A stretch of DNA of 64,000 nt from an uncultured Actinomycetes bacterium (GTDB lineage Bacteria > Actinomycetota > Acidimicrobiia > Spongiisociales > DATADW01): the NCBI GenBank assembly GCA_963824995.1, contig CAWGRK010000010.1, positions 1 through 64,000 of the forward strand, given 5' to 3'. Position numbers and translations under genes: made by a program. Below, piece after piece: positions 1-64,000 of this stretch. A model generated the notes under the pieces. That model was not told the DNA's origin, ran no database searches, and saw only the letters and a list, made by a program, of their open reading frames with translations. How positions within the stretch are numbered: the first letter of the stretch is position 1; each line of letters starts with the position of its first letter.

Positions 1-2
1 GG

Positions 3-602
3 CTACAGGTATCCCATTTCCTGGGCCTTGGCGAACGCCTCGGTACGGTTTCTGGCCCCGAGCTTGACGATGGCGGATGACAGGTAGTTGCGTACGGTTC
101 CTTCGGCGAGGTGGAGCCTTTGCGCGATCTCCACGTTGGGATGTCCTTCACCGACCTCTCGCAGGACTTCTCGCTCCCGGTCAGTGAGTGGGTCGCTGCC
201 GGTCCATGCGGACACTGCGAGCTCCGGGGCGATCACACGATTGCCTGCTGCCACCCGCCGGAGGGTGTCGGCTAGATCTTCGATGGGTGAGTCTTTGAGG
301 ACGTATCCAGACACCCCGGCATCGAGCGCCCGCCGCAGATAGCCGCTTCGGGCGAAGGTGGTCACGATTACGACTCGGACCGTCGGATGGTCCTTGAGAC
401 GAGAAGCCAGCTCGAGTCCCGTCATTCCTGGCATTTCGATGTCGGTGAGAAGGATGTCCGGCTCATGCTCTGCGACAGCTGCCAAACCCTGCTCGCCATC
501 TTCGGCGACAGCGACTACCTCGATGTCCGGTTCGAGGTCGAGGAGTCCCGCAAAGGCTCCTCGCACCATGGCCTGGTCTTCGGCGAGGACGACGCGGATC
601 AT
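3..602 (-). CDS. NarL/LuxR-family response regulator (DesR-like)
   Basis: REC domain (LAEDQ...LLTDIEMPG...VTTF...LKD) plus C-terminal LuxR HTH (LTDREREVL...GTVRNYLS). Confidence 0.95.
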   Translation of the reverse strand: MIRVVLAEDQAMVRGAFAGLLDLEPDIEVVAVAEDGEQGLAAVAEHEPDILLTDIEMPGMTGLELASRLKDHPTVRVVIVTTFARSGYLRRALDAGVSGYVLKDSPIEDLADTLRRVAAGNRVIAPELAVSAWTGSDPLTDREREVLREVGEGHPNVEIAQRLHLAEGTVRNYLSSAIVKLGARNRTEAFAKAQEMGYL

Positions 603-1721
603 GAAGAACTTCCACCGAATGGCATGTCGATCCGTAGCTCTGTCCCGCCTGTCACTCCGGGTCCGAACGTGAGGGTTCCCCCTGCGGCGATCACACGTTC
701 GCGCATGCCCTGAATTCCCGAGCCGGTTCCCTTGGTGGGTCCGATCCCGTCGTCAGTCACCGTTAGTGATACTCCCCCGTCCTGGCTGTCGATTCGGGCC
801 TCCACCGTGCCAGCGTTGGCATGGCGCAGAACATTGGTGACCGCCTCGCGAAGTCCCAACGCCAGAACGTTCTCGACCGAGGGTGCCAGATCGACCTCCA
901 AGTCTCCGAGCGTCTCCAACTCGGTGCCTGCCGCTGCGAGCGCATCGCGGGCAACGGCGAGCTCGTCGAGCAGCGACGCCTGATGCCATCCAGCAACGCT
1001 TTCCCTGATCGAAGACAGTGCATCGCGAGCTATGCGTTCCACCTCATCGGCTTCCTCTGTGGCGCGACGCTGGTCCGACGGGGCCAGTCTTTGGACGAGT
1101 TGGCTTCGCACGATGATGGCGGTGAGGGCCTGGCCTGCGATGTCGTGGACGTCGCGAGCGATCCGTTCCCGCTCGGCGATGGTGGCGAGATGAGCGACTC
1201 GGCGGTTCTCAGCCCGGAGCGCGACCGCGCGATGGTCCCGTGACACATCATGGAAGACGGCGGATCCAATGACCCAGATCATGATCACCGGGATGAATAT
1301 GAAGATCCGAAACGGCCAAGGGATCGAACTCAGGAAGAAGCCGGTCAGAGTGAGGACGGTGATCACCGACAGTCTGAGTCGGAGCGTCTCCTGAGTGGCT
1401 GACCTGGCAACGAGAGCGGCGGCGTAGATGGGCAGCGCCATGATCGCTGTCGAGTCGAAGGGTGCTGTCGCCGAGTGCCAGCAGCATCAGGACAGTTGCT
1501 CCCCCGATATCCCAACCTCGTATTTCCGAGACGACAAAGGTGGGGAGGGCGACGGCAACCACTCCGACCGCGAGGACCCAATCCTCGGGACCGGCGTCGG
1601 GGGAGAAGATCGGTCCGATGAGGATGAATGCGAAGAAGACCAGGGGTGCCCAACGCGAGAAACCGGAACGCCTCGTGTCGAGGCGTTCCGAGTTCGCGAG
1701 TCTGACTGTCGTATCGTTCAC
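599..1721 (-). CDS. Membrane sensor histidine kinase, HisKA_3 (DesK-like); one frameshift near 1470
   Basis: TM helices, H-box ERERIARDVHD, N-box EAVTNVLRH, DDGIG, GSGIQGMRER. The N-terminus lies in ORF 1248..1883, with a GTG start overlapping the permease stop. Confidence 0.88.
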
Positions 1722-2440
1722 ACTTCCGCGGAACGGTACGCCAACGCTGCTGCGATCGCTCCCACGATCGTTGTTCCCACGAGATAGGCGACGTGACCCC
1801 ACACTGCTCCGCCTTCGACCTGCGCCAGCGCCAGTTGTGCCAGGTGATAGGGCGGGAGGTACACCGCGATTTCTCCGAGCCACGTCGGGAGCATCTCGAG
1901 CGGGAACCAGAGGCCTGAGAGAATCACCGAAGGAATGAGCACCGCGTTGAGCACCGACGTTGCGGCGTTGGGACTGAACCTCGCCCCAACAGCCAGGGAG
2001 AACAGGCTGAATGGCAAGGCTCCGAGTACCAGCACACCGATGACACGCAGGACCTGCAGGACGTCCAGAGGTCCAGCGGTGAGACGGGCGACCAGGGTTA
2101 TCCCTGCCAGGGTGACGATCGCATACGGCAGTGCTGCCGTGACTTTGGCGGACAGCGTCACGCCAAGCGGCGTGCCGTCCGCTCTCTTGACGCGGAGCCA
2201 GCCTCGCTCTCTGGCGTCGGCGAGGCCGATACCCGGGTTCATCAGGACCACGGACAGCACACCAAACGCCCCGTAGGTGGCCAACGACTCAACGCCGAAG
2301 CCTCCCTCGTCGCCGAACATCGTTGCGAACAGTGCAAAGAATGCCACTGGCATCAGCACCGTGAAGAAGAGAGCGGTTGGCTCCCTGACGATTCCCAAAA
2401 GCTCGTCTCTCACCTCTGTGCGAAAGATTCTTGTGTTCAT
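1718..2440 (-). CDS. ABC-2 type transporter permease
   Basis: Six hydrophobic segments, RERGWLRVKR and SGLWFPLEMLP motifs; coupled to an ABC ATPase. Confidence 0.92.
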   Translation of the reverse strand: MNTRIFRTEVRDELLGIVREPTALFFTVLMPVAFFALFATMFGDEGGFGVESLATYGAFGVLSVVLMNPGIGLADARERGWLRVKRADGTPLGVTLSAKVTAALPYAIVTLAGITLVARLTAGPLDVLQVLRVIGVLVLGALPFSLFSLAVGARFSPNAATSVLNAVLIPSVILSGLWFPLEMLPTWLGEIAVYLPPYHLAQLALAQVEGGAVWGHVAYLVGTTIVGAIAAALAYRSAEV

Positions 2441-3333
2441 GCGGCTACCTCCTCATGGTGGGTCAGTGCGACGAGGACCTCTTCGAGGCTCGCCGTCGCC
2501 ACGGTCAAATCGTTGGCCTCGGGGTCGAGGTCGAGCAGCGTGCTGACGACCTGCTCACTGTCGGTCGCTGCGATCACGGTGCGGCCGTCACGAAGCTCCA
2601 CCGAGTGCACCGAGTCGAGCGCTCTGATCACACTCACCGGTACCTTCGTCTGGACTTCGATCCGACGGTCGGGGAGCGTCCGACGCAGCTCGTCTGGCGT
2701 CCCTTCCGCGACTACTCGTCCGCGATCAACCACGACGACCCGATCGGCGACTGCGGCCGCCTCGTCCACGAGATGCGTCGTGATGAGCACACCGGCTCCG
2801 TTGTCGAGACGCCGCCGAATCGTGTTCCAGAACCGACGCCGTGCCTCCACATCGAGTCCTTCGGTGGGCTCGTCCAGTACCAGCAGAACCGGATCGGCAA
2901 CAAGCCCCATCGCGAGCTGCAACCGCTGCTGCTGTCCGCCGGAGAGCTTGGCCGCCCGCCGTTTCTCCAGGCCGGCCAGGCCCATCTCGGCGATGGCTTG
3001 GCTGGCTGCTTCCGGGGGACAACCCCGGCGGGCGGCCGCACCGCCGACGATCTCACCGACGGTGAGTGACCGCGGAAAACCGACCGCCTGCTGGACGACA
3101 CCGAGCCTGCGGCGGGTCTCGGCGCTACGAGGGTTGCCACCTGCCACCTCGATGAGGTCGGCGTTGCCTTCGATCAACCCGATCACATTGCGGACGAGGG
3201 TCGTCTTACCGGCCCCATTTGGGCCGAGAAGTGCGACACACTCCCCCGCCTTGACAGTCAGATCGACTCCGGCGAGAGCCGTGTGGTCACCGTATCGGTG
3301 AACGAGACCTCGTACTTCGAGCACATGTTCCAT
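2437..3333 (-). CDS. ABC transporter ATP-binding protein
   Basis: Walker A GPNGAGKT, signature LSGGQ, Walker B LVLDEPT; GGAGG RBS upstream. Confidence 0.96.
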   Translation of the reverse strand: MEHVLEVRGLVHRYGDHTALAGVDLTVKAGECVALLGPNGAGKTTLVRNVIGLIEGNADLIEVAGGNPRSAETRRRLGVVQQAVGFPRSLTVGEIVGGAAARRGCPPEAASQAIAEMGLAGLEKRRAAKLSGGQQQRLQLAMGLVADPVLLVLDEPTEGLDVEARRRFWNTIRRRLDNGAGVLITTHLVDEAAAVADRVVVVDRGRVVAEGTPDELRRTLPDRRIEVQTKVPVSVIRALDSVHSVELRDGRTVIAATDSEQVVSTLLDLDPEANDLTVATASLEEVLVALTHHEEVAA

Positions 3334-3407
3334 CTACTACCTCCTTCGACACCGATCATGCGGAACGACCGGTGCGACGGGTAGTGAGATCGATCACGAA
3401 CTCGATG

Positions 3408-3419
3408 TGACAGATGTCA
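3408..3419. promoter_or_regulatory. Palindrome TGACAGATGTCA, candidate response-regulator site upstream of the ABC/TCS operon
   Basis: Perfect TGACA-N2-TGTCA inverted repeat about 75 bp upstream of the ABC ATPase start. Confidence 0.55.
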
Positions 3420-3479
3420 TCCAGATCAAGCCAGGCCCTGCCAGACCCGAGACTTGATTAGAAGATGTTCGGATCTCTC

Positions 3480-3723
3480 GGAGCACCTCGTCTCCAGAGA
3501 GGTGTTCAGCGTGGGCAATTCTGTAGCAAACCTGTGGCGCGTCGGATAGCCGGATCGTGTATGCAGCAGGTGTTCGTGCTCGCCGATATCGCCCTGACCA
3601 TGGTGTTGTGGAACTGACGGGATTTGAACCCGTGACCCCCCTCGTTGCGAAAGATGCGGTCAAACAGCTCGACCAGGGGTTACAGGCTCCTCGGAGGTTC
3701 TTGTGGACCGGTTGTGGGGCGAG
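3480..3723 (-). mobile_element. attP-like unit 1: tRNA-Ala(CGC) 3'-half core (3608-3651) flanked by TGTGG-type direct repeats
   Basis: Minus strand reads TTCGCAACGAGGGGGGTCACGGGTTCAAATCCCGTCAGTTCCAC (anticodon loop, T-arm, acceptor 3' strand) with no 5' half. The flanks are homologous to 11303-11563. Confidence 0.75.
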
Positions 3724-3853
3724 CGATGTGCGATATGACCAGTCCGGCTGAGAGCAAGGTCGGTGCTAGCGGATCTGGGTCTATACGGGGCCTGGGACGC
3801 TAAAACGTCAGGCCCAAGGCCGGGATCACGGGCGCCCGCATAGTCTGGCTGCC

Positions 3854-5410
3854 GTGCATGACCGAGCCAAGTCGCTGGTTCGTTCGGTCAGACCGAAGGA
3901 AACAAGCGGCGTGTCCCGACGACAAGGGATTGCGCTGGCTGCTGTGCCTGCTGGCTTGCTCGGTGTTCTCGCAGTTTGGTCCCAGGCTGACGTCGCTGGC
4001 TCGTCGCTCTGGCTGATCGCCATTGACATCACCGTCGGGCTGGCCTTCATCGTCAGCGCCATGCTTTCTCCCGCGGCGACGCGTGAGCGGCTGCTGTTCG
4101 GATCGGTCGGCTCCCTGTGGCTGCTCGGGTCGGTGTTCCCCGCCGCCGGCCTGACGCACCAGGCCGTTCTCGCCATCGCCCTTCTCGCTTTTCCCTCAGG
4201 CAGGCTCGCCGGGATCGTTCGCTGGATCCTGGCCGGTCTGGCTGTGCCGCTTGCATTCGGTCTCATTCCACAGCCCGGCGTGGCCGTGCTCTTGGCAACA
4301 ATCGGCCTGGTCGCCGCCCGAGGATCCGCCCTGGGGAGATTCCCCGCCGCATCTGCCATAACGCTGGCGGTGGTGCTCGCAGGTTCTTGGTGGCTTTCCC
4401 GCGGCACCGCCGTCGGATACAACCCCCAACTGGCGCTGGTCGCATACCAGGCAACGTTGCTCATGATCGCGGCCGCCTTCCCGTTCGCCGCCCGCGAGGC
4501 CATAGCGAGCCGGGCCAGGGTCGTTGATCGGATCCTTGGTGAGGAGACAACGGCCGGGCTCGCAGGGTTCGGGGTCGTGTTGGCGGACGCCCTCAGGGAC
4601 CCGAGCATTCAGGTCCTCCGGCCCGAAGACGCTCCAGCATCATCCCGGAACCGGCTGGAGGTATCAGATGCAGGGTCGCTCGTAGCGGTGATCGACTATT
4701 CGGCACCCACCCTGGACGACCCGACCATCGCCGAAGCCGTCGCCTCGGCGGTGCGCATCGCCGTACGACGGGAACAACTCGAACGAGAACTCGGAGCCCA
4801 GCTCTTCGACCTCGAATCGGCCAGGGCCCGCTTGGTGGCTGTCGCCGACCGTCAAAGGGAAGCAACGGCCAACAGGCTTAGGAAGGACGTAGTGACTCCA
4901 TTACGGCAAGCCACTTCGGACCTGGAGGAGGCAAGGGCGAGGGTGGAGGATGGGGAAGCCAGCGATGCCCTCGGGATCGTCGTCACTGAACTGAACACGG
5001 CCCAAACAGAGCTGATGGGGTTGGTGTCAGGCATCCCTTCCAGCCGACTAGGCGGCGGTCGACTGCGGGATGCGATCCGGGCCATGGCCCAGCGGAGCGG
5101 TATCCCTGTCGAAGTCACAGCCGCGCCTATCGAAGCGGACGTGGACACGGAGACCACGCTTTTCTACGTATGCTCGGAAGCGTTGGCCAATGCCATCAAG
5201 CACGCCGGCGCCCACAGAATCGACATTGTTCTCGTCGAGGAAGGCGACCTCATCGCCCTCAAGATCTCCGACGATGGTCGAGGCGGTGCCGACCCTTCCG
5301 GCACCGGACTAAAGGGTTTGGCCGATCGGGTCGCCAGTCGGGGGGGCCGGCTCCGAGTCGATAGTCCGCCCGGAGCCGGCACCACGGTCACGACGACCCT
5401 GCCCCGCTAA
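3854..5410 (+). CDS. Membrane histidine-kinase-like protein with intact HATPase but no phospho-acceptor His
   Basis: Multiple TMs; EALANAIKHA, DDGRGG, GTGLKGLADRV present. The H-box position reads ADRQREATANRLRKDVV. Start may be GTG 3911. Confidence 0.88.
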   Translation: MHDRAKSLVRSVRPKETSGVSRRQGIALAAVPAGLLGVLAVWSQADVAGSSLWLIAIDITVGLAFIVSAMLSPAATRERLLFGSVGSLWLLGSVFPAAGLTHQAVLAIALLAFPSGRLAGIVRWILAGLAVPLAFGLIPQPGVAVLLATIGLVAARGSALGRFPAASAITLAVVLAGSWWLSRGTAVGYNPQLALVAYQATLLMIAAAFPFAAREAIASRARVVDRILGEETTAGLAGFGVVLADALRDPSIQVLRPEDAPASSRNRLEVSDAGSLVAVIDYSAPTLDDPTIAEAVASAVRIAVRREQLERELGAQLFDLESARARLVAVADRQREATANRLRKDVVTPLRQATSDLEEARARVEDGEASDALGIVVTELNTAQTELMGLVSGIPSSRLGGGRLRDAIRAMAQRSGIPVEVTAAPIEADVDTETTLFYVCSEALANAIKHAGAHRIDIVLVEEGDLIALKISDDGRGGADPSGTGLKGLADRVASRGGRLRVDSPPGAGTTVTTTLPR

Positions 5411-6960
5411 TCGATCTTGCGCCAGGGCTCGATCAGCTTCTCCCCCGCCCAGGTGTCCACTGACGCGCCGCCCTGGAGGTCGCTGAAAATGATGTCGTCG
5501 CCGTCCACCTCCCAGATCATGGAGTAGGTCGGGACGGGGAAGCAGGGCGGCTCGCAACCGCTCAGCTCCGAATGAACCTCCGCGTCGTAGACGAAGTAGA
5601 CGACGCCATCGCTGCCCCGCAGGTAGCCGGCGTCTAGCACCGAGTCGAACGTGACGACGTCGTCGAATGTGATGTTCCCGCAGTCCTTGCCGGGACGATC
5701 CAAGGGGCGACAGGTCATCGCATAGGTTCCGTCCTCGATCAGCAGAGACCACACGCCGGACCATCCCGACGCGTTGTTGTGGCCGGCCGAAATCACGTCC
5801 GCCTCGGACACTTCAACCCGGTAGAGCCCGTTGGGAATCTCTGCCACGTCGGCGGGGGGCGTTTCCGGCCGCGCCTCGGCTTCCGTCGTCGTCTGCGAGC
5901 ATTTCGCGGCGACATCCGGCACATAGGTCCCTCCGGACCCGGCGGCGACGGCCTGGATCCGTGCCAGAATTGGCCCGATCTCAGGGTCTCCGGCCATCTG
6001 GTCGATGACCGGAGCCAGCAGATCGCCCAGCCCAGCGACTTGCTCGGGAGTGGCTTCCAGGAAGCGCATCCCCGACTCGCAGAGCTGCATTGCCGGCGTG
6101 GTCTCGTCGTAATCGGCCTCGACTGATGCCTGGACCCCTCGCTCGGCGGCCTCACGGACCCAAGTCTGCTGTTCTTCGGTCAATGCCGCGAAACGTGACT
6201 CGCTGATGCTCAAGACGAACATCTTGGGCCAGAGGACGACGTTGGAGGTCACGTTCCCGACCTCGGTGGTGTAGCCGTTGGCCTGGTACTGGGGTATGTC
6301 GAACTCGACCCCTTGCAGCTCTCCCGCGAGGATCTGCTCCCGCCACTCGAACCCGACGTTCACCGGCTCAGCTCCCAACGCCTTGATCGCGTCGGTCTGA
6401 ACCGGTGAGTTGAAGACCCGGAAGCGGGCGCCGGCCCAGTCTTGGGGATCGACAAGTGGAGTGCTGGCGAACGGGCGCCGCAATGGCCCGACACTCAAAC
6501 CGAGCCCGACCACTCCGGACCCATCCAAACTCTGCAGCATCTCCTCGGCAGCCAAGTCAGAAACCAGAGCTTTCTGCGCCTCATAGCTGGTGATCGTCAT
6601 CGGCGCCTCCACCGCCTCCAGACCGGCGATGCCGGCTTCCGAGAAAGCCCGGGTCGAGGGCCAGCCGCCATCGATCTCTCCCGATGCGATCCCGGCCACC
6701 AATTTCGACTCGGCATCCGCCGCCCCATCACCGTAGGTGTCATTCACCTCGACTTGCAGCCGGCCCTCCGAGACCTCACCCAAAGCTTCGACAAATGCCT
6801 GCACTCCATAGGACTGGCCGTTGCTGTTGACCCCATCGATCGAGGCCAGCTGCAGCACCACGGTGTCTCCCCCGGCTTTGTCCACGTTCTCGGCGGAACA
6901 CGCCGCAAATAGGCCCACCACGACGATCGTTGCCCAGGTCCTGCGCGACATCGCCTTCAT
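5407..6960 (-). CDS. TRAP (DctP-like) substrate-binding lipoprotein with C-terminal extension
   Basis: Lipobox LFAAC; FVEALGEVSEGRLQVEV, DWAGARFRVFNSP, ALGAEPV, LTEEQQTWVREAA; extra domain of about 150 aa. Confidence 0.85.
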   Translation of the reverse strand: MKAMSRRTWATIVVVGLFAACSAENVDKAGGDTVVLQLASIDGVNSNGQSYGVQAFVEALGEVSEGRLQVEVNDTYGDGAADAESKLVAGIASGEIDGGWPSTRAFSEAGIAGLEAVEAPMTITSYEAQKALVSDLAAEEMLQSLDGSGVVGLGLSVGPLRRPFASTPLVDPQDWAGARFRVFNSPVQTDAIKALGAEPVNVGFEWREQILAGELQGVEFDIPQYQANGYTTEVGNVTSNVVLWPKMFVLSISESRFAALTEEQQTWVREAAERGVQASVEADYDETTPAMQLCESGMRFLEATPEQVAGLGDLLAPVIDQMAGDPEIGPILARIQAVAAGSGGTYVPDVAAKCSQTTTEAEARPETPPADVAEIPNGLYRVEVSEADVISAGHNNASGWSGVWSLLIEDGTYAMTCRPLDRPGKDCGNITFDDVVTFDSVLDAGYLRGSDGVVYFVYDAEVHSELSGCEPPCFPVPTYSMIWEVDGDDIIFSDLQGGASVDTWAGEKLIEPWRKID

Positions 6961-7089
6961 CGTCTCTCCTATCGCCGACACTCGCCCAAAGGTATGGGCG
7001 CGGCCAGCATGTGCCCAGCGTGCCAGCTCAGTGGTGATCTGAGGAAAACACGGATGCGCCGGGCAACCGTAGGTGAGTTGAATTGCGTC

Positions 7090-8790
7090 ATGACGGAGGT
7101 CCAGCGACCACGGCGCTACTTGCGGGTGGGAGTCTGGACGGCAACCGTCCTGGTCTCGGTCCTGGCAGTGGCGAGTTTCCTGTCGGCGACACAAGGCGGC
7201 ATCCTCGCTTCACTCGGTCGAGAGCCCGCGGTTGGGGCCGTGGTTTTAGCGATGGCCGGTCTGATCCAGGTCTCGTTGGCGGCCTGGATGGTGGCGAATC
7301 GGCATCCAATGGCATCGATCGGCCTGGCAGTTCTCGGCGCCGCCATCACGTTGCCTTGGTGGTCCGTGTGGTCCGCCCTTCCCGACGGAGTGAGTGCGAA
7401 GCTCCTCGCCTTGGCGCCGCTGGCCTTGCCGGGAACAGCCCAAGTAGCCCTTCGCTGGTCGGCGGAACGACCGGCATCGCCGGTACTCAGCTGGGTGTAC
7501 GTCATGACCGTGGCGGCTTCGCTGACCCTGCTCGTCGGATACAACCCGTTCGATGACCCGGGTTGCGGATGGGTGTGCGTCGACGTCCCGGCGACGGCGC
7601 GGGACCTGATCTCCACGCGCGGGTCGGTGCTGGTGACCGCCTTGATCACGACCGTGGCGGCGGGACTCGTCGTCCGCTCTATGACCCAGGTCCAACCAAG
7701 AGTCGCACCACGATTGTTGGGCGACGCGGTGATGGTGTCCCTTGGCCTCCTTGTCGGCTATTGGGTCATCCGCTGGGCCAACTGGGGAGAGCAATCCGGA
7801 GAGGCTCTGATCCTGCCTTTCGTCGCACAAGCCGTGGTTGGCGGCGCGGTCATCGCTGTGACCATCCGTTCGAGGAGAACCCGCGAAGCCGTGACCCGAA
7901 CCATTGCCAGACTGAACGAGGCTGAGGCGGTGCTTGGTGACAAGGAGTCGGCCCTGGTCGGAGTTCTGTTCGCTCTCCCCGAGGGCGACGGTTGGGTTGA
8001 TTCAGCGGGTCTGCCGGTCAAAGAGAACCTAGAGCACGAACGCTTTGTAACAGTCTCCGACAGCAAAGGGCCCCTGCTCCGCATGCCAATCGAGCGCGGA
8101 CGCGATCCCGTTGACGTCCTCGATGCGCTGACCCCGGCAGCGCGTCTGTCGTTGAAGAACACGCAGCTGTCCGCCATCACCCGGGCCCGTATGGCAGAAG
8201 TCCGAGCTTCGCAGGCACGGGTGGTGGCTGCATCTGACACCGAACGGCGACGAATCGAACGGGACCTGCACGACGGCGCACAGCAGCGGCTGGTCAGCGC
8301 GGCCCTCTACTTGAGTGTCGCCCGCACCCGCCTCGCCCCTGAGCTCGCCGCGCTGGACCGCGCCGAAACGTCGCTGCTGGACGCTTTGCATGAGTTGCGC
8401 CGTCTCGCCCATGGGACGTTTCCCGACAGCCTCGAGACCGAAGGCTTGGGGACGGCTTTGCAGCAGCTCGCCGCCGACTCCCACGTTCCAATAGCCCTGG
8501 ACATCGACGGCATCGGGCTTCTTTCACCAGACGTAGCGCGGGCCATTTACACGACTGCGGCCACCGCGGTCCTGGCCGCGGAGGTGTTGCCTCCTGCCGC
8601 GATGGTGCGCATGATGGCGGTGACGAACTCCGACTCCGTTCGATTCTCGGTACAGATTCAGCGGGACACGATCGATAGTCTCCCCGACTTTTCCGATGTC
8701 AAGGACAGAGTCGGCTCTCTGGGCGGGACATCCACGATCTCCACGACCGGCGAAGGTGCCTCGATCGAGGTGGTGCTCCCATGCGGGTAG
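7090..8790 (+). CDS. Membrane histidine-kinase-like protein with intact H-box but degenerate ATPase domain
   Basis: About 8 TMs; ERRRIERDLHDGAQQRL; no N-box or DxGxG. Start uncertain (6994, 7054 or 7090). Confidence 0.87.
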   Translation: MTEVQRPRRYLRVGVWTATVLVSVLAVASFLSATQGGILASLGREPAVGAVVLAMAGLIQVSLAAWMVANRHPMASIGLAVLGAAITLPWWSVWSALPDGVSAKLLALAPLALPGTAQVALRWSAERPASPVLSWVYVMTVAASLTLLVGYNPFDDPGCGWVCVDVPATARDLISTRGSVLVTALITTVAAGLVVRSMTQVQPRVAPRLLGDAVMVSLGLLVGYWVIRWANWGEQSGEALILPFVAQAVVGGAVIAVTIRSRRTREAVTRTIARLNEAEAVLGDKESALVGVLFALPEGDGWVDSAGLPVKENLEHERFVTVSDSKGPLLRMPIERGRDPVDVLDALTPAARLSLKNTQLSAITRARMAEVRASQARVVAASDTERRRIERDLHDGAQQRLVSAALYLSVARTRLAPELAALDRAETSLLDALHELRRLAHGTFPDSLETEGLGTALQQLAADSHVPIALDIDGIGLLSPDVARAIYTTAATAVLAAEVLPPAAMVRMMAVTNSDSVRFSVQIQRDTIDSLPDFSDVKDRVGSLGGTSTISTTGEGASIEVVLPCG

Positions 8791-9425
8791 TCATCGCGGA
8801 CGATGTCATGCTTATTCGCTCCGGTCTGGCCCGATTGCTGGCCGAGGCCGACGTGGAAGTCGCAGCGGAGGTGGGGGATGCCGAGAGTCTGCTGCGGGCC
8901 GTGGCCATCGAAGAACCGGATGTGGCAATAGTCGACATCCGCATGCCGCCCACTCACACCGACGAAGGCCTGATCGCGGCGAGGAAGATTCGGCAAAGCC
9001 ATTCGGGCACCGCAGTGGTGTTGCTCAGCCAGTATCTCGAGCCGCTCTATGCCGAGCGCTTGCTGGCCGATCAGCCGGGTGGGCTGGGTTACCTCCTGAA
9101 GGAACGGGTTTCAGACATAGCCGTCCTGGTCGACGCGTTACACCGGGTGGACGACGGGGAGTGTGTGCTCGACCCAACCATCGTGGCGAGGCTGATGCAG
9201 CGGAGAAAACCAAACTCGCCACTCAACCGGCTCACCCCCCGAGAAAGCGAGACCCTCGCCTCCATGGCGGAGGGACGTTCCAACGCCGGCATCGCCAAAC
9301 AGCTCGGAGTCAGCGAGCGGACGGTGGAAGCCATGTGTGCCCAGGTCTTCCAAAAGCTCGACCTCGCTCCCTCACGAGATGTGAACAGGCGGGTCCTAGC
9401 AGTCTTGACCCTCCTCCGTGGTTGA
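8781..9425 (+). CDS. NarL/LuxR-family response regulator
   Basis: IADD...VDIRMPP...LLSQY...YLLKER receiver domain plus LuxR HTH; overlaps the kinase stop. Confidence 0.96.
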   Translation: MRVVIADDVMLIRSGLARLLAEADVEVAAEVGDAESLLRAVAIEEPDVAIVDIRMPPTHTDEGLIAARKIRQSHSGTAVVLLSQYLEPLYAERLLADQPGGLGYLLKERVSDIAVLVDALHRVDDGECVLDPTIVARLMQRRKPNSPLNRLTPRESETLASMAEGRSNAGIAKQLGVSERTVEAMCAQVFQKLDLAPSRDVNRRVLAVLTLLRG

Positions 9426-9580
9426 AGGTAGTTGATGCCACGCTGCGGCCGACCAGACGACCCATCCCGGCCCCCGCTCTGGACCACGCCCAGAATCGAG
9501 TGTCCACCACACCGGGTCAAGCTCACATATCATTCCTCCTCGTCCTCAATCGTCTTCGGGAGCGTTCGGTGCGTAGACGC

Positions 9581-9982
9581 TCATTTCCAACCCGGGACGC
9601 GCCCCGCTTGCTCGATCCACTTGTGCATCTCCGGTTCCTGCGCCTCCTCCAAGGTCGCCAGCTTGACGTAGCGACTCCGGTCGGTGTCGCCTAGTGGCGG
9701 CTGAGGGTCGAAATCCGCGCCGCCGAAGAAGACGACATTCACCGAGACGTCGTAGGCGACCATCTCGACGATCCACCCGAGGTCTGGTAACCCGTAGTAA
9801 GCCTTCTTCCACTTGATGGCGTACTGAAGCCCGGAGATCATCTCGCGGATCAATTCGTCGACCCCTTTGACGATGGGCTGCAGATCCGGCATCTGGCTCC
9901 GGATCCAATCCTCGATCTCGGCGTGACTCTCCGATGGCACAGGCGGCTTTCGGGTCGTATTTGGCTTGCGTGTTTTCGCCAT
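9581..9982 (-). CDS. DUF1801 (YdhG-like) domain protein
   Basis: DELIREMISGLQYAIKWKKAYYG...SVNVVFFGG...SRYVKL; AGGAG RBS. Confidence 0.8.
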   Translation of the reverse strand: MAKTRKPNTTRKPPVPSESHAEIEDWIRSQMPDLQPIVKGVDELIREMISGLQYAIKWKKAYYGLPDLGWIVEMVAYDVSVNVVFFGGADFDPQPPLGDTDRSRYVKLATLEEAQEPEMHKWIEQAGRVPGWK

Positions 9983-10139
9983 CGCATGTTCTCCTTCTAT
10001 TCGTCAGCCTTTGCCCTCAGGGCGATCTCTGGTTTGAGGTCGACGACAGGTGTGCCGTCGACTGCCTCCATTTCGCTGATCAAATCTGCTGATGGAACCC
10101 AGACATGCTCAGGCATCGTGGTCCAGCCGAGACGGGAGG

Positions 10140-10370
10140 TCAATCCTCATCGAGGATCTCGCCATGCCAGGCTTCGCGCCTTCGCAGTGCAAGCCAGGCG
10201 ACCCCTAAGTCCTGCCAACGCGTCGGCCCCACCAGCCGCCCGTGGCGTTTGAGCACCAATCCGGCAAGCAGGATGGCGGACAGCCAGGAGCAAAGGAACG
10301 ACTCGGCCGAGTCGGCGACCAGGGTCCTGCTGTCGAGTCGGATCCTGTCTGTCGCTTCAGCCAGGGGAAT
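10140..10370 (-). pseudogene. C-terminal relic of a cation-transporter (CDF-like) gene
   Basis: Minus-strand translation across shifts gives LDSRTLVADSAESFLCSWLSAILLAGLVL...GWW.ADALAGLGVAWLAL...EAW; the N-terminus is missing. Confidence 0.6.
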
Positions 10371-10562
10371 CCTGACAGACAGGGCGCGTTACCCGACTTT
10401 CAATTGTGTTCATTGAATTTCTGGGCATCGCCGTTATCAGGCGAACCAGAGCAACGCAACGCAACTGAGCACTTGACGCTCGGGTCGGCAACGGACCCAC
10501 CGGACGACCATCATCACCTCACCTTGTGGGCCTCGCCGAGCCGCTCATATAGGCTCGAGAGC

Positions 10563-11183
10563 ATGTCGGATTCACCAATATCTCGGTTTGCAGCGCCCAT
10601 CGCCATCGTCGCCGGCGCTCTGGTCATCATCACGAGACTGGTGGTGGCCCTGACCATCCCGACCGAGGCTGGACTACTCGAGGCGTACTTCCTGAGTGCT
10701 ACGCATGCAATCAACAGCGTTGCATCGATCGTGGCCTACGCGCTGCTGGTCCTTGCCCTCGTCGCGGCGTATGACCGCGAAGCGCGCCCCGCCGGCACAC
10801 TGGGCGTCGTCGCACTCGGCGCGGCGATCGTCGGCACGGTGTTCATGGCTGGGGACTGGTGGTACGAGGCGTTCGCCGTGCCGCGGATCGCGGAGGTCGC
10901 TCCTCAGGTGATTGACACCTTCGTCGGCGGCCGGCTGCTCATGGGTGGCCTATGGAGCTTCGCGCTCTTCGGGTTGGGCTGGATCTTGTTCGGCATCGCC
11001 AGCCTGCGTGCTCGCGTCTTTCCAGCCGCCATCTCGGTTGCGATCCTGGTTGGTGGCCTCTTGTCTGGCGTTCCCATCGGCATCGCTTACCTAAGTGGCG
11101 GCGTCATCCTTGGTCTGGCCTTCGTATGGCTAGGTGCGTGGATAATGCGGACGACCGCGGTCCCCACTTCGTTAGGCGAGTAA
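10563..11183 (+). CDS. Hypothetical integral membrane protein (~6 TMs)
   Basis: ATG at 10563; hydrophobic helices, GDWWYEAF and GWILFGIASLRARVFP motifs. Confidence 0.8.
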   Translation: MSDSPISRFAAPIAIVAGALVIITRLVVALTIPTEAGLLEAYFLSATHAINSVASIVAYALLVLALVAAYDREARPAGTLGVVALGAAIVGTVFMAGDWWYEAFAVPRIAEVAPQVIDTFVGGRLLMGGLWSFALFGLGWILFGIASLRARVFPAAISVAILVGGLLSGVPIGIAYLSGGVILGLAFVWLGAWIMRTTAVPTSLGE

Positions 11184-11302
11184 GCGGAGCCGATGAGGGG
11201 GATCCTCTCGCTGATGAACGTGCCCGTCATCGACAACACCCGGGCTCAATGACGAGGCAAGACATAGGGGGGCCCGTCGCTAGCTGTGCGACTTCTGCGT
11301 GA

Positions 11303-11563
11303 CGGAGCACCTCGTCGACTGAGAGGTGCTTCGGACCCGATCCCCGTGGCACACCTGTGGAGCGGGGCTGTGGCGCGTACGGCCGAAAACCCCTCCTCGG
11401 GCCCAAACCAGACTCCGGCATTTCTCCAACTAGTACAAGGTGAACATCGGTGGAGCTGACGGGATTGAACCCGTGACCCCCTCGTTGCGAAAGAAGCGGT
11501 CAAAACGCTCTGACCAGGAGAAACGGCACGTGTCAGCGGCTTTTGGCGCGGTTGTGGGACGAG
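11303..11563 (-). mobile_element. attP-like unit 2: tRNA-Ala(CGC) 3'-half core (11449-11491) with arm-like repeats
   Basis: Minus strand reads TTCGCAACGAGGGGGTCACGGGTTCAATCCCGTCAGCTCCACC; flanking motifs are shared with 3480-3723. Confidence 0.75.
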
Positions 11564-11795
11564 GGGTGTAAGACGGCGTGAGACACAGTGAGTCAATCTT
11601 GTCGTGGCCCCGCTGTCGCTGAATGTTCGCCTCCAAAAGGACGCTGATTCTGTTGCTGGTGGGCGTGCTTGCAGTGCTGGTAATCGGACGCACCCTCCCG
11701 AGCGATGGAGGGACGTTCTGTTCGATAGTTCTCAGCTCGGCCGTGGCCGGCCAGGCAATGCTGCTTCTCGGCTTCGGAGCCTGGAATCCTCGGCT

Positions 11796-14168
11796 TCAGG
11801 GAAGGGGAGCAACATCCGTCGTCCCGTGAAAACGTTTGATCACTGGCCCGGTCGGATCCGGCACCACGGCGAACGTGCCTGCGGCTGCAAGATCGGTCGA
11901 CGAGGTCCCGATTAGCACTTCGATCGACCCGGGCTCGACGACGTATTCAAGGTCGCGGTCGTAGAACCCGAGCTGGCCGACCGGGACCTGAAAGGTCGTC
12001 CTGCATGAGGCGCCAGCCAACAGATGGACTCGGGCGAAGCTCTTTAACTCCAGCACCGGACGGGTCACGCTGGCCGACGGGTCCCTGGCATAGAGCTGGA
12101 GGACTTCATCTCCTTCCCGGTTGCCCATGTTCGTGACTGTCGCTGCAGCGGTGATCACCCCATTCCAGGGCACCTCGTCCGTGTTCAGCTCGAGGTCTGA
12201 CACCGTGAAGGTGGTGTAGCCCAGACCGTGCCCGAACGGGTAGAGCGGGGTGACTTCGCCGTCGACGTAGTCGCCCTTCCAGTGCGACCTCCCCCCGGAG
12301 ATCTTGTGTCCGTAGTAGACGGGGATGTGCCCGGCCGATCGCGGGTGCGAGATCGGCAGTTTTCCGCCCGGGCTCACCTCACCGGTGAGCACGTCGGTGA
12401 TGGCCTCGGCTCCCTCTTCGCCGGGTAGCCAGGCCTGGACGACGGCGGCGCTGTGCTCATGGGCCCACTGACTACCGCAGGGTCGGCCGGTGACCAAGAC
12501 GAGCACGACCGGCGTCCCCGTCTCGATGACTGCCCGGACCAGATCCTCCTGGACGCCGGGAAGATCCAGCGAGATACGGTCGCGGCCCTCGCCGGAAGTG
12601 CACTCACTCGTAAGACCCGCCTTGTCTCCCATGACCATCACAGCCAGGGCTGACCCCCCGGGCTAGGGCGACCGCCTCCTCGAACCCGTCGCGCGACTCA
12701 CTGTCGACGTCACACCCCCTGGCGTAGCCGACGCGGTCCCCCAGACGGTCGCGGAGGGCATCGAACACGGTGCGCGCTTGCTTCATGGAGCCTTCGAGGC
12801 TCACCTCTCCGGAGAACGGCACCCCGAACACGTTGTCGCCCGATTGCATGTCGACCAGTGCTTCGATGTGGGCCGGGTAGGCGTAGTCACCGAAGAGATT
12901 CCGAGCGTCGTGGGCGTTGGGCCCGATCACGGCGATCGACCCGGCTCCAGAGGTAATGGGGAGTGTGCCGTCGTTGGCCAGGAGAACCATGCTCTTCACG
13001 GCGATCCGCCGGGCCAGCTCGCCCTCTGACAATGCCTCGATCTCGGTCGAGACGGCGTCGGGATCTACGAAGGGCTCTTCGAAGAGGCCCAGTTCGAACT
13101 TCGACAGCAGAACTCTCCTCACCGCAGTGTCGACGACACCGGGATCGATGGCCCCGGTCTTGACGCCTTCGATCAGTGGGGTCCCGTAGCAGTCGGTCCC
13201 GGGGAGCTCGACATCGATCCCGGCGGTGAGGGCGGTCACTGCCGCGTCCGTGGCGTCATCGTGCCACGTGGTGATAGCTGGCCAGTTGCCTGACGGCGAA
13301 GTAGTCGGACACCACGGTCCCTTCGAATCCCCAATGCTCCCTGAGGAGCACTGTGAGCAGATCACGGTCCGCACCGCAAGGTATCCCGTCTAGCTCGTGA
13401 TAGGCGTTCATCACCGACCATGCCCCGGCGGCCACGACCGCTTCGAATGGATGGAGGTAGACCTCCCGCAGCTCTCGGGGGGGCAGATGGGGAGGGGCCC
13501 AGTTCAATCCTCCCTCGGAGGCGCTGTATCCGACGAAGTGCTTGGCGGTCGCCACCACACCCTCGGTCAGATCGTCGCCTTGCAGGCCCTCGACAAAGGC
13601 GGTTCCCATCCGGGCGACGAGGTAGGGGTCCTCTCCGAAGGTCTCCTCGGTCCGGCCCCAGCGCGGGTCTCGTGCGACGTCGAGGACCGGAGACAGTCCG
13701 TGGTGTGCGCCCATGGCGCGCATCTGCCGCCGTACCGCGGTGGCCATCTCTCGGGCGAGATCGGGGTCCCAGGTGGCGGCCACACCGATCGCCTGCGGGT
13801 AGACGACGGCGTGGCGCGACATCAGCCCCGAGCAGATCTCCTCGTGGACGATTGCCGGGATGCCGAGTCGGGTCTCCTCGATGAGGAAGCGTTGGATCTC
13901 GTTCGCAAGGCGGGCGGCGTCCTCCGCCCCGAGGTCGCTGGCCCCGGAGATCCGGGTCACATGGCCGAGACCACCACCGAGCAGGTCCCGGGCCTTTTCG
14001 TCGGAGAGGCTGTCCTTCCTCGGTCAGCTGGAAGACCCAGGCGCTCCCCAATTGTGCGACCTTCTCCTCGAGAGTCATCATCTCCAGCAGACTCTCGACC
14101 CGCTCGCTCACCGAGAGGCCGGGATCGCGGTAGGCCGGCTGCTGGCCGTCGACGGTGACCGCGGTCAT
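11796..14168 (-). CDS. Glycoside hydrolase family 3 (beta-xylosidase/glucosidase, BxlA-like); frameshifted
   Basis: MTLEEKVAQL, TRLGIPAIVHEE, RDPRWGRTEETFGEDP, ATAKHF, WGFEGTVVSDY, GEGRDR, PLYPFGHGLGY, Fn3-like tail, spread over four ORF fragments. Confidence 0.92.
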
Positions 14169-15025
14169 CCCTTCACTCCTCCTGCGGTGAGCCCGCTCAC
14201 GATCTGACGCTGTGCGATGAAGTAGAAGATCAGGGCCGGGATCATGGCCAGCGTGGTGTAGGCCAGGATCATCGCGGTGTCCGTAACGAACTGAGCCGAG
14301 ATGTTGTTGATGCCGAGTGGCAGCGTCCATTGCTGCGGTTGGATCAACACCAGCAACGGAAGCAGGAAGGCGTTCCAGCTGCCCACGACGGTGAGTACCG
14401 CGATCGTGCTCAGAACCGGGCGGCAGAGAGGGAGCATGACCGACCAGTAGAAGCGCAGCGGGCCGCAGCCGTCGATTGCAGCTGCGTCTTCGAGATCACG
14501 GGGGATGCTGCGAAAGAACGGGCGAAGGATCACGATCGAGAGCGGGAGCCCGAATGCCGCCTGAGGGAGGGCGATGCCGAGCGGGCTGTTTAGCAGGCCG
14601 GTCTGGCGCAGGGTGATGAACAGCGGAAGGATGGCCACCGCCACGGGGAACAAAAGCCCCAGAGTGAACAGGGCGAACACGAACTCTCGCCCCCGGAACC
14701 GGTAGCGGGCGATCACGAACGCAGCCAGGGACGCCGCGGGAAGGACGAGGGCGGTTGTGATCAGCGCAATCAGCACGCTGTTCCTCACCCACCCATAGAA
14801 GCTCGGGTCGGTGAGGGCGGTCTCGTAGTTGGTGAAGATCCACGGATTCGGGAGTGCCACCGGGTCGGCGGCGAGTTGTGCGTTGCTCCGAAACCCACCG
14901 ATGATCGAGAAGCTCAGCGGTACCACGATCACCAGCAGGACCACGACTGCGATCACATAGAGCAGCCCACGGCCGAAGTCGAAATTCCGGTGCGTGCTGC
15001 CGGTACGAGCAGTAGCTGCAGTCAT
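14165..15025 (-). CDS. Carbohydrate ABC transporter permease (MalG-like)
   Basis: EAA loop LEDAAAIDGC; C-terminal GLTAGGVKG. Confidence 0.95.
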   Translation of the reverse strand: MTAATARTGSTHRNFDFGRGLLYVIAVVVLLVIVVPLSFSIIGGFRSNAQLAADPVALPNPWIFTNYETALTDPSFYGWVRNSVLIALITTALVLPAASLAAFVIARYRFRGREFVFALFTLGLLFPVAVAILPLFITLRQTGLLNSPLGIALPQAAFGLPLSIVILRPFFRSIPRDLEDAAAIDGCGPLRFYWSVMLPLCRPVLSTIAVLTVVGSWNAFLLPLLVLIQPQQWTLPLGINNISAQFVTDTAMILAYTTLAMIPALIFYFIAQRQIVSGLTAGGVKG

Positions 15026-16026
15026 GTGGTGAGCGCCCCCTCCAGGTCACGGCGCAGCACGAATCGTTGATAGAGGAGCGCCACGATCAAAGAGAGCCCG
15101 AAGACGATCACCGAGATGGCGCTGGCGTAGCCGAATTGAGTTCTGCGGAAGCCCCAGTCGACAAGGTAAGTGGCCATGGTGGCCGTGGCGTTCACCGGGC
15201 CGCCCTTGGTGGTGACCCAGACCAGGTCGAAGAGCTGCAGAGCGCCAATGATGGAGAGGAACATGGAGACACGGATGGTGGGGCCGAGTAGCGGGAGAGT
15301 CACATATCGGAAGCCCTTCCAGAAGGAGGCGCCGTCGATGGCCGACGCCTCCTCGAGCTCGGTGGGGATGAGCTGGAGCCCGGCCATGATCAACACCATG
15401 TGAAACCCGAAGTACTTCCAGGAGATGACGAAGAAGAGGCTGTAGAGGGCGATCTTGGGGTCGGCCAGCCATTCCCTTGTCACGCCGCCGGCGCCGACTG
15501 AGCCCAGGATCTGGTCGAAGAGGCCTTCGGGCCGATAGATCTGGCGCCACACCACCCCGGTCACCACCTCGGACAGGATGAAGGGGGCGAAGTACATGGT
15601 CCGAAACACCCCGCGTCCCTTCAGGTTGCGACTGAGGAGCACGGCCAAAGCGACCGCAAACGGGATCTGGAGAAGCAGCGAAAGCGCGATGATGATCCCG
15701 TTATGGGTGATCGCCTCGATGAACAATGGGTCGGCGAATGCGTCCTTGAAGTTCTGCAAGCCCACCCAATCGGTGAGTGGCTCCAGCCCATTCCAGTCGT
15801 ACCCGCTGAAGCGGATGCTCTGGGTGATCGGGTAAAGGACGAAGAGCGTGTACAGCGCCAGGGCAGGCAGTAGAAACGCAAGGATCACCGGCCAGGGAGC
15901 GGTCCCTGGCGAGCGTCGAGCCGTTTGCTTGGCGGGCGTCGCTCTGACTGGTCTTTCGCTGGTCACGATCGGCTGCTCGATGGGTGGAGGGCCGCCGGAC
16001 CGACGGCCCTCCACGACTTTGCTCAC
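15022..16026 (-). CDS. Carbohydrate ABC transporter permease (MalF-like)
   Basis: WVGLQNF, LEEASAIDGAS, TKGGP, FGYASAIS. Confidence 0.95.
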   Translation of the reverse strand: MSKVVEGRRSGGPPPIEQPIVTSERPVRATPAKQTARRSPGTAPWPVILAFLLPALALYTLFVLYPITQSIRFSGYDWNGLEPLTDWVGLQNFKDAFADPLFIEAITHNGIIIALSLLLQIPFAVALAVLLSRNLKGRGVFRTMYFAPFILSEVVTGVVWRQIYRPEGLFDQILGSVGAGGVTREWLADPKIALYSLFFVISWKYFGFHMVLIMAGLQLIPTELEEASAIDGASFWKGFRYVTLPLLGPTIRVSMFLSIIGALQLFDLVWVTTKGGPVNATATMATYLVDWGFRRTQFGYASAISVIVFGLSLIVALLYQRFVLRRDLEGALTT

Positions 16027-16040
16027 GATACGACTGGTGG

Positions 16041-17414
16041 CTATCCGGCCGCGTCGGTAATGGCCTGGGTGACCTCCTCAGGTGTCGCCTCACCGGCGAA
16101 CAATGTCACCACTGCGTCGTTTACCGCGGCCCCCAGCTCCGGGCTGAAGAACTGGTCCAGATAGAGCTGGACGAACCCAGCATTGCCCAGACCCTCCAGC
16201 ACCTGCTGTTGGAGCGGGTCAGTGACCGATACCTCCGAGCCCTTGACCACCGGGAGGAAGAAGGCAGTCTCGCCTATCCGGATTGCCTGCTCTACCTCAC
16301 TGATGTACTCCAAGAACTGGACCGCCTCAGGTGGGGCATCCTTGCCCACGACGAAGCCGTCGCCACCGCCAAAACCGTCAGTCGGCTCACCGGCGCCACC
16401 CTCTACGGCCGGGAAGGGGAACCACCCGAATTCGGCTGGGAGACGCTCGGCGATGGGATCCTCGGGAGTCCCTATTCCTGACTGGTTGGCGTAGCCACCC
16501 GGTCCCCACTGCCCCATCAGGCTGATGGCGGCCTGGCCGGTACCGATAGTCCCGGACTCTCCGTCGGGAGCGTCCCATGGCGCGGCCAGGAAGCCGGGCT
16601 GGAAAGGCTCCATGTCGATGAGACGCTGCAACTGATTGCCTGCCTCCACGAACTCGGGCTTGTTGAAGTCCAGGTCCTCGGCCACTTGCGTCATGGCCGG
16701 TTCGCCACCCTCCCGTACCATCAGATACGAGTAGTAAAAGTGCGCCGGCCACTTGTCTCCGGCGCCGACCGCGATCGGCGTGATCCCGGCATCCTTCAGA
16801 GCCTGCACATCCTCGAGGAACTCGTCCCATGTCGCCGGCGGGCCATCGATCCCCGCTTGGGCGAACAGGTCCATGTTGTACCAGAACCCGACCATGCCCA
16901 GGTTGAAGGGGATCCCGTACTGAACCCCATCCAACTGATAGAGGCCGACAGCTCCCTCGTTGATATTCCCCGTGAAGCCTGATGACGCATCGGTGATGTC
17001 CTGAAGCAGACCCGCTTCCACCTGTTGTTTGAGGCCGCCGCCACCCCACGATTGGAACAGATCCGGCACGTCACCGGCCTGGAGATTGGTCTGAAGTGCC
17101 GCCTTGAAGGCTTCGTTCTCCATCACTGTGATGTTGATCTGGACCCCGGGATTGGCCTCCATGAACTCGTCCGCGAATTCCTGCCAGACGGACAACATCG
17201 GTTCGGTGTTCTGGATGTGCCACCACTCGATGGTGACCTCCTCCGCCGGTGTCTCGGCTGCGGCAGTTGTCGTCGTCGCCTCGGCCGCCGTCGTCTCCGT
17301 CACGGCGCCGCCACTGGTGGTCGTTGCGTCCTCGGCGGTGCCGCCGCCCCCACAGCTGGCCAGCGCCAGGGCCAGGATGGCAAGAATCGCCATCGGTCGT
17401 CTTACCGGTTTCAC
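16041..17414 (-). CDS. Sugar ABC transporter substrate-binding lipoprotein
   Basis: Lipobox LASC, Thr/Ala linker, PDLFQSWGGG, FWYNMDLF; AGGAGG RBS before GTG. Confidence 0.95.
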   Translation of the reverse strand: MKPVRRPMAILAILALALASCGGGGTAEDATTTSGGAVTETTAAEATTTTAAAETPAEEVTIEWWHIQNTEPMLSVWQEFADEFMEANPGVQINITVMENEAFKAALQTNLQAGDVPDLFQSWGGGGLKQQVEAGLLQDITDASSGFTGNINEGAVGLYQLDGVQYGIPFNLGMVGFWYNMDLFAQAGIDGPPATWDEFLEDVQALKDAGITPIAVGAGDKWPAHFYYSYLMVREGGEPAMTQVAEDLDFNKPEFVEAGNQLQRLIDMEPFQPGFLAAPWDAPDGESGTIGTGQAAISLMGQWGPGGYANQSGIGTPEDPIAERLPAEFGWFPFPAVEGGAGEPTDGFGGGDGFVVGKDAPPEAVQFLEYISEVEQAIRIGETAFFLPVVKGSEVSVTDPLQQQVLEGLGNAGFVQLYLDQFFSPELGAAVNDAVVTLFAGEATPEEVTQAITDAAG

Positions 17415-17441
17415 GTGTTCCTCCTTTGATCGCCTCCGGCT

Positions 17442-17455
17442 TGTAAACGTTTTCA
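17442..17455. promoter_or_regulatory. LacI-type operator TGTAAACGTTTTCA
   Basis: Palindrome with central CG upstream of the SBP gene; near-identical copy at 18537-18550. Confidence 0.75.
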
Positions 17456-17492
17456 GTCGGGGTCTGGTGTTCTTCTCCTCCTCGGATTCGGT

Positions 17493-18506
17493 CTAGACGG
17501 TCACGGCCCGGCATGAGTGACGAACCACCAACTCAGTGGGAAGGGTCAGGTGAGCCGGTTCTTGTTCCGGCTCATCGATGAGCTCGACGAGGAGCCGCGT
17601 CGCCTCGTAGCCCATCTCCTGGATCGACTGGTCGATCGTGGTCAATGAAGGCGAGGCGAGCGCCGACTCGAGGATGTTGTCGAAGCCGATCACCGACAGA
17701 TCGTCCGGCACGGAAATCCCGAGGGACTGTGCGACATCCATCGTGGCGATGGCCGACACGTCGTTGGCAGCGAAGATCGCAGTCGGGGGATCGCTCATCT
17801 CGAGCAGCTCATGGGCCGGACCCTCGGTTGCTTCCCGGGTGTACTCGCCGACACGGACCAGTCCAGGATCGAACTCGATCTCGGACCGCTCCAGCGCGTT
17901 GAGGTAGCCCTGCTCGCGAAGACGGGCCGACTCCAGGTCGGGACGGCCGGCGATGAACCCGATCCGCCGATGGCCGAGCCCGATCAAGTAGTCGGTTGCC
18001 GTCATCGCTCCCTCCAGGTTCTGGGATGCGACGGTCGGCAAGGGGGAGGCGCCGGCGTGGGGATCGACGACGACAACCGGCGCGTTGTGAGCGACGTCGA
18101 CCACGGTGGGGGTCACGAGAAGGGTTCCATCGGCCAGGGTGCCGTTGAGGCGGGACAGGTACCGGCGCTCCCAACCCACCTGTGCGCCGACATGGCCGTC
18201 ACCGGCGCATACGATGAGCTCATAGCCGGTGGAGTGGATGGCTCGGGCGGCGCCCTTGAGCAACTCGGTGCTGAACGGCTCGAGGTCGGGGACGATGATC
18301 CCGATGACGCTGGTGCGATGGCTGCGCAGGCTCCTCGCCACCAGACTCGACTCGTAGCCGAGGTCGTCGACGACCGCCTGGACCCGGGAGGAAGTGTCGG
18401 AAGCCACGCCGTATCGGCCATTGACCACGCGGGAGACCGTGGCGATCGACACTCCCGCCTCGGCGGCCACGTCCTCGATGGTTATCCGGTCCTGCGCTTT
18501 TCTCAT
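17493..18506 (-). CDS. LacI-family transcriptional regulator
   Basis: ITIEDVAAEAGVSIATVSRV HTH; PTAIFAAND, VPDDLSVIGFD, LTTIDQ. Confidence 0.97.
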   Translation of the reverse strand: MRKAQDRITIEDVAAEAGVSIATVSRVVNGRYGVASDTSSRVQAVVDDLGYESSLVARSLRSHRTSVIGIIVPDLEPFSTELLKGAARAIHSTGYELIVCAGDGHVGAQVGWERRYLSRLNGTLADGTLLVTPTVVDVAHNAPVVVVDPHAGASPLPTVASQNLEGAMTATDYLIGLGHRRIGFIAGRPDLESARLREQGYLNALERSEIEFDPGLVRVGEYTREATEGPAHELLEMSDPPTAIFAANDVSAIATMDVAQSLGISVPDDLSVIGFDNILESALASPSLTTIDQSIQEMGYEATRLLVELIDEPEQEPAHLTLPTELVVRHSCRAVTV

Positions 18507-18536
18507 CGCTCCTGTGAACGTTCTGGATGACGATGT

Positions 18537-18550
18537 CGAAAACGTTTACA
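18537..18550. promoter_or_regulatory. LacI-type operator (autoregulatory) CGAAAACGTTTACA
   Basis: Matches the 17442 site; a weaker copy TGTGAACGTTCTGG lies at 18513-18526. Confidence 0.7.
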
Positions 18551-18639
18551 AGCTAACCACGTCGATCATGCCATGCGTCGCAGAACGGGAAGTTGTTTTC
18601 TAAGGCCGAGCGGGGGGGGGGGACCGAGCAGGAATCCGG

Positions 18640-18918
18640 TGTTGATACTTTCGGCTTCAACCCGAAACCGGAGTCATGGCGCGACATCGGAACCAACCCG
18701 AACGTCGCAATGGTCGTCGACGACCTCGCATCCGTCGACCCCTACACACCTCGAGGAATCGAGATCCGCGGACGTGCCGTACTTCGACAGGGGGAGGGAT
18801 TGAGCCTACGACCGGGATTCGACGCGGCGGTGATCATGATCCACCCACAGCGAATCAACGCCTGGGGCATCGACGCGCCACCTTCCAGGGGTCCAACAGC
18901 CGCGACGTCCGGGCTTGA
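18640..18918 (+). pseudogene. 5'-truncated PPOX-class (F420-dependent) oxidoreductase relic
   Basis: WRDIGTNPNVAMVVDDLASVDPYTPRGIEIRGRA...IHPQRINAWGID; N-terminal part absent after a G11 run. Confidence 0.65.
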
Positions 18919-19061
18919 TAACAGCACCCAAGCCCGGCCTCTACAACGAGCCGTTGGGTTGCGGCGCTCCGTAGTTACGGAATGTAGCTCTCTATCGGGA
19001 CGTGCACCGTGCCGCATGGCTTCTGACACCAATACGACACCATTTGCCCCTCACCCACAGC

Positions 19062-19097
19062 AAGGCCCCGATCAGACATCTTCCTGACCAGGGCCTT
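19062..19097 (-). terminator. Hairpin downstream of tRNA-fMet
   Basis: AAGGCCCCGATCAG...CTGACCAGGGCCTT imperfect inverted repeat. Confidence 0.5.
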
Positions 19098-19103
19098 CCG
19101 TCG

Positions 19104-19177
<74 letters not shown>

Positions 19178-19222
19178 TCGCACCCTGGAGTGTACCGGTC
19201 TCTCCGGGGTTATCGCAAGGGG

Positions 19223-19544
19223 TCAGCCCATGACGTCGAAGGTCTCGCCGACCTCGACGGTGCCGCCGCTCTTCAGGTGGGGACAGCCCTTCGACATCTC
19301 GACGGCGGCGTCCATGTCGTCGGCGCTGATCACGGTGTAACCGGTAACCGGGTCGGAGCCGCCGCCCTCGGCGGTGGACCCGTCGCTGTTGATCACGATG
19401 GTGCGGGTGATGGGGTTGCCGCCGTCGACGATCGCCGACCCGAGTTCCTCGTACCACTTTCCCCAAGCGGCCATTACCGCCTGCTGTTGTTCGTCGGTCT
19501 CCGCCATGCCACCGCCGTGGTACGCCAGCAAGAAAGTTCGCCAT
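19223..19544 (-). CDS. YCII/YciI-related domain protein; frameshift just after the start
   Basis: GAGGAG-ATG; FLLAYHGG...MAAWGKW...VTGYTVISADDMDAAVEMSKGCPHL...VEV. Confidence 0.85.
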
Positions 19545-19998
19545 GTCTCCTCCTCGTATATCGCCAATCGCTTCGAGGTAGCTGGGGAACAGCGTGGTCC
19601 AACCGCCCAGGTTCCGGTCGCGCCACTCCTGACCACCCGCGCCCGAGCCTCTCCCAGCCAGTGTGCTCGATCTCTACTCGGGTCGTCCCATCGGGACGAC
19701 CATTGAAACTGATGAGGACGTCGGTGGCGTCGGCGCGATCCCGCCGCAAGTGCCACAGATAACCGAGACGCCCCGGAGGGTCCCAGAGCGTCACCTCACC
19801 CCACTCTGACTCGGTGCCGTCGGGACCGCGCTCATAGATCCGCCCACCGAGCCGGGGCTCGAGGAACACCTCTACGTCGTCCACTCCGGCGACGGTGTGG
19901 TCGGCGGGCCACCAGGTCGAGATCTTCCCCGTCCACACGTCAAAGGCGTGCTCCGGTGAGCAGCGGAGGTCGAGGTTGAATCTGAGCGGCTCGATCAT
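19474..19998 (-). CDS. SRPBCC/Aha1-like domain protein; C-terminus likely frameshifted
   Basis: AFDVWT...WWP...EPRLGGRIYE...WDPPGRL...TRVEIEHTGWERLG. Confidence 0.88.
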   Translation of the reverse strand: MIEPLRFNLDLRCSPEHAFDVWTGKISTWWPADHTVAGVDDVEVFLEPRLGGRIYERGPDGTESEWGEVTLWDPPGRLGYLWHLRRDRADATDVLISFNGRPDGTTRVEIEHTGWERLGRGWSGVARPEPGRLDHAVPQLPRSDWRYTRRRHGELSCWRTTAVAWRRPTNNSRR

Positions 19999-20330
19999 CC
20001 CCGGTCGCCCTCGGGAACGGTGTTCTCCGCCATGAGACCGAAACGTCTTGCCGCATCCCCCCAGACCTGCTCCAGGAACAGGCGAACCTCCTCCACTCCC
20101 TCTTCATGCAATCGGTAGACACGACGTGTTCCCCGCGGCTCGTGCACCACCAGGCCGGCTTCCTTGAGCAGGCGGAGATGACGGGAGACGGCGGGACGGC
20201 TGATGGGTAGCTCGTCGGCGATTTCGGTCACCGAAAGACCCCCCTCTCGGAGCAGGCCCACTATCGCTCGCCGGTGCGGGTCGCCAAGGGCGTCGAACGG
20301 GTCACCGGCCAATTGCGGGCACCGACTCAA
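19995..20330 (-). CDS. ArsR/SmtB-family regulator
   Basis: FDALGDPHRRAIV...ISRPAVSRHLRLLKEAGLV...GTRRVY; GTAGCC-N4-GGTTAC palindrome at 20333-20348. Confidence 0.92.
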   Translation of the reverse strand: MSRCPQLAGDPFDALGDPHRRAIVGLLREGGLSVTEIADELPISRPAVSRHLRLLKEAGLVVHEPRGTRRVYRLHEEGVEEVRLFLEQVWGDAARRFGLMAENTVPEGDRG

Positions 20331-20357
20331 GCGTAGCCATACGGTTACGGAGTGAGG

Positions 20358-21255
20358 TCAGCGCTCGGCTCGACCCGCCAGCATCGAGCCAGCCAGCACC
20401 AACGCCACACCTCCCAGCGCCCAGGCGGAGACCGTTTCGTCGAGGATCGTCACGCCAAGGACCAGCGACACCACCGGAATCACGTAGGCGACGAACGAAC
20501 CGCTGGGACCGCCGACCCTTCCCACCAGCGTGGCCATCAGTGCGAAGGCAATCCCGGTCCCGACCGCTCCCAGCACCCCCACCGCCACCGCCGGGCCAAT
20601 GGCGAATTCGGAGCGGAACAACCCGAAGATGCCGAACGGAGCCGTCCACAACGTGGCCAGAACCAGCATCCACCACATCACTGCGACCGACCCGTACCGG
20701 TGCTGGAGCGGGCCGGCCATGTTCCCGGCGAGCCCGTAACAGAGGGTCGCCACCAGGACCATCACTACCCCCACCGCGCTCGACCGCACCTGCGGTGCTC
20801 GATACCACACTGATCAGCGCCACCCCGACGAACCCGACGAAGAGACCGGCGCGCTGTGGACCACGCGGTGTCCGGTTGAAGGCAATCGCACCCCACATCC
20901 CGGTGAAGATCGGGATAGCGCCGTTGAGCAATCCAGTCACCGCCGAACTTATGTGGACCTCGGCCAGAGGGAAGAGTGTGAAAGGGATCCCCACCCAGAC
21001 GATTGAGAGCAGCACGAGCCTGCCACGGTCTGCTGGGTCGAGGCGGACCCGTCTCCGGGGGAGCAGAGCCAGCGTGACCGCCCCCAACGCCACACGGGCC
21101 CAGGTGATGAGACCGGGGTGGAAGGTGTCGAGGCCGATTTTGATCAACAGGAACGACGAACCCCAGATCAGGGCAACCGCGATGAACAGGCCCCAATCGA
21201 GAGTCGTGAACGGCTCTCGATCGGAGACAGTCGTTTGCTGCGATGCCACCGCCAT
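20358..21255 (-). CDS. DMT/EamA-family transporter; frameshift near 20790
   Basis: LIWGSSFLLIKIG, TGLLNGAIP, FVAYVIPVVSLVLGVTILDE. Confidence 0.9.
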
Positions 21256-21491
21256 CTGCCGACTCAAGCAGCTGCGGGCGGATTCGATGTTGCCGCCGGG
21301 CAACCAACGTCCTGCATGACTCCGTGTCCGCCCCGCCTTCAGACGGCGCCGCTCCCACCGTCGGTGGCCGGTCGACTGCAGCGGGGTGGACGATCGCCAC
21401 GCAGGCATACAGATCATGCCAGGCCAGACCGACGAATGTTCCGCTCGATCATCTCTGCCTCCATCTCGTATGACCTCAAGGTAAGGTCAGT

Positions 21492-21538
21492 ATTGGTATG
21501 GCTCAAGGGCCAATCGCGTGACTTTTCACCAGACCAAT
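21492..21538. promoter_or_regulatory. ATTGG/CCAAT repeats between the divergent DMT and MocR genes (candidate MocR sites)
   Basis: ATTGGT...GCCAAT...ACCAAT inverted plus direct arrangement. Confidence 0.5.
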
Positions 21539-21551
21539 ATGGGAGGCGACG

Positions 21552-22982
21552 GTGGAACTCCACATCAGCCTGGCCGGACGCGGCGACCTGTCGCAACGGA
21601 TCTACCGCCAGATCATCGAGGCGATAATCGAGCGTCGCCTACGGTCGGCGATCGGCTGCCCCCGAGCCGGCTGCTGGCCCAGCAGCTATCGGTGGCCCGG
21701 CACACCGTGACGGTCGCCTACGAGCGACTCACCGCTGAGGGGTTTCTCGAGGGGAGGTCGGGGCGGGCACCTTCGTCGCACCGGAGGCGGTGACGGGGCA
21801 TCGAGCCGAGAGACGCACCGAGCGGCAGCCGCGCTTCTGCCCGGACCGCGATGGCGGGGTCTCGATGCGCCAGTGCCGACCGATGTCACCGCACTCCGAG
21901 TTCGACTTCAGGGTGGGTGTTCCCGACGGGTCGTTGTTCCCCGGCGACGTCTGGCGCCGGCTCTACGCCGGGTTCTCGTTGGAGACGCACACCGGGCGAT
22001 ACGGCGACCCGGCGGGCGAGCGGCGGCTGCGCACCGCGGTGGCCCGGCATGCGGCCATGGCCCGCTCGCTCCGGGCTGCGACCGACGAGGTCGTCATCAC
22101 CCATGGCGCCCAGCAGGCGCTCGACCTGATCGGCAGGATCCTGATCGAGCCGGGAGATGTGGTCGCAGTCGAGGAGCCGGGATACCCACCGGCCAGACAG
22201 ACTCTTCGCTGCGATGGGTGCCGAGGTGATCCCGATCCCGGTGGACGGAGAGGGCATCGTCGTCCCGGCCCTGCCCAAGCGACCGAAGCTGGTCTACGTC
22301 ACTCCCTCGCACCAGTTTCCCCTGGGAACGCCGATGAGCCTGGGACGACGGCTCGACCTGCTCGACTGGGCCGACCAAAACGGCGCCGCAGTCATCGAAG
22401 ACGACTACGACACCGAATTCCGTTTCGAGGAACGCCCCCTCGACCCGCTACAGAGCCTCGACCGGACGGGCCGGGTCGTCTACATCGGGACCTTCGCCAA
22501 GACCCTGGTTCCGTCCCTCCGGCTCGGGTTCATGGTCGCTCCCCCAACGCTGATACCGGCGCTCCGAGCGGCGCGCTACCTATCCGACTCGCACGGCGAC
22601 CCGGCGATGCAGATGACTCTTGGCGCAGTTGATCGAGGATGGTCGATTCGCTCGTCATGTGCGCCGGGCAGGGGACATTTACGCCGAGCGGCACCGCATC
22701 GGTGAAGCAGGAGCTCGCCGACCGGCTTGCGCGGTGGCTCGAGGCGGTGCCCTCCGTCGCCGGAATCCATGTTTGTGCCCGGATGACCGCCCGGATGGAC
22801 CTCGACCGGGTCGCTGGCCAAGGCGGCCGAGCGCGGTGTGGCCATCGACCGCCTCGCCGACTACTGCGCAGGCGCGCCGCAACAGGGGTTGGTTGATCGG
22901 ATACGGCGCCATTCCCACCGCCCGCATCGGAGAAGGTCTGGCGGTACTTGCCGAATGCTTCGAGGAGGAAGCCGCCGCCTAG
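21552..22982 (+). CDS. MocR/GabR-family PLP-dependent GntR regulator; frameshifted
   Basis: GDRLPPSRLLAQQLSVARHTV wHTH; ITHGAQQAL, YVTPSHQFPLG, IEDDYD, GTFAK, LRLGF. Confidence 0.92.
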
Positions 22983-25888
22983 GCGTCCTCGGAAGGCGGA
23001 GCCGCTGAGCTCAGCTGCAAGCTGAATGCGCTCTCGGGCTTCGTCGATCAATCGCTGGTACTCGCCGAGGTTGCCCGCCTGGAGCTCCTCGTCCGCCTGC
23101 TCGAAGAGGTCTTCCGCCTCCTGGAGCAATCCGAGAACGGTGCTGTCCACCCCCGGCGGCTGTTCCTCACCACCCTCCTCGGGTTCGGTCGGGGTCTCCT
23201 GGCCGCCGAAGACCTCGATGAGCGCCTCTCGCAACCCGGGTCGCATCACCACTTGGTCTCCATAGACCACGACCACTCGGCGGTATTCGGGTAGGGGGTT
23301 CTGCTGATCCTGGAGGTAGATCGGCTGGAAGTAGACGACGGAGTCCTCGATCGGCGTAACCAGCATGTTCCCCCTGATCAGGGTGGAACCTTGCTGGCCC
23401 CAGAGGGTGAACTGGGCAGAGATCTCGTCGTCCTGGTCGATCCTCGCCGACACCTGGGTGGGCCCATCCACCAATTGACCCTGGGGGAACCGGAGATCGA
23501 TCAACTCCCCGTAACCCTCCGGATCGCTCCGAGCCACCAACAGCGCGGTGAGGTTCTGCCTGCCCTGTGGGGTGAAGGGTTGTTGGATGACGAACGATGC
23601 CGAGTCGTCGCCCGGGATCTCGGTGAGCAGGTAGTAGGGGAGCATCACGTCGATCCGCTCCAACCGGCCACCTCCCAGAGGCCGATCTCCCCGCAGCACC
23701 TCGGCGGTCTCGGTGTTGGTGGTCGGGTCGGACGGCATCTGCCAGGCGTCCTCGCCGATGTAGAAGGTGGGGACATCGGGCACGTGGTACCGCAGCCAGG
23801 CCCGGCTCTGCACCCTGAAGAGGTCCTCCGGGTAGCGGAAGTGGCTCCGCAGCGCCTCGGGGACCTGCTCGCCACCGGCGAAGACCTCGGGGTACACCTG
23901 GCGGTAGGCATTTATCAGCGGATCGGTCTCGTCCACGACATAGAAGGTGAGGGTCCCGTCGTAGGCGTCGACGGTGGCCTTCACCGAGTTGCGGATGTAG
24001 TTGAAGGAGTCGGGGAGCTGCCAGGCGCTCTCCCGGCGTGCCAGCGTCGAGGTGAAACCGCTGATCGCCTGTTGTGAATACGGATAGTCGGAGCTCACCG
24101 TGTAGAGGTCGATTACCCAGAGGACGCGGCCGTCTATCACCACCGGGTAGGGGTCGTGGTCGGCATAGAGGAACGGAGCGGCCTTGTGGACCATCTCCTC
24201 GACGTTGCGCACCATCAACGCTCTCGTCTCCGAGGTGAGCTGGCTGGAGATGAGAACGTTGAGATCGCGGTAGCGGATGGCGAAGGCGGCCCGGCGGAAG
24301 ACGTCGCCGATGGGGACACCAGCCTCACCGCTGTACTGGGTGCGAACCGGGGCCGAGCTCTCCTCGGTGGGGAGGGGGTAGTCGACCTCCTGGGTGCGGG
24401 TTCCCACGTAGAGCGGCCGCTCCGAGGCGTAGCTGTCGGCGAAGTAGATTCCGGGTTGGGCCACCTCGAGTTCCTCGGACTCGGCGACCGGGGGCAGGTC
24501 CTTCACCAGGAAGTCGGGTTGGCCGCCCTCGGCGACGTCGTTGGCCGGGCTGATGACCATCCCGTACCCGTGGGTGTACTCGAGCCGCTGACGCCTGCCA
24601 GCTGTCGGATGGGAGGTTCTCTTCGTCGAGGTGACGGGCGGCGACCATGAGCTGGGTGACCTGGCCGTCGAGCGTGTAGCGGTCCACGTCGACATCGGGC
24701 AGGTTGTAGTAGGCGCGCAACTCCTGGACGTTGGCGTAGGTGGAGCGGATGACTGTCGGATCCCAGAGCCTGACGTTGGAGATCGTCTCCTCGTTGGCCA
24801 CGATGTCCTCGGCGGTGAGCGTCTCGGTGGCGGGGAATTGGCGCGGGGTGACGCCGTCGAGCCCGTAGGCGAGCCGGGTGAACTCGATGTTGTGCCCGAT
24901 GTACGGGCTCTCCAGGTCGCGCTCCTGGGGGACGACGCTGGAACCGCTGCACCGCGGCCGGGATCAACGTTCCAACCACCAGCGACACCACCAGCCACCC
25001 GCCCAGCGCCACCGCTGGGAGGAGCCAGCCCCGCCGCCAGATGTTGATCACCAGGAGGACGGCCGCGGCGACCGAGATCAAAGCGAGCAGGTTGAGAGCG
25101 GGCAGCCTCGAGGTGACGTCGGTGTAGCCGGCACCAGCAGGCCGGCACCGGTGAAGCCCCGATCCGAAGTGACCAGTTCCCATGCGTCGAGCCGGTATCC
25201 GACGGCGCGGATGAGAGCGAGCACGGCGAGCAGGACCGAGATATGGACCTTCACCCCCGAACCGACATCGGGGGCGCTCCCCCGGCGCAGCCGGATGCCG
25301 CCGTTGAGGTAGTGCGCCACCAACACGAGCAGCAGCACCAACCCGGTGACGTTGAACAGCCAGGACTGGATCTCGCGCCACACCGGGAGCTGGAACACGA
25401 AGAAGGAGATGTCGCGCTGGAAGATCGGATCGGTTACACCGAAAGACACCGGGTTGAGGAAGAGCAGCACCTCATCGCGCCAGGCGGCGGCGCTCGCCCC
25501 CATGAGCAGCCCGAAGGCAAGAGAGGCGATGAGTTGGACCCGGGTGACACGGGGCTCCATCCACTCGTGGAAACGGACGACCAACTCGTCGTCCTCGGTC
25601 AGGGTGAGCAACTGGATGCGCGGCGAGAGGCGGTTGGCCACGACCAGGTTGAGCCAGAGCACGGCGAAGGCGATGACCGTGGCCACCACGACGAGAGCGA
25701 CGCTGGTGACCAGGTTGATCTCCCAGACCGAACTGCAGCGTCATCGAGCCGTACCAGAGGTAATCGGTCCACAGCGTCGCCGCGCCGGATAGGCCGAATA
25801 CCACCACCAGGGCGACGATGAGGAGGATGGTGCGGCCGGGGCGGCGTGAGATACCGGGACGGGACGGCGCCGGTTCGCGATTCAGCAT
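22979..25888 (-). CDS. UPF0182 family membrane protein; frameshifted
   Basis: WTDYLWY, DPIFQRDISFFVFQLP, YTHGYG, DPYPVV, FNYIRNSVKATVDAYDG, HFRYPEDLF. Confidence 0.92.
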
Positions 25889-25918
25889 CGGAGGGCGATT
25901 CTACGGAGCCAGGCGCGG

Positions 25919-27850
25919 CTACCCGGCGGGAACCACGGTGCAGCCGCAATCGGACGGCGATCGGGGGCAGTTCGCCGAGACCGGGCACGGCACCCATCCG
26001 CAGGGAAAGGGCCCGGCGGCGACGGCCTCGGCGCACTCGGGGCGGATCCGACCAGAGGGCACCACTCGCAACACCGATTCGGGGTTGGCTTCGAGCAGGG
26101 CCCTCCGCAAACCGCGGTGGTAGGCGGCGATGGCGTGGGTCCGCACCCGGCGCTCCACCTCGTCGGTCCTCCACTGCCGGTAGACACGGGAAATGGCACT
26201 GCTCGCCTGGCGGCCATCGCTGGAAGCGACGGCAAGCTCGGCGGCCAGATCCGACGCGAGCTGCGACGGTCGGGTCGGGAAGATCCTCCGGATGGGGTCG
26301 GGGTCGTGGTGGCCTCGATCCCGGCGAGGCTGACGGCACCGACGTGCCCGGCGCCGAACGCTTCCTGAGCAAGGACGATCAGATCGGGATGGAGCCGCGC
26401 CTCCAGATCGCTCGGTGTCGGGGAGCCAGGGGTCGTTGCTCAGCCGAAGTTGCTCCAGCGCCAGGTTCTGGGCCTCGGTGAGTTGTCGCTTGAGATCGCG
26501 CAGCACGCGGTTGGTGATGGGCAATAGCAACTGGTCGCGCAGTTCGAGGGCGGCTCGGTCCTCGGCGGCGATTTCGGCCGTGTGAGTTGTAACGGGAGAT
26601 TTGACCCTCTCGGAACTGCTTGCCGGTTCGTCCTCGGCAGCTGGATCCGGTACACGCAGGGCGGCGAACAGGGGTGCCAGATCGTCGCGGCCGGGGAGAC
26701 CAGCGATCGATTCCGATGCCTCTGCCGGGACCGGGCCCGGACCGGCCACCCCGGTCTCGGGGATTGCCTCGGGTTCTTCCTCCTCGGTCGCTGCGGGGGC
26801 AGCTTCCACCGGCGGGTGCTCTTTGGCAGCTTCCTCGGGTGGTGCCGGCTCGAGCGGTGAAACGGCCTGGGTCTCGGAAGGAGGGGTGTGCGCCGCAGGA
26901 GTGGTTTCTCCGGCGGCCGCGGTTTCCGGCGAATGGTCGGATTGACGGCGGAGACGGCGCACCTCGTCGGCCATGGTGAGGGCGTCTACCTGGCGTTGCT
27001 CCTCGGTGATGGCGCTCGGAGGCTCCTCGGCATGACTCTGCACCGGGATCAAGCGGAAACCGAGTCGTTCGCCGGCGCCGATCTCGCCGGGGATCTCGAG
27101 ATCCACCACCTCGAGCCGCTGGCGGCGTGCCGCGATCTCGTCGTCAAGGGCTTGCAGATCGGCCTCCGCCTTCTCCGCCTCCGCAGCGAGCTCGGCGCGC
27201 CGCTCCTCCAACCCCCTGACCTTCCCCTCGGCCTGTTCGATGCTGGAGCGGATCTGTTCGCCGATCTCGTCATGCCGTCGGCGCGCCTCCTCGAGCGCCT
27301 CCTCGGCGGTGGTTCTCGCTCGGCTGACGATTGCCTCCGCCTCGCTCCTGGCATTGGCGAGATGCTGGTGCGCCTCCCGCTCCGACACGGCCCGACGATC
27401 GACCGTCTCTCTTTCCAGTTCGGACCGCTGGCCCGCCATCTCGGCATCGGCATCGGCGAGCAGCTGGGTTCCGGTGTCCCATGCGGATCGGCGCATCGTC
27501 TCGGCATCTGCGGCGGCTTGCTCGATCGAGCCGGAAGCGGCCTCGGTTGCTTCTTGACGCCAGCGCGCCGCATCGGCGGCCGCCCGATCGCGCATTCCGG
27601 CGGCAGCCCGTTTGGCTGCCTCCAGGATGTCGGCTGTGTCCTTGCTGACGGCGGTCAGTTCGGCGGTCAGATCGCTCTCTCCGAGAGCGTCGAGCCTGGC
27701 CTGGAGCGAGGCACGCTCTTCGGTCAGCCTCTTCTGCTCGGCGAGCAGGTCGCTGATCGTCCGATCCACCTCCACGGTGTCATAGCCGCGCATCTTGGAG
27801 CGAAAGCGCGGGGGTGGCGGTGACGAGGAAGGCGGGGGCTCGCTCGTCAT
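25919..27850 (-). CDS. DivIVA-domain coiled-coil protein with Cys-rich C-terminal domain; probable local frameshifts
   Basis: N-terminal FRSKMRGYDTVEVD; long Ala/Glu/Arg coiled coil; Pro/Glu linker; C-terminal C-x-C motifs. Confidence 0.8.
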   Translation of the reverse strand: MTSEPPPSSSPPPPRFRSKMRGYDTVEVDRTISDLLAEQKRLTEERASLQARLDALGESDLTAELTAVSKDTADILEAAKRAAAGMRDRAAADAARWRQEATEAASGSIEQAAADAETMRRSAWDTGTQLLADADAEMAGQRSELERETVDRRAVSEREAHQHLANARSEAEAIVSRARTTAEEALEEARRRHDEIGEQIRSSIEQAEGKVRGLEERRAELAAEAEKAEADLQALDDEIAARRQRLEVVDLEIPGEIGAGERLGFRLIPVQSHAEEPPSAITEEQRQVDALTMADEVRRLRRQSDHSPETAAAGETTPAAHTPPSETQAVSPLEPAPPEEAAKEHPPVEAAPAATEEEEPEAIPETGVAGPGPVPAEASESIAGLPGRDDLAPLFAALRVPDPAAEDEPASSSERVKSPVTTHTAEIAAEDRAALELRDQLLLPITNRVLRDLKRQLTEAQNLALEQLRLSNDPWLPDTERSGGAAPSRSDRPCSGSVRRRARRCRQPRRDRGHHDPDPIRRIFPTRPSQLASDLAAELAVASSDGRQASSAISRVYRQWRTDEVERRVRTHAIAAYHRGLRRALLEANPESVLRVVPSGRIRPECAEAVAAGPFPCGWVPCPVSANCPRSPSDCGCTVVPAG

Positions 27851-27928
27851 GACACGAACTGTACCGGTCGAGCGTTGGCTAGCCGGGACAGGGCCCGCAA
27901 GTCGCGCCGAAGCATCACTCGGTGAGTG

Positions 27929-29008
27929 TCAGGCGGCAGGCTCCAGTGTGGCGAGGAAATCGAGGGCGTCCTGGAGGGTGGCGACCGAGATGATCCTCTC
28001 GTCCGGCGTGGGCGCGCTCAGGGCATCCTCGTAGTTGGCCTCGGGGACGAGGACGAAATCGGCGCCCTGACGCTCGGCAGCCACGACCTTTTGGCGGACG
28101 CCCCCGATACCTCCGACGTTCCCCTCGGAATCGATGGTGCCGGTTCCGGCGATGGCGTGCCCTTTGAGCAGGTCCTCCTCGTTGAGCAGGTCGATGATGG
28201 TGAGCGTGTACATCAAACCTGCCGAGGGTCCCCCGATGTTGGAACTGTCGATCTCCACTTCGAAGGGAAGTTCGCTGAGCCTCTCGTTCTCAGTGTCGGC
28301 GAGGATGCCGACCATGGGGCGGCCCGGGTCCTGGTTGTGCTCCACAAGGGTGACCGAGAGATCGAGAGACTCATCGCCCCGTGCGACTGTGAGTGACACC
28401 GTGTCACCGATCTCGTGGCTGGCGAGTCGGTTGACCAGGTCCGGCGCCCATTCGACCACGTCGCCGTCGATGCCGGTGATGACGTCTCCTTCTTGGAGAA
28501 CGCCGTCGGCAGGAGTGCCCTCGACGACCGACATCACCCGGGCGCCGTCTCCGGTCAACTCCACCTCGTAACCGAGGTGCCGAAGCGCCACTGCGATGGC
28601 GGTGCGCTCGGACTCATCCATTTGTTCGAGACCCTGCCGAGCGAAATCTTCGCTGCTGACTTCGGGAGGACGGATCTGCTCGGTGGGGTGGACGTCGATG
28701 GAGTCGTCGATCACCGCGGCGACGAGGTCGAACCCGTTGAGTTCGATGGTGGCGACGGTGAGCATGAAGAGGTCACCGTCGATGGGATGGACCTCCTGGT
28801 CCTCGACGCTGATCATGTCGCTCATGTCCTTGACCGGCCCGGGCTCGAAGGCGAGATAGGGAAGCGTGACGTTCCAGGCGGCGAGGACGATCCCGCCGAG
28901 CAGGAGCAGGACTCCGACCAAGATGAACGGCCAAAGGGGAACCCGCCGACGTCGCTCAACGGGTGCGGGAACGGGATCCTCCAGCGTGGAGGTCATCGGC
29001 TCACTCAT
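27929..29008 (-). CDS. PDZ-domain Lon-like (S16) protease, YlbL family
   Basis: TM, PDZ (PADGVLQEGDVI), IGGPSAGLM catalytic Ser, IGGVRQK. Confidence 0.93.
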   Translation of the reverse strand: MSEPMTSTLEDPVPAPVERRRRVPLWPFILVGVLLLLGGIVLAAWNVTLPYLAFEPGPVKDMSDMISVEDQEVHPIDGDLFMLTVATIELNGFDLVAAVIDDSIDVHPTEQIRPPEVSSEDFARQGLEQMDESERTAIAVALRHLGYEVELTGDGARVMSVVEGTPADGVLQEGDVITGIDGDVVEWAPDLVNRLASHEIGDTVSLTVARGDESLDLSVTLVEHNQDPGRPMVGILADTENERLSELPFEVEIDSSNIGGPSAGLMYTLTIIDLLNEEDLLKGHAIAGTGTIDSEGNVGGIGGVRQKVVAAERQGADFVLVPEANYEDALSAPTPDERIISVATLQDALDFLATLEPAA

Positions 29009-29114
29009 CGTCAGTGATGGTATCGGCCACCGGGTTCAAGCGGCATAAACGAAACCTTGCCATTTGCCCCAGCCCGATACGTAGCATCGAGCGCCCCGCC
29101 CTAATGGAGAGCCC

Positions 29115-29690
29115 GTGGATTCCTACGCACCCCCCGTGCTGGCGACCCGCCTGTTGCCCCGATCCCGTGTCGTGACCTTCGCCCTGATGGTCGGCTTTGC
29201 GGTGCTCACCGCGGCGGCGGCGCAGATCCGCATTCCGCTGCCCTTCACGCCCGTGCCCATCACAGGTCAGACCTTCGCCGTGCTCCTCTCGGGTGCCGCG
29301 CTCGGGATGTGGGCGGGTGCGGGGAGCCAGGTGATCTACCTGCTGCTCGGTGGGATCGGTCTGCCCTTCTTCACGGAGGCATCCGGCGGCTGGGACACCT
29401 TTCTCGGCCCCACCGCCGGCTACCTGATCGGATTCCCGTTGGCGGCGGCGCTGGTGGGGTGGATGGCGGAGCGTCGCCACGACCGGCGGGTGCTCGGCAG
29501 CGCCCTCGCTTTCTTGGCGGGGAGTGCAGTCATTTACGTGTGCGGTGTGCTCGGGTTGCTGCGACTCGGGTTGTCGTTGAGCGAGGCGATCACGCTCGGT
29601 GTCCTCCCGTTCCTCGTGGGCGACCTCATCAAGGCCCTGCTCGCCGGCGCCCTTCTGCCGGCGACATGGAAGCTGCTCGGCGAACCCTGA
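29115..29690 (+). CDS. bioY: Biotin transporter BioY
   Basis: PFTPVPITGQTFAVLLSG, GPTAGYLIGF, LPFLVGDLIK. Confidence 0.95.
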   Translation: MDSYAPPVLATRLLPRSRVVTFALMVGFAVLTAAAAQIRIPLPFTPVPITGQTFAVLLSGAALGMWAGAGSQVIYLLLGGIGLPFFTEASGGWDTFLGPTAGYLIGFPLAAALVGWMAERRHDRRVLGSALAFLAGSAVIYVCGVLGLLRLGLSLSEAITLGVLPFLVGDLIKALLAGALLPATWKLLGEP

Positions 29691-29889
29691 ACCCTTCGTT
29701 CTGTGGGCTCGAAGCGCTGCGGTGTGACGTTTCGAACCCTGGGTTGCCGGGTCGTCCCTGAACCCTTCGTTCTGTGGGCTCGAAGCGCTGCGTGTGACGT
29801 TCGAACCCTGGGTTGCCGGGTCGTCCTGAACCCTTCGTTCTGTGGGCTCGAAGCGCTGCGGTGTGACGTTTCGAACCCTGGGTTGCCGG

Positions 29890-29890
<1 letters not shown>
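29686..29890. repeat. Three tandem ~70-bp palindromic units between convergent genes
   Basis: CCTGAACCCTTCGTTCTGTGGGCTCGAAGCGCTGCGGTGTGACGTTTCGAACCCTGGGTTGCCGGGTCGT, three near-identical copies. Confidence 0.95.
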
Positions 29891-30731
<841 letters not shown>

Positions 30732-30744
<13 letters not shown>

Positions 30745-31525
30745 CGCTTGCGGCGCTTGTAGTGCTTGACATCGCGGAACGACTTGCGCTCGCCCTCGCC
30801 GCGCAGGCCCAGGTAGAACTCGCGCACGTCCTCGTCCCGCAGCAGCTTGTCGGGCTTACCGTCCATGACGAGCTTCCCGGTCTCCATCACGTAGCCGTGG
30901 TCGGCGATGGAGAGCGCCATGCTGGCGTTCTGCTCGATGAGGAGCACGGCGGTCCCCGTCTCGTTGATGTCGACGATGATGTCCCGTATCTGCTGGACCA
31001 ACCTGGGAGCCAGGCCGAGCGACGGCTCGTCGAGGATGAGCAGCTTGGGATCGGTCATCAGCGACCTGCCGATGGCCAGCATCTGCTGCTCACCCCCCGA
31101 GAGGTACCCGGCGGTGTCCTTGTGCCGCTCGGCGAGACGGGGGAACAGGTCCATCACCCGGTCGTACGATCCATCGGCTGCGGCCTTGCTTCCGTTGGTG
31201 TAGGCGCCGGTGGCCAGGTTCTCGTCGACGGACATCTCGGCGAAGATCCGGCGGCCCTCCAATGACCTGACGGATCCCCCGCTTGACGATGTCCGATGGG
31301 TCCTTGTTGGTGATGTTCTCCCCGGCGAACTTGACCGAGCCCTTGGTGATGTCGCCGTCGTGCACGTCGAGCAGACCGGTGATGGCGCGCATCGTGGTCG
31401 TCTTGCCCGCCCCGTTGGCGCCGAGCAGAGCGACGATGCTCCGCGTCGGGGACCTCGAGCGAGATCCCGCGCAGCACCAGGATCACATCGTTGTAGACGA
31501 CCTCGAGGTTGGAGACTTCAAGCAT
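30732..31525 (-). CDS. Branched-chain amino acid type ABC ATPase (LivF-like); frameshifted
   Basis: MLEVSNLEVVY, LSGGEQQMLAIGR, DEPSLGLAP, YKRRKRWLS. Confidence 0.92.
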
Positions 31526-31540
31526 CTTTGGCAGTCTTGT

Positions 31541-31603
31541 GGTAGGGTGGGTGGTGGTAGGTGGAGGTGCGTCTGTGACCCACCACCTACCACCTACCAC
31601 CTA
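31541..31603. repeat. Inverted heptamer arrays (GGTAGGT-like and CCACCTA x3)
   Basis: Read directly; the two arrays can pair. Confidence 0.8.
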
Positions 31604-31607
31604 TAAC

Positions 31608-31633
31608 GCACGGGGAGCTTCAGCTCCCCGTGC
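31608..31633 (-). terminator. Perfect hairpin after the SBP gene
   Basis: GCACGGGGAGCT-TC-AGCTCCCCGTGC. Confidence 0.65.
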
Positions 31634-31638
31634 ACTCT

Positions 31639-33073
31639 TTAGCCCTCCAGCAGGTAGCAAGCCTCGTTGAACTCGAACGAGGCCGGCTATCTCTGAGGTG
31701 TACTCCGCCTCGACGACGCTGGTCCCGGTGCCGCCCGAGGCCAGATCTTCGGGGTCGGGCCGGAAGATGTACCCGACCCGCTGCACCTGGTCGTTGGGCT
31801 CGCCGACAAAGGTCTCGTTGGGAGCGAGACCGTTGAAGTCGACGTCCTCGAGGCTCTTGGCTGCGGCGAGGACCCCGGCCCGGGTCATGTCGCCGTTCTC
31901 GTAGGCACGAAGCAGCGCCTGGTAGAGGATCTGCGCCTCGACGAATCCCTCGCCGTAGTAGTCGTTGGGCGGAGCGTCCGGCCGCAGTTCGCCGATGAGG
32001 TCCATCACCTGTTGGATGCCCTCGCTCTCGCCACCCCACGGCTCCACGTAGACACCGCCGACCCAATCGCGGGCGATGGCGTCCTTGATCGGGGAATCGG
32101 GGGCGATGAACCCAGGGTTCCAGTTGGGCCCGTTGCCGGTCCACACCGCCTCGAAGTTGCTCGCCAGGGCGGCACCGTAGATCGAGGAGAGCGTCCCCGG
32201 AGTGGTGGTCGTGAACACCACATCGGGGTCGGCGGCCACGATCTCACCGGCGATGGGGGTCACGTCGGCGCCAGGGGTCGGGTCGATCATCCCCGAGCCG
32301 TCGTAGACGATCTCGAGATCGAGCGCCTCGGCGGCGATCTTGGCTCCGGCCATCCCGTCCAACCCATAGTCACCCGGGATCGAGGCGAGGGCGACCGTTG
32401 CCGGAGGCTCCTCGGCGGCGCCGGCGACGTACCCGAGCAGGTTCATCGACTCGATGCAGTAGGGGGTCCCGTGGTGGAGCAGGTTGGCGTTGATGTTGGG
32501 GTCACTCCATCCCGAGTACCAGGTGAGAGGGACCGCCAGCATCCCGTCGCCCTCCAGGTCGGCTCGGATCGCCATGGTGTGAGGAGAGCCGGTGGAGTGC
32601 CCCAGCGCCACCACCTGGTCCTTGATCTCCTGATAGAACTGGGCGTGTTGCTCGATGTCGTACTGGGTGTCGCGTACCACCAGTTCGACGGTCAGCCCGT
32701 TGATCCCGCCGCTGCGGTTGACGTTCTCCCAGAACACCTCCTGCCCGGCGACGATCGAGGTCACCAGCGGCCCGAACGGCCCGGTCAGGTCGGAGAGGAG
32801 ACCAACCGAGATGGTGCCCGCCTCCAGGTCGACTCCGAAGTCGGTGGTGATGTCGCCGGCGGCCGAAGCGGTGGTGTCGGGGGCGGTCGTCGTGTCGGCC
32901 GCCGCCGTTGTGTCCGCAGCGACCGTGGTGTCGGCCGCGGCGGTGGTGTCGGCAGCCGCCGTCGTGTCCGCACCTCCGGCTGTGGTCTCGGTGGTGGTGC
33001 TCCCACCGCATGCGGCGACCACCAAGGCGATCACCGCCGTCATGGCCCAGATCGTCGAACGTCTCCTTCGCAT
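31639..33073 (-). CDS. ABC substrate-binding lipoprotein (LivK/Peripla_BP_6-like) with ADTTAA repeats
   Basis: Lipobox VAAC; repeated ADTT(A/V)A; GLLSDLTGPF, NRSGGING; likely true stop TAA at 31639 after a frameshift. Confidence 0.9.
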
Positions 33074-33130
33074 CGTTCTCCTCCGTTCTTTGTGTCCAAC
33101 CGTCCCGATGAGACGGTGCCGAACCCTACG

Positions 33131-34363
33131 TCAATAGGTGAATGGCCACCCTTTCCAGTAGTTCCTTATCCGGATCCAAATCCCGTACAGCCCGAGCGGC
33201 TCGAAGATGAGGAACCCGATGATCAACAACCCGTAGATGACCAGGTTGGCCTGTGAGACATTGAGCCCTGGTCCGGTCCCGGCCAAGGTGTTGACCAACC
33301 CGAAGTCGCCGGACCCGGTCGAGACCAAGACCCCGGCAACAGCCGCGCCGACTCCTTCCGATTGGGCAAGGGCGGCAAGCCAATTGGTGAAATCCTGGAC
33401 CAACCGAGGTAGGACGATGACGAAGGCGGAACCGAGGATCGCTCCCGTGACGGTCCCCGCCCCACCGATCAGGATCATGGCGATGATCTGGACCGAGAGG
33501 AAGAGGTCCCACGTCTCGGGGATGACCCTTCCCAGGAACGAGGCGAGCAGAGCTCCGGCGATCCCGGCGAAGAACGATGAGATGGCGAAGGCCACCAGCT
33601 TGTAGCGGAACTCGTTGACACCCATCACCTCGGCGGCGATGTCTCGGTCTCGGATCGCCATGAAGGCGCGGCCCACCCTGGTCCGCTGCAGGTTCTTGGC
33701 GACGAGGACGGCGACGATTGCGAAGGCCAGCAGCAGGTAGAACGACTTGGCCGCGGCGGAGAGCTCGATTCCCAACCATGGGCCCGCCTCGGTGAACGAG
33801 ACGAGCGGCTCGCTGTCGGCGCCGAGGCCGATCTGGAGCGGGGGGAAGCTCCGGCCCGCCTGCGAGCCCCCTGTGATGCTCGTCAGGTTGCGGAAGAGGT
33901 ACTCACCGATGAAGACCAGACCGAGGGTGACGATGGCCAGGTAGAGCCCACGTACGCGTACCGCAGTCGGGGCGATGAGGGCGCCGACCAGCGCGGCGAC
34001 GAGCCCGGCGGCGGGCAGCCAGATCACCATGGGAAGGCCAAAGCCGATCAGTGCGCCGGGTGGTGCGCCGAGGACCGCCGCGGTGTAGGCGCCAATCCCC
34101 ATGAAGAAGGCGTGACCGAGCGAGACCTGGCCGGCGAGACCGGTGAGGATGTTCAGGCCGAGGGCGGCGATGGCGAAAATGGCCACTCTGCTCAGGATCC
34201 TGAGCCAATCGTCGGATCCGAGGAACCCGAGACCGGGGAGGAACCCGAGTGGGATCACGACCAGCAGGACGAGGAAGAGCAACACGACTATCCGCTTGCT
34301 GGTCGTGGGCAGGAGCGCCTGGTCGTCCTCGTAGGAGGTGAAGAGGAGGGGCCGGCCTCTCAT
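33131..34363 (-). CDS. Branched-chain amino acid type ABC permease (LivM-like)
   Basis: GLNILTGLAGQVSLGHAFF, RVRGLYLAIVT, GRAFMAIRD. Confidence 0.95.
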   Translation of the reverse strand: MRGRPLLFTSYEDDQALLPTTSKRIVVLLFLVLLVVIPLGFLPGLGFLGSDDWLRILSRVAIFAIAALGLNILTGLAGQVSLGHAFFMGIGAYTAAVLGAPPGALIGFGLPMVIWLPAAGLVAALVGALIAPTAVRVRGLYLAIVTLGLVFIGEYLFRNLTSITGGSQAGRSFPPLQIGLGADSEPLVSFTEAGPWLGIELSAAAKSFYLLLAFAIVAVLVAKNLQRTRVGRAFMAIRDRDIAAEVMGVNEFRYKLVAFAISSFFAGIAGALLASFLGRVIPETWDLFLSVQIIAMILIGGAGTVTGAILGSAFVIVLPRLVQDFTNWLAALAQSEGVGAAVAGVLVSTGSGDFGLVNTLAGTGPGLNVSQANLVIYGLLIIGFLIFEPLGLYGIWIRIRNYWKGWPFTY

Positions 34364-34370
34364 GAGGGCC

Positions 34371-35336
34371 TCATACCCGGATGACCTCCCGCGTCCCGAA
34401 CAGCCCGTACGGCCGGACGAACAGCACCGCCAGCATCAGGACATAGGGGATGATCCCGGCGAACCCGGTTCCCATGCCGGTGACATAGGTGCCGACCGCA
34501 GCCTCGGCCAGGCCGACCATGAGACCCCCCACCACGGCACCGACGATCGAGTCGAGCCCGCCGATGATCACGGCCGGAAAGGCGCGGAAGGCGATGAAGG
34601 CGGTGGCCGCCGAGACCCCGGTTGCCCGGGGAAACATGGCGGCGAACATCCCACCCACCGCCGCCATCCCCGCCCCAATCGCCCACGCGATCCCGAAGAT
34701 CTTCCCCACGCCGATTCCCTGCGCCATGGCGGCTTCCTGGTCGAAGGCGGTGGCGCGCATCGCCACCCCCGTCCTCGACCGGAAAAAGAGAGCTACACCG
34801 ACCATGAGCACGACGGTCACCGCGAACTGGACGATGGTCACCTGCGGTATCACCACCGGTCCCAGGTCGATCACCGTGGCCCCCCAAGGGTCGCCCATGG
34901 GGCGAATGTCGGTCCCGATGAAGTCGTCGGTGATGGTGCGCACCACGATGTCTATCCCCAACGTGATGATCGCCACCGAGAACAACGGCTCGCCGATCAT
35001 CGGCCGGATGAAGACACGTTCCAGCGCCATCCCCACCAGTGCCGAAGCACCTATGGCGAATAGCGCCGACAGCGACCACTGCAGCCATTCGGGGGCTCCA
35101 GGTATCCATCGCCCGGGGATGTTGAGGGTGACGGCGAAGGCGGCGACCAGGAAGGCGCCGAACCCGGCCAGTGCGCCGTGCGAGAAGTTCACCACCTGCG
35201 TCGCCTTGAAGATGATGACGAAGCCCATGGCGAGCACGGCATAGATGGCGCCGAGCGAGAGGCCGTTGACCAGCATCCCGAGGAACTTCTCCAGGGCCTC
35301 GTTGGGGGCGGCCTGCGCCAGCACCACCGCCGTCAT
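34371..35336 (-). CDS. Branched-chain amino acid type ABC permease (LivH-like)
   Basis: NGLSLGAIYA, VVNFSHG, GVAMRATA, RPYGLFG. Confidence 0.93.
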   Translation of the reverse strand: MTAVVLAQAAPNEALEKFLGMLVNGLSLGAIYAVLAMGFVIIFKATQVVNFSHGALAGFGAFLVAAFAVTLNIPGRWIPGAPEWLQWSLSALFAIGASALVGMALERVFIRPMIGEPLFSVAIITLGIDIVVRTITDDFIGTDIRPMGDPWGATVIDLGPVVIPQVTIVQFAVTVVLMVGVALFFRSRTGVAMRATAFDQEAAMAQGIGVGKIFGIAWAIGAGMAAVGGMFAAMFPRATGVSAATAFIAFRAFPAVIIGGLDSIVGAVVGGLMVGLAEAAVGTYVTGMGTGFAGIIPYVLMLAVLFVRPYGLFGTREVIRV

Positions 35337-35373
35337 CGTCCCTACCGGCACGGCGTGAGGAGCCGCCGGCGCA

Positions 35374-37249
35374 TCAGTACATCGACTCGACGAGGTCGGA
35401 GAACATGCCCTTCCATCGCGTTGCGCTTCAGCTTCTGGGTGGCGGTCAGCTCGCCGTCTTCGTGGTCGAGCTCCTTGGGGATCATGCAGAACCTCTTTAT
35501 CTGCTCGACCGAGGCCAGTTCGCTGTTGACCCGATTCACCTCCTGCTGGACAAGTTCGAGCACCTGCGGCTTCTCGGTGAGGTCCCGGTAGGTCGTGTAG
35601 GGGATGCCCTTTCTCGTCGCCCAGTCGCCCACCGTGTCCAGTTCGATCCCGATCAGCGCCGAGAGGAACTTGCGCCTGTCGCCGACCACCATCGCCTCTT
35701 TGATCCAGGGCGATGTCTTCAGCCGGTTCTCGATCTCGGAGGGGCTGATGTTCTTCCCGCCCGAGGTGATGATGATGTGTTTGATCCGGTCCACGATCTT
35801 GACGTGGGTCCCGTCCACCCATACGCCGACATCGCCGGTCTTGAGCCAGCCGTCTTCGGTGAAGGTCTCGGCCGTCGCCGCCGGGTCCTGCCAGTAGCCG
35901 AGGAACACCCCGGGGTGCTTGGTCTGGATCTCGCCGGTCTCTTCGTCGATACGGAGCCCGGTGCCGGCGTACGGCTCGCCCACCGTCCCCAGCTTCATCC
36001 GGTGGACCAGGTTGACCGTGGCCACCGCCGTGTTCTCGGTCATCCCGTACAACTCGTACACCGGGACCCCGATGCCGAGGAAGAACCGGAGGATCTCAGG
36101 GGCGATCGGCGCTGCCCCCGAACCGGCCCAACGACAGCGGCGCAGTCCGATCCGCTCGCGCAGGGCGCGGAATACGAAGGAAGTACCCGAGCCCGTAGAG
36201 CAGACGGCTGGTCCAGCGTGTGGTCGCCACCATTGGCCACCTTCTGTTTGCCGATCACGTCGGCCAGCCTCATCGAGCCTCGGAACAGGAGCCGCTTGAG
36301 GAGTGTGGCGTCCAGGCCCTTGATCAGGATGGTTGCGTGGATCTTCTCCAGGATCCGGGGGACGGCGAAGAAGAGGGTCGGCTGGACCTCGCGCAGGTTG
36401 GCCTGGACCGTCTCGATCGACTCGGCGAAATTGAGCACCACCCCGTCGGCGAGCATCGTCCAGGTCGAGAAGATGCGCTCCGCCACGTGGCACAAGGGCA
36501 GGTAGGTGAGGATCATGTCACTCGGGTTGGGCGGCCTGCCGTCGGGGATGCGGCCGGGGCCATTGATCACGGTCCCCATCGAGTACTCGGCGTTGGCGTT
36601 GGTGAGCATCGCCCCCTTGGGCGGCCCAGTCGTGCCCGACGTATAGACCAGAGTCATCACGTCGCCCTGGTCCGCAGCGGCCATGATCCGCTCCACCTCT
36701 CCGGGGTTGGCGGCACGGTGCTCGCGGCCCAACGCCAGGAAGTCCTCCCACGAGATGAACCGTCGGTCGTCGCGGTATGGGCGGAAGCCGCGCGGCTCGA
36801 GGTGGATGATCCACCGCAGGCCCGGGCAAATCGTCGATGACCTCCATCACCTTGTCCGCCTGTTCCTGGTCCTCGACCAGATGGACCTCGGCGCCCGAGT
36901 TCTCCAGCAGATAGCGGACCTCGGTGGCGGGGTTGGTCGGGTAGAGACCAACGGTGATGCCCCTGACCGCGACGGTGGCGATATCGAGCACGACCCATTC
37001 GGGCCGGTCCTCGGAGTGGATTGACACCCGGTCGCCGACGTCCACTCCCAGGGAGAGCAGACCGTGGGCGGCATCGAGGACGGTCTCCCAAAGCTGGCCC
37101 CAGGTGGTCTCCTGCCAGATCCCGAGGTCCTTGTCCCGCATCACGACCTGATCGGGAACTCGCTCCGCCCAATCGCGGCAACGGGTGGCAATGGTCGGGT
37201 ACCCGGCGCCAGTGCCCGGTGACTCACGGCGTTCGGACAGTGTCGTCAT
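35374..37249 (-). CDS. Long-chain acyl-CoA synthetase (AMP-binding); frameshifted
   Basis: [48 protein letters not shown]. Confidence 0.93.
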
Positions 37250-37532
37250 GGCCGCCTCCTCGGATTGGAGGTTAGAGAGGCAAAACCGCTCCCACCCGGG
37301 AAACCGCCAGGTTTTGCACGCACAGGTCGGCGCCAGATCGGGGAGTGAGAGCACGGTTGGCCGTGTATGCCGTCCGCCGTGTGCTGTCCACGACCATCGA
37401 CCGCCTGCCGTCCGGGAATTGCTCGACGGACCAGAGCAGGTCGTCGCGGTCTGCTCCGTCTGGCTGTCGTTTCAGTCATCAATCCGATGTTACCGTCTTC
37501 ACGTCGTTGCAACGGACCGTGAAACTGTGTCC

Positions 37533-38429
37533 ATGGACGCCATCACGATCACGGGTCTGGCCAAGTCGTACGGCACGACACGGGCACTCGACGGTCTCGA
37601 TATGTCGGTAGCGACCGGTGAGATCCACGGCTTTCTCGGTCCCAATGGCGCCGGCAAGACGACCACGCTCCGCATCCTCCTCGGGCTGGCACGCGCCGAC
37701 AGCGGCACCGCCGTTTTGCTTGGCGGTGATCCCTGGGCAGAAGCGGTGGACCTACACCGCCGGCTCGCCTATGTGCCCGGCGAGGTGCAGCTGTGGCCGA
37801 CGCTCACCGGCGGCGAGGCGATCGACCTCTTGGGCCGGCTCCGGGGAGGGCTCGACGAGGGGAGGCGTCGCAAGCTGATCGAGCGGTTCCAATTGGACCC
37901 CACCAAGAAGGGCAACACCTACTCGACCGGCAACCGCCAAAAGGTCGCTCTGGTGGCAGCGCTCTCCTCCGATGTCGAGTTGCTCATCCTCGACGAGCCA
38001 ACGCTGGGTCTGGATCCGCTCATGGAGGCGGTGTTTCGAGAGGTGATCTCCGAGGAGCGGGCGGCTGGCAAGACGGTGCTGCTCGCCAGTCACATCCTCG
38101 CCGAGGTGGAGGCGCTGTGCGATCGGGTCACGATCATCCGGGCGGGCCGCGCCATCGAGTCGGGAACGCTGGCCGATCTTCGCCATCTGACCCGAACCTC
38201 GATGACCGCCCACCTCACGGCACCACCCGACGGGTTGGCGGAGGTTCCCGGGGTCCACGATCTCGTCGTCGACGATCGGGTGGCCCATTTCCAGGTCGAC
38301 ACGGACCAGATCGAAGGGGTGCTCCGCCAGCTGGTCAGCATCGGGGTGCACGACCTCGAGAGCAGGCCACCGACGCTCGAGGAGCTGTTCCTCCGTCACT
38401 ACCGCGACCCGGCGGAGATTGTCCGGTGA
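37533..38429 (+). CDS. ABC transporter ATP-binding protein
   Basis: [33 protein letters not shown]. Confidence 0.95.
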
Positions 38430-40019
38430 ACCTCTTCGCCGGGACCGGGTCCTTGATCCGGCTCGCACTTCGGCGCGACCGGATCCGGCTCGCCATCTGG
38501 GTCCTCCTCCTCGCCACGCTCCCCGTCATCACCGCCGCCAGCTTCGCCGAGCTCTACCCCGAGGCAGCCGCCCGCGAGCAGATCGCGGCCACTTTGGGCT
38601 CGAGCCCGGCGATAGGAGTGCTGCTCGGGCCGCTCTACGACTCGAGCATCGGCGGGCTCACCGCATGGAGGCTGGCCGTGCCGGCGAGCCTGCTCATCGC
38701 CCTGATGGCCTCGTTCACGGTGGTGCGGCACACCCGGGCCGAGGAAGAGGCGGGCCGCAGCGACCTCCTTGGCGCCAACGTCGTCGGTCGGCGCGCTCCG
38801 CTCACCGCGGCACTGGTGGTGGCGATCGGCGCCAGCGTGGTTGCCGCTGCCCTCTCCACCGGCGGTCTGCTTGCCGCCGATCTTCCGGTCTCAGGGTCCG
38901 TGGCTTTCGGCTTGGCGATGGCGGGCTCTGGGGTCGTCTTCGCTGCCGTCGCCGCAATCGCCGCTCAGCTGTGGCGGGGTTCCTCGGCCGCCCGAGGAGC
39001 CGCGGTCGGGGTGCTCGGTATCAGCTTCATGTTGCGCGCCGCCGGCGACAGCACTTCTGGTGTCGAGTGGCTCTCGTGGATCTCGCCACTCGGTTGGTCG
39101 CAACGGTTACGCGCCTTCGGCGACGAGCGATGGTGGGTCTTGGCCATCCCGCTGGTCGTCGGGATGATCCTGGTTGCGACCGCCTTCGTCCTATCCACCA
39201 AGCGCGATCTCGGGTCCGGGATCCTGGCGACGAAGCCGGGACCTGAAGCCGCCGCCGCCTCGCTGCGATCGCCTCTGGCGCTTTCGTGGCGGCTTCACAG
39301 AGGAGCGCTCATCGGGTGGATCATCGGTTTCGTCGGTCTTGGGTCTGTGATGGGGACGTCCGCCACCACGTTCGCCGACCTCTTTGCCGAGAGCCCCGAG
39401 CTTGCCCAACTGGTCGCGCAACTCGGTGGCGAGGAAGGGCTGGCGGATGCGTACATCTCGGCGATGCTCGGGGTCTTCGCCATCGTCGCCTCGGCATACG
39501 GGATCCAGGCCGCCCTCCGCCTCCGTACCGAGGAGACGGTGGGCCGCGCTTCTCCCCTACTGGCGACGGCGGTTCGCGCGCTGGAGGTGGGAGGGCAGCC
39601 ATCTCGTGTTCGCCTTGCTTGGACCGGCGCTGCTCTTGCTGGTGGGGGGTCTCGCCATCGGTGTCGCCTATGGAATCTCCATCGACGACATCGCCGGGAC
39701 GGTCGCCGACACCCTGGGTGGCGCCCTCGTCCAGCTTCCCGCCGTGTGGGTGCTCTCCGGTCTTGCTGCCGCCCTGTTCGGAGTGGCCCCGCGGTTCACG
39801 CTTCTCGCCTGGGGATCACTCGTGGTGGTGTTCCTCCTCGGCCAACTGGGACCGATCCTCCAGTTGGATCAATGGGTGCTCGACATCTCCCCGTTCACCC
39901 ATGTGCCCCAGGTACCCGGTGGCGAGGTGACGGCCGCCCCGCTGCTGTGGTTGGGGGCGGTTGCCGCCGGGCTCACCCTGCTCGGGTTTGCCGGGTTCGC
40001 CCGCCGCGACGTCGGCTGA
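38426..40019 (+). CDS. ABC-2 type exporter permease (polyketide/ionophore exporter-like); frameshift near 39580
   Basis: [43 protein letters not shown]. Confidence 0.9.
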
Positions 40020-40026
40020 AAACCCC

Positions 40027-40075
40027 GTTCTGGCGTCACTAAACGCGGTACATCCCCCTCAGGTGACGCCAAAAC
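40027..40075. repeat. Palindromic intergenic element TGGCGTCAC-N23-GTGACGCCA
   Basis: Second copy at 62272-62315. Confidence 0.75.
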
Positions 40076-40084
40076 TGGTTGGGG

Positions 40085-40519
40085 TCAGGAGCCCTTCGAC
40101 CAAGCGGAGCCGCCCGGCCAGTGCTCCTTCTTCCAGATCGGGGCGCGTTCCTTGAGTTGGTCGATCACATACCTGGCCGCCTCGAAGGCGGCGTCGCGGT
40201 GCGGGGCGGCGACCGCCACCGCCACCGAGGCCTCGCCCAGATCGACAACACCGACACGGTGCTCAACGAGTATCGACCTGACGTCCCACTTTGCGGCGGC
40301 CTCGTCGACTATCGACTCGATGCTCCGCTCGACCTCGCCCTCGTACGCCTCGTAGTCGAGATGGGTCACGTCGGTGTGCTGTTCCGAATGGTCCCGCACG
40401 GTGCCCACGAACAAGGCGGTGGCGCCGCAATCGGGCCCGTTGGCCTCGTCGAGCAGTGCGGCGACATCGATCGCCTCGGCGGTGACGCGGACCCTGGTCC
40501 GTAGAGACCGATCTTCCAT
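40085..40519 (-). CDS. moaE: Molybdopterin synthase catalytic subunit
   Basis: GATALFVGTVRD, LDYEAY, HRVG, APHRDAAF, LKERAPIWKKE. Confidence 0.95.
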   Translation of the reverse strand: MEDRSLRTRVRVTAEAIDVAALLDEANGPDCGATALFVGTVRDHSEQHTDVTHLDYEAYEGEVERSIESIVDEAAAKWDVRSILVEHRVGVVDLGEASVAVAVAAPHRDAAFEAARYVIDQLKERAPIWKKEHWPGGSAWSKGS

Positions 40520-40531
40520 AGAATCCCCATT

Positions 40532-41800
40532 ATGGAGGACGATCAGCAGCACGGTCCCGAGACGGCGGCTGGACCGGAGGGAAGATCCCGTCCGCTCCCA
40601 ACCGTGCGTCCGGCCGGTCCCCACCCCCCGCCCCCTCCGTTGCCCCGTTCGGACGTCCCGACGCTCGAATCCAAGGACGGGGCGCGTCCCTCTGCCTTCC
40701 GCACCGGGGTGGCTGCCTTTCTCGGTGTCGCCATCGGCGCCCTGGTCACCTTCGCCGCCCTCGCCGTTTCCGGCCGGCTCGACCAGGGGTTGACATCGGC
40801 GGTGAGCAGTCAGTTGGCGACGACTGTGACGAACGCACCGTCGCGCACCGTGACCATCACCCCGCGCGAGAACGTCGGGCGGGTCAGCGCCGTCGCAGCC
40901 AAGGCGCTCCCATCGATCGTGACCGTTCTCGTTGCCGCCGAGGATCGTCAGGTGGGGGATCTGCCGCTGGGCAGCGGTTCGGGGATCGTCCTCGACCGGA
41001 AGGGGCATGTGGTCACCAATCACCATGTCATCGATGGTGCCTCGTCGATCAGGCTGGTCTTCAGCAACGGTCGGACCTACCGGGCGGAGTTGGTCGGATC
41101 CGACGCACTCACCGATCTCGCCGTGCTGAGCACAGAGGCCAGCGGGGTGGTCCCCATCGAGCGCGCCTCAGAAAAGGATCTGAAGGTCGGCGACACTGCG
41201 GTCGCGGTGGGCAACCCACTCGGCCTCGACGGACCGCCGTCGGTGACGTCGGGGATCGTCTCGGCGCTCAACCGGACTCTCGAGGTCGAGCCCGGCGAGA
41301 ACCTCTATGGGCTCATCCAGACCGACGCCCCGATAACCCGAGGGTCGAGCGGTGGAGCGCTACTCAACGGTCAAGGCGCGTTGATCGGTGTGACAACCGC
41401 AATCGGTGTGACCGATGTCGGCGCCGAGGGATTGGGGTTCGCCGTCCCCGTCTCGTCGGTCCTCAGCATCGCCGAGGAGCTCATCGCCCAAGGGTCGATC
41501 GAGCACGCCTATCTGGGAATCCAGGGCCAGACCGAGTTCGTTCCCGAAGAGGACGGGGCCGAGGTGCCGTCGGGGGCACGGGTCGCTCAGCTCGAGCAGA
41601 ACTCGGCGCTGGCGGCGGGGGGCGGACAGGTGGACGACGTCATCGTGACCCTCGGCGGCTCACCGGTTACCAGCATCGACAACCTCGTGTGGATGCTCCG
41701 CAGCTACCGGGCGGGGGAGAGCGTCGAGGTGGGCCTGTTGCGAGACGGTCGCCCGGTTCAGATCGAGGTGACACTCGATCGGAACCCAGCAAGCGGTTGA
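40532..41800 (+). CDS. HtrA/DegP-family serine protease (S1C) with PDZ
   Basis: TM; GSGSG, VTNHHV, DLAVL, IQTDAPITRGSSGG. Confidence 0.94.
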   Translation: MEDDQQHGPETAAGPEGRSRPLPTVRPAGPHPPPPPLPRSDVPTLESKDGARPSAFRTGVAAFLGVAIGALVTFAALAVSGRLDQGLTSAVSSQLATTVTNAPSRTVTITPRENVGRVSAVAAKALPSIVTVLVAAEDRQVGDLPLGSGSGIVLDRKGHVVTNHHVIDGASSIRLVFSNGRTYRAELVGSDALTDLAVLSTEASGVVPIERASEKDLKVGDTAVAVGNPLGLDGPPSVTSGIVSALNRTLEVEPGENLYGLIQTDAPITRGSSGGALLNGQGALIGVTTAIGVTDVGAEGLGFAVPVSSVLSIAEELIAQGSIEHAYLGIQGQTEFVPEEDGAEVPSGARVAQLEQNSALAAGGGQVDDVIVTLGGSPVTSIDNLVWMLRSYRAGESVEVGLLRDGRPVQIEVTLDRNPASG

Positions 41801-41801
41801 T

Positions 41802-42898
41802 GTGGCCGACGATCTCTTCTCCCAGATGCTGGAGATGTTCAACCAGCCGGGTCCGGTGAACTGGAAGCTGGCCGGCGAGGTGACCAAGCAGCTCAGCGGG
41901 GAGCCCGAGCCGGTCGATCCGTGGCTGGCCGAGGAGTACCGCGAGCTGACCCGGCTCGCCCAACTCAAGGTCGGCGAGGGAACCGATCTGCCACTCGGGG
42001 ATGCCCTCGATGCCGATCCGGTGGACCGGGTCACATGGGCTACGGCAGAACCTCCAATCGTTTCGCTACCTGGTCGAGCCTCTGGCGGACAAACTGGGGG
42101 GTTCGCTGACGAGTGGGCCGCTCGAGGCGTTGCTCAAGCCGCTCGGCCCTGCCCTGCTCGGCATGCAGATGGGAGCCATGGTCGGCTTCCTCAGCCACAG
42201 GGCGTTTGGGCAGTTCGACGTCGGGCTTCCCCACCGCCCAGCGGTCCGCCCTATTCATGGTCGTGCCCAACATCGAGGGCTTCATCCGCGACGAGGCCCT
42301 CGACCCCCGGCAAGTGCGACTGTGGGTGGCGCTCCACGAGGTGGTCCATCAATCCGAGTTCGCCGTGCCGTGGGTGATGCCTCACTTCCTCGATCTGATC
42401 GAGCGTTTCCTCGACGGTCTCCAGGTCGATCAATCCGGGCTGATGCAGAGGTTCGAGGCGATGCGCGACCCCGAGGAGTTGCAGCGCATCCTCGAGGATC
42501 CGTCGGGATTGACCGGGCTGGTCGTCGACCCCCGAGCAGCTACCCACCTGGAGGCGATCCAGGCATTCATGGCGACCATCGAGGGTTACGCCGAGTTCGT
42601 CGTCGGCAGGATCGGCAACGAACTGCTCCCCGATCTGGAGGCGATCAGAGACGCCATGGGACGGCGGCGGGCAGAGCCGACCGAGGACGGGACCATGCTC
42701 GACCGTGTGATCGGTCTCGATATGAACCGGGACCAGTACCTGATCGGCGTCAGGTTCTGCGACGAGGTGACCAAACGGTGGGGCGATCAGGCATTGGCCG
42801 CCATATGGGAGCAGCCGGAGAATCTGCCCACCCTCGCCGAACTGGAGGATCCGGTCGCCTGGACGGCGAGGGTTCTCCTCGACGACCTGTTCGCTTAG
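41802..42898 (+). CDS. Zinc-dependent metalloprotease/hydrolase (zincin-like); frameshifted
   Basis: GPVNWKLA, GQFDVGLP, WVALHEVVHQSEF, IEGYAE, PENLPTLAELEDP. Confidence 0.88.
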
Positions 42899-42912
42899 CA
42901 AGCTTCGCTCGC

Positions 42913-42935
42913 AGTACTTAGTACTTAGTACTTAG
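42913..42935. repeat. Heptamer tandem repeat (AGTACTT)x3
   Basis: Read directly between convergent genes. Confidence 0.85.
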
Positions 42936-42942
42936 CAAGAGC

Positions 42943-43895
42943 TCAGCCGGATGCGGCGAGATGGGTGGCCAGCCGTGCGACGGACTGGCGGAGGTCGTCG
43001 GGTTCGATCACCCTGAACCCACACGGGAGCGAGGCGAGGTAGCGGGCGATCCAGTCGAGGTCGTCGGCGCCGATGCGCAGCACGGTCGTCGCCATTCGTC
43101 TGCTCGACGATCGCCGATGGTGGGGGCGACCATGCGGCGTGCATCCTCCACCGTGAGATCGAGGGCGACCTTCGCCTGCCATGTGTATGCCGACACCGCC
43201 AATCCCTCGGCGACGAACTCGGCGGCATCGGGGGGATCCTGGTGGACGAACCGCATCCCGGTCCGAGCGACGTCGCTCATCCGATCCACCCGGAAGGTGC
43301 GCCATGCGTCCCGATCGCGATCCCTCGCCACCAGGTACCAGCGTCTCGCCCGGCGCGCACGATCTGAAACGGCTCGACGTGCCTATCGGTTGTGTTGGAT
43401 GACGAGTCGACGTAGCGGAACCTGACCCGCTCGGGCCCACGGGTGGCTTGCGCCAGTGTCACCAGCACCGAGGTGTCGAGAGGCTCGCCCGACGGTCCAG
43501 CCCTCCCCAGCCGGACCGTCGCCGCCTCGAGGGCGGCAACCCTCTCCCGCAACCGGCCAGGCAGCACCTGATCGATCTTGCTCAGAGCCGCAAGTGCAGC
43601 GTCTTCGAAACCAGGCACGCTCCCGCCGGCGGCGGCCCGTAGCCCGAGCGCCACCGCCACCGCCTCGTCATCGTCCAACAGAAGCGGCGGCAGCGCCCCT
43701 CCCGGCGCCAGTTCGTAGCCACCGAATCGGCCGGATACGGCCTCCACCGGGTAGCCGAGTTCTCTGAGCCGGGTGACATCGCGACGCAGCGTGCGTGTGG
43801 TCACCCCCAAACGCTCGGCGAGCTCCGGACCGGGCCAGCTAGGACGGGCCTGCAGCAGCGAGAGCAGCTTGAGGAGGCGCGGCCGAGGTGTTCAC
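42943..43895 (-). CDS. HTH-WYL transcriptional regulator (YafY/PafB-like); frameshifted
   Basis: RTLRRDVTRLRELGYP, LPPLLLDDDEA, VEP, WRTFRVDRM; GGAC-N6-GTCC-type palindrome at about 43916-43937. Confidence 0.9.
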
Positions 43896-43985
43896 TGCCT
43901 GGCATTTTGCCACACTGAGGACCGGAACTGTCCGCATAGGTTGTGTAGTTTCACGGCTGTAACTCTCACCACTTCGAGGGGGATC

Positions 43986-44207
43986 ATGTACAGCCATCCA
44001 CATGCTCTTTTGGACATCGCTCGCAGGTTGCAGAAGGAATTCCTCGAGGAAGCTGAGCGGGCGCGAATCAGGAAGGCAGCTTCGCCGTGGCGTCGTGTCG
44101 GACACGACGGTGGTAGTCGGGTCGCCCCCCGGTTGCGGTTGGTTACCGAACTGCCGGAAGAGACGAGGAGCGCCAGGCCCCGAGCAGACGCCGAGCTAGT
44201 CGGCTGA
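43986..44207 (+). CDS. Small hypothetical protein divergent from the WYL regulator
   Basis: GAGGGGG RBS; MYSHPHALLDIARRLQKEFLEEAERAR helical ORF. Confidence 0.6.
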   Translation: MYSHPHALLDIARRLQKEFLEEAERARIRKAASPWRRVGHDGGSRVAPRLRLVTELPEETRSARPRADAELVG

Positions 44208-44209
44208 CC

Positions 44210-45167
44210 TCAACCGCCGAAGAGGTTGTCCCAGAATGACTGAAACAATCCGCCCGATGCGGGCTGAGGCAGATCTGTCAGCACCTCGGCCTGCAGATCG
44301 AGCGGCAGATCGCCCACCAGGGCGTAACCGCCCACGGGGGACTCCCAGACGAGCACAACCCGGCCCGGCTCGAAAGCACGCTGGTACTCGGCGTCGCCCA
44401 CCTGGGAGGTAGGGCGGTCGGCCAACTCGGCCACCGCCAAGGGGCGGTCGGAGGCGAGCAGGCTGAAGGTGAAGACACCGTCGGAGTAGTAGCCCACCAC
44501 GCTCTCCTCCGGTCCCCGATAGACATCGGTGCGGCGGAACCCGGCCAGCTCGTCGGGGAGCACCTCGGTGTCGACCTCATCTGCTGGGGAACCGCCTCGT
44601 CCATTTCGATGGTTCCCTCACCTGCCTGCGGCACGTAGGGGGCGCCGGCAGTGAAACTCATGTAGCGGGTCTCGCAGTAGGTGGTTCCGTCGTCGTTGCG
44701 CGACTCGACGCGCAGCGCAGCGCCGGTCGACAGGTCGAAGGCGTAGACCATCCGGACCAGATCACCTTCGTGGATCTCGATGACCTCGACGGTGCGGCCC
44801 AACTCGACGCTCTGGCCGGCGACCACCACCTCGTACCGATCGTCGCGCTGCGCCGGGCTGGCTGTCGGCACCATCGACCGCTGTGGTGGCACCACCGGTG
44901 GCGTGGCTCGACACCTCACGCCCATCTACGACCACGGTCATCGACGGGCCACGCACCTCCAATCTGCCGTTGGCTTGGACCACGGTCACCACTTGGCTGA
45001 GTTCTTCATCGGGCGTGACGCACCGTGATCTCCTGGTCGCCGCTGAATTCGGCTTGCGAGCTCCGACCGAGTCGATCATCCAACTCGTCGGCCAGCGCCG
45101 TCCCGGGCACGCGAAGACGACCACCAGGCAGCCGACGAGGGCCCCAGAACAGACGTCTCAGCTTCAT
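44210..45167 (-). CDS. MucB/RseB-like exported protein; frameshifted
   Basis: Signal peptide; AEFSGDQ, RYEV...GR, YYSDGVFTFSL, YALVGDLP; third gene of the sigE operon. Confidence 0.7.
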
Positions 45168-45569
45168 CCCTGCCCCGGCGGTGGTGTCACCAATTTGACC
45201 GCAACCACCCCTGGATCGGCGGCAGAGCGGGCGGCGTACCTTCCGGTGAGATCGCTCACCGTGAGCGGCACTGGCCGGTCGGCGCCGAGAACACCGGCGA
45301 CACCCAAGACTGCAGCAAGGGCAGCAGCGGCCGCGGTGGTGACGATCAGCCGACGTCTGCGTCGGAGCGGGACCACCACCCGGCCGACCAGGTCGGTTGG
45401 CAACTCCAACCACGGCAAACCGCGCACCGCCGAGCGGGCTCGATGGAGGTCATCGACTTCGACCCGACATTCATCGCACCCTGCCAGGTGTGCTTCGACG
45501 ACGGCAGCCTCATCGGACTGTCGTCTCGCCGTCGAGCCAGGCAGATAGCAACTCGCCCGGGTGGGTCAT
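45164..45569 (-). CDS. Zinc-finger (ZAS) anti-sigma factor, RseA-like; frameshifted
   Basis: ELLSAWLDGE...HLAGCDEC (HxxxCxxC) plus one TM. Confidence 0.85.
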
Positions 45570-46082
45570 GTCGATCAGATCCCTCAACATGCGGCGGCCA
45601 CGGTGGATTCGGCTGCGAACGGTCCCGATCGGGACCGACGTGGCGCTGGCGATCTCCTCGTAGCTGAGACCCACCAGGTCGCAGAGGACCACCGCTTCCC
45701 GAAAGTCGTATGGCAGTGCGAGCAGCGCCTGCTGGATGTCTTCACCGAGCCTGACAGAAGCGAGCACGTCCTCGGGGGCCGGGGATGTGAGGAGGTCGGT
45801 GCGATCGACGTCGTCCGGTAGGGGTGCGGTCGGACGACGGCGGCGACGGCGCACCTCGTCGAGGAAGGCGTTGCGGGTGATACGCCAGAGCCATCCGTCG
45901 AACGAACCGGGTCGGAAATCACGCAACCCGCGGGCGACGCGGATGAGCACTTCTTGAGAGAGATCGGCCGCGTCGTCACGGTTACCGGTGAGCCGGTAGG
46001 CGAAGTTGTAGATCTTCCGCCCATGGGTGCGAGCCACCTCTTCCCAGTCGTGCGGCGCCAAACCTTCCACGCCGTCACTCAC
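45566..46082 (-). CDS. sigE: ECF sigma factor SigE-like
   Basis: WEEVARTH...YRLTGNRDDAADL...PGSFDGWLWRITRN...GLSYEEIA...GTVRSRIHRGR; start and stop approximate. Confidence 0.88.
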
Positions 46083-46160
46083 CGAACGTGACCGGGAAGA
46101 GAGAAGTTCCGACGACACCTGGCCACCGGGGTGCGGGACAATCGTCCCGCATCACGACTT

Positions 46161-46379
46161 TCAGTCGATCTTCTTCTCGGGGAGCGATCTTCTCTCGGGG
46201 AGGATGTCTTCTCGGGCTCGGCGGCAGTCGGTCTCTTCGGTCGAGCCCTCGTCGACTCCCTTGCGGAATTCCTTGGCCGATGCGCCGAGGGATCGCGCCA
46301 GATCGGGCAACTTCCTCGCCCCGAAGAGCAGCAAGATGATGACGAGGATGATCACTAGCTCCCATCCACTGAATCTCAT
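46161..46379 (-). CDS. tatA: Twin-arginine translocase TatA/E
   Basis: ELVIILVIILLLFGARKLPDLARSLGASAKEFRKG; AGGAG RBS. Confidence 0.93.
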   Translation of the reverse strand: MRFSGWELVIILVIILLLFGARKLPDLARSLGASAKEFRKGVDEGSTEETDCRRAREDILPERRSLPEKKID

Positions 46380-46391
46380 CGCCGGCTCCTT

Positions 46392-47186
46392 TCACCACCA
46401 GCGTAGCCGCCATCGGTGATTGAGAGGTCCCAGCACCTCTTTGGCCCAGGTCTCGGCGGCGGATTCGTCCCCCCACCCAAATGGTCGTGGTGCGAACGAG
46501 ATCACCAGATCGGTGACTCCCGACCCGACCATGTCCGCCACCCATTGCCGCGCCTCATCGACCGTCCAATGCTCGGCATCCTCGGCGGATCCGGCTCCGA
46601 CGATCGCCGTCGCCCCCACCGCCACTCCGATCGAGCGGGGATCCCTCCCCTGGGCATCGCATTCCTCTTCGAGTCGTCGTACCGCTTGGACGACCCTGTC
46701 GACCCCATGGTTCCAACCGAGGAACCACCCGGCGGCCGAGTTTGCAACTATCGCCGAGCCCTCGCCGACCACCCAGAGAGGCACCGGTCCGGCCGGTGCC
46801 GGGAGATTTGGTGGTCCTCTGCCGTCGAGGGTGGCTCGTATTTCGTCGATGCCGGAGCCTTCGAACAGCCCGAGAGTCAACCGACCGCCGCACATCCGGT
46901 CGGTACCCGAGGCAGCCTTGGCCGCCACGGCGGGCATCCGGGTGTCCGAGTCGAGCAGCGCCATTAGTCCGATACGAGAGGTGACGACTCCAATTGCGCT
47001 GCACGTTGCCAGGGCGTCCCGCGCCGGGGCGGGGTCGCTCTCCCGTTCGGAGAGCCACAGCGAGTCGAACCCGAGTACCTCGAGGCCGACTGCGATCTCC
47101 GGCAGCGTTGAGCGTGCCTCGAGCCAACCGGTGGGAAGTGCGACGCCGTGACGAACCCCTGCCGGTCTCATCCCGGCAGCGTTCAT
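46392..47186 (-). CDS. LLM-class flavin/F420-dependent oxidoreductase-like protein
   Basis: EVLGFDSLWLSE, TSRIGL, AKAASGTDRMCGGRLTLGL, GRDPRSI. Confidence 0.8.
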   Translation of the reverse strand: MNAAGMRPAGVRHGVALPTGWLEARSTLPEIAVGLEVLGFDSLWLSERESDPAPARDALATCSAIGVVTSRIGLMALLDSDTRMPAVAAKAASGTDRMCGGRLTLGLFEGSGIDEIRATLDGRGPPNLPAPAGPVPLWVVGEGSAIVANSAAGWFLGWNHGVDRVVQAVRRLEEECDAQGRDPRSIGVAVGATAIVGAGSAEDAEHWTVDEARQWVADMVGSGVTDLVISFAPRPFGWGDESAAETWAKEVLGPLNHRWRLRWW

Positions 47187-48125
47187 TCCACCGCCATGGC
47201 ATCGATGAATTTCTGCAGCCGCTCCCTGGTGATGAATCGCACCCGCGGCTCCCGGCGCTCGATTTGATGGACCCCGAATGGCCCATAGCGGTCGCTGACG
47301 AAGACGCCGCGATCGGCACCCGACGAGGCGAACTCGATCACGAAGCTGCGCAGTCTCTCTTCTTCGACCTCGGGGTAGCCGCCGGGCTTCGTATCTGTCC
47401 TCCCTGACCAGAGTGCGCTGCCCGGCCTTGCTGGCGAAGCTCACCGAGTCGTCTATGCCTGGGGCGATCTGGTAGCCGAAGAGCGAGAGCGTCCCTCTCA
47501 CCAACTCGCCGGCGCTCATCGTCTCCGGGTCGATCCCCTGCGCCCTCAGTCCGACCTCGACCGCCTTGGGCAACCGGACCTCGTCGGTGAGCGGCGCCAG
47601 ATCGTCGCCGCGCGACCTGTCGGCCAGCGCGGGTACCGGCTCTGGCTCGCCTGTTGCGAACTCTTGCTCGATGGGGTCGAACCCGATCGAGCCGAAGTGG
47701 AGGGCGGAGCGACCGAGCACCGGTGGTGGCAGTTCCCCTGGCGTTACCAGACTGAGCCGTCCGACCTCACGGGGGTCATCGTCGGATACCGGCGAGAGCG
47801 ACCACGGTGGTCACCTGGTCGATGGGCAGGCTGTGGCGCTTCTCGCGCACCACCTCGACCGCTTCATCCAGAAGAAGGTCGGCGAGAACCGGATCGACCT
47901 CGCCCTCGGGAAGCGGAACATCGAAGGTCACCATTGCGGCGTCGCCCTGGACGTGAAAAGCGGCAATGCGGGGCCTGGGAGCGGTGAAGTCAACGCTGTC
48001 GCCGGTAATGGGTCCGATGCTGCCCATCGCCTGGAGTCTGGGCGCTACGACGTCTCCCCATGAACACCGCAACGATCACCAACAACCCGGCCACGATCAG
48101 CAATGCGATTCCGATGTCGGTCAAC
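47183..48125 (-). CDS. Hypothetical membrane-anchored protein; frameshifted
   Basis: N-terminal TM (IGIALLIVAGLLVIVAVF) and a continuous coding-like run over several ORF fragments, ending FIDAMAVE. Confidence 0.55.
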
Positions 48126-48225
48126 GGCGCTCCTCGACTCTGCTCCTGATCCGAGGGTAGTTCCGGTAAACCGTGGCTCGGACGACGATCGCTCCTTCCT
48201 CGGCGCGGTTCGTGGATCGCTGTGT

Positions 48226-48531
48226 TCAGCCGGCGGCGGCGCGGCGCAGAGCGCGCTGCTTGCGGATACGCCGCCGCTCGCGCTCGGAGAGACCGCCCCA
48301 TATCCCGAACTTCTCGCTCTCCAACAGGGCGAATTCGAGACACTCCACCCGCACCTGGCAAGCGGCGCAGATTGTCTTCGCCTTGCGGGTCGATGCGCCG
48401 CGCTCGGGGAAGAAGAGGTCGGCATCGGCGCCCTTGCAGTTGGCCTTTTCCTGCCAACCGAGGTTGTCGGTGGTCAAGACATCGGCCAGCTTGCTGTCCC
48501 GCTGACGCGGGTCCCACGGGTTCTGTGGCAT
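48226..48531 (-). CDS. whiB: WhiB-family Fe-S transcriptional regulator (WhiB/WhiB2-like)
   Basis: WQEKANC...LFFPERGASTRKAKTICAACQVRVECLEFAL...FGIWGGLSERERR; start uncertain. Confidence 0.93.
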   Translation of the reverse strand: MPQNPWDPRQRDSKLADVLTTDNLGWQEKANCKGADADLFFPERGASTRKAKTICAACQVRVECLEFALLESEKFGIWGGLSERERRRIRKQRALRRAAAG

Positions 48532-48775
48532 CCCGCCCGCTCTGTTCGGACTCGAGTTCCCGCTACTCACGGTGCGTTGCCCAACTGCCGCCGGTCGTCT
48601 GTGCAATCCAGGGAAGTCACAGACGTGTAATTACAACTTTGTCATCTTGTCACCCACGAGGCGCGGCGTCAAGTGGGAATTGGCCTGACCAGGCATTTTC
48701 CACGCCAGGCTCCGGTGAGCTACCGATGGCCGGGTGCTAGCTTGAGAAGAGCGTCTGCGGCATCAGGAGCACGGG

Positions 48776-49498
48776 TTGAGCACCACAGATCAACGCCAGC
48801 GCCCCGCTCGTCGCCGCCCATTCCTCCTCGACTTCTACGGCTCCGCCATTGGCAAGAAGTGGGCGATGGCTGTCAGCGGAATTGCGTTGCTGCTCTACGT
48901 CTTCGCCCACCTCATCGGCAACCTGAAGCTCTTCCTCGGCGAGGAGAGCCTCAACACATATGCCGAGTTCCTCAGGGAGGTGGGTGAGCCGATCCTCCCC
49001 TTCAGCGTCCTGCTGTGGATCATGCGGATCGGGCTGATCGTCGCCTTCGTGGTTCACATCCATGCGGCCTATGTCCTGACCGTCATCAACCGCCGCGCCC
49101 GGCCACTCGACTACGCCGGACCTCGGGAATATCTCGTCGCCAACTACGCCTCACGCACGATGAGGTGGTCCGGAGTGATCGTGCTCCTGTTCCTCCTGTA
49201 CCACCTCGCCGACCTCACCTGGGGCTGGACCAACCCCGACTTCGTCCGCGGTGAGGTGTACGACAACGTGATCGCCAGCTTGTCGCGCTGGCCGGTAGCC
49301 CTGCTCTACATCACGGCGAGCATCGCCCTCGGGTTCCACATCTACCACGGGGCCTGGAGCATGTTCCAGAGCGTCGGGGTCAACAACCCGCGCTTCAACC
49401 GCTGGCGCCGCTGGTTCGCTCAAGGATTCGCCGCCTTCATGGTGGTGGGGAACGTGAGCCTCCCGGTGGCGGTGTTGGCGGGATGGGTGCCGGCGTGA
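48776..49498 (+). CDS. sdhC: Succinate dehydrogenase/fumarate reductase cytochrome b subunit
   Basis: IGKKWAMAVSG, HLIGNL, HIHAA, ASRTM, HIYHGAWSMFQSVG. Confidence 0.94.
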   Translation: MSTTDQRQRPARRRPFLLDFYGSAIGKKWAMAVSGIALLLYVFAHLIGNLKLFLGEESLNTYAEFLREVGEPILPFSVLLWIMRIGLIVAFVVHIHAAYVLTVINRRARPLDYAGPREYLVANYASRTMRWSGVIVLLFLLYHLADLTWGWTNPDFVRGEVYDNVIASLSRWPVALLYITASIALGFHIYHGAWSMFQSVGVNNPRFNRWRRWFAQGFAAFMVVGNVSLPVAVLAGWVPA

Positions 49499-51416
49499 GC
49501 CGAAGTACTCGACGCCAAGATCCCAGAAGGCCCCATCCAGGACAAGTGGGACAACCACAGGTTCAGCGTCAAGTTGGTGAACCCTGCGAACCGCCGCCGG
49601 TTCAGCGTGATCGTGATCGGCACCGGTCTGGCCGGAGCCGCGGCTGCCGCGACCCTGGGAGAACTGGGGTACCGGGTGAAGGCTTTCACCTTCCACGACT
49701 CGGCGCGCCGGGCGCACTCCATCGCCGCCCAGGGTGGGATCAACGCCGCCAAGAACTACAGGAACGACGGGGACAGCATCTTCCGGCTGTTCTACGACAC
49801 CATCAAGGGTGGCGACTACCGCTCGCGGGAGGGAAACGTCTACCGACTGGCGCAGGTGAGCGTCGAGATCATCGACCAGTGCGTCGCCCAAGGCGTCCCC
49901 TTTGCCCGCGAGTACGGAGGGCTTCTCGACAACCGCTCCTTTGGCGGCGCCCAGGTGGCCCGGACCTTTTATGCACGGGGACAGACCGGACAGCAGCTAT
50001 TGCTCGGCGCATATCAGGCACTGGCCGAACAGGTCCGTCTCGGCACCGTGGAGTTGCACACCCGTAGCGAGATGCTCGACGTGGTGCTTCACGAGGGTCG
50101 TGCGGTCGGCATCGTGGTGCGCGACCTGGTCACCGGTGAGGTCACTACTCATTCGGCCCATGCGGTGGTGCTCGCCACCGGCGGGTACTCCAACGTGTAC
50201 TTCCTCTCCACCAACGCCATGGCGTGCAACACCACCGCCATCTGGCGGGCCTACCTCAAGGGCGCCGCCATGGCCAACCCCTGCTTCACGCAGATTCACC
50301 CGACCTGCATCCCCCAGAACGAGGAGTTCCAATCGAAGCTCACCCTGATGAGCGAGTCGCTTCGCAACGACGGCCGGATCTGGGTCCCGGCGGACCCGGG
50401 TGACACCCGCTCCCCCGGACGAGATCCCCGACCCGGACCGCGACTACTTCCTCGAACGTCGCTATCCAGCGTTCGGCAACCTCGTCCCCCGCGACGTCGC
50501 CTCGCGGGCCGCCAAGCAGGTGGTCGACCAGGGCAGAGGTGTCGGGCCGCGGCGCAACGGCGTCTTTCTCGACTTCGCCGATGCCATCGGCCGGCTGGGG
50601 AACGACCAGATCGAGGAGCGCTACGGCAACCTGTTCGAGATGTACCAGCGGATCACCGACGAGGACCCATACCGGGTGCCCATGAGGATCTACCCGGCTC
50701 CCCACTACACGATGGGCGGCTTGTGGGTGGACTACAACCTGATGACGACCATCCCCGGTCTCTACGCCATCGGCGAGGCCAACTACTCCGACCACGGCGC
50801 CAACCGCCTCGGCGCCAGCGCCCTGATGCAGGGTCTGGCCGACGGGTACTTCATCCTCCCCAACACGATCAACGACTACCTGGCCGGGTACCTCGGCGAG
50901 GACCCGCTCCCCACCGACCACCCGGACTTCACCGCGGCGCGCAGCAAGGTGGATGACGAAATGAAACGGTTCCTCGCCGTCAAGGGCACCCGGACGGTCG
51001 ACTGGTTCCACCGCGAGCTTGGGAAGATCATGTGGGACTACTGCGGGATGGAACGCAGCGACCCGGGTCTGGAGAAGGCGATCAGCGAGATCGCCGCATT
51101 GAGGTCCGAGTTCGAGCGGGACGTCCTCGTGCCCGGTGACGAGGGGGTCAACCAGTCATTGGAGCGTGCCGGCCGAGTCACCGACTTCTTCGGGCTCGCA
51201 GAGCTGATGTGCCGAGATGCCTTCGAGCGCGAGGAGTCTTGCGGCGGTCATTTCAAGGTCGAATACCAGACCGAGGAGGGCGAGGCGCTGCGCAACGATG
51301 TCACCTGCGCCCACGTCAGCGCATGGATGCACGCCGGCGACGATGCCGAGCCCAACCTGGTCCAGGAACCTCTGGAGTTCGAATACGTCAAGCTCGCCCA
51401 GCGGAGCTACAAGTGA
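49495..51416 (+). CDS. sdhA: Succinate dehydrogenase/fumarate reductase flavoprotein; frameshifted
   Basis: [49 protein letters not shown]. Confidence 0.96.
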
Positions 51417-51420
51417 ACGG

Positions 51421-51580
51421 GACGGCGGACGGCGGACAGCGGACGGCGGCCAACCTCGAACCCAGGGTTCGAGCGGTTGCAGAGGCGCGCTTCCAGCCCA
51501 CGGTTCGGAGCTCGGCGGCGGCAAACCCCGAACCCAGGGTTCGAGCGGTTGCAGGAGCGCGCTTTGAACCCAGGGTTCAC
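51421..51580. repeat. (GACGGCG)x4 heptamers followed by two GAACCCAGGGTTC palindromic units between sdhA and sdhB
   Basis: Read directly; related to the reverse complement of the 29686-29890 unit. Confidence 0.85.
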
Positions 51581-51597
51581 TGGCTCGGGGGTACAGG

Positions 51598-52360
51598 GTG
51601 AAACTCGACCTCCAGGTGTGGCGGCAGGAAGCGGGGGCGGCGGCGGGGCGCTTTCAGGAGATCGCGATGGAGGACGCCAACCCCGACATGTCATTCCTCG
51701 AGATGCTCGATGTGGTCAACGAGCGGCTCACCCTCGAGGGAGGTGACCCGATCGCCTTCGAGCACGACTGCCGCGAAGGGATCTGTGGGTCTTGCGGGCT
51801 CATGATCAACGGGCAGGCGCACGGTCCGCTATTGGGGACCGCCACCTGTCAACTTCACATGCGGAGCTTCCAGGATGGCGACACCATCGTGGTCGAGCCG
51901 TGGCGGGCGGCGGCCTTCCCGGTGATCAAGGATCTGGTTGTCGACCGCTCCTCCTTCGACAGGATCATCGAGGCGGGTGGGTACATCACGGTCGCTCCCG
52001 GGGCGGCGCCCGACGCCAACCTCACGCTGATTCCCAAAGGATGTGGCAGACGCGGCCTTCGACGCCGCGGCATGTATCGGCTGCGGAGCCTGCGTGGCGG
52101 CCTGCCCAAACGGCGCGGCGCAGCTTTTCACCGCGGCCAAGGTGGCCCATCTGGGAATGCTTCCCCAGGGGCAACCGGAGCGGTGGCGGCGGGTGGAGGC
52201 CATGGTGGGAACGATGGAGGACTTCTTCGGGTCGTGCACCAACCATGGTGAGTGCGAACTGGCTTGCCCGAAGGGAATCTCGATCGACTTCATCGCCCTG
52301 ATGAACCGCGACTACATCGCATCCAAGTTCAAGAACCGCCGACTCCTCGTAGCTGGTTGA
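51598..52360 (+). CDS. sdhB: Succinate dehydrogenase/fumarate reductase iron-sulfur subunit; frameshift near 52040
   Basis: [34 protein letters not shown]. Confidence 0.96.
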
Positions 52361-52415
52361 GCAGAGACGGACCGGGTGTCACAAACCCGGGTACCGGCGG
52401 TGTTGACCTCGTGAC

Positions 52416-52957
52416 GTGAGCGTGATCGAGCCAGACCGATTGAATCAGAACGCAGTCGATGCCAGTATCCATAGAACGGGTTGTGGCGGAACAACGCCGC
52501 AGATTGGAACGGCTCGTCGCCGGGGTGCTCGAGCACTCCGAGGCGGAGGATGTGGTTCAGGAGGCTCTGATCCGACTGGGCACCGATCCGGTGCGGCACC
52601 GTCCATATCACCGAGATTGCCTCCTGGCTCCGCCGCGTGAGCCTCAACCTGGCCTTCAACCGGCGGAGGGACCTGGCCCGCTGGCGACAGCGTGCCGTCA
52701 GGGGGGGAGCACCCGAACTCGCATCGCGGCCGATTCAGCCCGATGAGGAGTGGCTGATTGGTGGAGGACCGGGAAGCGGTCCGGGCGATCCTCGACATGT
52801 TGTCCGAGCGTCACCGGGCGGTTCTCTCCTCCGTTACTCGGGAGACAGCTACGCCGAGGTGGCCGCCTCACTCGAGATGCCGCTGTCATCGGTGGGCGTC
52901 CACGCTTGCCCGAGCCGAGTCCGCTTTCCGCACCCAATACGAGGAGCATCGTCATGA
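52416..52957 (+). CDS. ECF sigma-70 factor; several frameshifts
   Basis: EAEDVVQEALIRL, SLNLAFNRRR, LLRYSGDSYAEVAASL, LARAESAFR. Confidence 0.78.
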
Positions 52958-53976
52958 ACTGTCCTGACACCGGCGTCTGGCGCGCCTGGCTCGACGAGGA
53001 GACCGCCATACCCGGACCCGAGGAGCATCTCGCCGTCTGCGGGGATTGCGCCGCCATGGTGGCCGAACTGAGAACCACAGCAGACCTGACCCGACGGCGA
53101 AATGGCCAAGCTGTTGTCGCCACCGGTGAGCGTGGCGCAGACGCCGGTGGAGCCGGCACGCAGCCTATCGCCCCGGCGAGGCTGGAAGGTGGCGGCTGCG
53201 GTTGCGGTAGGGGTGGCGCTGATGGCGACACCTACGGGGCGGGCGTGGGGCGAGACGCTCCTTGCGCAGTTCCGCGTCGAGCGGTTTGATGCAGTGACGC
53301 TGAGCGCCGTCGAAGCGGTGCGCACCGGCGAGATACTCGATCGGTTGGGGGAGGTAGAGGGCCATCCCTTCTCCGAACCGGAGGTGGTCGAGAGTGTGGC
53401 CGCCGCCCGCCAAGCGACCGGACTCGCCCTGCCGGATCTTGGCCCCGGCTCGACCGTCGTGGTGATGGAGCCAGGGGAGGCACGGCTCAGATTTCGACAG
53501 CGACGAGGTTCGGTCGTACCTCGCCGACCAGGGGTCGGAGTCCTCGATACCCGATGGTCTGGACGAGACTGCGCTGGTCGTGAGCAGACCGATCGCCGCC
53601 CTTGTCGCCCTAGAGGAGAACGGGCGACCAAGCCTGGTGGTTGGACGATCCGGGCCCATCGAAACAGCCGTGGAGGGACCCGTGGATCCCGACCGGTTGC
53701 GGAGCTTCCTCTTGGATCTTCCCGGACTGCCCGATGGCCTGGTGGCCCAGCTGGGCTGCGATCTCCGATTGGCGGTCGTCGCTGCCGCTTCCTGTCCCGG
53801 TCGATGTCGCCTCGGCGAGCACCGTTGATATCAATGGGGTGGAGGTCACCCAGGTGGATGTGCCGGGATTTGGGACCGGGTATCTCTGGGTCGAGCCCGA
53901 CGGCACGGTGACAGGCGTCGCCGGCCAGGATCCGGACGAGGCACTCCAGCTGGTGCAACAACTCACCCAACGATGA
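52954..53976 (+). CDS. ZAS anti-sigma factor with TM and extracytoplasmic domain; frameshifted
   Basis: MNCPDTGVWRAWLD...HLAVCGDC; TM; LAQFRVE; DWRSSLPLPVP. Confidence 0.75.
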
Positions 53977-54894
53977 CGCTTGCCGCCCCCGCGGTCGAGG
54001 CCGAGGGTCTTGGCAAGCGTTACGGGCAACGGTGGCGCTCGAGGATTTCTCGCTCCGGGTGGCGCCGGGCGAGGTGGTGGGTCTCCTCGGACCCAATGGC
54101 GCAGGCAAGTCCACTGCGGTGAAGATGCTGGTCGGCCTGGTGGCGCCGACCACCGGAACGGCTCGGCTATTCGGGCAGCCTGTCGACTGACCCCGCGGCG
54201 CGGCGAGCGCGTCGGCTACCTCCCCGAGCTCTTCAGGTTCCACGATTGGATGACCGGGCGTCAGATGCTCCTCTTCCATGCCCGCCTTGCCGGGATGGCC
54301 GACGCCGAGGCGGCTGCTGCCATTCCTCCGGTACTGGAGAGGATCGGCATGGCGCGGCGGGCCGACGAGCGGATCGCCGGCTATTCGAAAGGAATGAGCC
54401 AGCGCATCGGCATCGCCCAGGCGCTGGTCGCCGACCCGGCGCTCGTGGTGCTCGACGAGCCCACCTCGGCGCTCGATCCGGTGGGGCGCGGCGAGGTTCG
54501 GGAACTGATCGCCGAGATGCGGGCGGAGGGCCGGGCGGTGATCCTCAACAGCCATCTGCTCGGCGAGGTGGAGAGAGTGTGCGATCGGGTGGTGGTTCTC
54601 GACTCCGGGCGCACCGTGTTCCACGGCCCGATCGACGAGTTGAAGGGTGGCGCCCACCGGGTCGAGGTCGTGGTTGACCTAGTCGATGCCTCTCTGGTGG
54701 CGGATCTACGCCGTTTTGGCCAGGTCACCGTCGAAGGGGGGACCGTCCTCCATATCGACCTTCCCGATGACGCCCTCGCCGCCGACGTTGCGGAGGCGGT
54801 AGTGGCTGCGGGCCGCCGACTGCTGGCGCTGGTGCCGATGGGTCGGACGCTCGAAGAGGCCTTCTCCGAGTTGGTCACCGGTGGCGACCGATGA
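53973..54894 (+). CDS. ABC transporter ATP-binding protein; frameshifted at the 5' end
   Basis: GPNGAGKS, YSKGMSQR, LDEPTSALDP, LNSHLL. Confidence 0.92.
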
Positions 54895-55715
54895 GAAATC
54901 CGATTGCGATGGCCGTGGTGAGGGAAGCGGTGCAGCGGAAGATCTTTGTTTGGGTCGCGGTGCTGGCGGCTGCCTTTCTCGGATTGTTTGCGCTCGGAAT
55001 GATCCTGATGGTCGATGAGATGGGTGGCAGCGCCAGCGAAGAGGCCATGGTGACCACCGGAGTCCTCACCGTGCTTGCGCTCTATGTGTCGTCTTTCATC
55101 GGGTCGCTGCTCGCCATCACCCTCGGAGCGGGCTCGGTCGCTTCTGAGCTCGACTCCGGACTGGCGGCCGCGGTGCTCGCCAGACCGGTGAGCCGAGCGC
55201 GCTGGGTACTGGAAAGGTGGGCGGCTCTCGCCGCGCTTGTGGCAGGTTTCGCTGCTGTGATGACACTCGCGGTGACCGCCATCGCCACCGCAACGACGGG
55301 CTACGCCGCTTTGTCGATACCGGCGGCCGTGGGGATGATGGCGTTCCAAGTGGTCGCCGTGCTCACGCTGGCGATGGCACTCAGCGCCCGATTCTCGGTT
55401 GTTGCTGCCGGCGTGGCCGCCTTCTCGCTCTTCGGGATCGCCTGGCTGGCCGGACTGATCGAGACCTTCGGATCCGCCGTTGGCAACCGAGCGATGGTGA
55501 ACATCGGGATATTCGTGAGCTTGGGCGTCACCTCGGACGCGCTGTGGAGGGCTGCTTCCTACTTCGCCTCCCCTCCGAATTTGATCGCCTTGAGTGAGGG
55601 TCTGCCATTCGCCTCGGCCGAACCACCGACCGCAGCATTTCTCGGGTGGGCAGCAGTCCTGACGGGTGTCCTGCTCTTCCTGGCGGTGAAGACGGTCCGC
55701 CGGCGCGATCTGTGA
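54891..55715 (+). CDS. ABC-2 type permease
   Basis: Six TMs; ELDSG...LARPVSR; C-terminal RRRDL. Confidence 0.9.
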   Translation: MRNPIAMAVVREAVQRKIFVWVAVLAAAFLGLFALGMILMVDEMGGSASEEAMVTTGVLTVLALYVSSFIGSLLAITLGAGSVASELDSGLAAAVLARPVSRARWVLERWAALAALVAGFAAVMTLAVTAIATATTGYAALSIPAAVGMMAFQVVAVLTLAMALSARFSVVAAGVAAFSLFGIAWLAGLIETFGSAVGNRAMVNIGIFVSLGVTSDALWRAASYFASPPNLIALSEGLPFASAEPPTAAFLGWAAVLTGVLLFLAVKTVRRRDL

Positions 55716-55852
55716 GGTAAGACCGCGCCCGCAAGTCATGTCCGATTCGGCGCAGCGCTCAATTGCTGACCCACATGGACCGATTTCCTTACAACGAGTA
55801 CCCTTCCCGTCACGGAGCGTGGGGGTCCGACATCGCACAGCAACAACTATCG

Positions 55853-56251
55853 GTGACCAAGAAGTCCAGGCGTGAGAAGCGAGAGCGCGGCGCTGTCCTG
55901 GTCGAATTGGCTCTCGCTTTGCCGATCCTTCTCCTCCTGCTGCTCGGGATCATCGAGGCAGGCCTCGCTCTCAGTGCCCAGATCACCATGCGGCAGGCGG
56001 CAGCAGAAGCCGCTCGGCTGACGGCGGTCGGCGAGCCCATCGGCCCCGCTTGCGGTCAGTTGAACGACCTCCTGAACCGGCACTGTCAGCGATGTCGACA
56101 TCGCGGCCAGCGGTGCCGGTACACAAGTCACGGCCACGGCGTCTGGGACCTACACCGGGATCTCCGGGTTCATCCCCTACTTCGACAACCTCTCGCTCTC
56201 TGAGACCGCGACCGCCCGTCTGGAACAGCCGGGGGAGGGGGTAGCTGTTGA
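55853..56251 (+). CDS. TadE-family pilus assembly protein; frameshift near 56080
   Basis: RERGAVLVELALALPILLLLLLGIIEAG...AAAEAAR prepilin-like motif; end approximate. Confidence 0.8.
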
Positions 56252-57630
56252 TTCGTTTGCTTCGACGCGTCCACGAGGACGAGTCGGGGATCTCGTTGTT
56301 CATGTTGGCGGCGGGAATGTTCGCCTTCATCGGACTAGCCGCCATCGTCATCGACCTCGGCATGGCGATGAGCCAGGGACGTCTCGACCAGAACGCAGCC
56401 GACTTCGCCGCGCTCGCCGCCGCCAACGACTCGTACCTGGGTATCACTGAGATGCAGAATGCGGCCCAGGACATCACCGACGACAACTTCGGGGAGTCGG
56501 TGCCGCTCACCGGCTGCTCCGCAGACCTGACACAGCCGGGTCCACCGTTCCAGGTGATCTCCGACTGTATGTCGGTGGCGCCTTTTGGTGACCTCAATGC
56601 CGACAGCATCCGGAGGGTCGGGCAGACGTGGGTCGGCGTTCCGGATCAGGCGAGCGGGCCGTTCTTCGGGCCAAACTCGATCGACACCCGACGGGAAGCG
56701 GCTGCGGCAATCCTTCCTCGTGAGGGTGGACCCCTTGCCCCCTTGGCGGTCGGCACCGCCAACGCTGCGTTGGCGTGTGTCCAACTAACCGGCTCGATAT
56801 TCAACGACGGGTGCACGAGCCCGCTGAACCTCGTCGACAGTCCGCGGTGCACCAGCGGCGGCGGCTTCGTGGTGAATCTGCTCGACGGAATAGACCATCT
56901 CGTCGCCCGTCACGACGGCACCGACCGGCCAGACGACTGCGTGGCCGCGGGTAGCAACACTCTCGGCGCGCTGCCCGGTGGGATCGAGGGCTGGTTGGAG
57001 ACACTCGAGGCCAGACTCGACGCCGGCTTCCTCGATGGCGGCGGCCCGGCAGATCTCGACGAGGGCCTCAACGGTGCCTGCGGGGGCCTCGGGGACGTCA
57101 CCGCCATCTCCAATTGCATCGGCGGCACCCTTCCTGGTGCCACCCTGAGCGAGAGGTTCTTCTACGCCCCAGTGGTGACGGGAAGCAACGTCACCAACTT
57201 CTCAGGTCTCTATCTGGGCAGGATCGGATGGGAAGCCGAGGGTGACGTTGTTCCATTACCTGCAGTCACTCTGGACCTTGAGCTGGTGGTCGAGTACGAC
57301 GCGGTGATCCAGGAACCCGACCAGCTGCAGTGTGAACTGATCGACGGCCCACCTGAGCTGCTCGCCGTCATACCCACCTGGGATGGCGATTGCACAGGAA
57401 CCAACGGCCTCGGAGAAGCGATTTACGACACCAACGAACTCATTGACCCTGACCTGGTGCCCATAGCCGAGGGGTTTTGGCTTTTCTTCTGGGAGAATTT
57501 TCTCGCATACGACGGCAACGACCTCCTCCAGGTCGCCGGGTACGTGTTGCCTTTCACTTCGCTTCCCGAGGAGCTCCGCGGACCAGGCCCCGACGTAAAC
57601 CCATACGAGGTCGACGGACTGACCCAGTAG
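56248..57630 (+). CDS. TadG-like pilus assembly protein
   Basis: DESG...TM...VIDLG...QNAADFAALAAA; Cys- and acid-rich extracellular body. Confidence 0.8.
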   Translation: MIRLLRRVHEDESGISLFMLAAGMFAFIGLAAIVIDLGMAMSQGRLDQNAADFAALAAANDSYLGITEMQNAAQDITDDNFGESVPLTGCSADLTQPGPPFQVISDCMSVAPFGDLNADSIRRVGQTWVGVPDQASGPFFGPNSIDTRREAAAAILPREGGPLAPLAVGTANAALACVQLTGSIFNDGCTSPLNLVDSPRCTSGGGFVVNLLDGIDHLVARHDGTDRPDDCVAAGSNTLGALPGGIEGWLETLEARLDAGFLDGGGPADLDEGLNGACGGLGDVTAISNCIGGTLPGATLSERFFYAPVVTGSNVTNFSGLYLGRIGWEAEGDVVPLPAVTLDLELVVEYDAVIQEPDQLQCELIDGPPELLAVIPTWDGDCTGTNGLGEAIYDTNELIDPDLVPIAEGFWLFFWENFLAYDGNDLLQVAGYVLPFTSLPEELRGPGPDVNPYEVDGLTQ

Positions 57631-57651
57631 CGGGCGTTACCCTCCCCGGCC

Positions 57652-58506
57652 ATGCGCACTCCCCCACGGGTCATGCCGGCGCTGGTGACGCCGTTCACCA
57701 AAGACGGCGAGCTCGATCTCGAATCGCACCGTCACAACCTCCGCACCCTCGCCGAACAGGGGATCAATGGGTTCCTCATCGCCGGGTCCACCGGCGAGGG
57801 GGCGTACCTCGAGCCCGGTGAACGGGAAGAACTGCTTAGGACAGCACGAGACGAATTGGGGCGCCGCCCTTTCCTTATCGGCGGCGTGGTTGCCGAGACC
57901 GAGCGGGCGGCTCGGGCGCAGCTTGCTGAGGTGGTGGCGGGCGGTGCCGATGCGGCTCTCGTCATCACACCGACCACACTGGTCCGCAACCGCCATCCCC
58001 TGGTCAAGCGGTTCTATGCAGACTTGGCCGACGATGCGCCGGTTCCTCTGATGCTCTACTCGGTCCCCTCGTACACCGCCTACCCACTTCCTAGCGAGGT
58101 GGCAATCGAGCTATCCGAGCACCCGGGCATCGTCGGGATGAAGGACTCGGGTGGGGACCCGGTGCGGATGGGCGACCTTGTGGCGGGTTGTGCCGAGGGG
58201 TTCTTCCTCTTCTGCGGTTCTTCGGCTGCCCTGAGCCAAGCGATCGCCGCCGGGGCCTACGGGGCGATCACAGCAAGCGCCAACTATGCCCCGGCACTGG
58301 TTACCGAGGTGGTGAAACGACGCAAGCCCGGCCCGTGGCAGAGAAGGCTCACCGCGATGAGCCGGGGAATCGAGGTCCACGGCGTCCCAGGGGTCAAAGC
58401 CGCCGCCGCCGGATTCGGTCTGCGGCCCGGTTTCCCCCGCCGCCCGCTGCGCCCTGTTTCCCGACGGGAGGCGGCGGGTTTGACCGACCTCATCGCCGAA
58501 GGCTGA
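57652..58506 (+). CDS. Dihydrodipicolinate synthase family protein
   Basis: PALVTPF, GSTGEG, LYSVP, GMKDS Schiff-base Lys. Confidence 0.9.
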   Translation: MRTPPRVMPALVTPFTKDGELDLESHRHNLRTLAEQGINGFLIAGSTGEGAYLEPGEREELLRTARDELGRRPFLIGGVVAETERAARAQLAEVVAGGADAALVITPTTLVRNRHPLVKRFYADLADDAPVPLMLYSVPSYTAYPLPSEVAIELSEHPGIVGMKDSGGDPVRMGDLVAGCAEGFFLFCGSSAALSQAIAAGAYGAITASANYAPALVTEVVKRRKPGPWQRRLTAMSRGIEVHGVPGVKAAAAGFGLRPGFPRRPLRPVSRREAAGLTDLIAEG

Positions 58507-58556
58507 AAACGACCCGGTTGCTACCCTCGCCGGGTCGCTACAGAGGAGATCTCCAG

Positions 58557-58943
58557 ATGGCCGTGAAGTTCCTCTCCGAGGAGTGGGCGCAATCGACCAG
58601 CGAAACGCTCAACAGCCACGACGGCTTCAAGAGCGCCATCGGGAATGCCGACCTCGGCATCCAGTTCACCGTGACCGACACGCCAAATGGTGACGTGAAC
58701 TACTACCTGAAGACGAGTGGAGGCACCGCCGATCTGGCGATCGGAGATCTCGACGACGCTGACGTCACGGTGACAAGCGAATACCCCACCGCCGTCGCCA
58801 TCTCAAAGGGCGAGCTCAACACTCAGATGGCCTTCATGCAGGGCAAGCTCAAGGTCGGTGGCAACCTGGCCAAGCTGATGATGCACCAGACGGCGGTCCA
58901 GCAGTGGGGCAACGCCGTCGGCGGTATGGACGTCGAGTATTAG
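58557..58943 (+). CDS. SCP2 sterol-binding domain protein
   Basis: AGGAG RBS; FLSEEWA...AFMQGKLKVGGNLAKLM. Confidence 0.92.
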   Translation: MAVKFLSEEWAQSTSETLNSHDGFKSAIGNADLGIQFTVTDTPNGDVNYYLKTSGGTADLAIGDLDDADVTVTSEYPTAVAISKGELNTQMAFMQGKLKVGGNLAKLMMHQTAVQQWGNAVGGMDVEY

Positions 58944-59034
58944 GTCGGGAGGGGGCAGGCACTGATCGGGAGGGGGCAGGCCCCCTCCCGAGGCCCTCCC
59001 CCGAAGAACGCGAACTAAGTCGCCATAGGGTTGT

Positions 59035-59255
59035 CGCGCCGGCAAAGCCGGCGCTCGGGCGAGCATGCACCGTTCGGAAGAAGGGCGAGGTTCGCTCACC
59101 CCCGGCGGGGGGAGTACCCGACGCCGGAGGCGTCGGGGAGGGGGGCTGGTTCACTCCCAAAGGTGCGAAAGCCGCGTGTCAGGCAAGGTTGGGAGTTGGG
59201 GATTCCCTACCCGCTGCTCCGCAGCGGGTCCCTTCCCCCTTCGGGGGCCGGATAG
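59035..59255. ncRNA. Candidate structured element between SCP2 and HU
   Basis: Dense series of perfect hairpins; no convincing ORF; strand ambiguous. Confidence 0.35.
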
Positions 59256-59256
59256 T

Positions 59257-59283
59257 AAGGGCCGCCCCTAGGGGGCGGCCCTT
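59257..59283. terminator. GC-rich hairpin downstream of HU
   Basis: AAGGGCCGCCCC-TAG-GGGGCGGCCCTT. Confidence 0.7.
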
Positions 59284-59302
59284 CGATTGGTCGGGACTGG
59301 GG

Positions 59303-59578
59303 TTAGCTGCTGACGGCGGACTTGAGTTGGGAACCGGCGGTGAACTTCGGGGCCTTGCGGGCGGCGATGTTGATCTTCTCGCCGGTGCGGGGGTTCACAC
59401 CCGTCCGAGCGGCCCTGTCGGAAACGCCAAATGTCCCGAACCCGGTAATGGTTACCTTGTCACCGCCCTTGAGTGCGCCGGTGATCGACTCGAAAACCGC
59501 GTCAACTGCGGCGGATGCGGAAGCCTTGCTGCCGCCGGTGGCGGAGGCTACGGCATCCACCAAATCGCTCTTTGTCAT
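59303..59578 (-). CDS. hup: DNA-binding protein HU
   Basis: MTKSDLV...GFGTF...RAARTGVNPRTGE...PKFTAG..LK. Confidence 0.97.
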   Translation of the reverse strand: MTKSDLVDAVASATGGSKASASAAVDAVFESITGALKGGDKVTITGFGTFGVSDRAARTGVNPRTGEKINIAARKAPKFTAGSQLKSAVSS

Positions 59579-59684
59579 GGTTCTGCCCTCCTTGGCAGGA
59601 ATAACACTTGTGTCACTCTAAGCACGATGGCTGAGATCGACAAGCACAGTTCCGCTCCCCGTGCGGGTTTTCGCCCCGCGGTGC

Positions 59685-60624
59685 TCAGCCGAGATCGATC
59701 TGACGCAACTCGTCAACCTTCTCCTTGACCGATGAAGCGGCGGCGCGGAGCCCGTTCAGTTCATCGTCGGTCAACGGCAGCTCGACGATCTCGGTGACAC
59801 CGCCGGCTCCGATCCGGGCGGGAACTCCCAGGTAGACGCCGTCGATCCCGTACTCGCCCTCCACCCAGGCGCACACGGGGAGGACCTCGTTGGTGTCGCC
59901 GAGCACCGCTGCAACCATCTGGGCGGCTGCGCTCGAAGGGGCGAAGTAGGCGCTCCCGGTCTTGAGCAGGCCGACGATCTCCGCTCCCCCCTCCCGGGTG
60001 CGGTCTACCAGGGCATCGATCTGCCCGGCATCGAGTACATCGGTGAGTGGCCTCCCCCCAACCGTGCAGCAGGGATGGAACCGGGACCATGGTCTCACCG
60101 TGGCTGCCCAGGGTGAGCGCCTCCACCTCGAGGATGTCGCTCCCGGTTGCCTCGGCGATGAAATGGGCGAAGCGAGCCGAATCGAGGATCCCGGCCTGGC
60201 CCATCACCCGGTTCCTGGGGAACCCGGACACGTCGGCGACGAGCGTCGTCATGTGGTCGAGTGGGTTGGTGACCACGATGATCACGGCATCGGGCGATCC
60301 TGCGACCACTGCTTCAGTAACCCCCTTGACGATCTTGGCATTGGCCTCGAGGAGGTCCATCCGTGACATGCCCGGGCGGCGAGGAAGCCCGGCGGTGATC
60401 ACCACGACGTCGCTCCCGGCGGTGTCGGCGTAGTCGTTGGTCCCCACGACCAAGGTCCGGTAGCGCTCGACGGGCCGCGCCTGGTTCATGTCGAGGGCCA
60501 ATCCCTGGGGGAGACCCTCGACGATGTCGGTCATCACGACTTCGTCGACGAGGTCGGCCTCGGCGAGGCGCTGCACCGTCGTCGACCCGTACTTTCCGGC
60601 ACCAACCACGGTCAATTTCCGCAT
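59685..60624 (-). CDS. mdh: Malate dehydrogenase (LDH-like); frameshift near 60075
   Basis: VVGAG, TAGLPRRPGMSRMDL, VTNPLD, LDSARF, GSHG, GGAEIV..LKTGSAY. Confidence 0.95.
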
Positions 60625-60707
60625 GTCTTCTCCCGCTTTCGGCTCTTGGTGGAGCCGGAAGGGTAGCCAGGACGGGCTTCTCGACCCGATATGGGTTCAT
60701 CGACCCA

Positions 60708-60736
60708 TTGACCCCGATCCGTCCCAACACGACAAT
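60708..60736 (+). promoter_or_regulatory. Sigma70-like promoter TTGACC-17-GACAAT facing the icd-mdh intergenic region
   Basis: -35 at 60708-60713, 17-nt spacer, -10 at 60731-60736; no plus-strand gene follows. Confidence 0.55.
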
Positions 60737-60742
60737 CTGTAT

Positions 60743-60925
60743 CAGCCCACCAGGGTTGGGTATCAGTTGGGATGCGGAAAGAAGTCGGTTCGGTCCTCGC
60801 AAGGGAACCGGCGAACCACCGCTCCGTACCCAAGGGGGTGGCCGCAAGGCCGCAAGAGGGTGGTACGGGGAGGTGCGGTGGGGCTGAGCTCAGTGACGGG
60901 GAACACTGATCTCAGCCCCCACCGG
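60743..60925 (+). ncRNA. Candidate small RNA (~180 nt)
   Basis: Upstream promoter, GCAA-tetraloop hairpins, nested stems and a long terminal hairpin (60877-60923). Confidence 0.5.
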
Positions 60926-61003
60926 GGAATCCTTGATTGACGGGTCGTCGCCAGGCGGCCCGTCATTCGCGTTCAAACGACCGTCACGTTCGAGCGGCGC
61001 TGC

Positions 61004-62209
<1,206 letters not shown>

Positions 62210-62271
62210 TCGGTTGGCTCCTCGTGCTTGCCGTGGCGGCGAACCCTAGGTCGTCGCAGGCCTGATCCGTC

Positions 62272-62315
62272 TTGGCGTCACCCGACGCGGTAGTAGCGCG
62301 CTCAGTGACGCCAAA
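62272..62315. repeat. Palindromic element TTGGCGTCAC-N23-GTGACGCCAA
   Basis: Homologous to 40027-40075; overlaps the folD stop. Confidence 0.75.
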
Positions 62316-63173
62316 GCTGGGTTTGCTCGGCGGCGGTCACCGTGTTGACCAGCAACATCGCCCTCGTCATCGGGCCCGATACCGCCGGGGACCGGGGTGA
62401 TGGCGCCGGCGACATCGCGTACCGCTTCGAAGTCGACGTCGCCACGCAGACCATCTTCCGTGTCCGGGTGGTGCCGACGTCCACCACCACGGCACCCGGC
62501 TTGACCAGATCAGCGGTGATCAGACTCGGGTACGCCGACGGCGCTCACCAGCAGATCCGCCTCGCGGGTCAGCGCACCGAGATCGGGTGTCCGCGTGTGG
62601 GCGATCGCCACGGTGGCGTCGGCGCCACGGGCGCTGAGCATCAGCGCCAGTGGCCGGCCAACCAGGAAGGAGCGGCCGACGATCACGGCGCGGCTGCCGG
62701 ATGTCGTCAGCCCATGATGCTCCAAGAGTCGGAGGATTCCGCTCGGGGTGCACGGTCGCAGACCGGAGCGGCCGAGAACGAGCAGACCGAGGTTGTATGG
62801 GTGGAGACCGTCGACGTCCTTGGAGGGGTCGACTCGTTCGGTGATGGTGTCGGAATCGAGTCCCTTCGGGAAGAGGAAGCTGCACCAGGATCCCGTGGAC
62901 GGCGGGATCGTTGTTCAGACTCGTCGATGACCGCTTCCAGGTGCGCACGACCGGTATCCGCCGGCAAGTTCGTGATGGATGCTGCGGATGCCGACCTCTT
63001 CGGCGTCGCGTCGCTTGTGCCGTACGTAGAGGTGCGACGCCGGGTCGTCTCCCACCAACACTGTGGCGAGACCCGGATCCACTCCCAAGAGACCGCAGAG
63101 CCGCCACCCGGAGGGCCACCTCCGACTTGACCTGACTCGCCACCGGGCGGCCGTCGAGGATCGCCGCGGTCAA
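62302..63173 (-). CDS. folD: Bifunctional methylenetetrahydrofolate dehydrogenase/cyclohydrolase; heavily frameshifted
   Basis: [52 protein letters not shown]. Confidence 0.92.
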
Positions 63174-63210
63174 CGTCGGACCACCGAATAGGTCGGAATG
63201 GTCACCGGGA

Positions 63211-64000
63211 TCAATGAAGGAAGTGCCGTTTGCCGGTGAAGACGAGTGCCATGCCACGCTCCTCGGCGGCGGCGATGACCTCTTGGTCACGAACCGAGCC
63301 CCCAGGCTCGATGACGGCGGAGACACCGGCGGCGGCCAGCGTGTCGATGCCATCCCGGAAAGGAAAGAGCGCTTCGCTCGCCGCCGAGCCACCACGGCGC
63401 ACGGTGATCAGCCCGTCGCACTGCCCTCTCGGCTGCACCCACCCGGCTCTGGTCGCCGGCACCGACGCCGATCGCGGTTCGGTTCGTCGCGATCACGACC
63501 GCATTCGACTTGGTGTGGGCGGCGACGGTCCAGGCGAATTCGAGGTCGGACCATTCGTTCGGGGTGGGCTGGCGGGAGGTGACAGTCCTCCAATCCGGAC
63601 CACGGACATCCAAACGATCTTCGTCTGGGCGAGGAAACCGCCGTCGATCGAGCGCAAGTTCCAGTCCATCGTCGTCGGGACGTGGGGCGACGACGATCCG
63701 CAAGCCCCTTTCTCTCGGCGAGCCTGGCGAGGCACCGCCGGCTCGACCTCGGGGACGATGACGACCTCGATGAAACGACTCGCTGCATCCGTTCGGTCGG
63801 TGGCGGTGTCGAGCGGGCGATTCAGTGCCACGACCCCTCCGAAAGCCGAGAGCGGGTCGCAGTCCCAGGCAGCGCGATAAGCGCCGTCGATGGCGGCCCG
63901 CACGGCGACGCCGCAGGGGTTGGTGTGCTTGACGATCACGGCAGTCGGATCGGAGAACTCCCATACCAGCCGCCACGCCGCACGGCATCGGCGTAGTTGT
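63211..64000 (-). CDS. purH: AICAR transformylase/IMP cyclohydrolase, C-terminal part; frameshifted, runs off the window
   Basis: [60 protein letters not shown]. Confidence 0.95.

Follow-up and report, generated by a model that had tools for sequence, protein, structure and literature searches.

A conserved four-gene signalling cassette with two complementarily degenerate HisKA_3-type kinase paralogs, predicted to act as one heterodimeric kinase

The 64,000-nucleotide stretch analysed here (the window) comes from contig CAWGRK010000010.1 of an uncultured Actinomycetes bacterium, the source genome being a MAG that is 85% complete. Between positions 3854 and 9425 it carries a cassette which the initial annotation described as a kinase pair plus one response regulator; all three of these genes are real, but a DctP-family gene lying between the two kinases (5407..6960, minus strand) had been overlooked. 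The regulator (8781..9425, plus strand) is of the NarL/LuxR type and is intact by Pfam, with a Response_reg domain (D7, D8 and the receiver Asp, D52) followed by a GerE HTH, and its start overlaps the stop of kinase B by 10 nt. The earlier description of this protein as the single LuxR regulator holds only within the cassette, because a second LuxR-type regulator is encoded just upstream (3-3333, minus strand), together with an ABC-2 transporter and a canonical HisKA_3 kinase of its own. The genes flanking the cassette vary from locus to locus.

Kinase A (3854..5410, plus strand; 518 aa from 3854) begins with a polytopic membrane sensor, followed by a small beta-rich juxtamembrane domain, a DHp without the His and an ATP-binding (CA) domain that is intact. 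A 499-aa database entry matches it with full identity along the entry's length and suggests that translation starts about 19 codons later (about 3911). Within the string ATANRLRKDVV, the phospho-acceptor position of the H-box (LHD...Q), as located by its hhalign column, is occupied by R343 (codon 4880..4882, plus strand), and the DHp consequently has no phospho-acceptor His. The CA domain (5054..5407, plus strand) contains EALANAIKHA (442-451), DDGRGG (473-478) and GTGLKGL (483-489), so that the N, G1 and G2 boxes of HATPase_c are all present; Pfam finds HATPase_c only (433-517, E 3.7e-10), with no match to HisKA_3 (PF07730) in the protein.

Kinase B (6994..8790, plus strand) combines a polytopic membrane sensor paralogous to that of A with a juxtamembrane domain, a DHp of canonical HisKA_3 type and a CA domain that is degenerate (pseudo-CA). 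It has 598 aa counted from 6994, although translation may actually begin at Met33 (7090). The H-box string ERDLHDGAQQRL (422-433) contains H426 (codon 8269..8271, plus strand), the predicted phospho-acceptor, within LHDGAQQ, which includes the DxxxQ motif (D427, Q431). The pseudo-CA domain (8434..8787, plus strand) retains an alpha/beta fold and has lost the N-box Asn (replaced by Ala), the G1 Asp and the G2 glycines, the degenerate strings being AIYTTAATAVLAA (517-529) and QRDTIDSLPDF (556-566); a DRVGxxGG motif and a C-terminal Pro-Cys are invariant within it. Here Pfam finds HisKA_3 only (417-476, E 1.6e-9), with no match to HATPase_c (PF02518). By fold, the C-terminal half of B resembles solved DHp+CA structures such as DesK (Foldseek); by sequence, its matches among solved structures are confined to the DHp. 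Both kinase ORFs are uninterrupted and both N-terminal regions are polytopic and hydrophobic. The motif assignments of the initial annotation, including every string that it quoted and its reading of both proteins as long intact ORFs with their own multi-TM regions, are borne out by the translations, and the Pfam scan confirms that the domain losses are complementary.

A and B are paralogs from end to end, including the membrane region (hhalign probability 99.7% over 470 aligned columns), each stands at the head of a large conserved family of its own, and the DHp and CA folds are complete in both according to hhalign, structure models and Foldseek. No Pfam family covers the membrane regions of A and B, and the NCBIfam models MctS, UhpB, LiaS and MadS give sub-threshold matches only, MctS, LiaS and UhpB being weakly matched by both proteins. 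At the motif level, the His and ATP-binding functions are found on separate polypeptides; neither polypeptide is without the other's domain, since both fold types are kept. Among 121 aligned relatives of A, the His position is occupied by R in 101, G in 11, L in three, K in two and H in one, and none of 48 aligned sequences departs from N446, D473/G475/G477 and G483/G485/G488. The reverse is found in the B family, where all 49 aligned sequences have H426, D427 and Q431; in the larger set of 121 relatives the His is again invariant and the ATP boxes are degenerate, with Ala at the N-box Asn position in 107. Among the matches listed, 120 relatives of A carry PF02518 or PF13581 and never PF07730 (two have no Pfam match at all), and 120 relatives of B all carry PF07730 and never PF02518. 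Being a trait of the whole family, the pattern of complementary loss lies far beyond chance, and strain-specific decay as its origin is refuted.

The two degenerate partners are kept together, whichever of them is used to search. In a scan of 80 species-representative genome loci seeded with A, a His-less A-family ORF occurs at 17 loci, and every one of them also carries a B-family ORF; LHDG can be seen in 16 of these B neighbours, and the remaining locus, L020, ends at a contig end. Canonical kinases only are found in the other 61 loci, with L072 and L042 as exceptions. A B-seeded scan of 80 metagenome loci, based on a generic H-box pattern, returned 54 loci with ordinary kinases, which were used as controls, and 26 with a B-type ORF; an A-like partner is present in 14 of the 15 B-type loci having at least 2 kb of upstream DNA, the other 11 being cut by contig ends. 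At one B-type locus (L110), 2 kb of upstream DNA contain neither A nor the binding-protein gene. The conserved co-occurrence of His-less and ATPase-dead partners, which the initial annotation had proposed to check, is thus seen from both directions, and the two adjoining kinase-like genes are conserved with one regulator. Some related MAG loci (L023, L029) contain frameshifts.

The conserved unit comprises four genes, namely A, the DctP-like lipoprotein binding protein, B and the NarL/LuxR regulator. The DctP-like protein lies between A and B in L020-L029 (47-65% identity), and its counterpart in L030 is 38% identical with the C-terminal part separately encoded; the regulator (63-78% identity) follows B in 10 of L020-L030, those that are long enough, L020 being cut. 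In Streptomyces and others the cassette is rearranged, and because the Streptomyces-type regulator sits after A rather than B, gene order gives no consistent pointer to B as the phosphoryl donor. Among the related loci compared, the cassette has no further conserved kinase. The A/B module is rare: of 301 genomes sampled from the class, two, one of them the window's own, have B-family matches (E<=1e-60), and no ortholog of A was found in five genomes of the same genus or in genomes of the same family, the best matches there having 34-37% identity in the C-terminal half.

The product of the DctP-like gene begins MKAMSRR (at 6960) and continues into a signal peptide and a lipobox Cys, and it ends in a C-terminal extension with no family assigned. 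Its gene is oriented tail-to-tail with A and divergently from B, with an intergenic region of about 35-130 bp, depending on which B start applies. No DctM or DctQ gene was found in its neighbourhood; both DctM genes of the genome lie elsewhere, each beside a DctP of its own, and the copy in the cassette is a divergent one, with 70 bits compared with 225 and 148 for the other DctPs. Since the protein has no linked DctQ/M gene, a main function in TRAP transport is rejected; it is an orphan solute-binding protein whose gene is conserved beside kinase genes without transporter genes of its own. This bears on the earlier suggestion of an AND gate over two membrane sensors, for which nothing specific was found: A and B have paralogous membrane regions, which probably make up a joint receptor, and the conserved solute-binding protein is the more likely signal input.

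In a phylogenetic tree, a single clade (n=29, support 0.99) unites the A partners, and the B partners fall into two adjacent clades (n=32, 0.83; n=6, 0.89), with the same loci making up matching sub-clades of the two, which indicates co-diversification. Single-gene relatives sharing the membrane-region type are fully canonical kinases, and lineages with only one of the two losses are also observed, in which B has near-intact ATP boxes (L028, L030, L131) or A retains its His (L042, L169, L171, L173); because these lineages keep one function in both partners, the pair is not obligatorily complementary everywhere. The dN/dS ratio, proposed at the outset as a check, is below 1 in every domain of A and B, the His-less DHp and the pseudo-CA domain included, and both proteins are under purifying selection throughout. 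For the least saturated pair (L022/L024), omega is 0.13 for the DHp and 0.26 for the CA domain of A, and 0.16 for the DHp and 0.45 for the pseudo-CA domain of B. The pseudo-CA domain of B evolves faster than the CA domain of A (0.38-0.45 versus 0.26-0.33), and its omega of 0.80 in the WIN/L021 pair was not relied on, this and other distant pairs being saturated (dS >1, one undefined). A and B could in principle be decaying duplicates or MAG assembly artefacts with no joint function, as the incompleteness of the MAG and the frameshifts in L023 and L029 might lead one to suspect, but both ORFs are intact, the same substitutions occur in isolate genomes (Kribbella, Streptomyces) and in more than 100 database clusters, each domain has a dN/dS below 1 and the partners co-diversify, so that this explanation is exceedingly improbable.

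Given the complementary losses and the recurrence of the pair with a binding protein and a regulator in soil bacteria that are far apart from one another, A and B are most likely functional only together, as a two-protein kinase. A structural model of residues 296-518 of A with residues 376-598 of B scored 0.64, against 0.00 for the best of three controls, although these were unrelated proteins, neither other kinases nor A:A or B:B homodimers, so that the score cannot rank the heterodimer above the homodimers; the score mark used is met by 116 of 157 solved complexes and two of 215 mismatched pairs. At least 95% of contacts are shared between the model runs, with partner pLDDT values of at least 78, and the pass may mirror likeness to known dimers, since histidine-kinase dimers have already been solved. 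The predicted interface is formed by the DHp four-helix bundle and by the packing of CA helix 484-495 of A on the DHp of B. A split kinase without a stable heterodimer, in which homodimers of A and homodimers of B make transient contact (or form A2B2), A phosphorylates the His of B and free B acts as phosphatase, would account for the motif complementarity equally well; it has a precedent in CheA3/CheA4, for which modelling indicates that such splitting yields ultrasensitivity (PMC3591291, in the part available), and it agrees with the retention of the DxxxQ motif by B alone. We nevertheless consider it unlikely, as the DHp, the dimerisation element, is complete and strongly conserved in both A and B, the His-less DHp of A has the lowest omega of the A domains in the best pair, which is most easily explained by pairing with the DHp of B, and the shared four-helix bundle is the predicted interface.

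The arrangement that the motifs and the model together make likely is an obligate asymmetric heterodimeric kinase, in which the ATPase of A would phosphorylate the His of B in trans, within a four-part module. The computational checks named in the initial annotation all speak for this reading, which it had put forward. The two proteins go back to a duplication of one HisKA_3 sensor kinase, after which each gave up something essential: in A the phospho-acceptor His was lost, together with the DxxxQ phosphatase motif, and in B the ATP-binding boxes. In the cell, A and B would most likely associate through their DHp helices into an intrinsically asymmetric, obligate heterodimer; the ATP-binding domain of A would phosphorylate H426 of B, phosphorylated B would then hand its phosphoryl group on to the regulator at D52, with B alone as the source of phosphatase activity. 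The orphan binding protein would probably serve as a membrane-anchored ligand presenter, docking on the joint membrane or extracytoplasmic surface of A and B. Phosphotransfer between A and B would not take place if A were instead a regulatory pseudokinase, a modulator that binds ATP or a ligand like DivL, RetS or PsmA, tuning allosterically a B that is mainly a phosphatase or phosphotransferase for a regulator which receives its phosphoryl group from a different source. His-less kinase-like proteins with non-phosphorelay roles are indeed known (PsmA, PMC12963549), pseudo-histidine kinases have been discussed (PMC12632262), and the His is dispensable for HisKA_3 phosphatase activity (PMC12632262), as reported in the accessible parts of these sources. 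Such a role would, however, require neither the family-invariant ATP-binding residues of A nor the invariant His of B, the cassette holds no other conserved kinase, and the one-loss intermediates argue for a common catalytic cycle; this reading too has a low probability.

More broadly, we give an even chance to the view that the cassette represents a receptor class scattered horizontally over Actinomycetota and Chloroflexota, in which an asymmetric heterodimeric kinase, born of duplication and reciprocal loss, reads a solute-binding lipoprotein that is monomeric; to judge from the natural intermediates, the first loss can be either of the two. Histidine kinases are taken to be homodimers with His and ATPase in each subunit, and questions such as cis versus trans autophosphorylation and one-subunit firing have been worked out through engineered heterodimers. 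If only A binds ATP and only B accepts phosphate, the pair would be a ready-made system for phosphorylation in one direction and would part the kinase from the phosphatase function on different subunits; half-of-sites asymmetry and trans-autophosphorylation, both of which normal kinase dimers adopt only transiently, would be hard-wired. The receptor class would then be previously undescribed and its history a textbook evolutionary ratchet from homodimer to obligate heterodimer, the route of which would be recorded in the one-loss lineages. Current annotation calls A and B 'sensor histidine kinase' or 'ATP-binding protein', although by their motifs neither should work alone, and tallies of 'incomplete' or 'pseudo' kinases would class both as dead. 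The conserved orphan DctP-like protein also suggests that soil Actinomycetota put TRAP-type binding proteins to a use in signalling that is so far unexplored. No description of the A/B family was found in the open-access literature; subscription-only papers could differ.

Compared with canonical HisKA_3/NarL systems (DesK-DesR, NarX-NarL, LiaS-LiaR, MctS-MctR), B has a DHp that resembles DesK by sequence and the regulator is NarL-like, but neither A nor B alone has both a His and an ATP site. Rv0600c/Rv0601c/TcrA of M. tuberculosis is reportedly a split histidine kinase with the His and ATP functions on separate polypeptides, and the initial annotation drew this parallel; the division of functions between two proteins stands, but the analogy is loose, because A and B both keep full-length architecture. 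The same functions are also divided between two polypeptides in Hik36/Hik43 of Synechocystis (PMC7656254) and in CheA3/CheA4 of Rhodobacter sphaeroides (PMC3591291, in the part available). In all three pairs the two polypeptides have to cooperate so that one regulator is phosphorylated, and each protein is without the other's domain altogether, whereas A and B are paralogs with a full sensor-DHp-CA architecture, reciprocal point degeneration and their own membrane sensors.

The AbrC1/AbrC2/AbrC3 system of Streptomyces coelicolor is also a single actinobacterial locus with two paralogous kinases and one NarL-type regulator, and it is rejected as a known counterpart of A/B because both AbrC kinases autophosphorylate in vitro on their own canonical His (PMC4428217); as far as the accessible part of that source goes, these are two complete kinases, not a complementary pair, and no binding-protein gene accompanies them. 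FasB/FasC/FasA of group A Streptococcus likewise comprises two adjoining sensor-kinase-like proteins and one regulator, with two-hybrid evidence for a heterodimer and not for homodimers; the kinase domain of one partner is dispensable, this partner being a proposed pseudokinase, and its His (H246 of FasC) is the proposed target of the other partner's kinase domain (PMC12675982). It belongs, however, to the Firmicutes and to another kinase and regulator lineage, FasB has candidate His residues, the degeneracy is not reciprocal and, in the portion of the paper available, no solute-binding protein is involved. In the accessible text of a review of sensor kinases that depend on solute-binding proteins, DctP-family proteins are named solely as transporter components (PMC8050422). 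The present cassette shares with these systems a binding-protein gene that lies beside kinase genes and is unlinked to a transporter, and differs from them, so far as that text extends, in that the partner of the binding protein is predicted to be a heteromeric kinase with polytopic membrane sensors.

Kinase A (3854-5410, plus strand) is encoded by an ORF of 518 aa and kinase B (6994-8790, plus strand) by one of 598 aa, the stop of which is overlapped by the start of the gene for the response regulator (8781-9425, plus strand; 214 aa; Response_reg and GerE in Pfam). Every motif string that the initial annotation had quoted for the two kinases is present in the translations, and the complementary domain loss that it had described is borne out by Pfam, which assigns HATPase_c alone to A (residues 433-517) and HisKA_3 alone to B (residues 417-476). 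NCBIfam returns only sub-threshold matches (MctS, UhpB, LiaS, MadS), which span the His-bearing dimerisation (DHp) and ATP-binding (CA) domains in both proteins. The start of B had been placed at about 7090, which is Met33 of an ORF that opens at 6994. Furthermore, the gene set of A, B and regulator is confirmed, but it overlooked a gene between the two kinases (ORF 5407-7194, minus strand; most likely start MKAMSRR at 6960) for a solute-binding lipoprotein of the DctP family (PF03480, E 1.3e-18 in Pfam), as well as a second LuxR-type regulator nearby. Directly upstream of A lies an unrelated, complete minus-strand unit (3-3333), laid out as is typical of transporter-linked two-component systems: a regulator of LuxR type (3-602), a canonical kinase with HisKA_3 and HATPase_c (from 599), then an ABC-2 permease at 1718-2440 and, at 2437-3333, an ABC ATPase. 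On the other side, a glycoside hydrolase family 3 (GH3) gene (11796-14330, minus strand) apparently falls into two or more overlapping ORFs, 11796-12641 (end of GH3_C and an Fn3-like domain) and 12604-13374 (end of GH3_N and start of GH3_C), with a further minus-strand ORF (13362-14330) that has no Pfam match; the cause is a frameshift or pseudogene, or else an error of MAG assembly.

Comparison of the family profiles of A and B (alignments A1 and A2, respectively) matches them from the membrane region through the C-terminus (probability 99.7%, 470 columns), pairing R343 of A with H426 of B and the CA domain of A with the C-terminal domain of B. Both N-terminal regions are polytopic (ca. 6-8 hydrophobic helices), and the AlphaFold models of both proteins are confident (mean pLDDT 85.6 for A and 82.5 for B). 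By fold, the cytoplasmic half of B matches solved DHp+CA structures (DesK 3gig/5iuk and others) over about 204-226 aligned columns, with TM-scores, normalised to the target, of 0.44-0.49, whereas by sequence the match of the B profile to the PDB is confined to the DHp domain of DesK; B thus keeps the ATPase fold minus its ATP-binding residues.

The window is from contig 10 of a 2.9 Mb MAG that is 85% complete. An ortholog of A is absent from all five same-genus relatives examined. Of 301 genomes sampled from the class, 2 have the B family, one of them being the window's own. In a collection of 5.8 billion proteins both families are large, with source names that include Kribbella, Streptomyces, Propionibacteriaceae, Jiangellaceae and Acidimicrobiales. 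Among the matches listed, 120 relatives of A (42-100% identity) carry PF02518 or PF13581, apart from 2 without a Pfam hit, and never PF07730, while 120 relatives of B all carry PF07730 and none PF02518. One of the latter (P0126, 92% identical, 724 aa) is listed as HisKA_3, Response_reg and GerE, and is either a fusion of B to the regulator or a read-through call over the overlapping stop and start.

The column of A equivalent to the phospho-His (121 aligned) holds Arg in 101 sequences, Gly in 11, Leu in 3, Lys in 2, His in 1, a gap in 1 and two other rare residues, and is flanked by the near-invariant D332, R335 and L342. At His+1, the Asp of DxxxQ in HisKA_3 proteins, Asp is fairly rare (16/121), and at His+5 the common residues do not include Gln. 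The ATP-box residues N446, D473, G475, G477, G483, G485 and G488 are invariant in the 48 sequences of A1. In B, E417, R420-I421-E422 and D424-L425-H426-D427-G428-A429-Q430-Q431 are invariant (49/49), while the N-box Asn is replaced by Ala in 107/121 and the G1 and G2 columns are variable. Strain-specific decay, which would have undone the earlier proposal, is ruled out by the recurrence of each loss across a large family. Also invariant in the B family are DRVGxxGG and a C-terminal Pro-Cys, which lies in PCG (residues 596-598, 8779-8787), as well as C191 and C195 (7564-7578), in an extra loop right after the GYNP motif common to A and B; these Cys residues could form a disulfide, metal or redox site.

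A scan seeded with A (one genome per species; 80 loci, all ORFs scored with the A1 and A2 HMMs and motif columns read) found 17 loci in which an A-family ORF lacks His but has its ATP boxes intact (L020-L030, L032, L035, L040, L059, L062 and L087), carried by Acidimicrobiia, Ilumatobacteraceae, Jiangellaceae, Kribbella, Nocardioides, Streptomyces, Solirubrobacteraceae, Chloroflexia MAGs and unclassified Actinomycetota MAGs. Cultured, non-pathogenic species are among them, such as Kribbella antiqua and K. capetownensis (L022, L027). A B-family ORF is present in all 17, with LHDG visible in 16; the contig of L020 breaks off inside B, and frameshifts affect L023 and L029. An A-like partner that retains His is paired with an ATPase-dead B in L042, and in 61 other loci every kinase is canonical (LHDG together with N, G1 and G2). 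Metagenomes searched with A2 gave 80 further loci, 54 with ordinary kinases and 26 with a B-type ORF, 14 of which have an A-like partner (L100, L101, L114, L115, L126, L131, L133, L134, L141, L147, L159, L169, L171 and L173); the His position is non-His in 10 of these, His in 3 (L169, L171, L173) and out of view in the fragment L100. In 11 more the contig ends less than 900 nt upstream of B, and in L110 the 2 kb upstream of B holds neither A nor a binding-protein gene. The expected co-occurrence of His-less and ATPase-dead partners is therefore seen from both seeds, and the complementary A/B pair is a real, conserved feature. In a Streptosporangium kinase (L072:6324-8732) that is in other respects canonical, Gln takes the place of the phospho-His (RDLQDG), and 16.7 kb of sequence holds no B-like neighbour. 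The tree nests this protein within the canonical clade; it represents an independent loss, a lone pseudo-kinase.

To establish gene orders, the loci were searched by BLAST with the binding protein and the regulator of the window. L020-L030 share the order A(+), binding protein(-), B(+), regulator(+), with L020 ending before the regulator; identity to the window copies is 47-65% (L020-L029) and 38% (L030, where the C-terminal part is on a separate ORF) for the binding protein and 63-78% for the regulator. Four Streptomyces loci read B(-), binding protein(+), A(+), regulator(+); L035 and L042 have A, binding protein(-), an intervening stretch, B, regulator; and L059 has A, B, regulator. Metagenome loci show both A, binding protein(-), B, regulator and A, B, regulator, binding protein(-). 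Neighbours beyond the four genes differ among the window, L022 and L040. The window genome has two DctM genes, each beside its own DctP on other contigs; the DctP-like gene of the cassette is a third, divergent copy (70 bits versus 225 and 148), with no DctM near it. Of the 9 loci examined for the start of its product, 6 show a signal peptide that terminates at a lipobox-like Cys, and 3 did not match the pattern used. The C-terminal ca. 130 aa (5407-5800), a Cys-containing extension without a Pfam match, are conserved in L020-L029.

In a midpoint-rooted tree (FastTree, LG+gamma, cytoplasmic HMM columns) of 134 near-full-length ORFs, from which fragments below 430 aa or with HMM coverage not reaching from <=240 to >=500 were left out, the A partners group in a single clade of 29 (support 0.99), made up of 26 His-less proteins and those from L042, L169 and L171, and the B partners in two neighbouring clades (n=32, 0.83; n=6, 0.89), the union of which is weakly supported (0.45). 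Sub-clades of both contain the same loci, which indicates that A and B diversified together. Intermediates occur in both directions: His kept in A beside an ATPase-dead B (L042, L169, L171, L173), and a His-less A beside a B with near-complete boxes (ENAH/ENMH, DGG, GGLE; ANAY, DGG, GGLD; L030, L131, L028). The pair with the least saturation, L022/L024 of Kribbella (dS 0.19-0.48), has pairwise Nei-Gojobori estimates of omega (dN/dS) of 0.27 (membrane), 0.29 (juxtamembrane), 0.13 (DHp) and 0.26 (CA) in A, and 0.28, 0.41, 0.16 and 0.45 (pseudo-CA) in B; more distant pairs give 0.15-0.62, except for the B pseudo-CA between the window and L021 (0.80, dS saturated). Omega is below 1 for every domain, the His-less DHp of A and the pseudo-CA of B included; the crippled domains are thus maintained, and the pseudo-ATPase of B is under more relaxed selection than the ATPase of A.

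Complex prediction with A 296-518 and B 376-598, each with its own family alignment, scored 0.64 versus 0.00 for the best of 3 controls, which were unrelated proteins; the mark is reached by 116/157 solved complexes and 2/215 mismatched pairs. Contact agreement between runs is at least 95% and partner pLDDT at least 78. The confident interface joins A 306-390 with B 389-471 in a common DHp bundle and sets a CA helix of A (484-495) on B, while the pseudo-CA of B contributes no residues. Kinase homodimers of solved structure are arranged in a similar way, and the score may therefore reflect likeness rather than specific binding.

Every computational test named for the complementary-kinase interpretation came out in its favour, the heterodimer model with the reservation just given. 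The reading that asks for the fewest assumptions is an asymmetric heterodimer, obligate for function: A would provide ATP binding and catalysis, and B would contribute the phospho-acceptor His together with the DxxxQ phosphatase motif and, presumably, a surface on which the regulator docks. Its three rivals, all less likely, are transient split-kinase action of A2 and B2, allosteric control by a pseudokinase without phosphotransfer, and, least likely, decay. The sensors, being paralogs, probably form one receptor, to which the lipoprotein would bring the signal; the possible AND gate suggested in the initial annotation is neither favoured nor contradicted as a gate over two different signals. 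Maltose-binding protein with Tar is reportedly a precedent for a monomeric binding protein that touches both subunits of a dimeric receptor asymmetrically.

Rv0600c/Rv0601c is a domain-split kinase, each half of which lacks the other's domain. The same holds for Hik36/Hik43 (PMC7656254) and CheA3/CheA4 (PMC3591291), all unlike A and B, as are AbrC1/C2, which are two complete kinases (PMC4428217). A HisKA_3 survey counts 56 of 16,025 domains without His (PMC12632262); such counts would miss A, which Pfam fails to recognise as HisKA_3. Searches of the open-access literature turned up neither the A/B family nor reciprocal degeneration in full-length paralogous kinases. The closest functional precedent of A, B and the regulator is FasB/FasC/FasA, in which two-hybrid data point to a FasB:FasC heterodimer; FasC can do without its kinase domain but requires H246 (PMC12675982). 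The A/B system is probably to be placed with the heteromeric or split histidine kinases, to which it adds the conserved orphan binding protein and the natural evolutionary intermediates.
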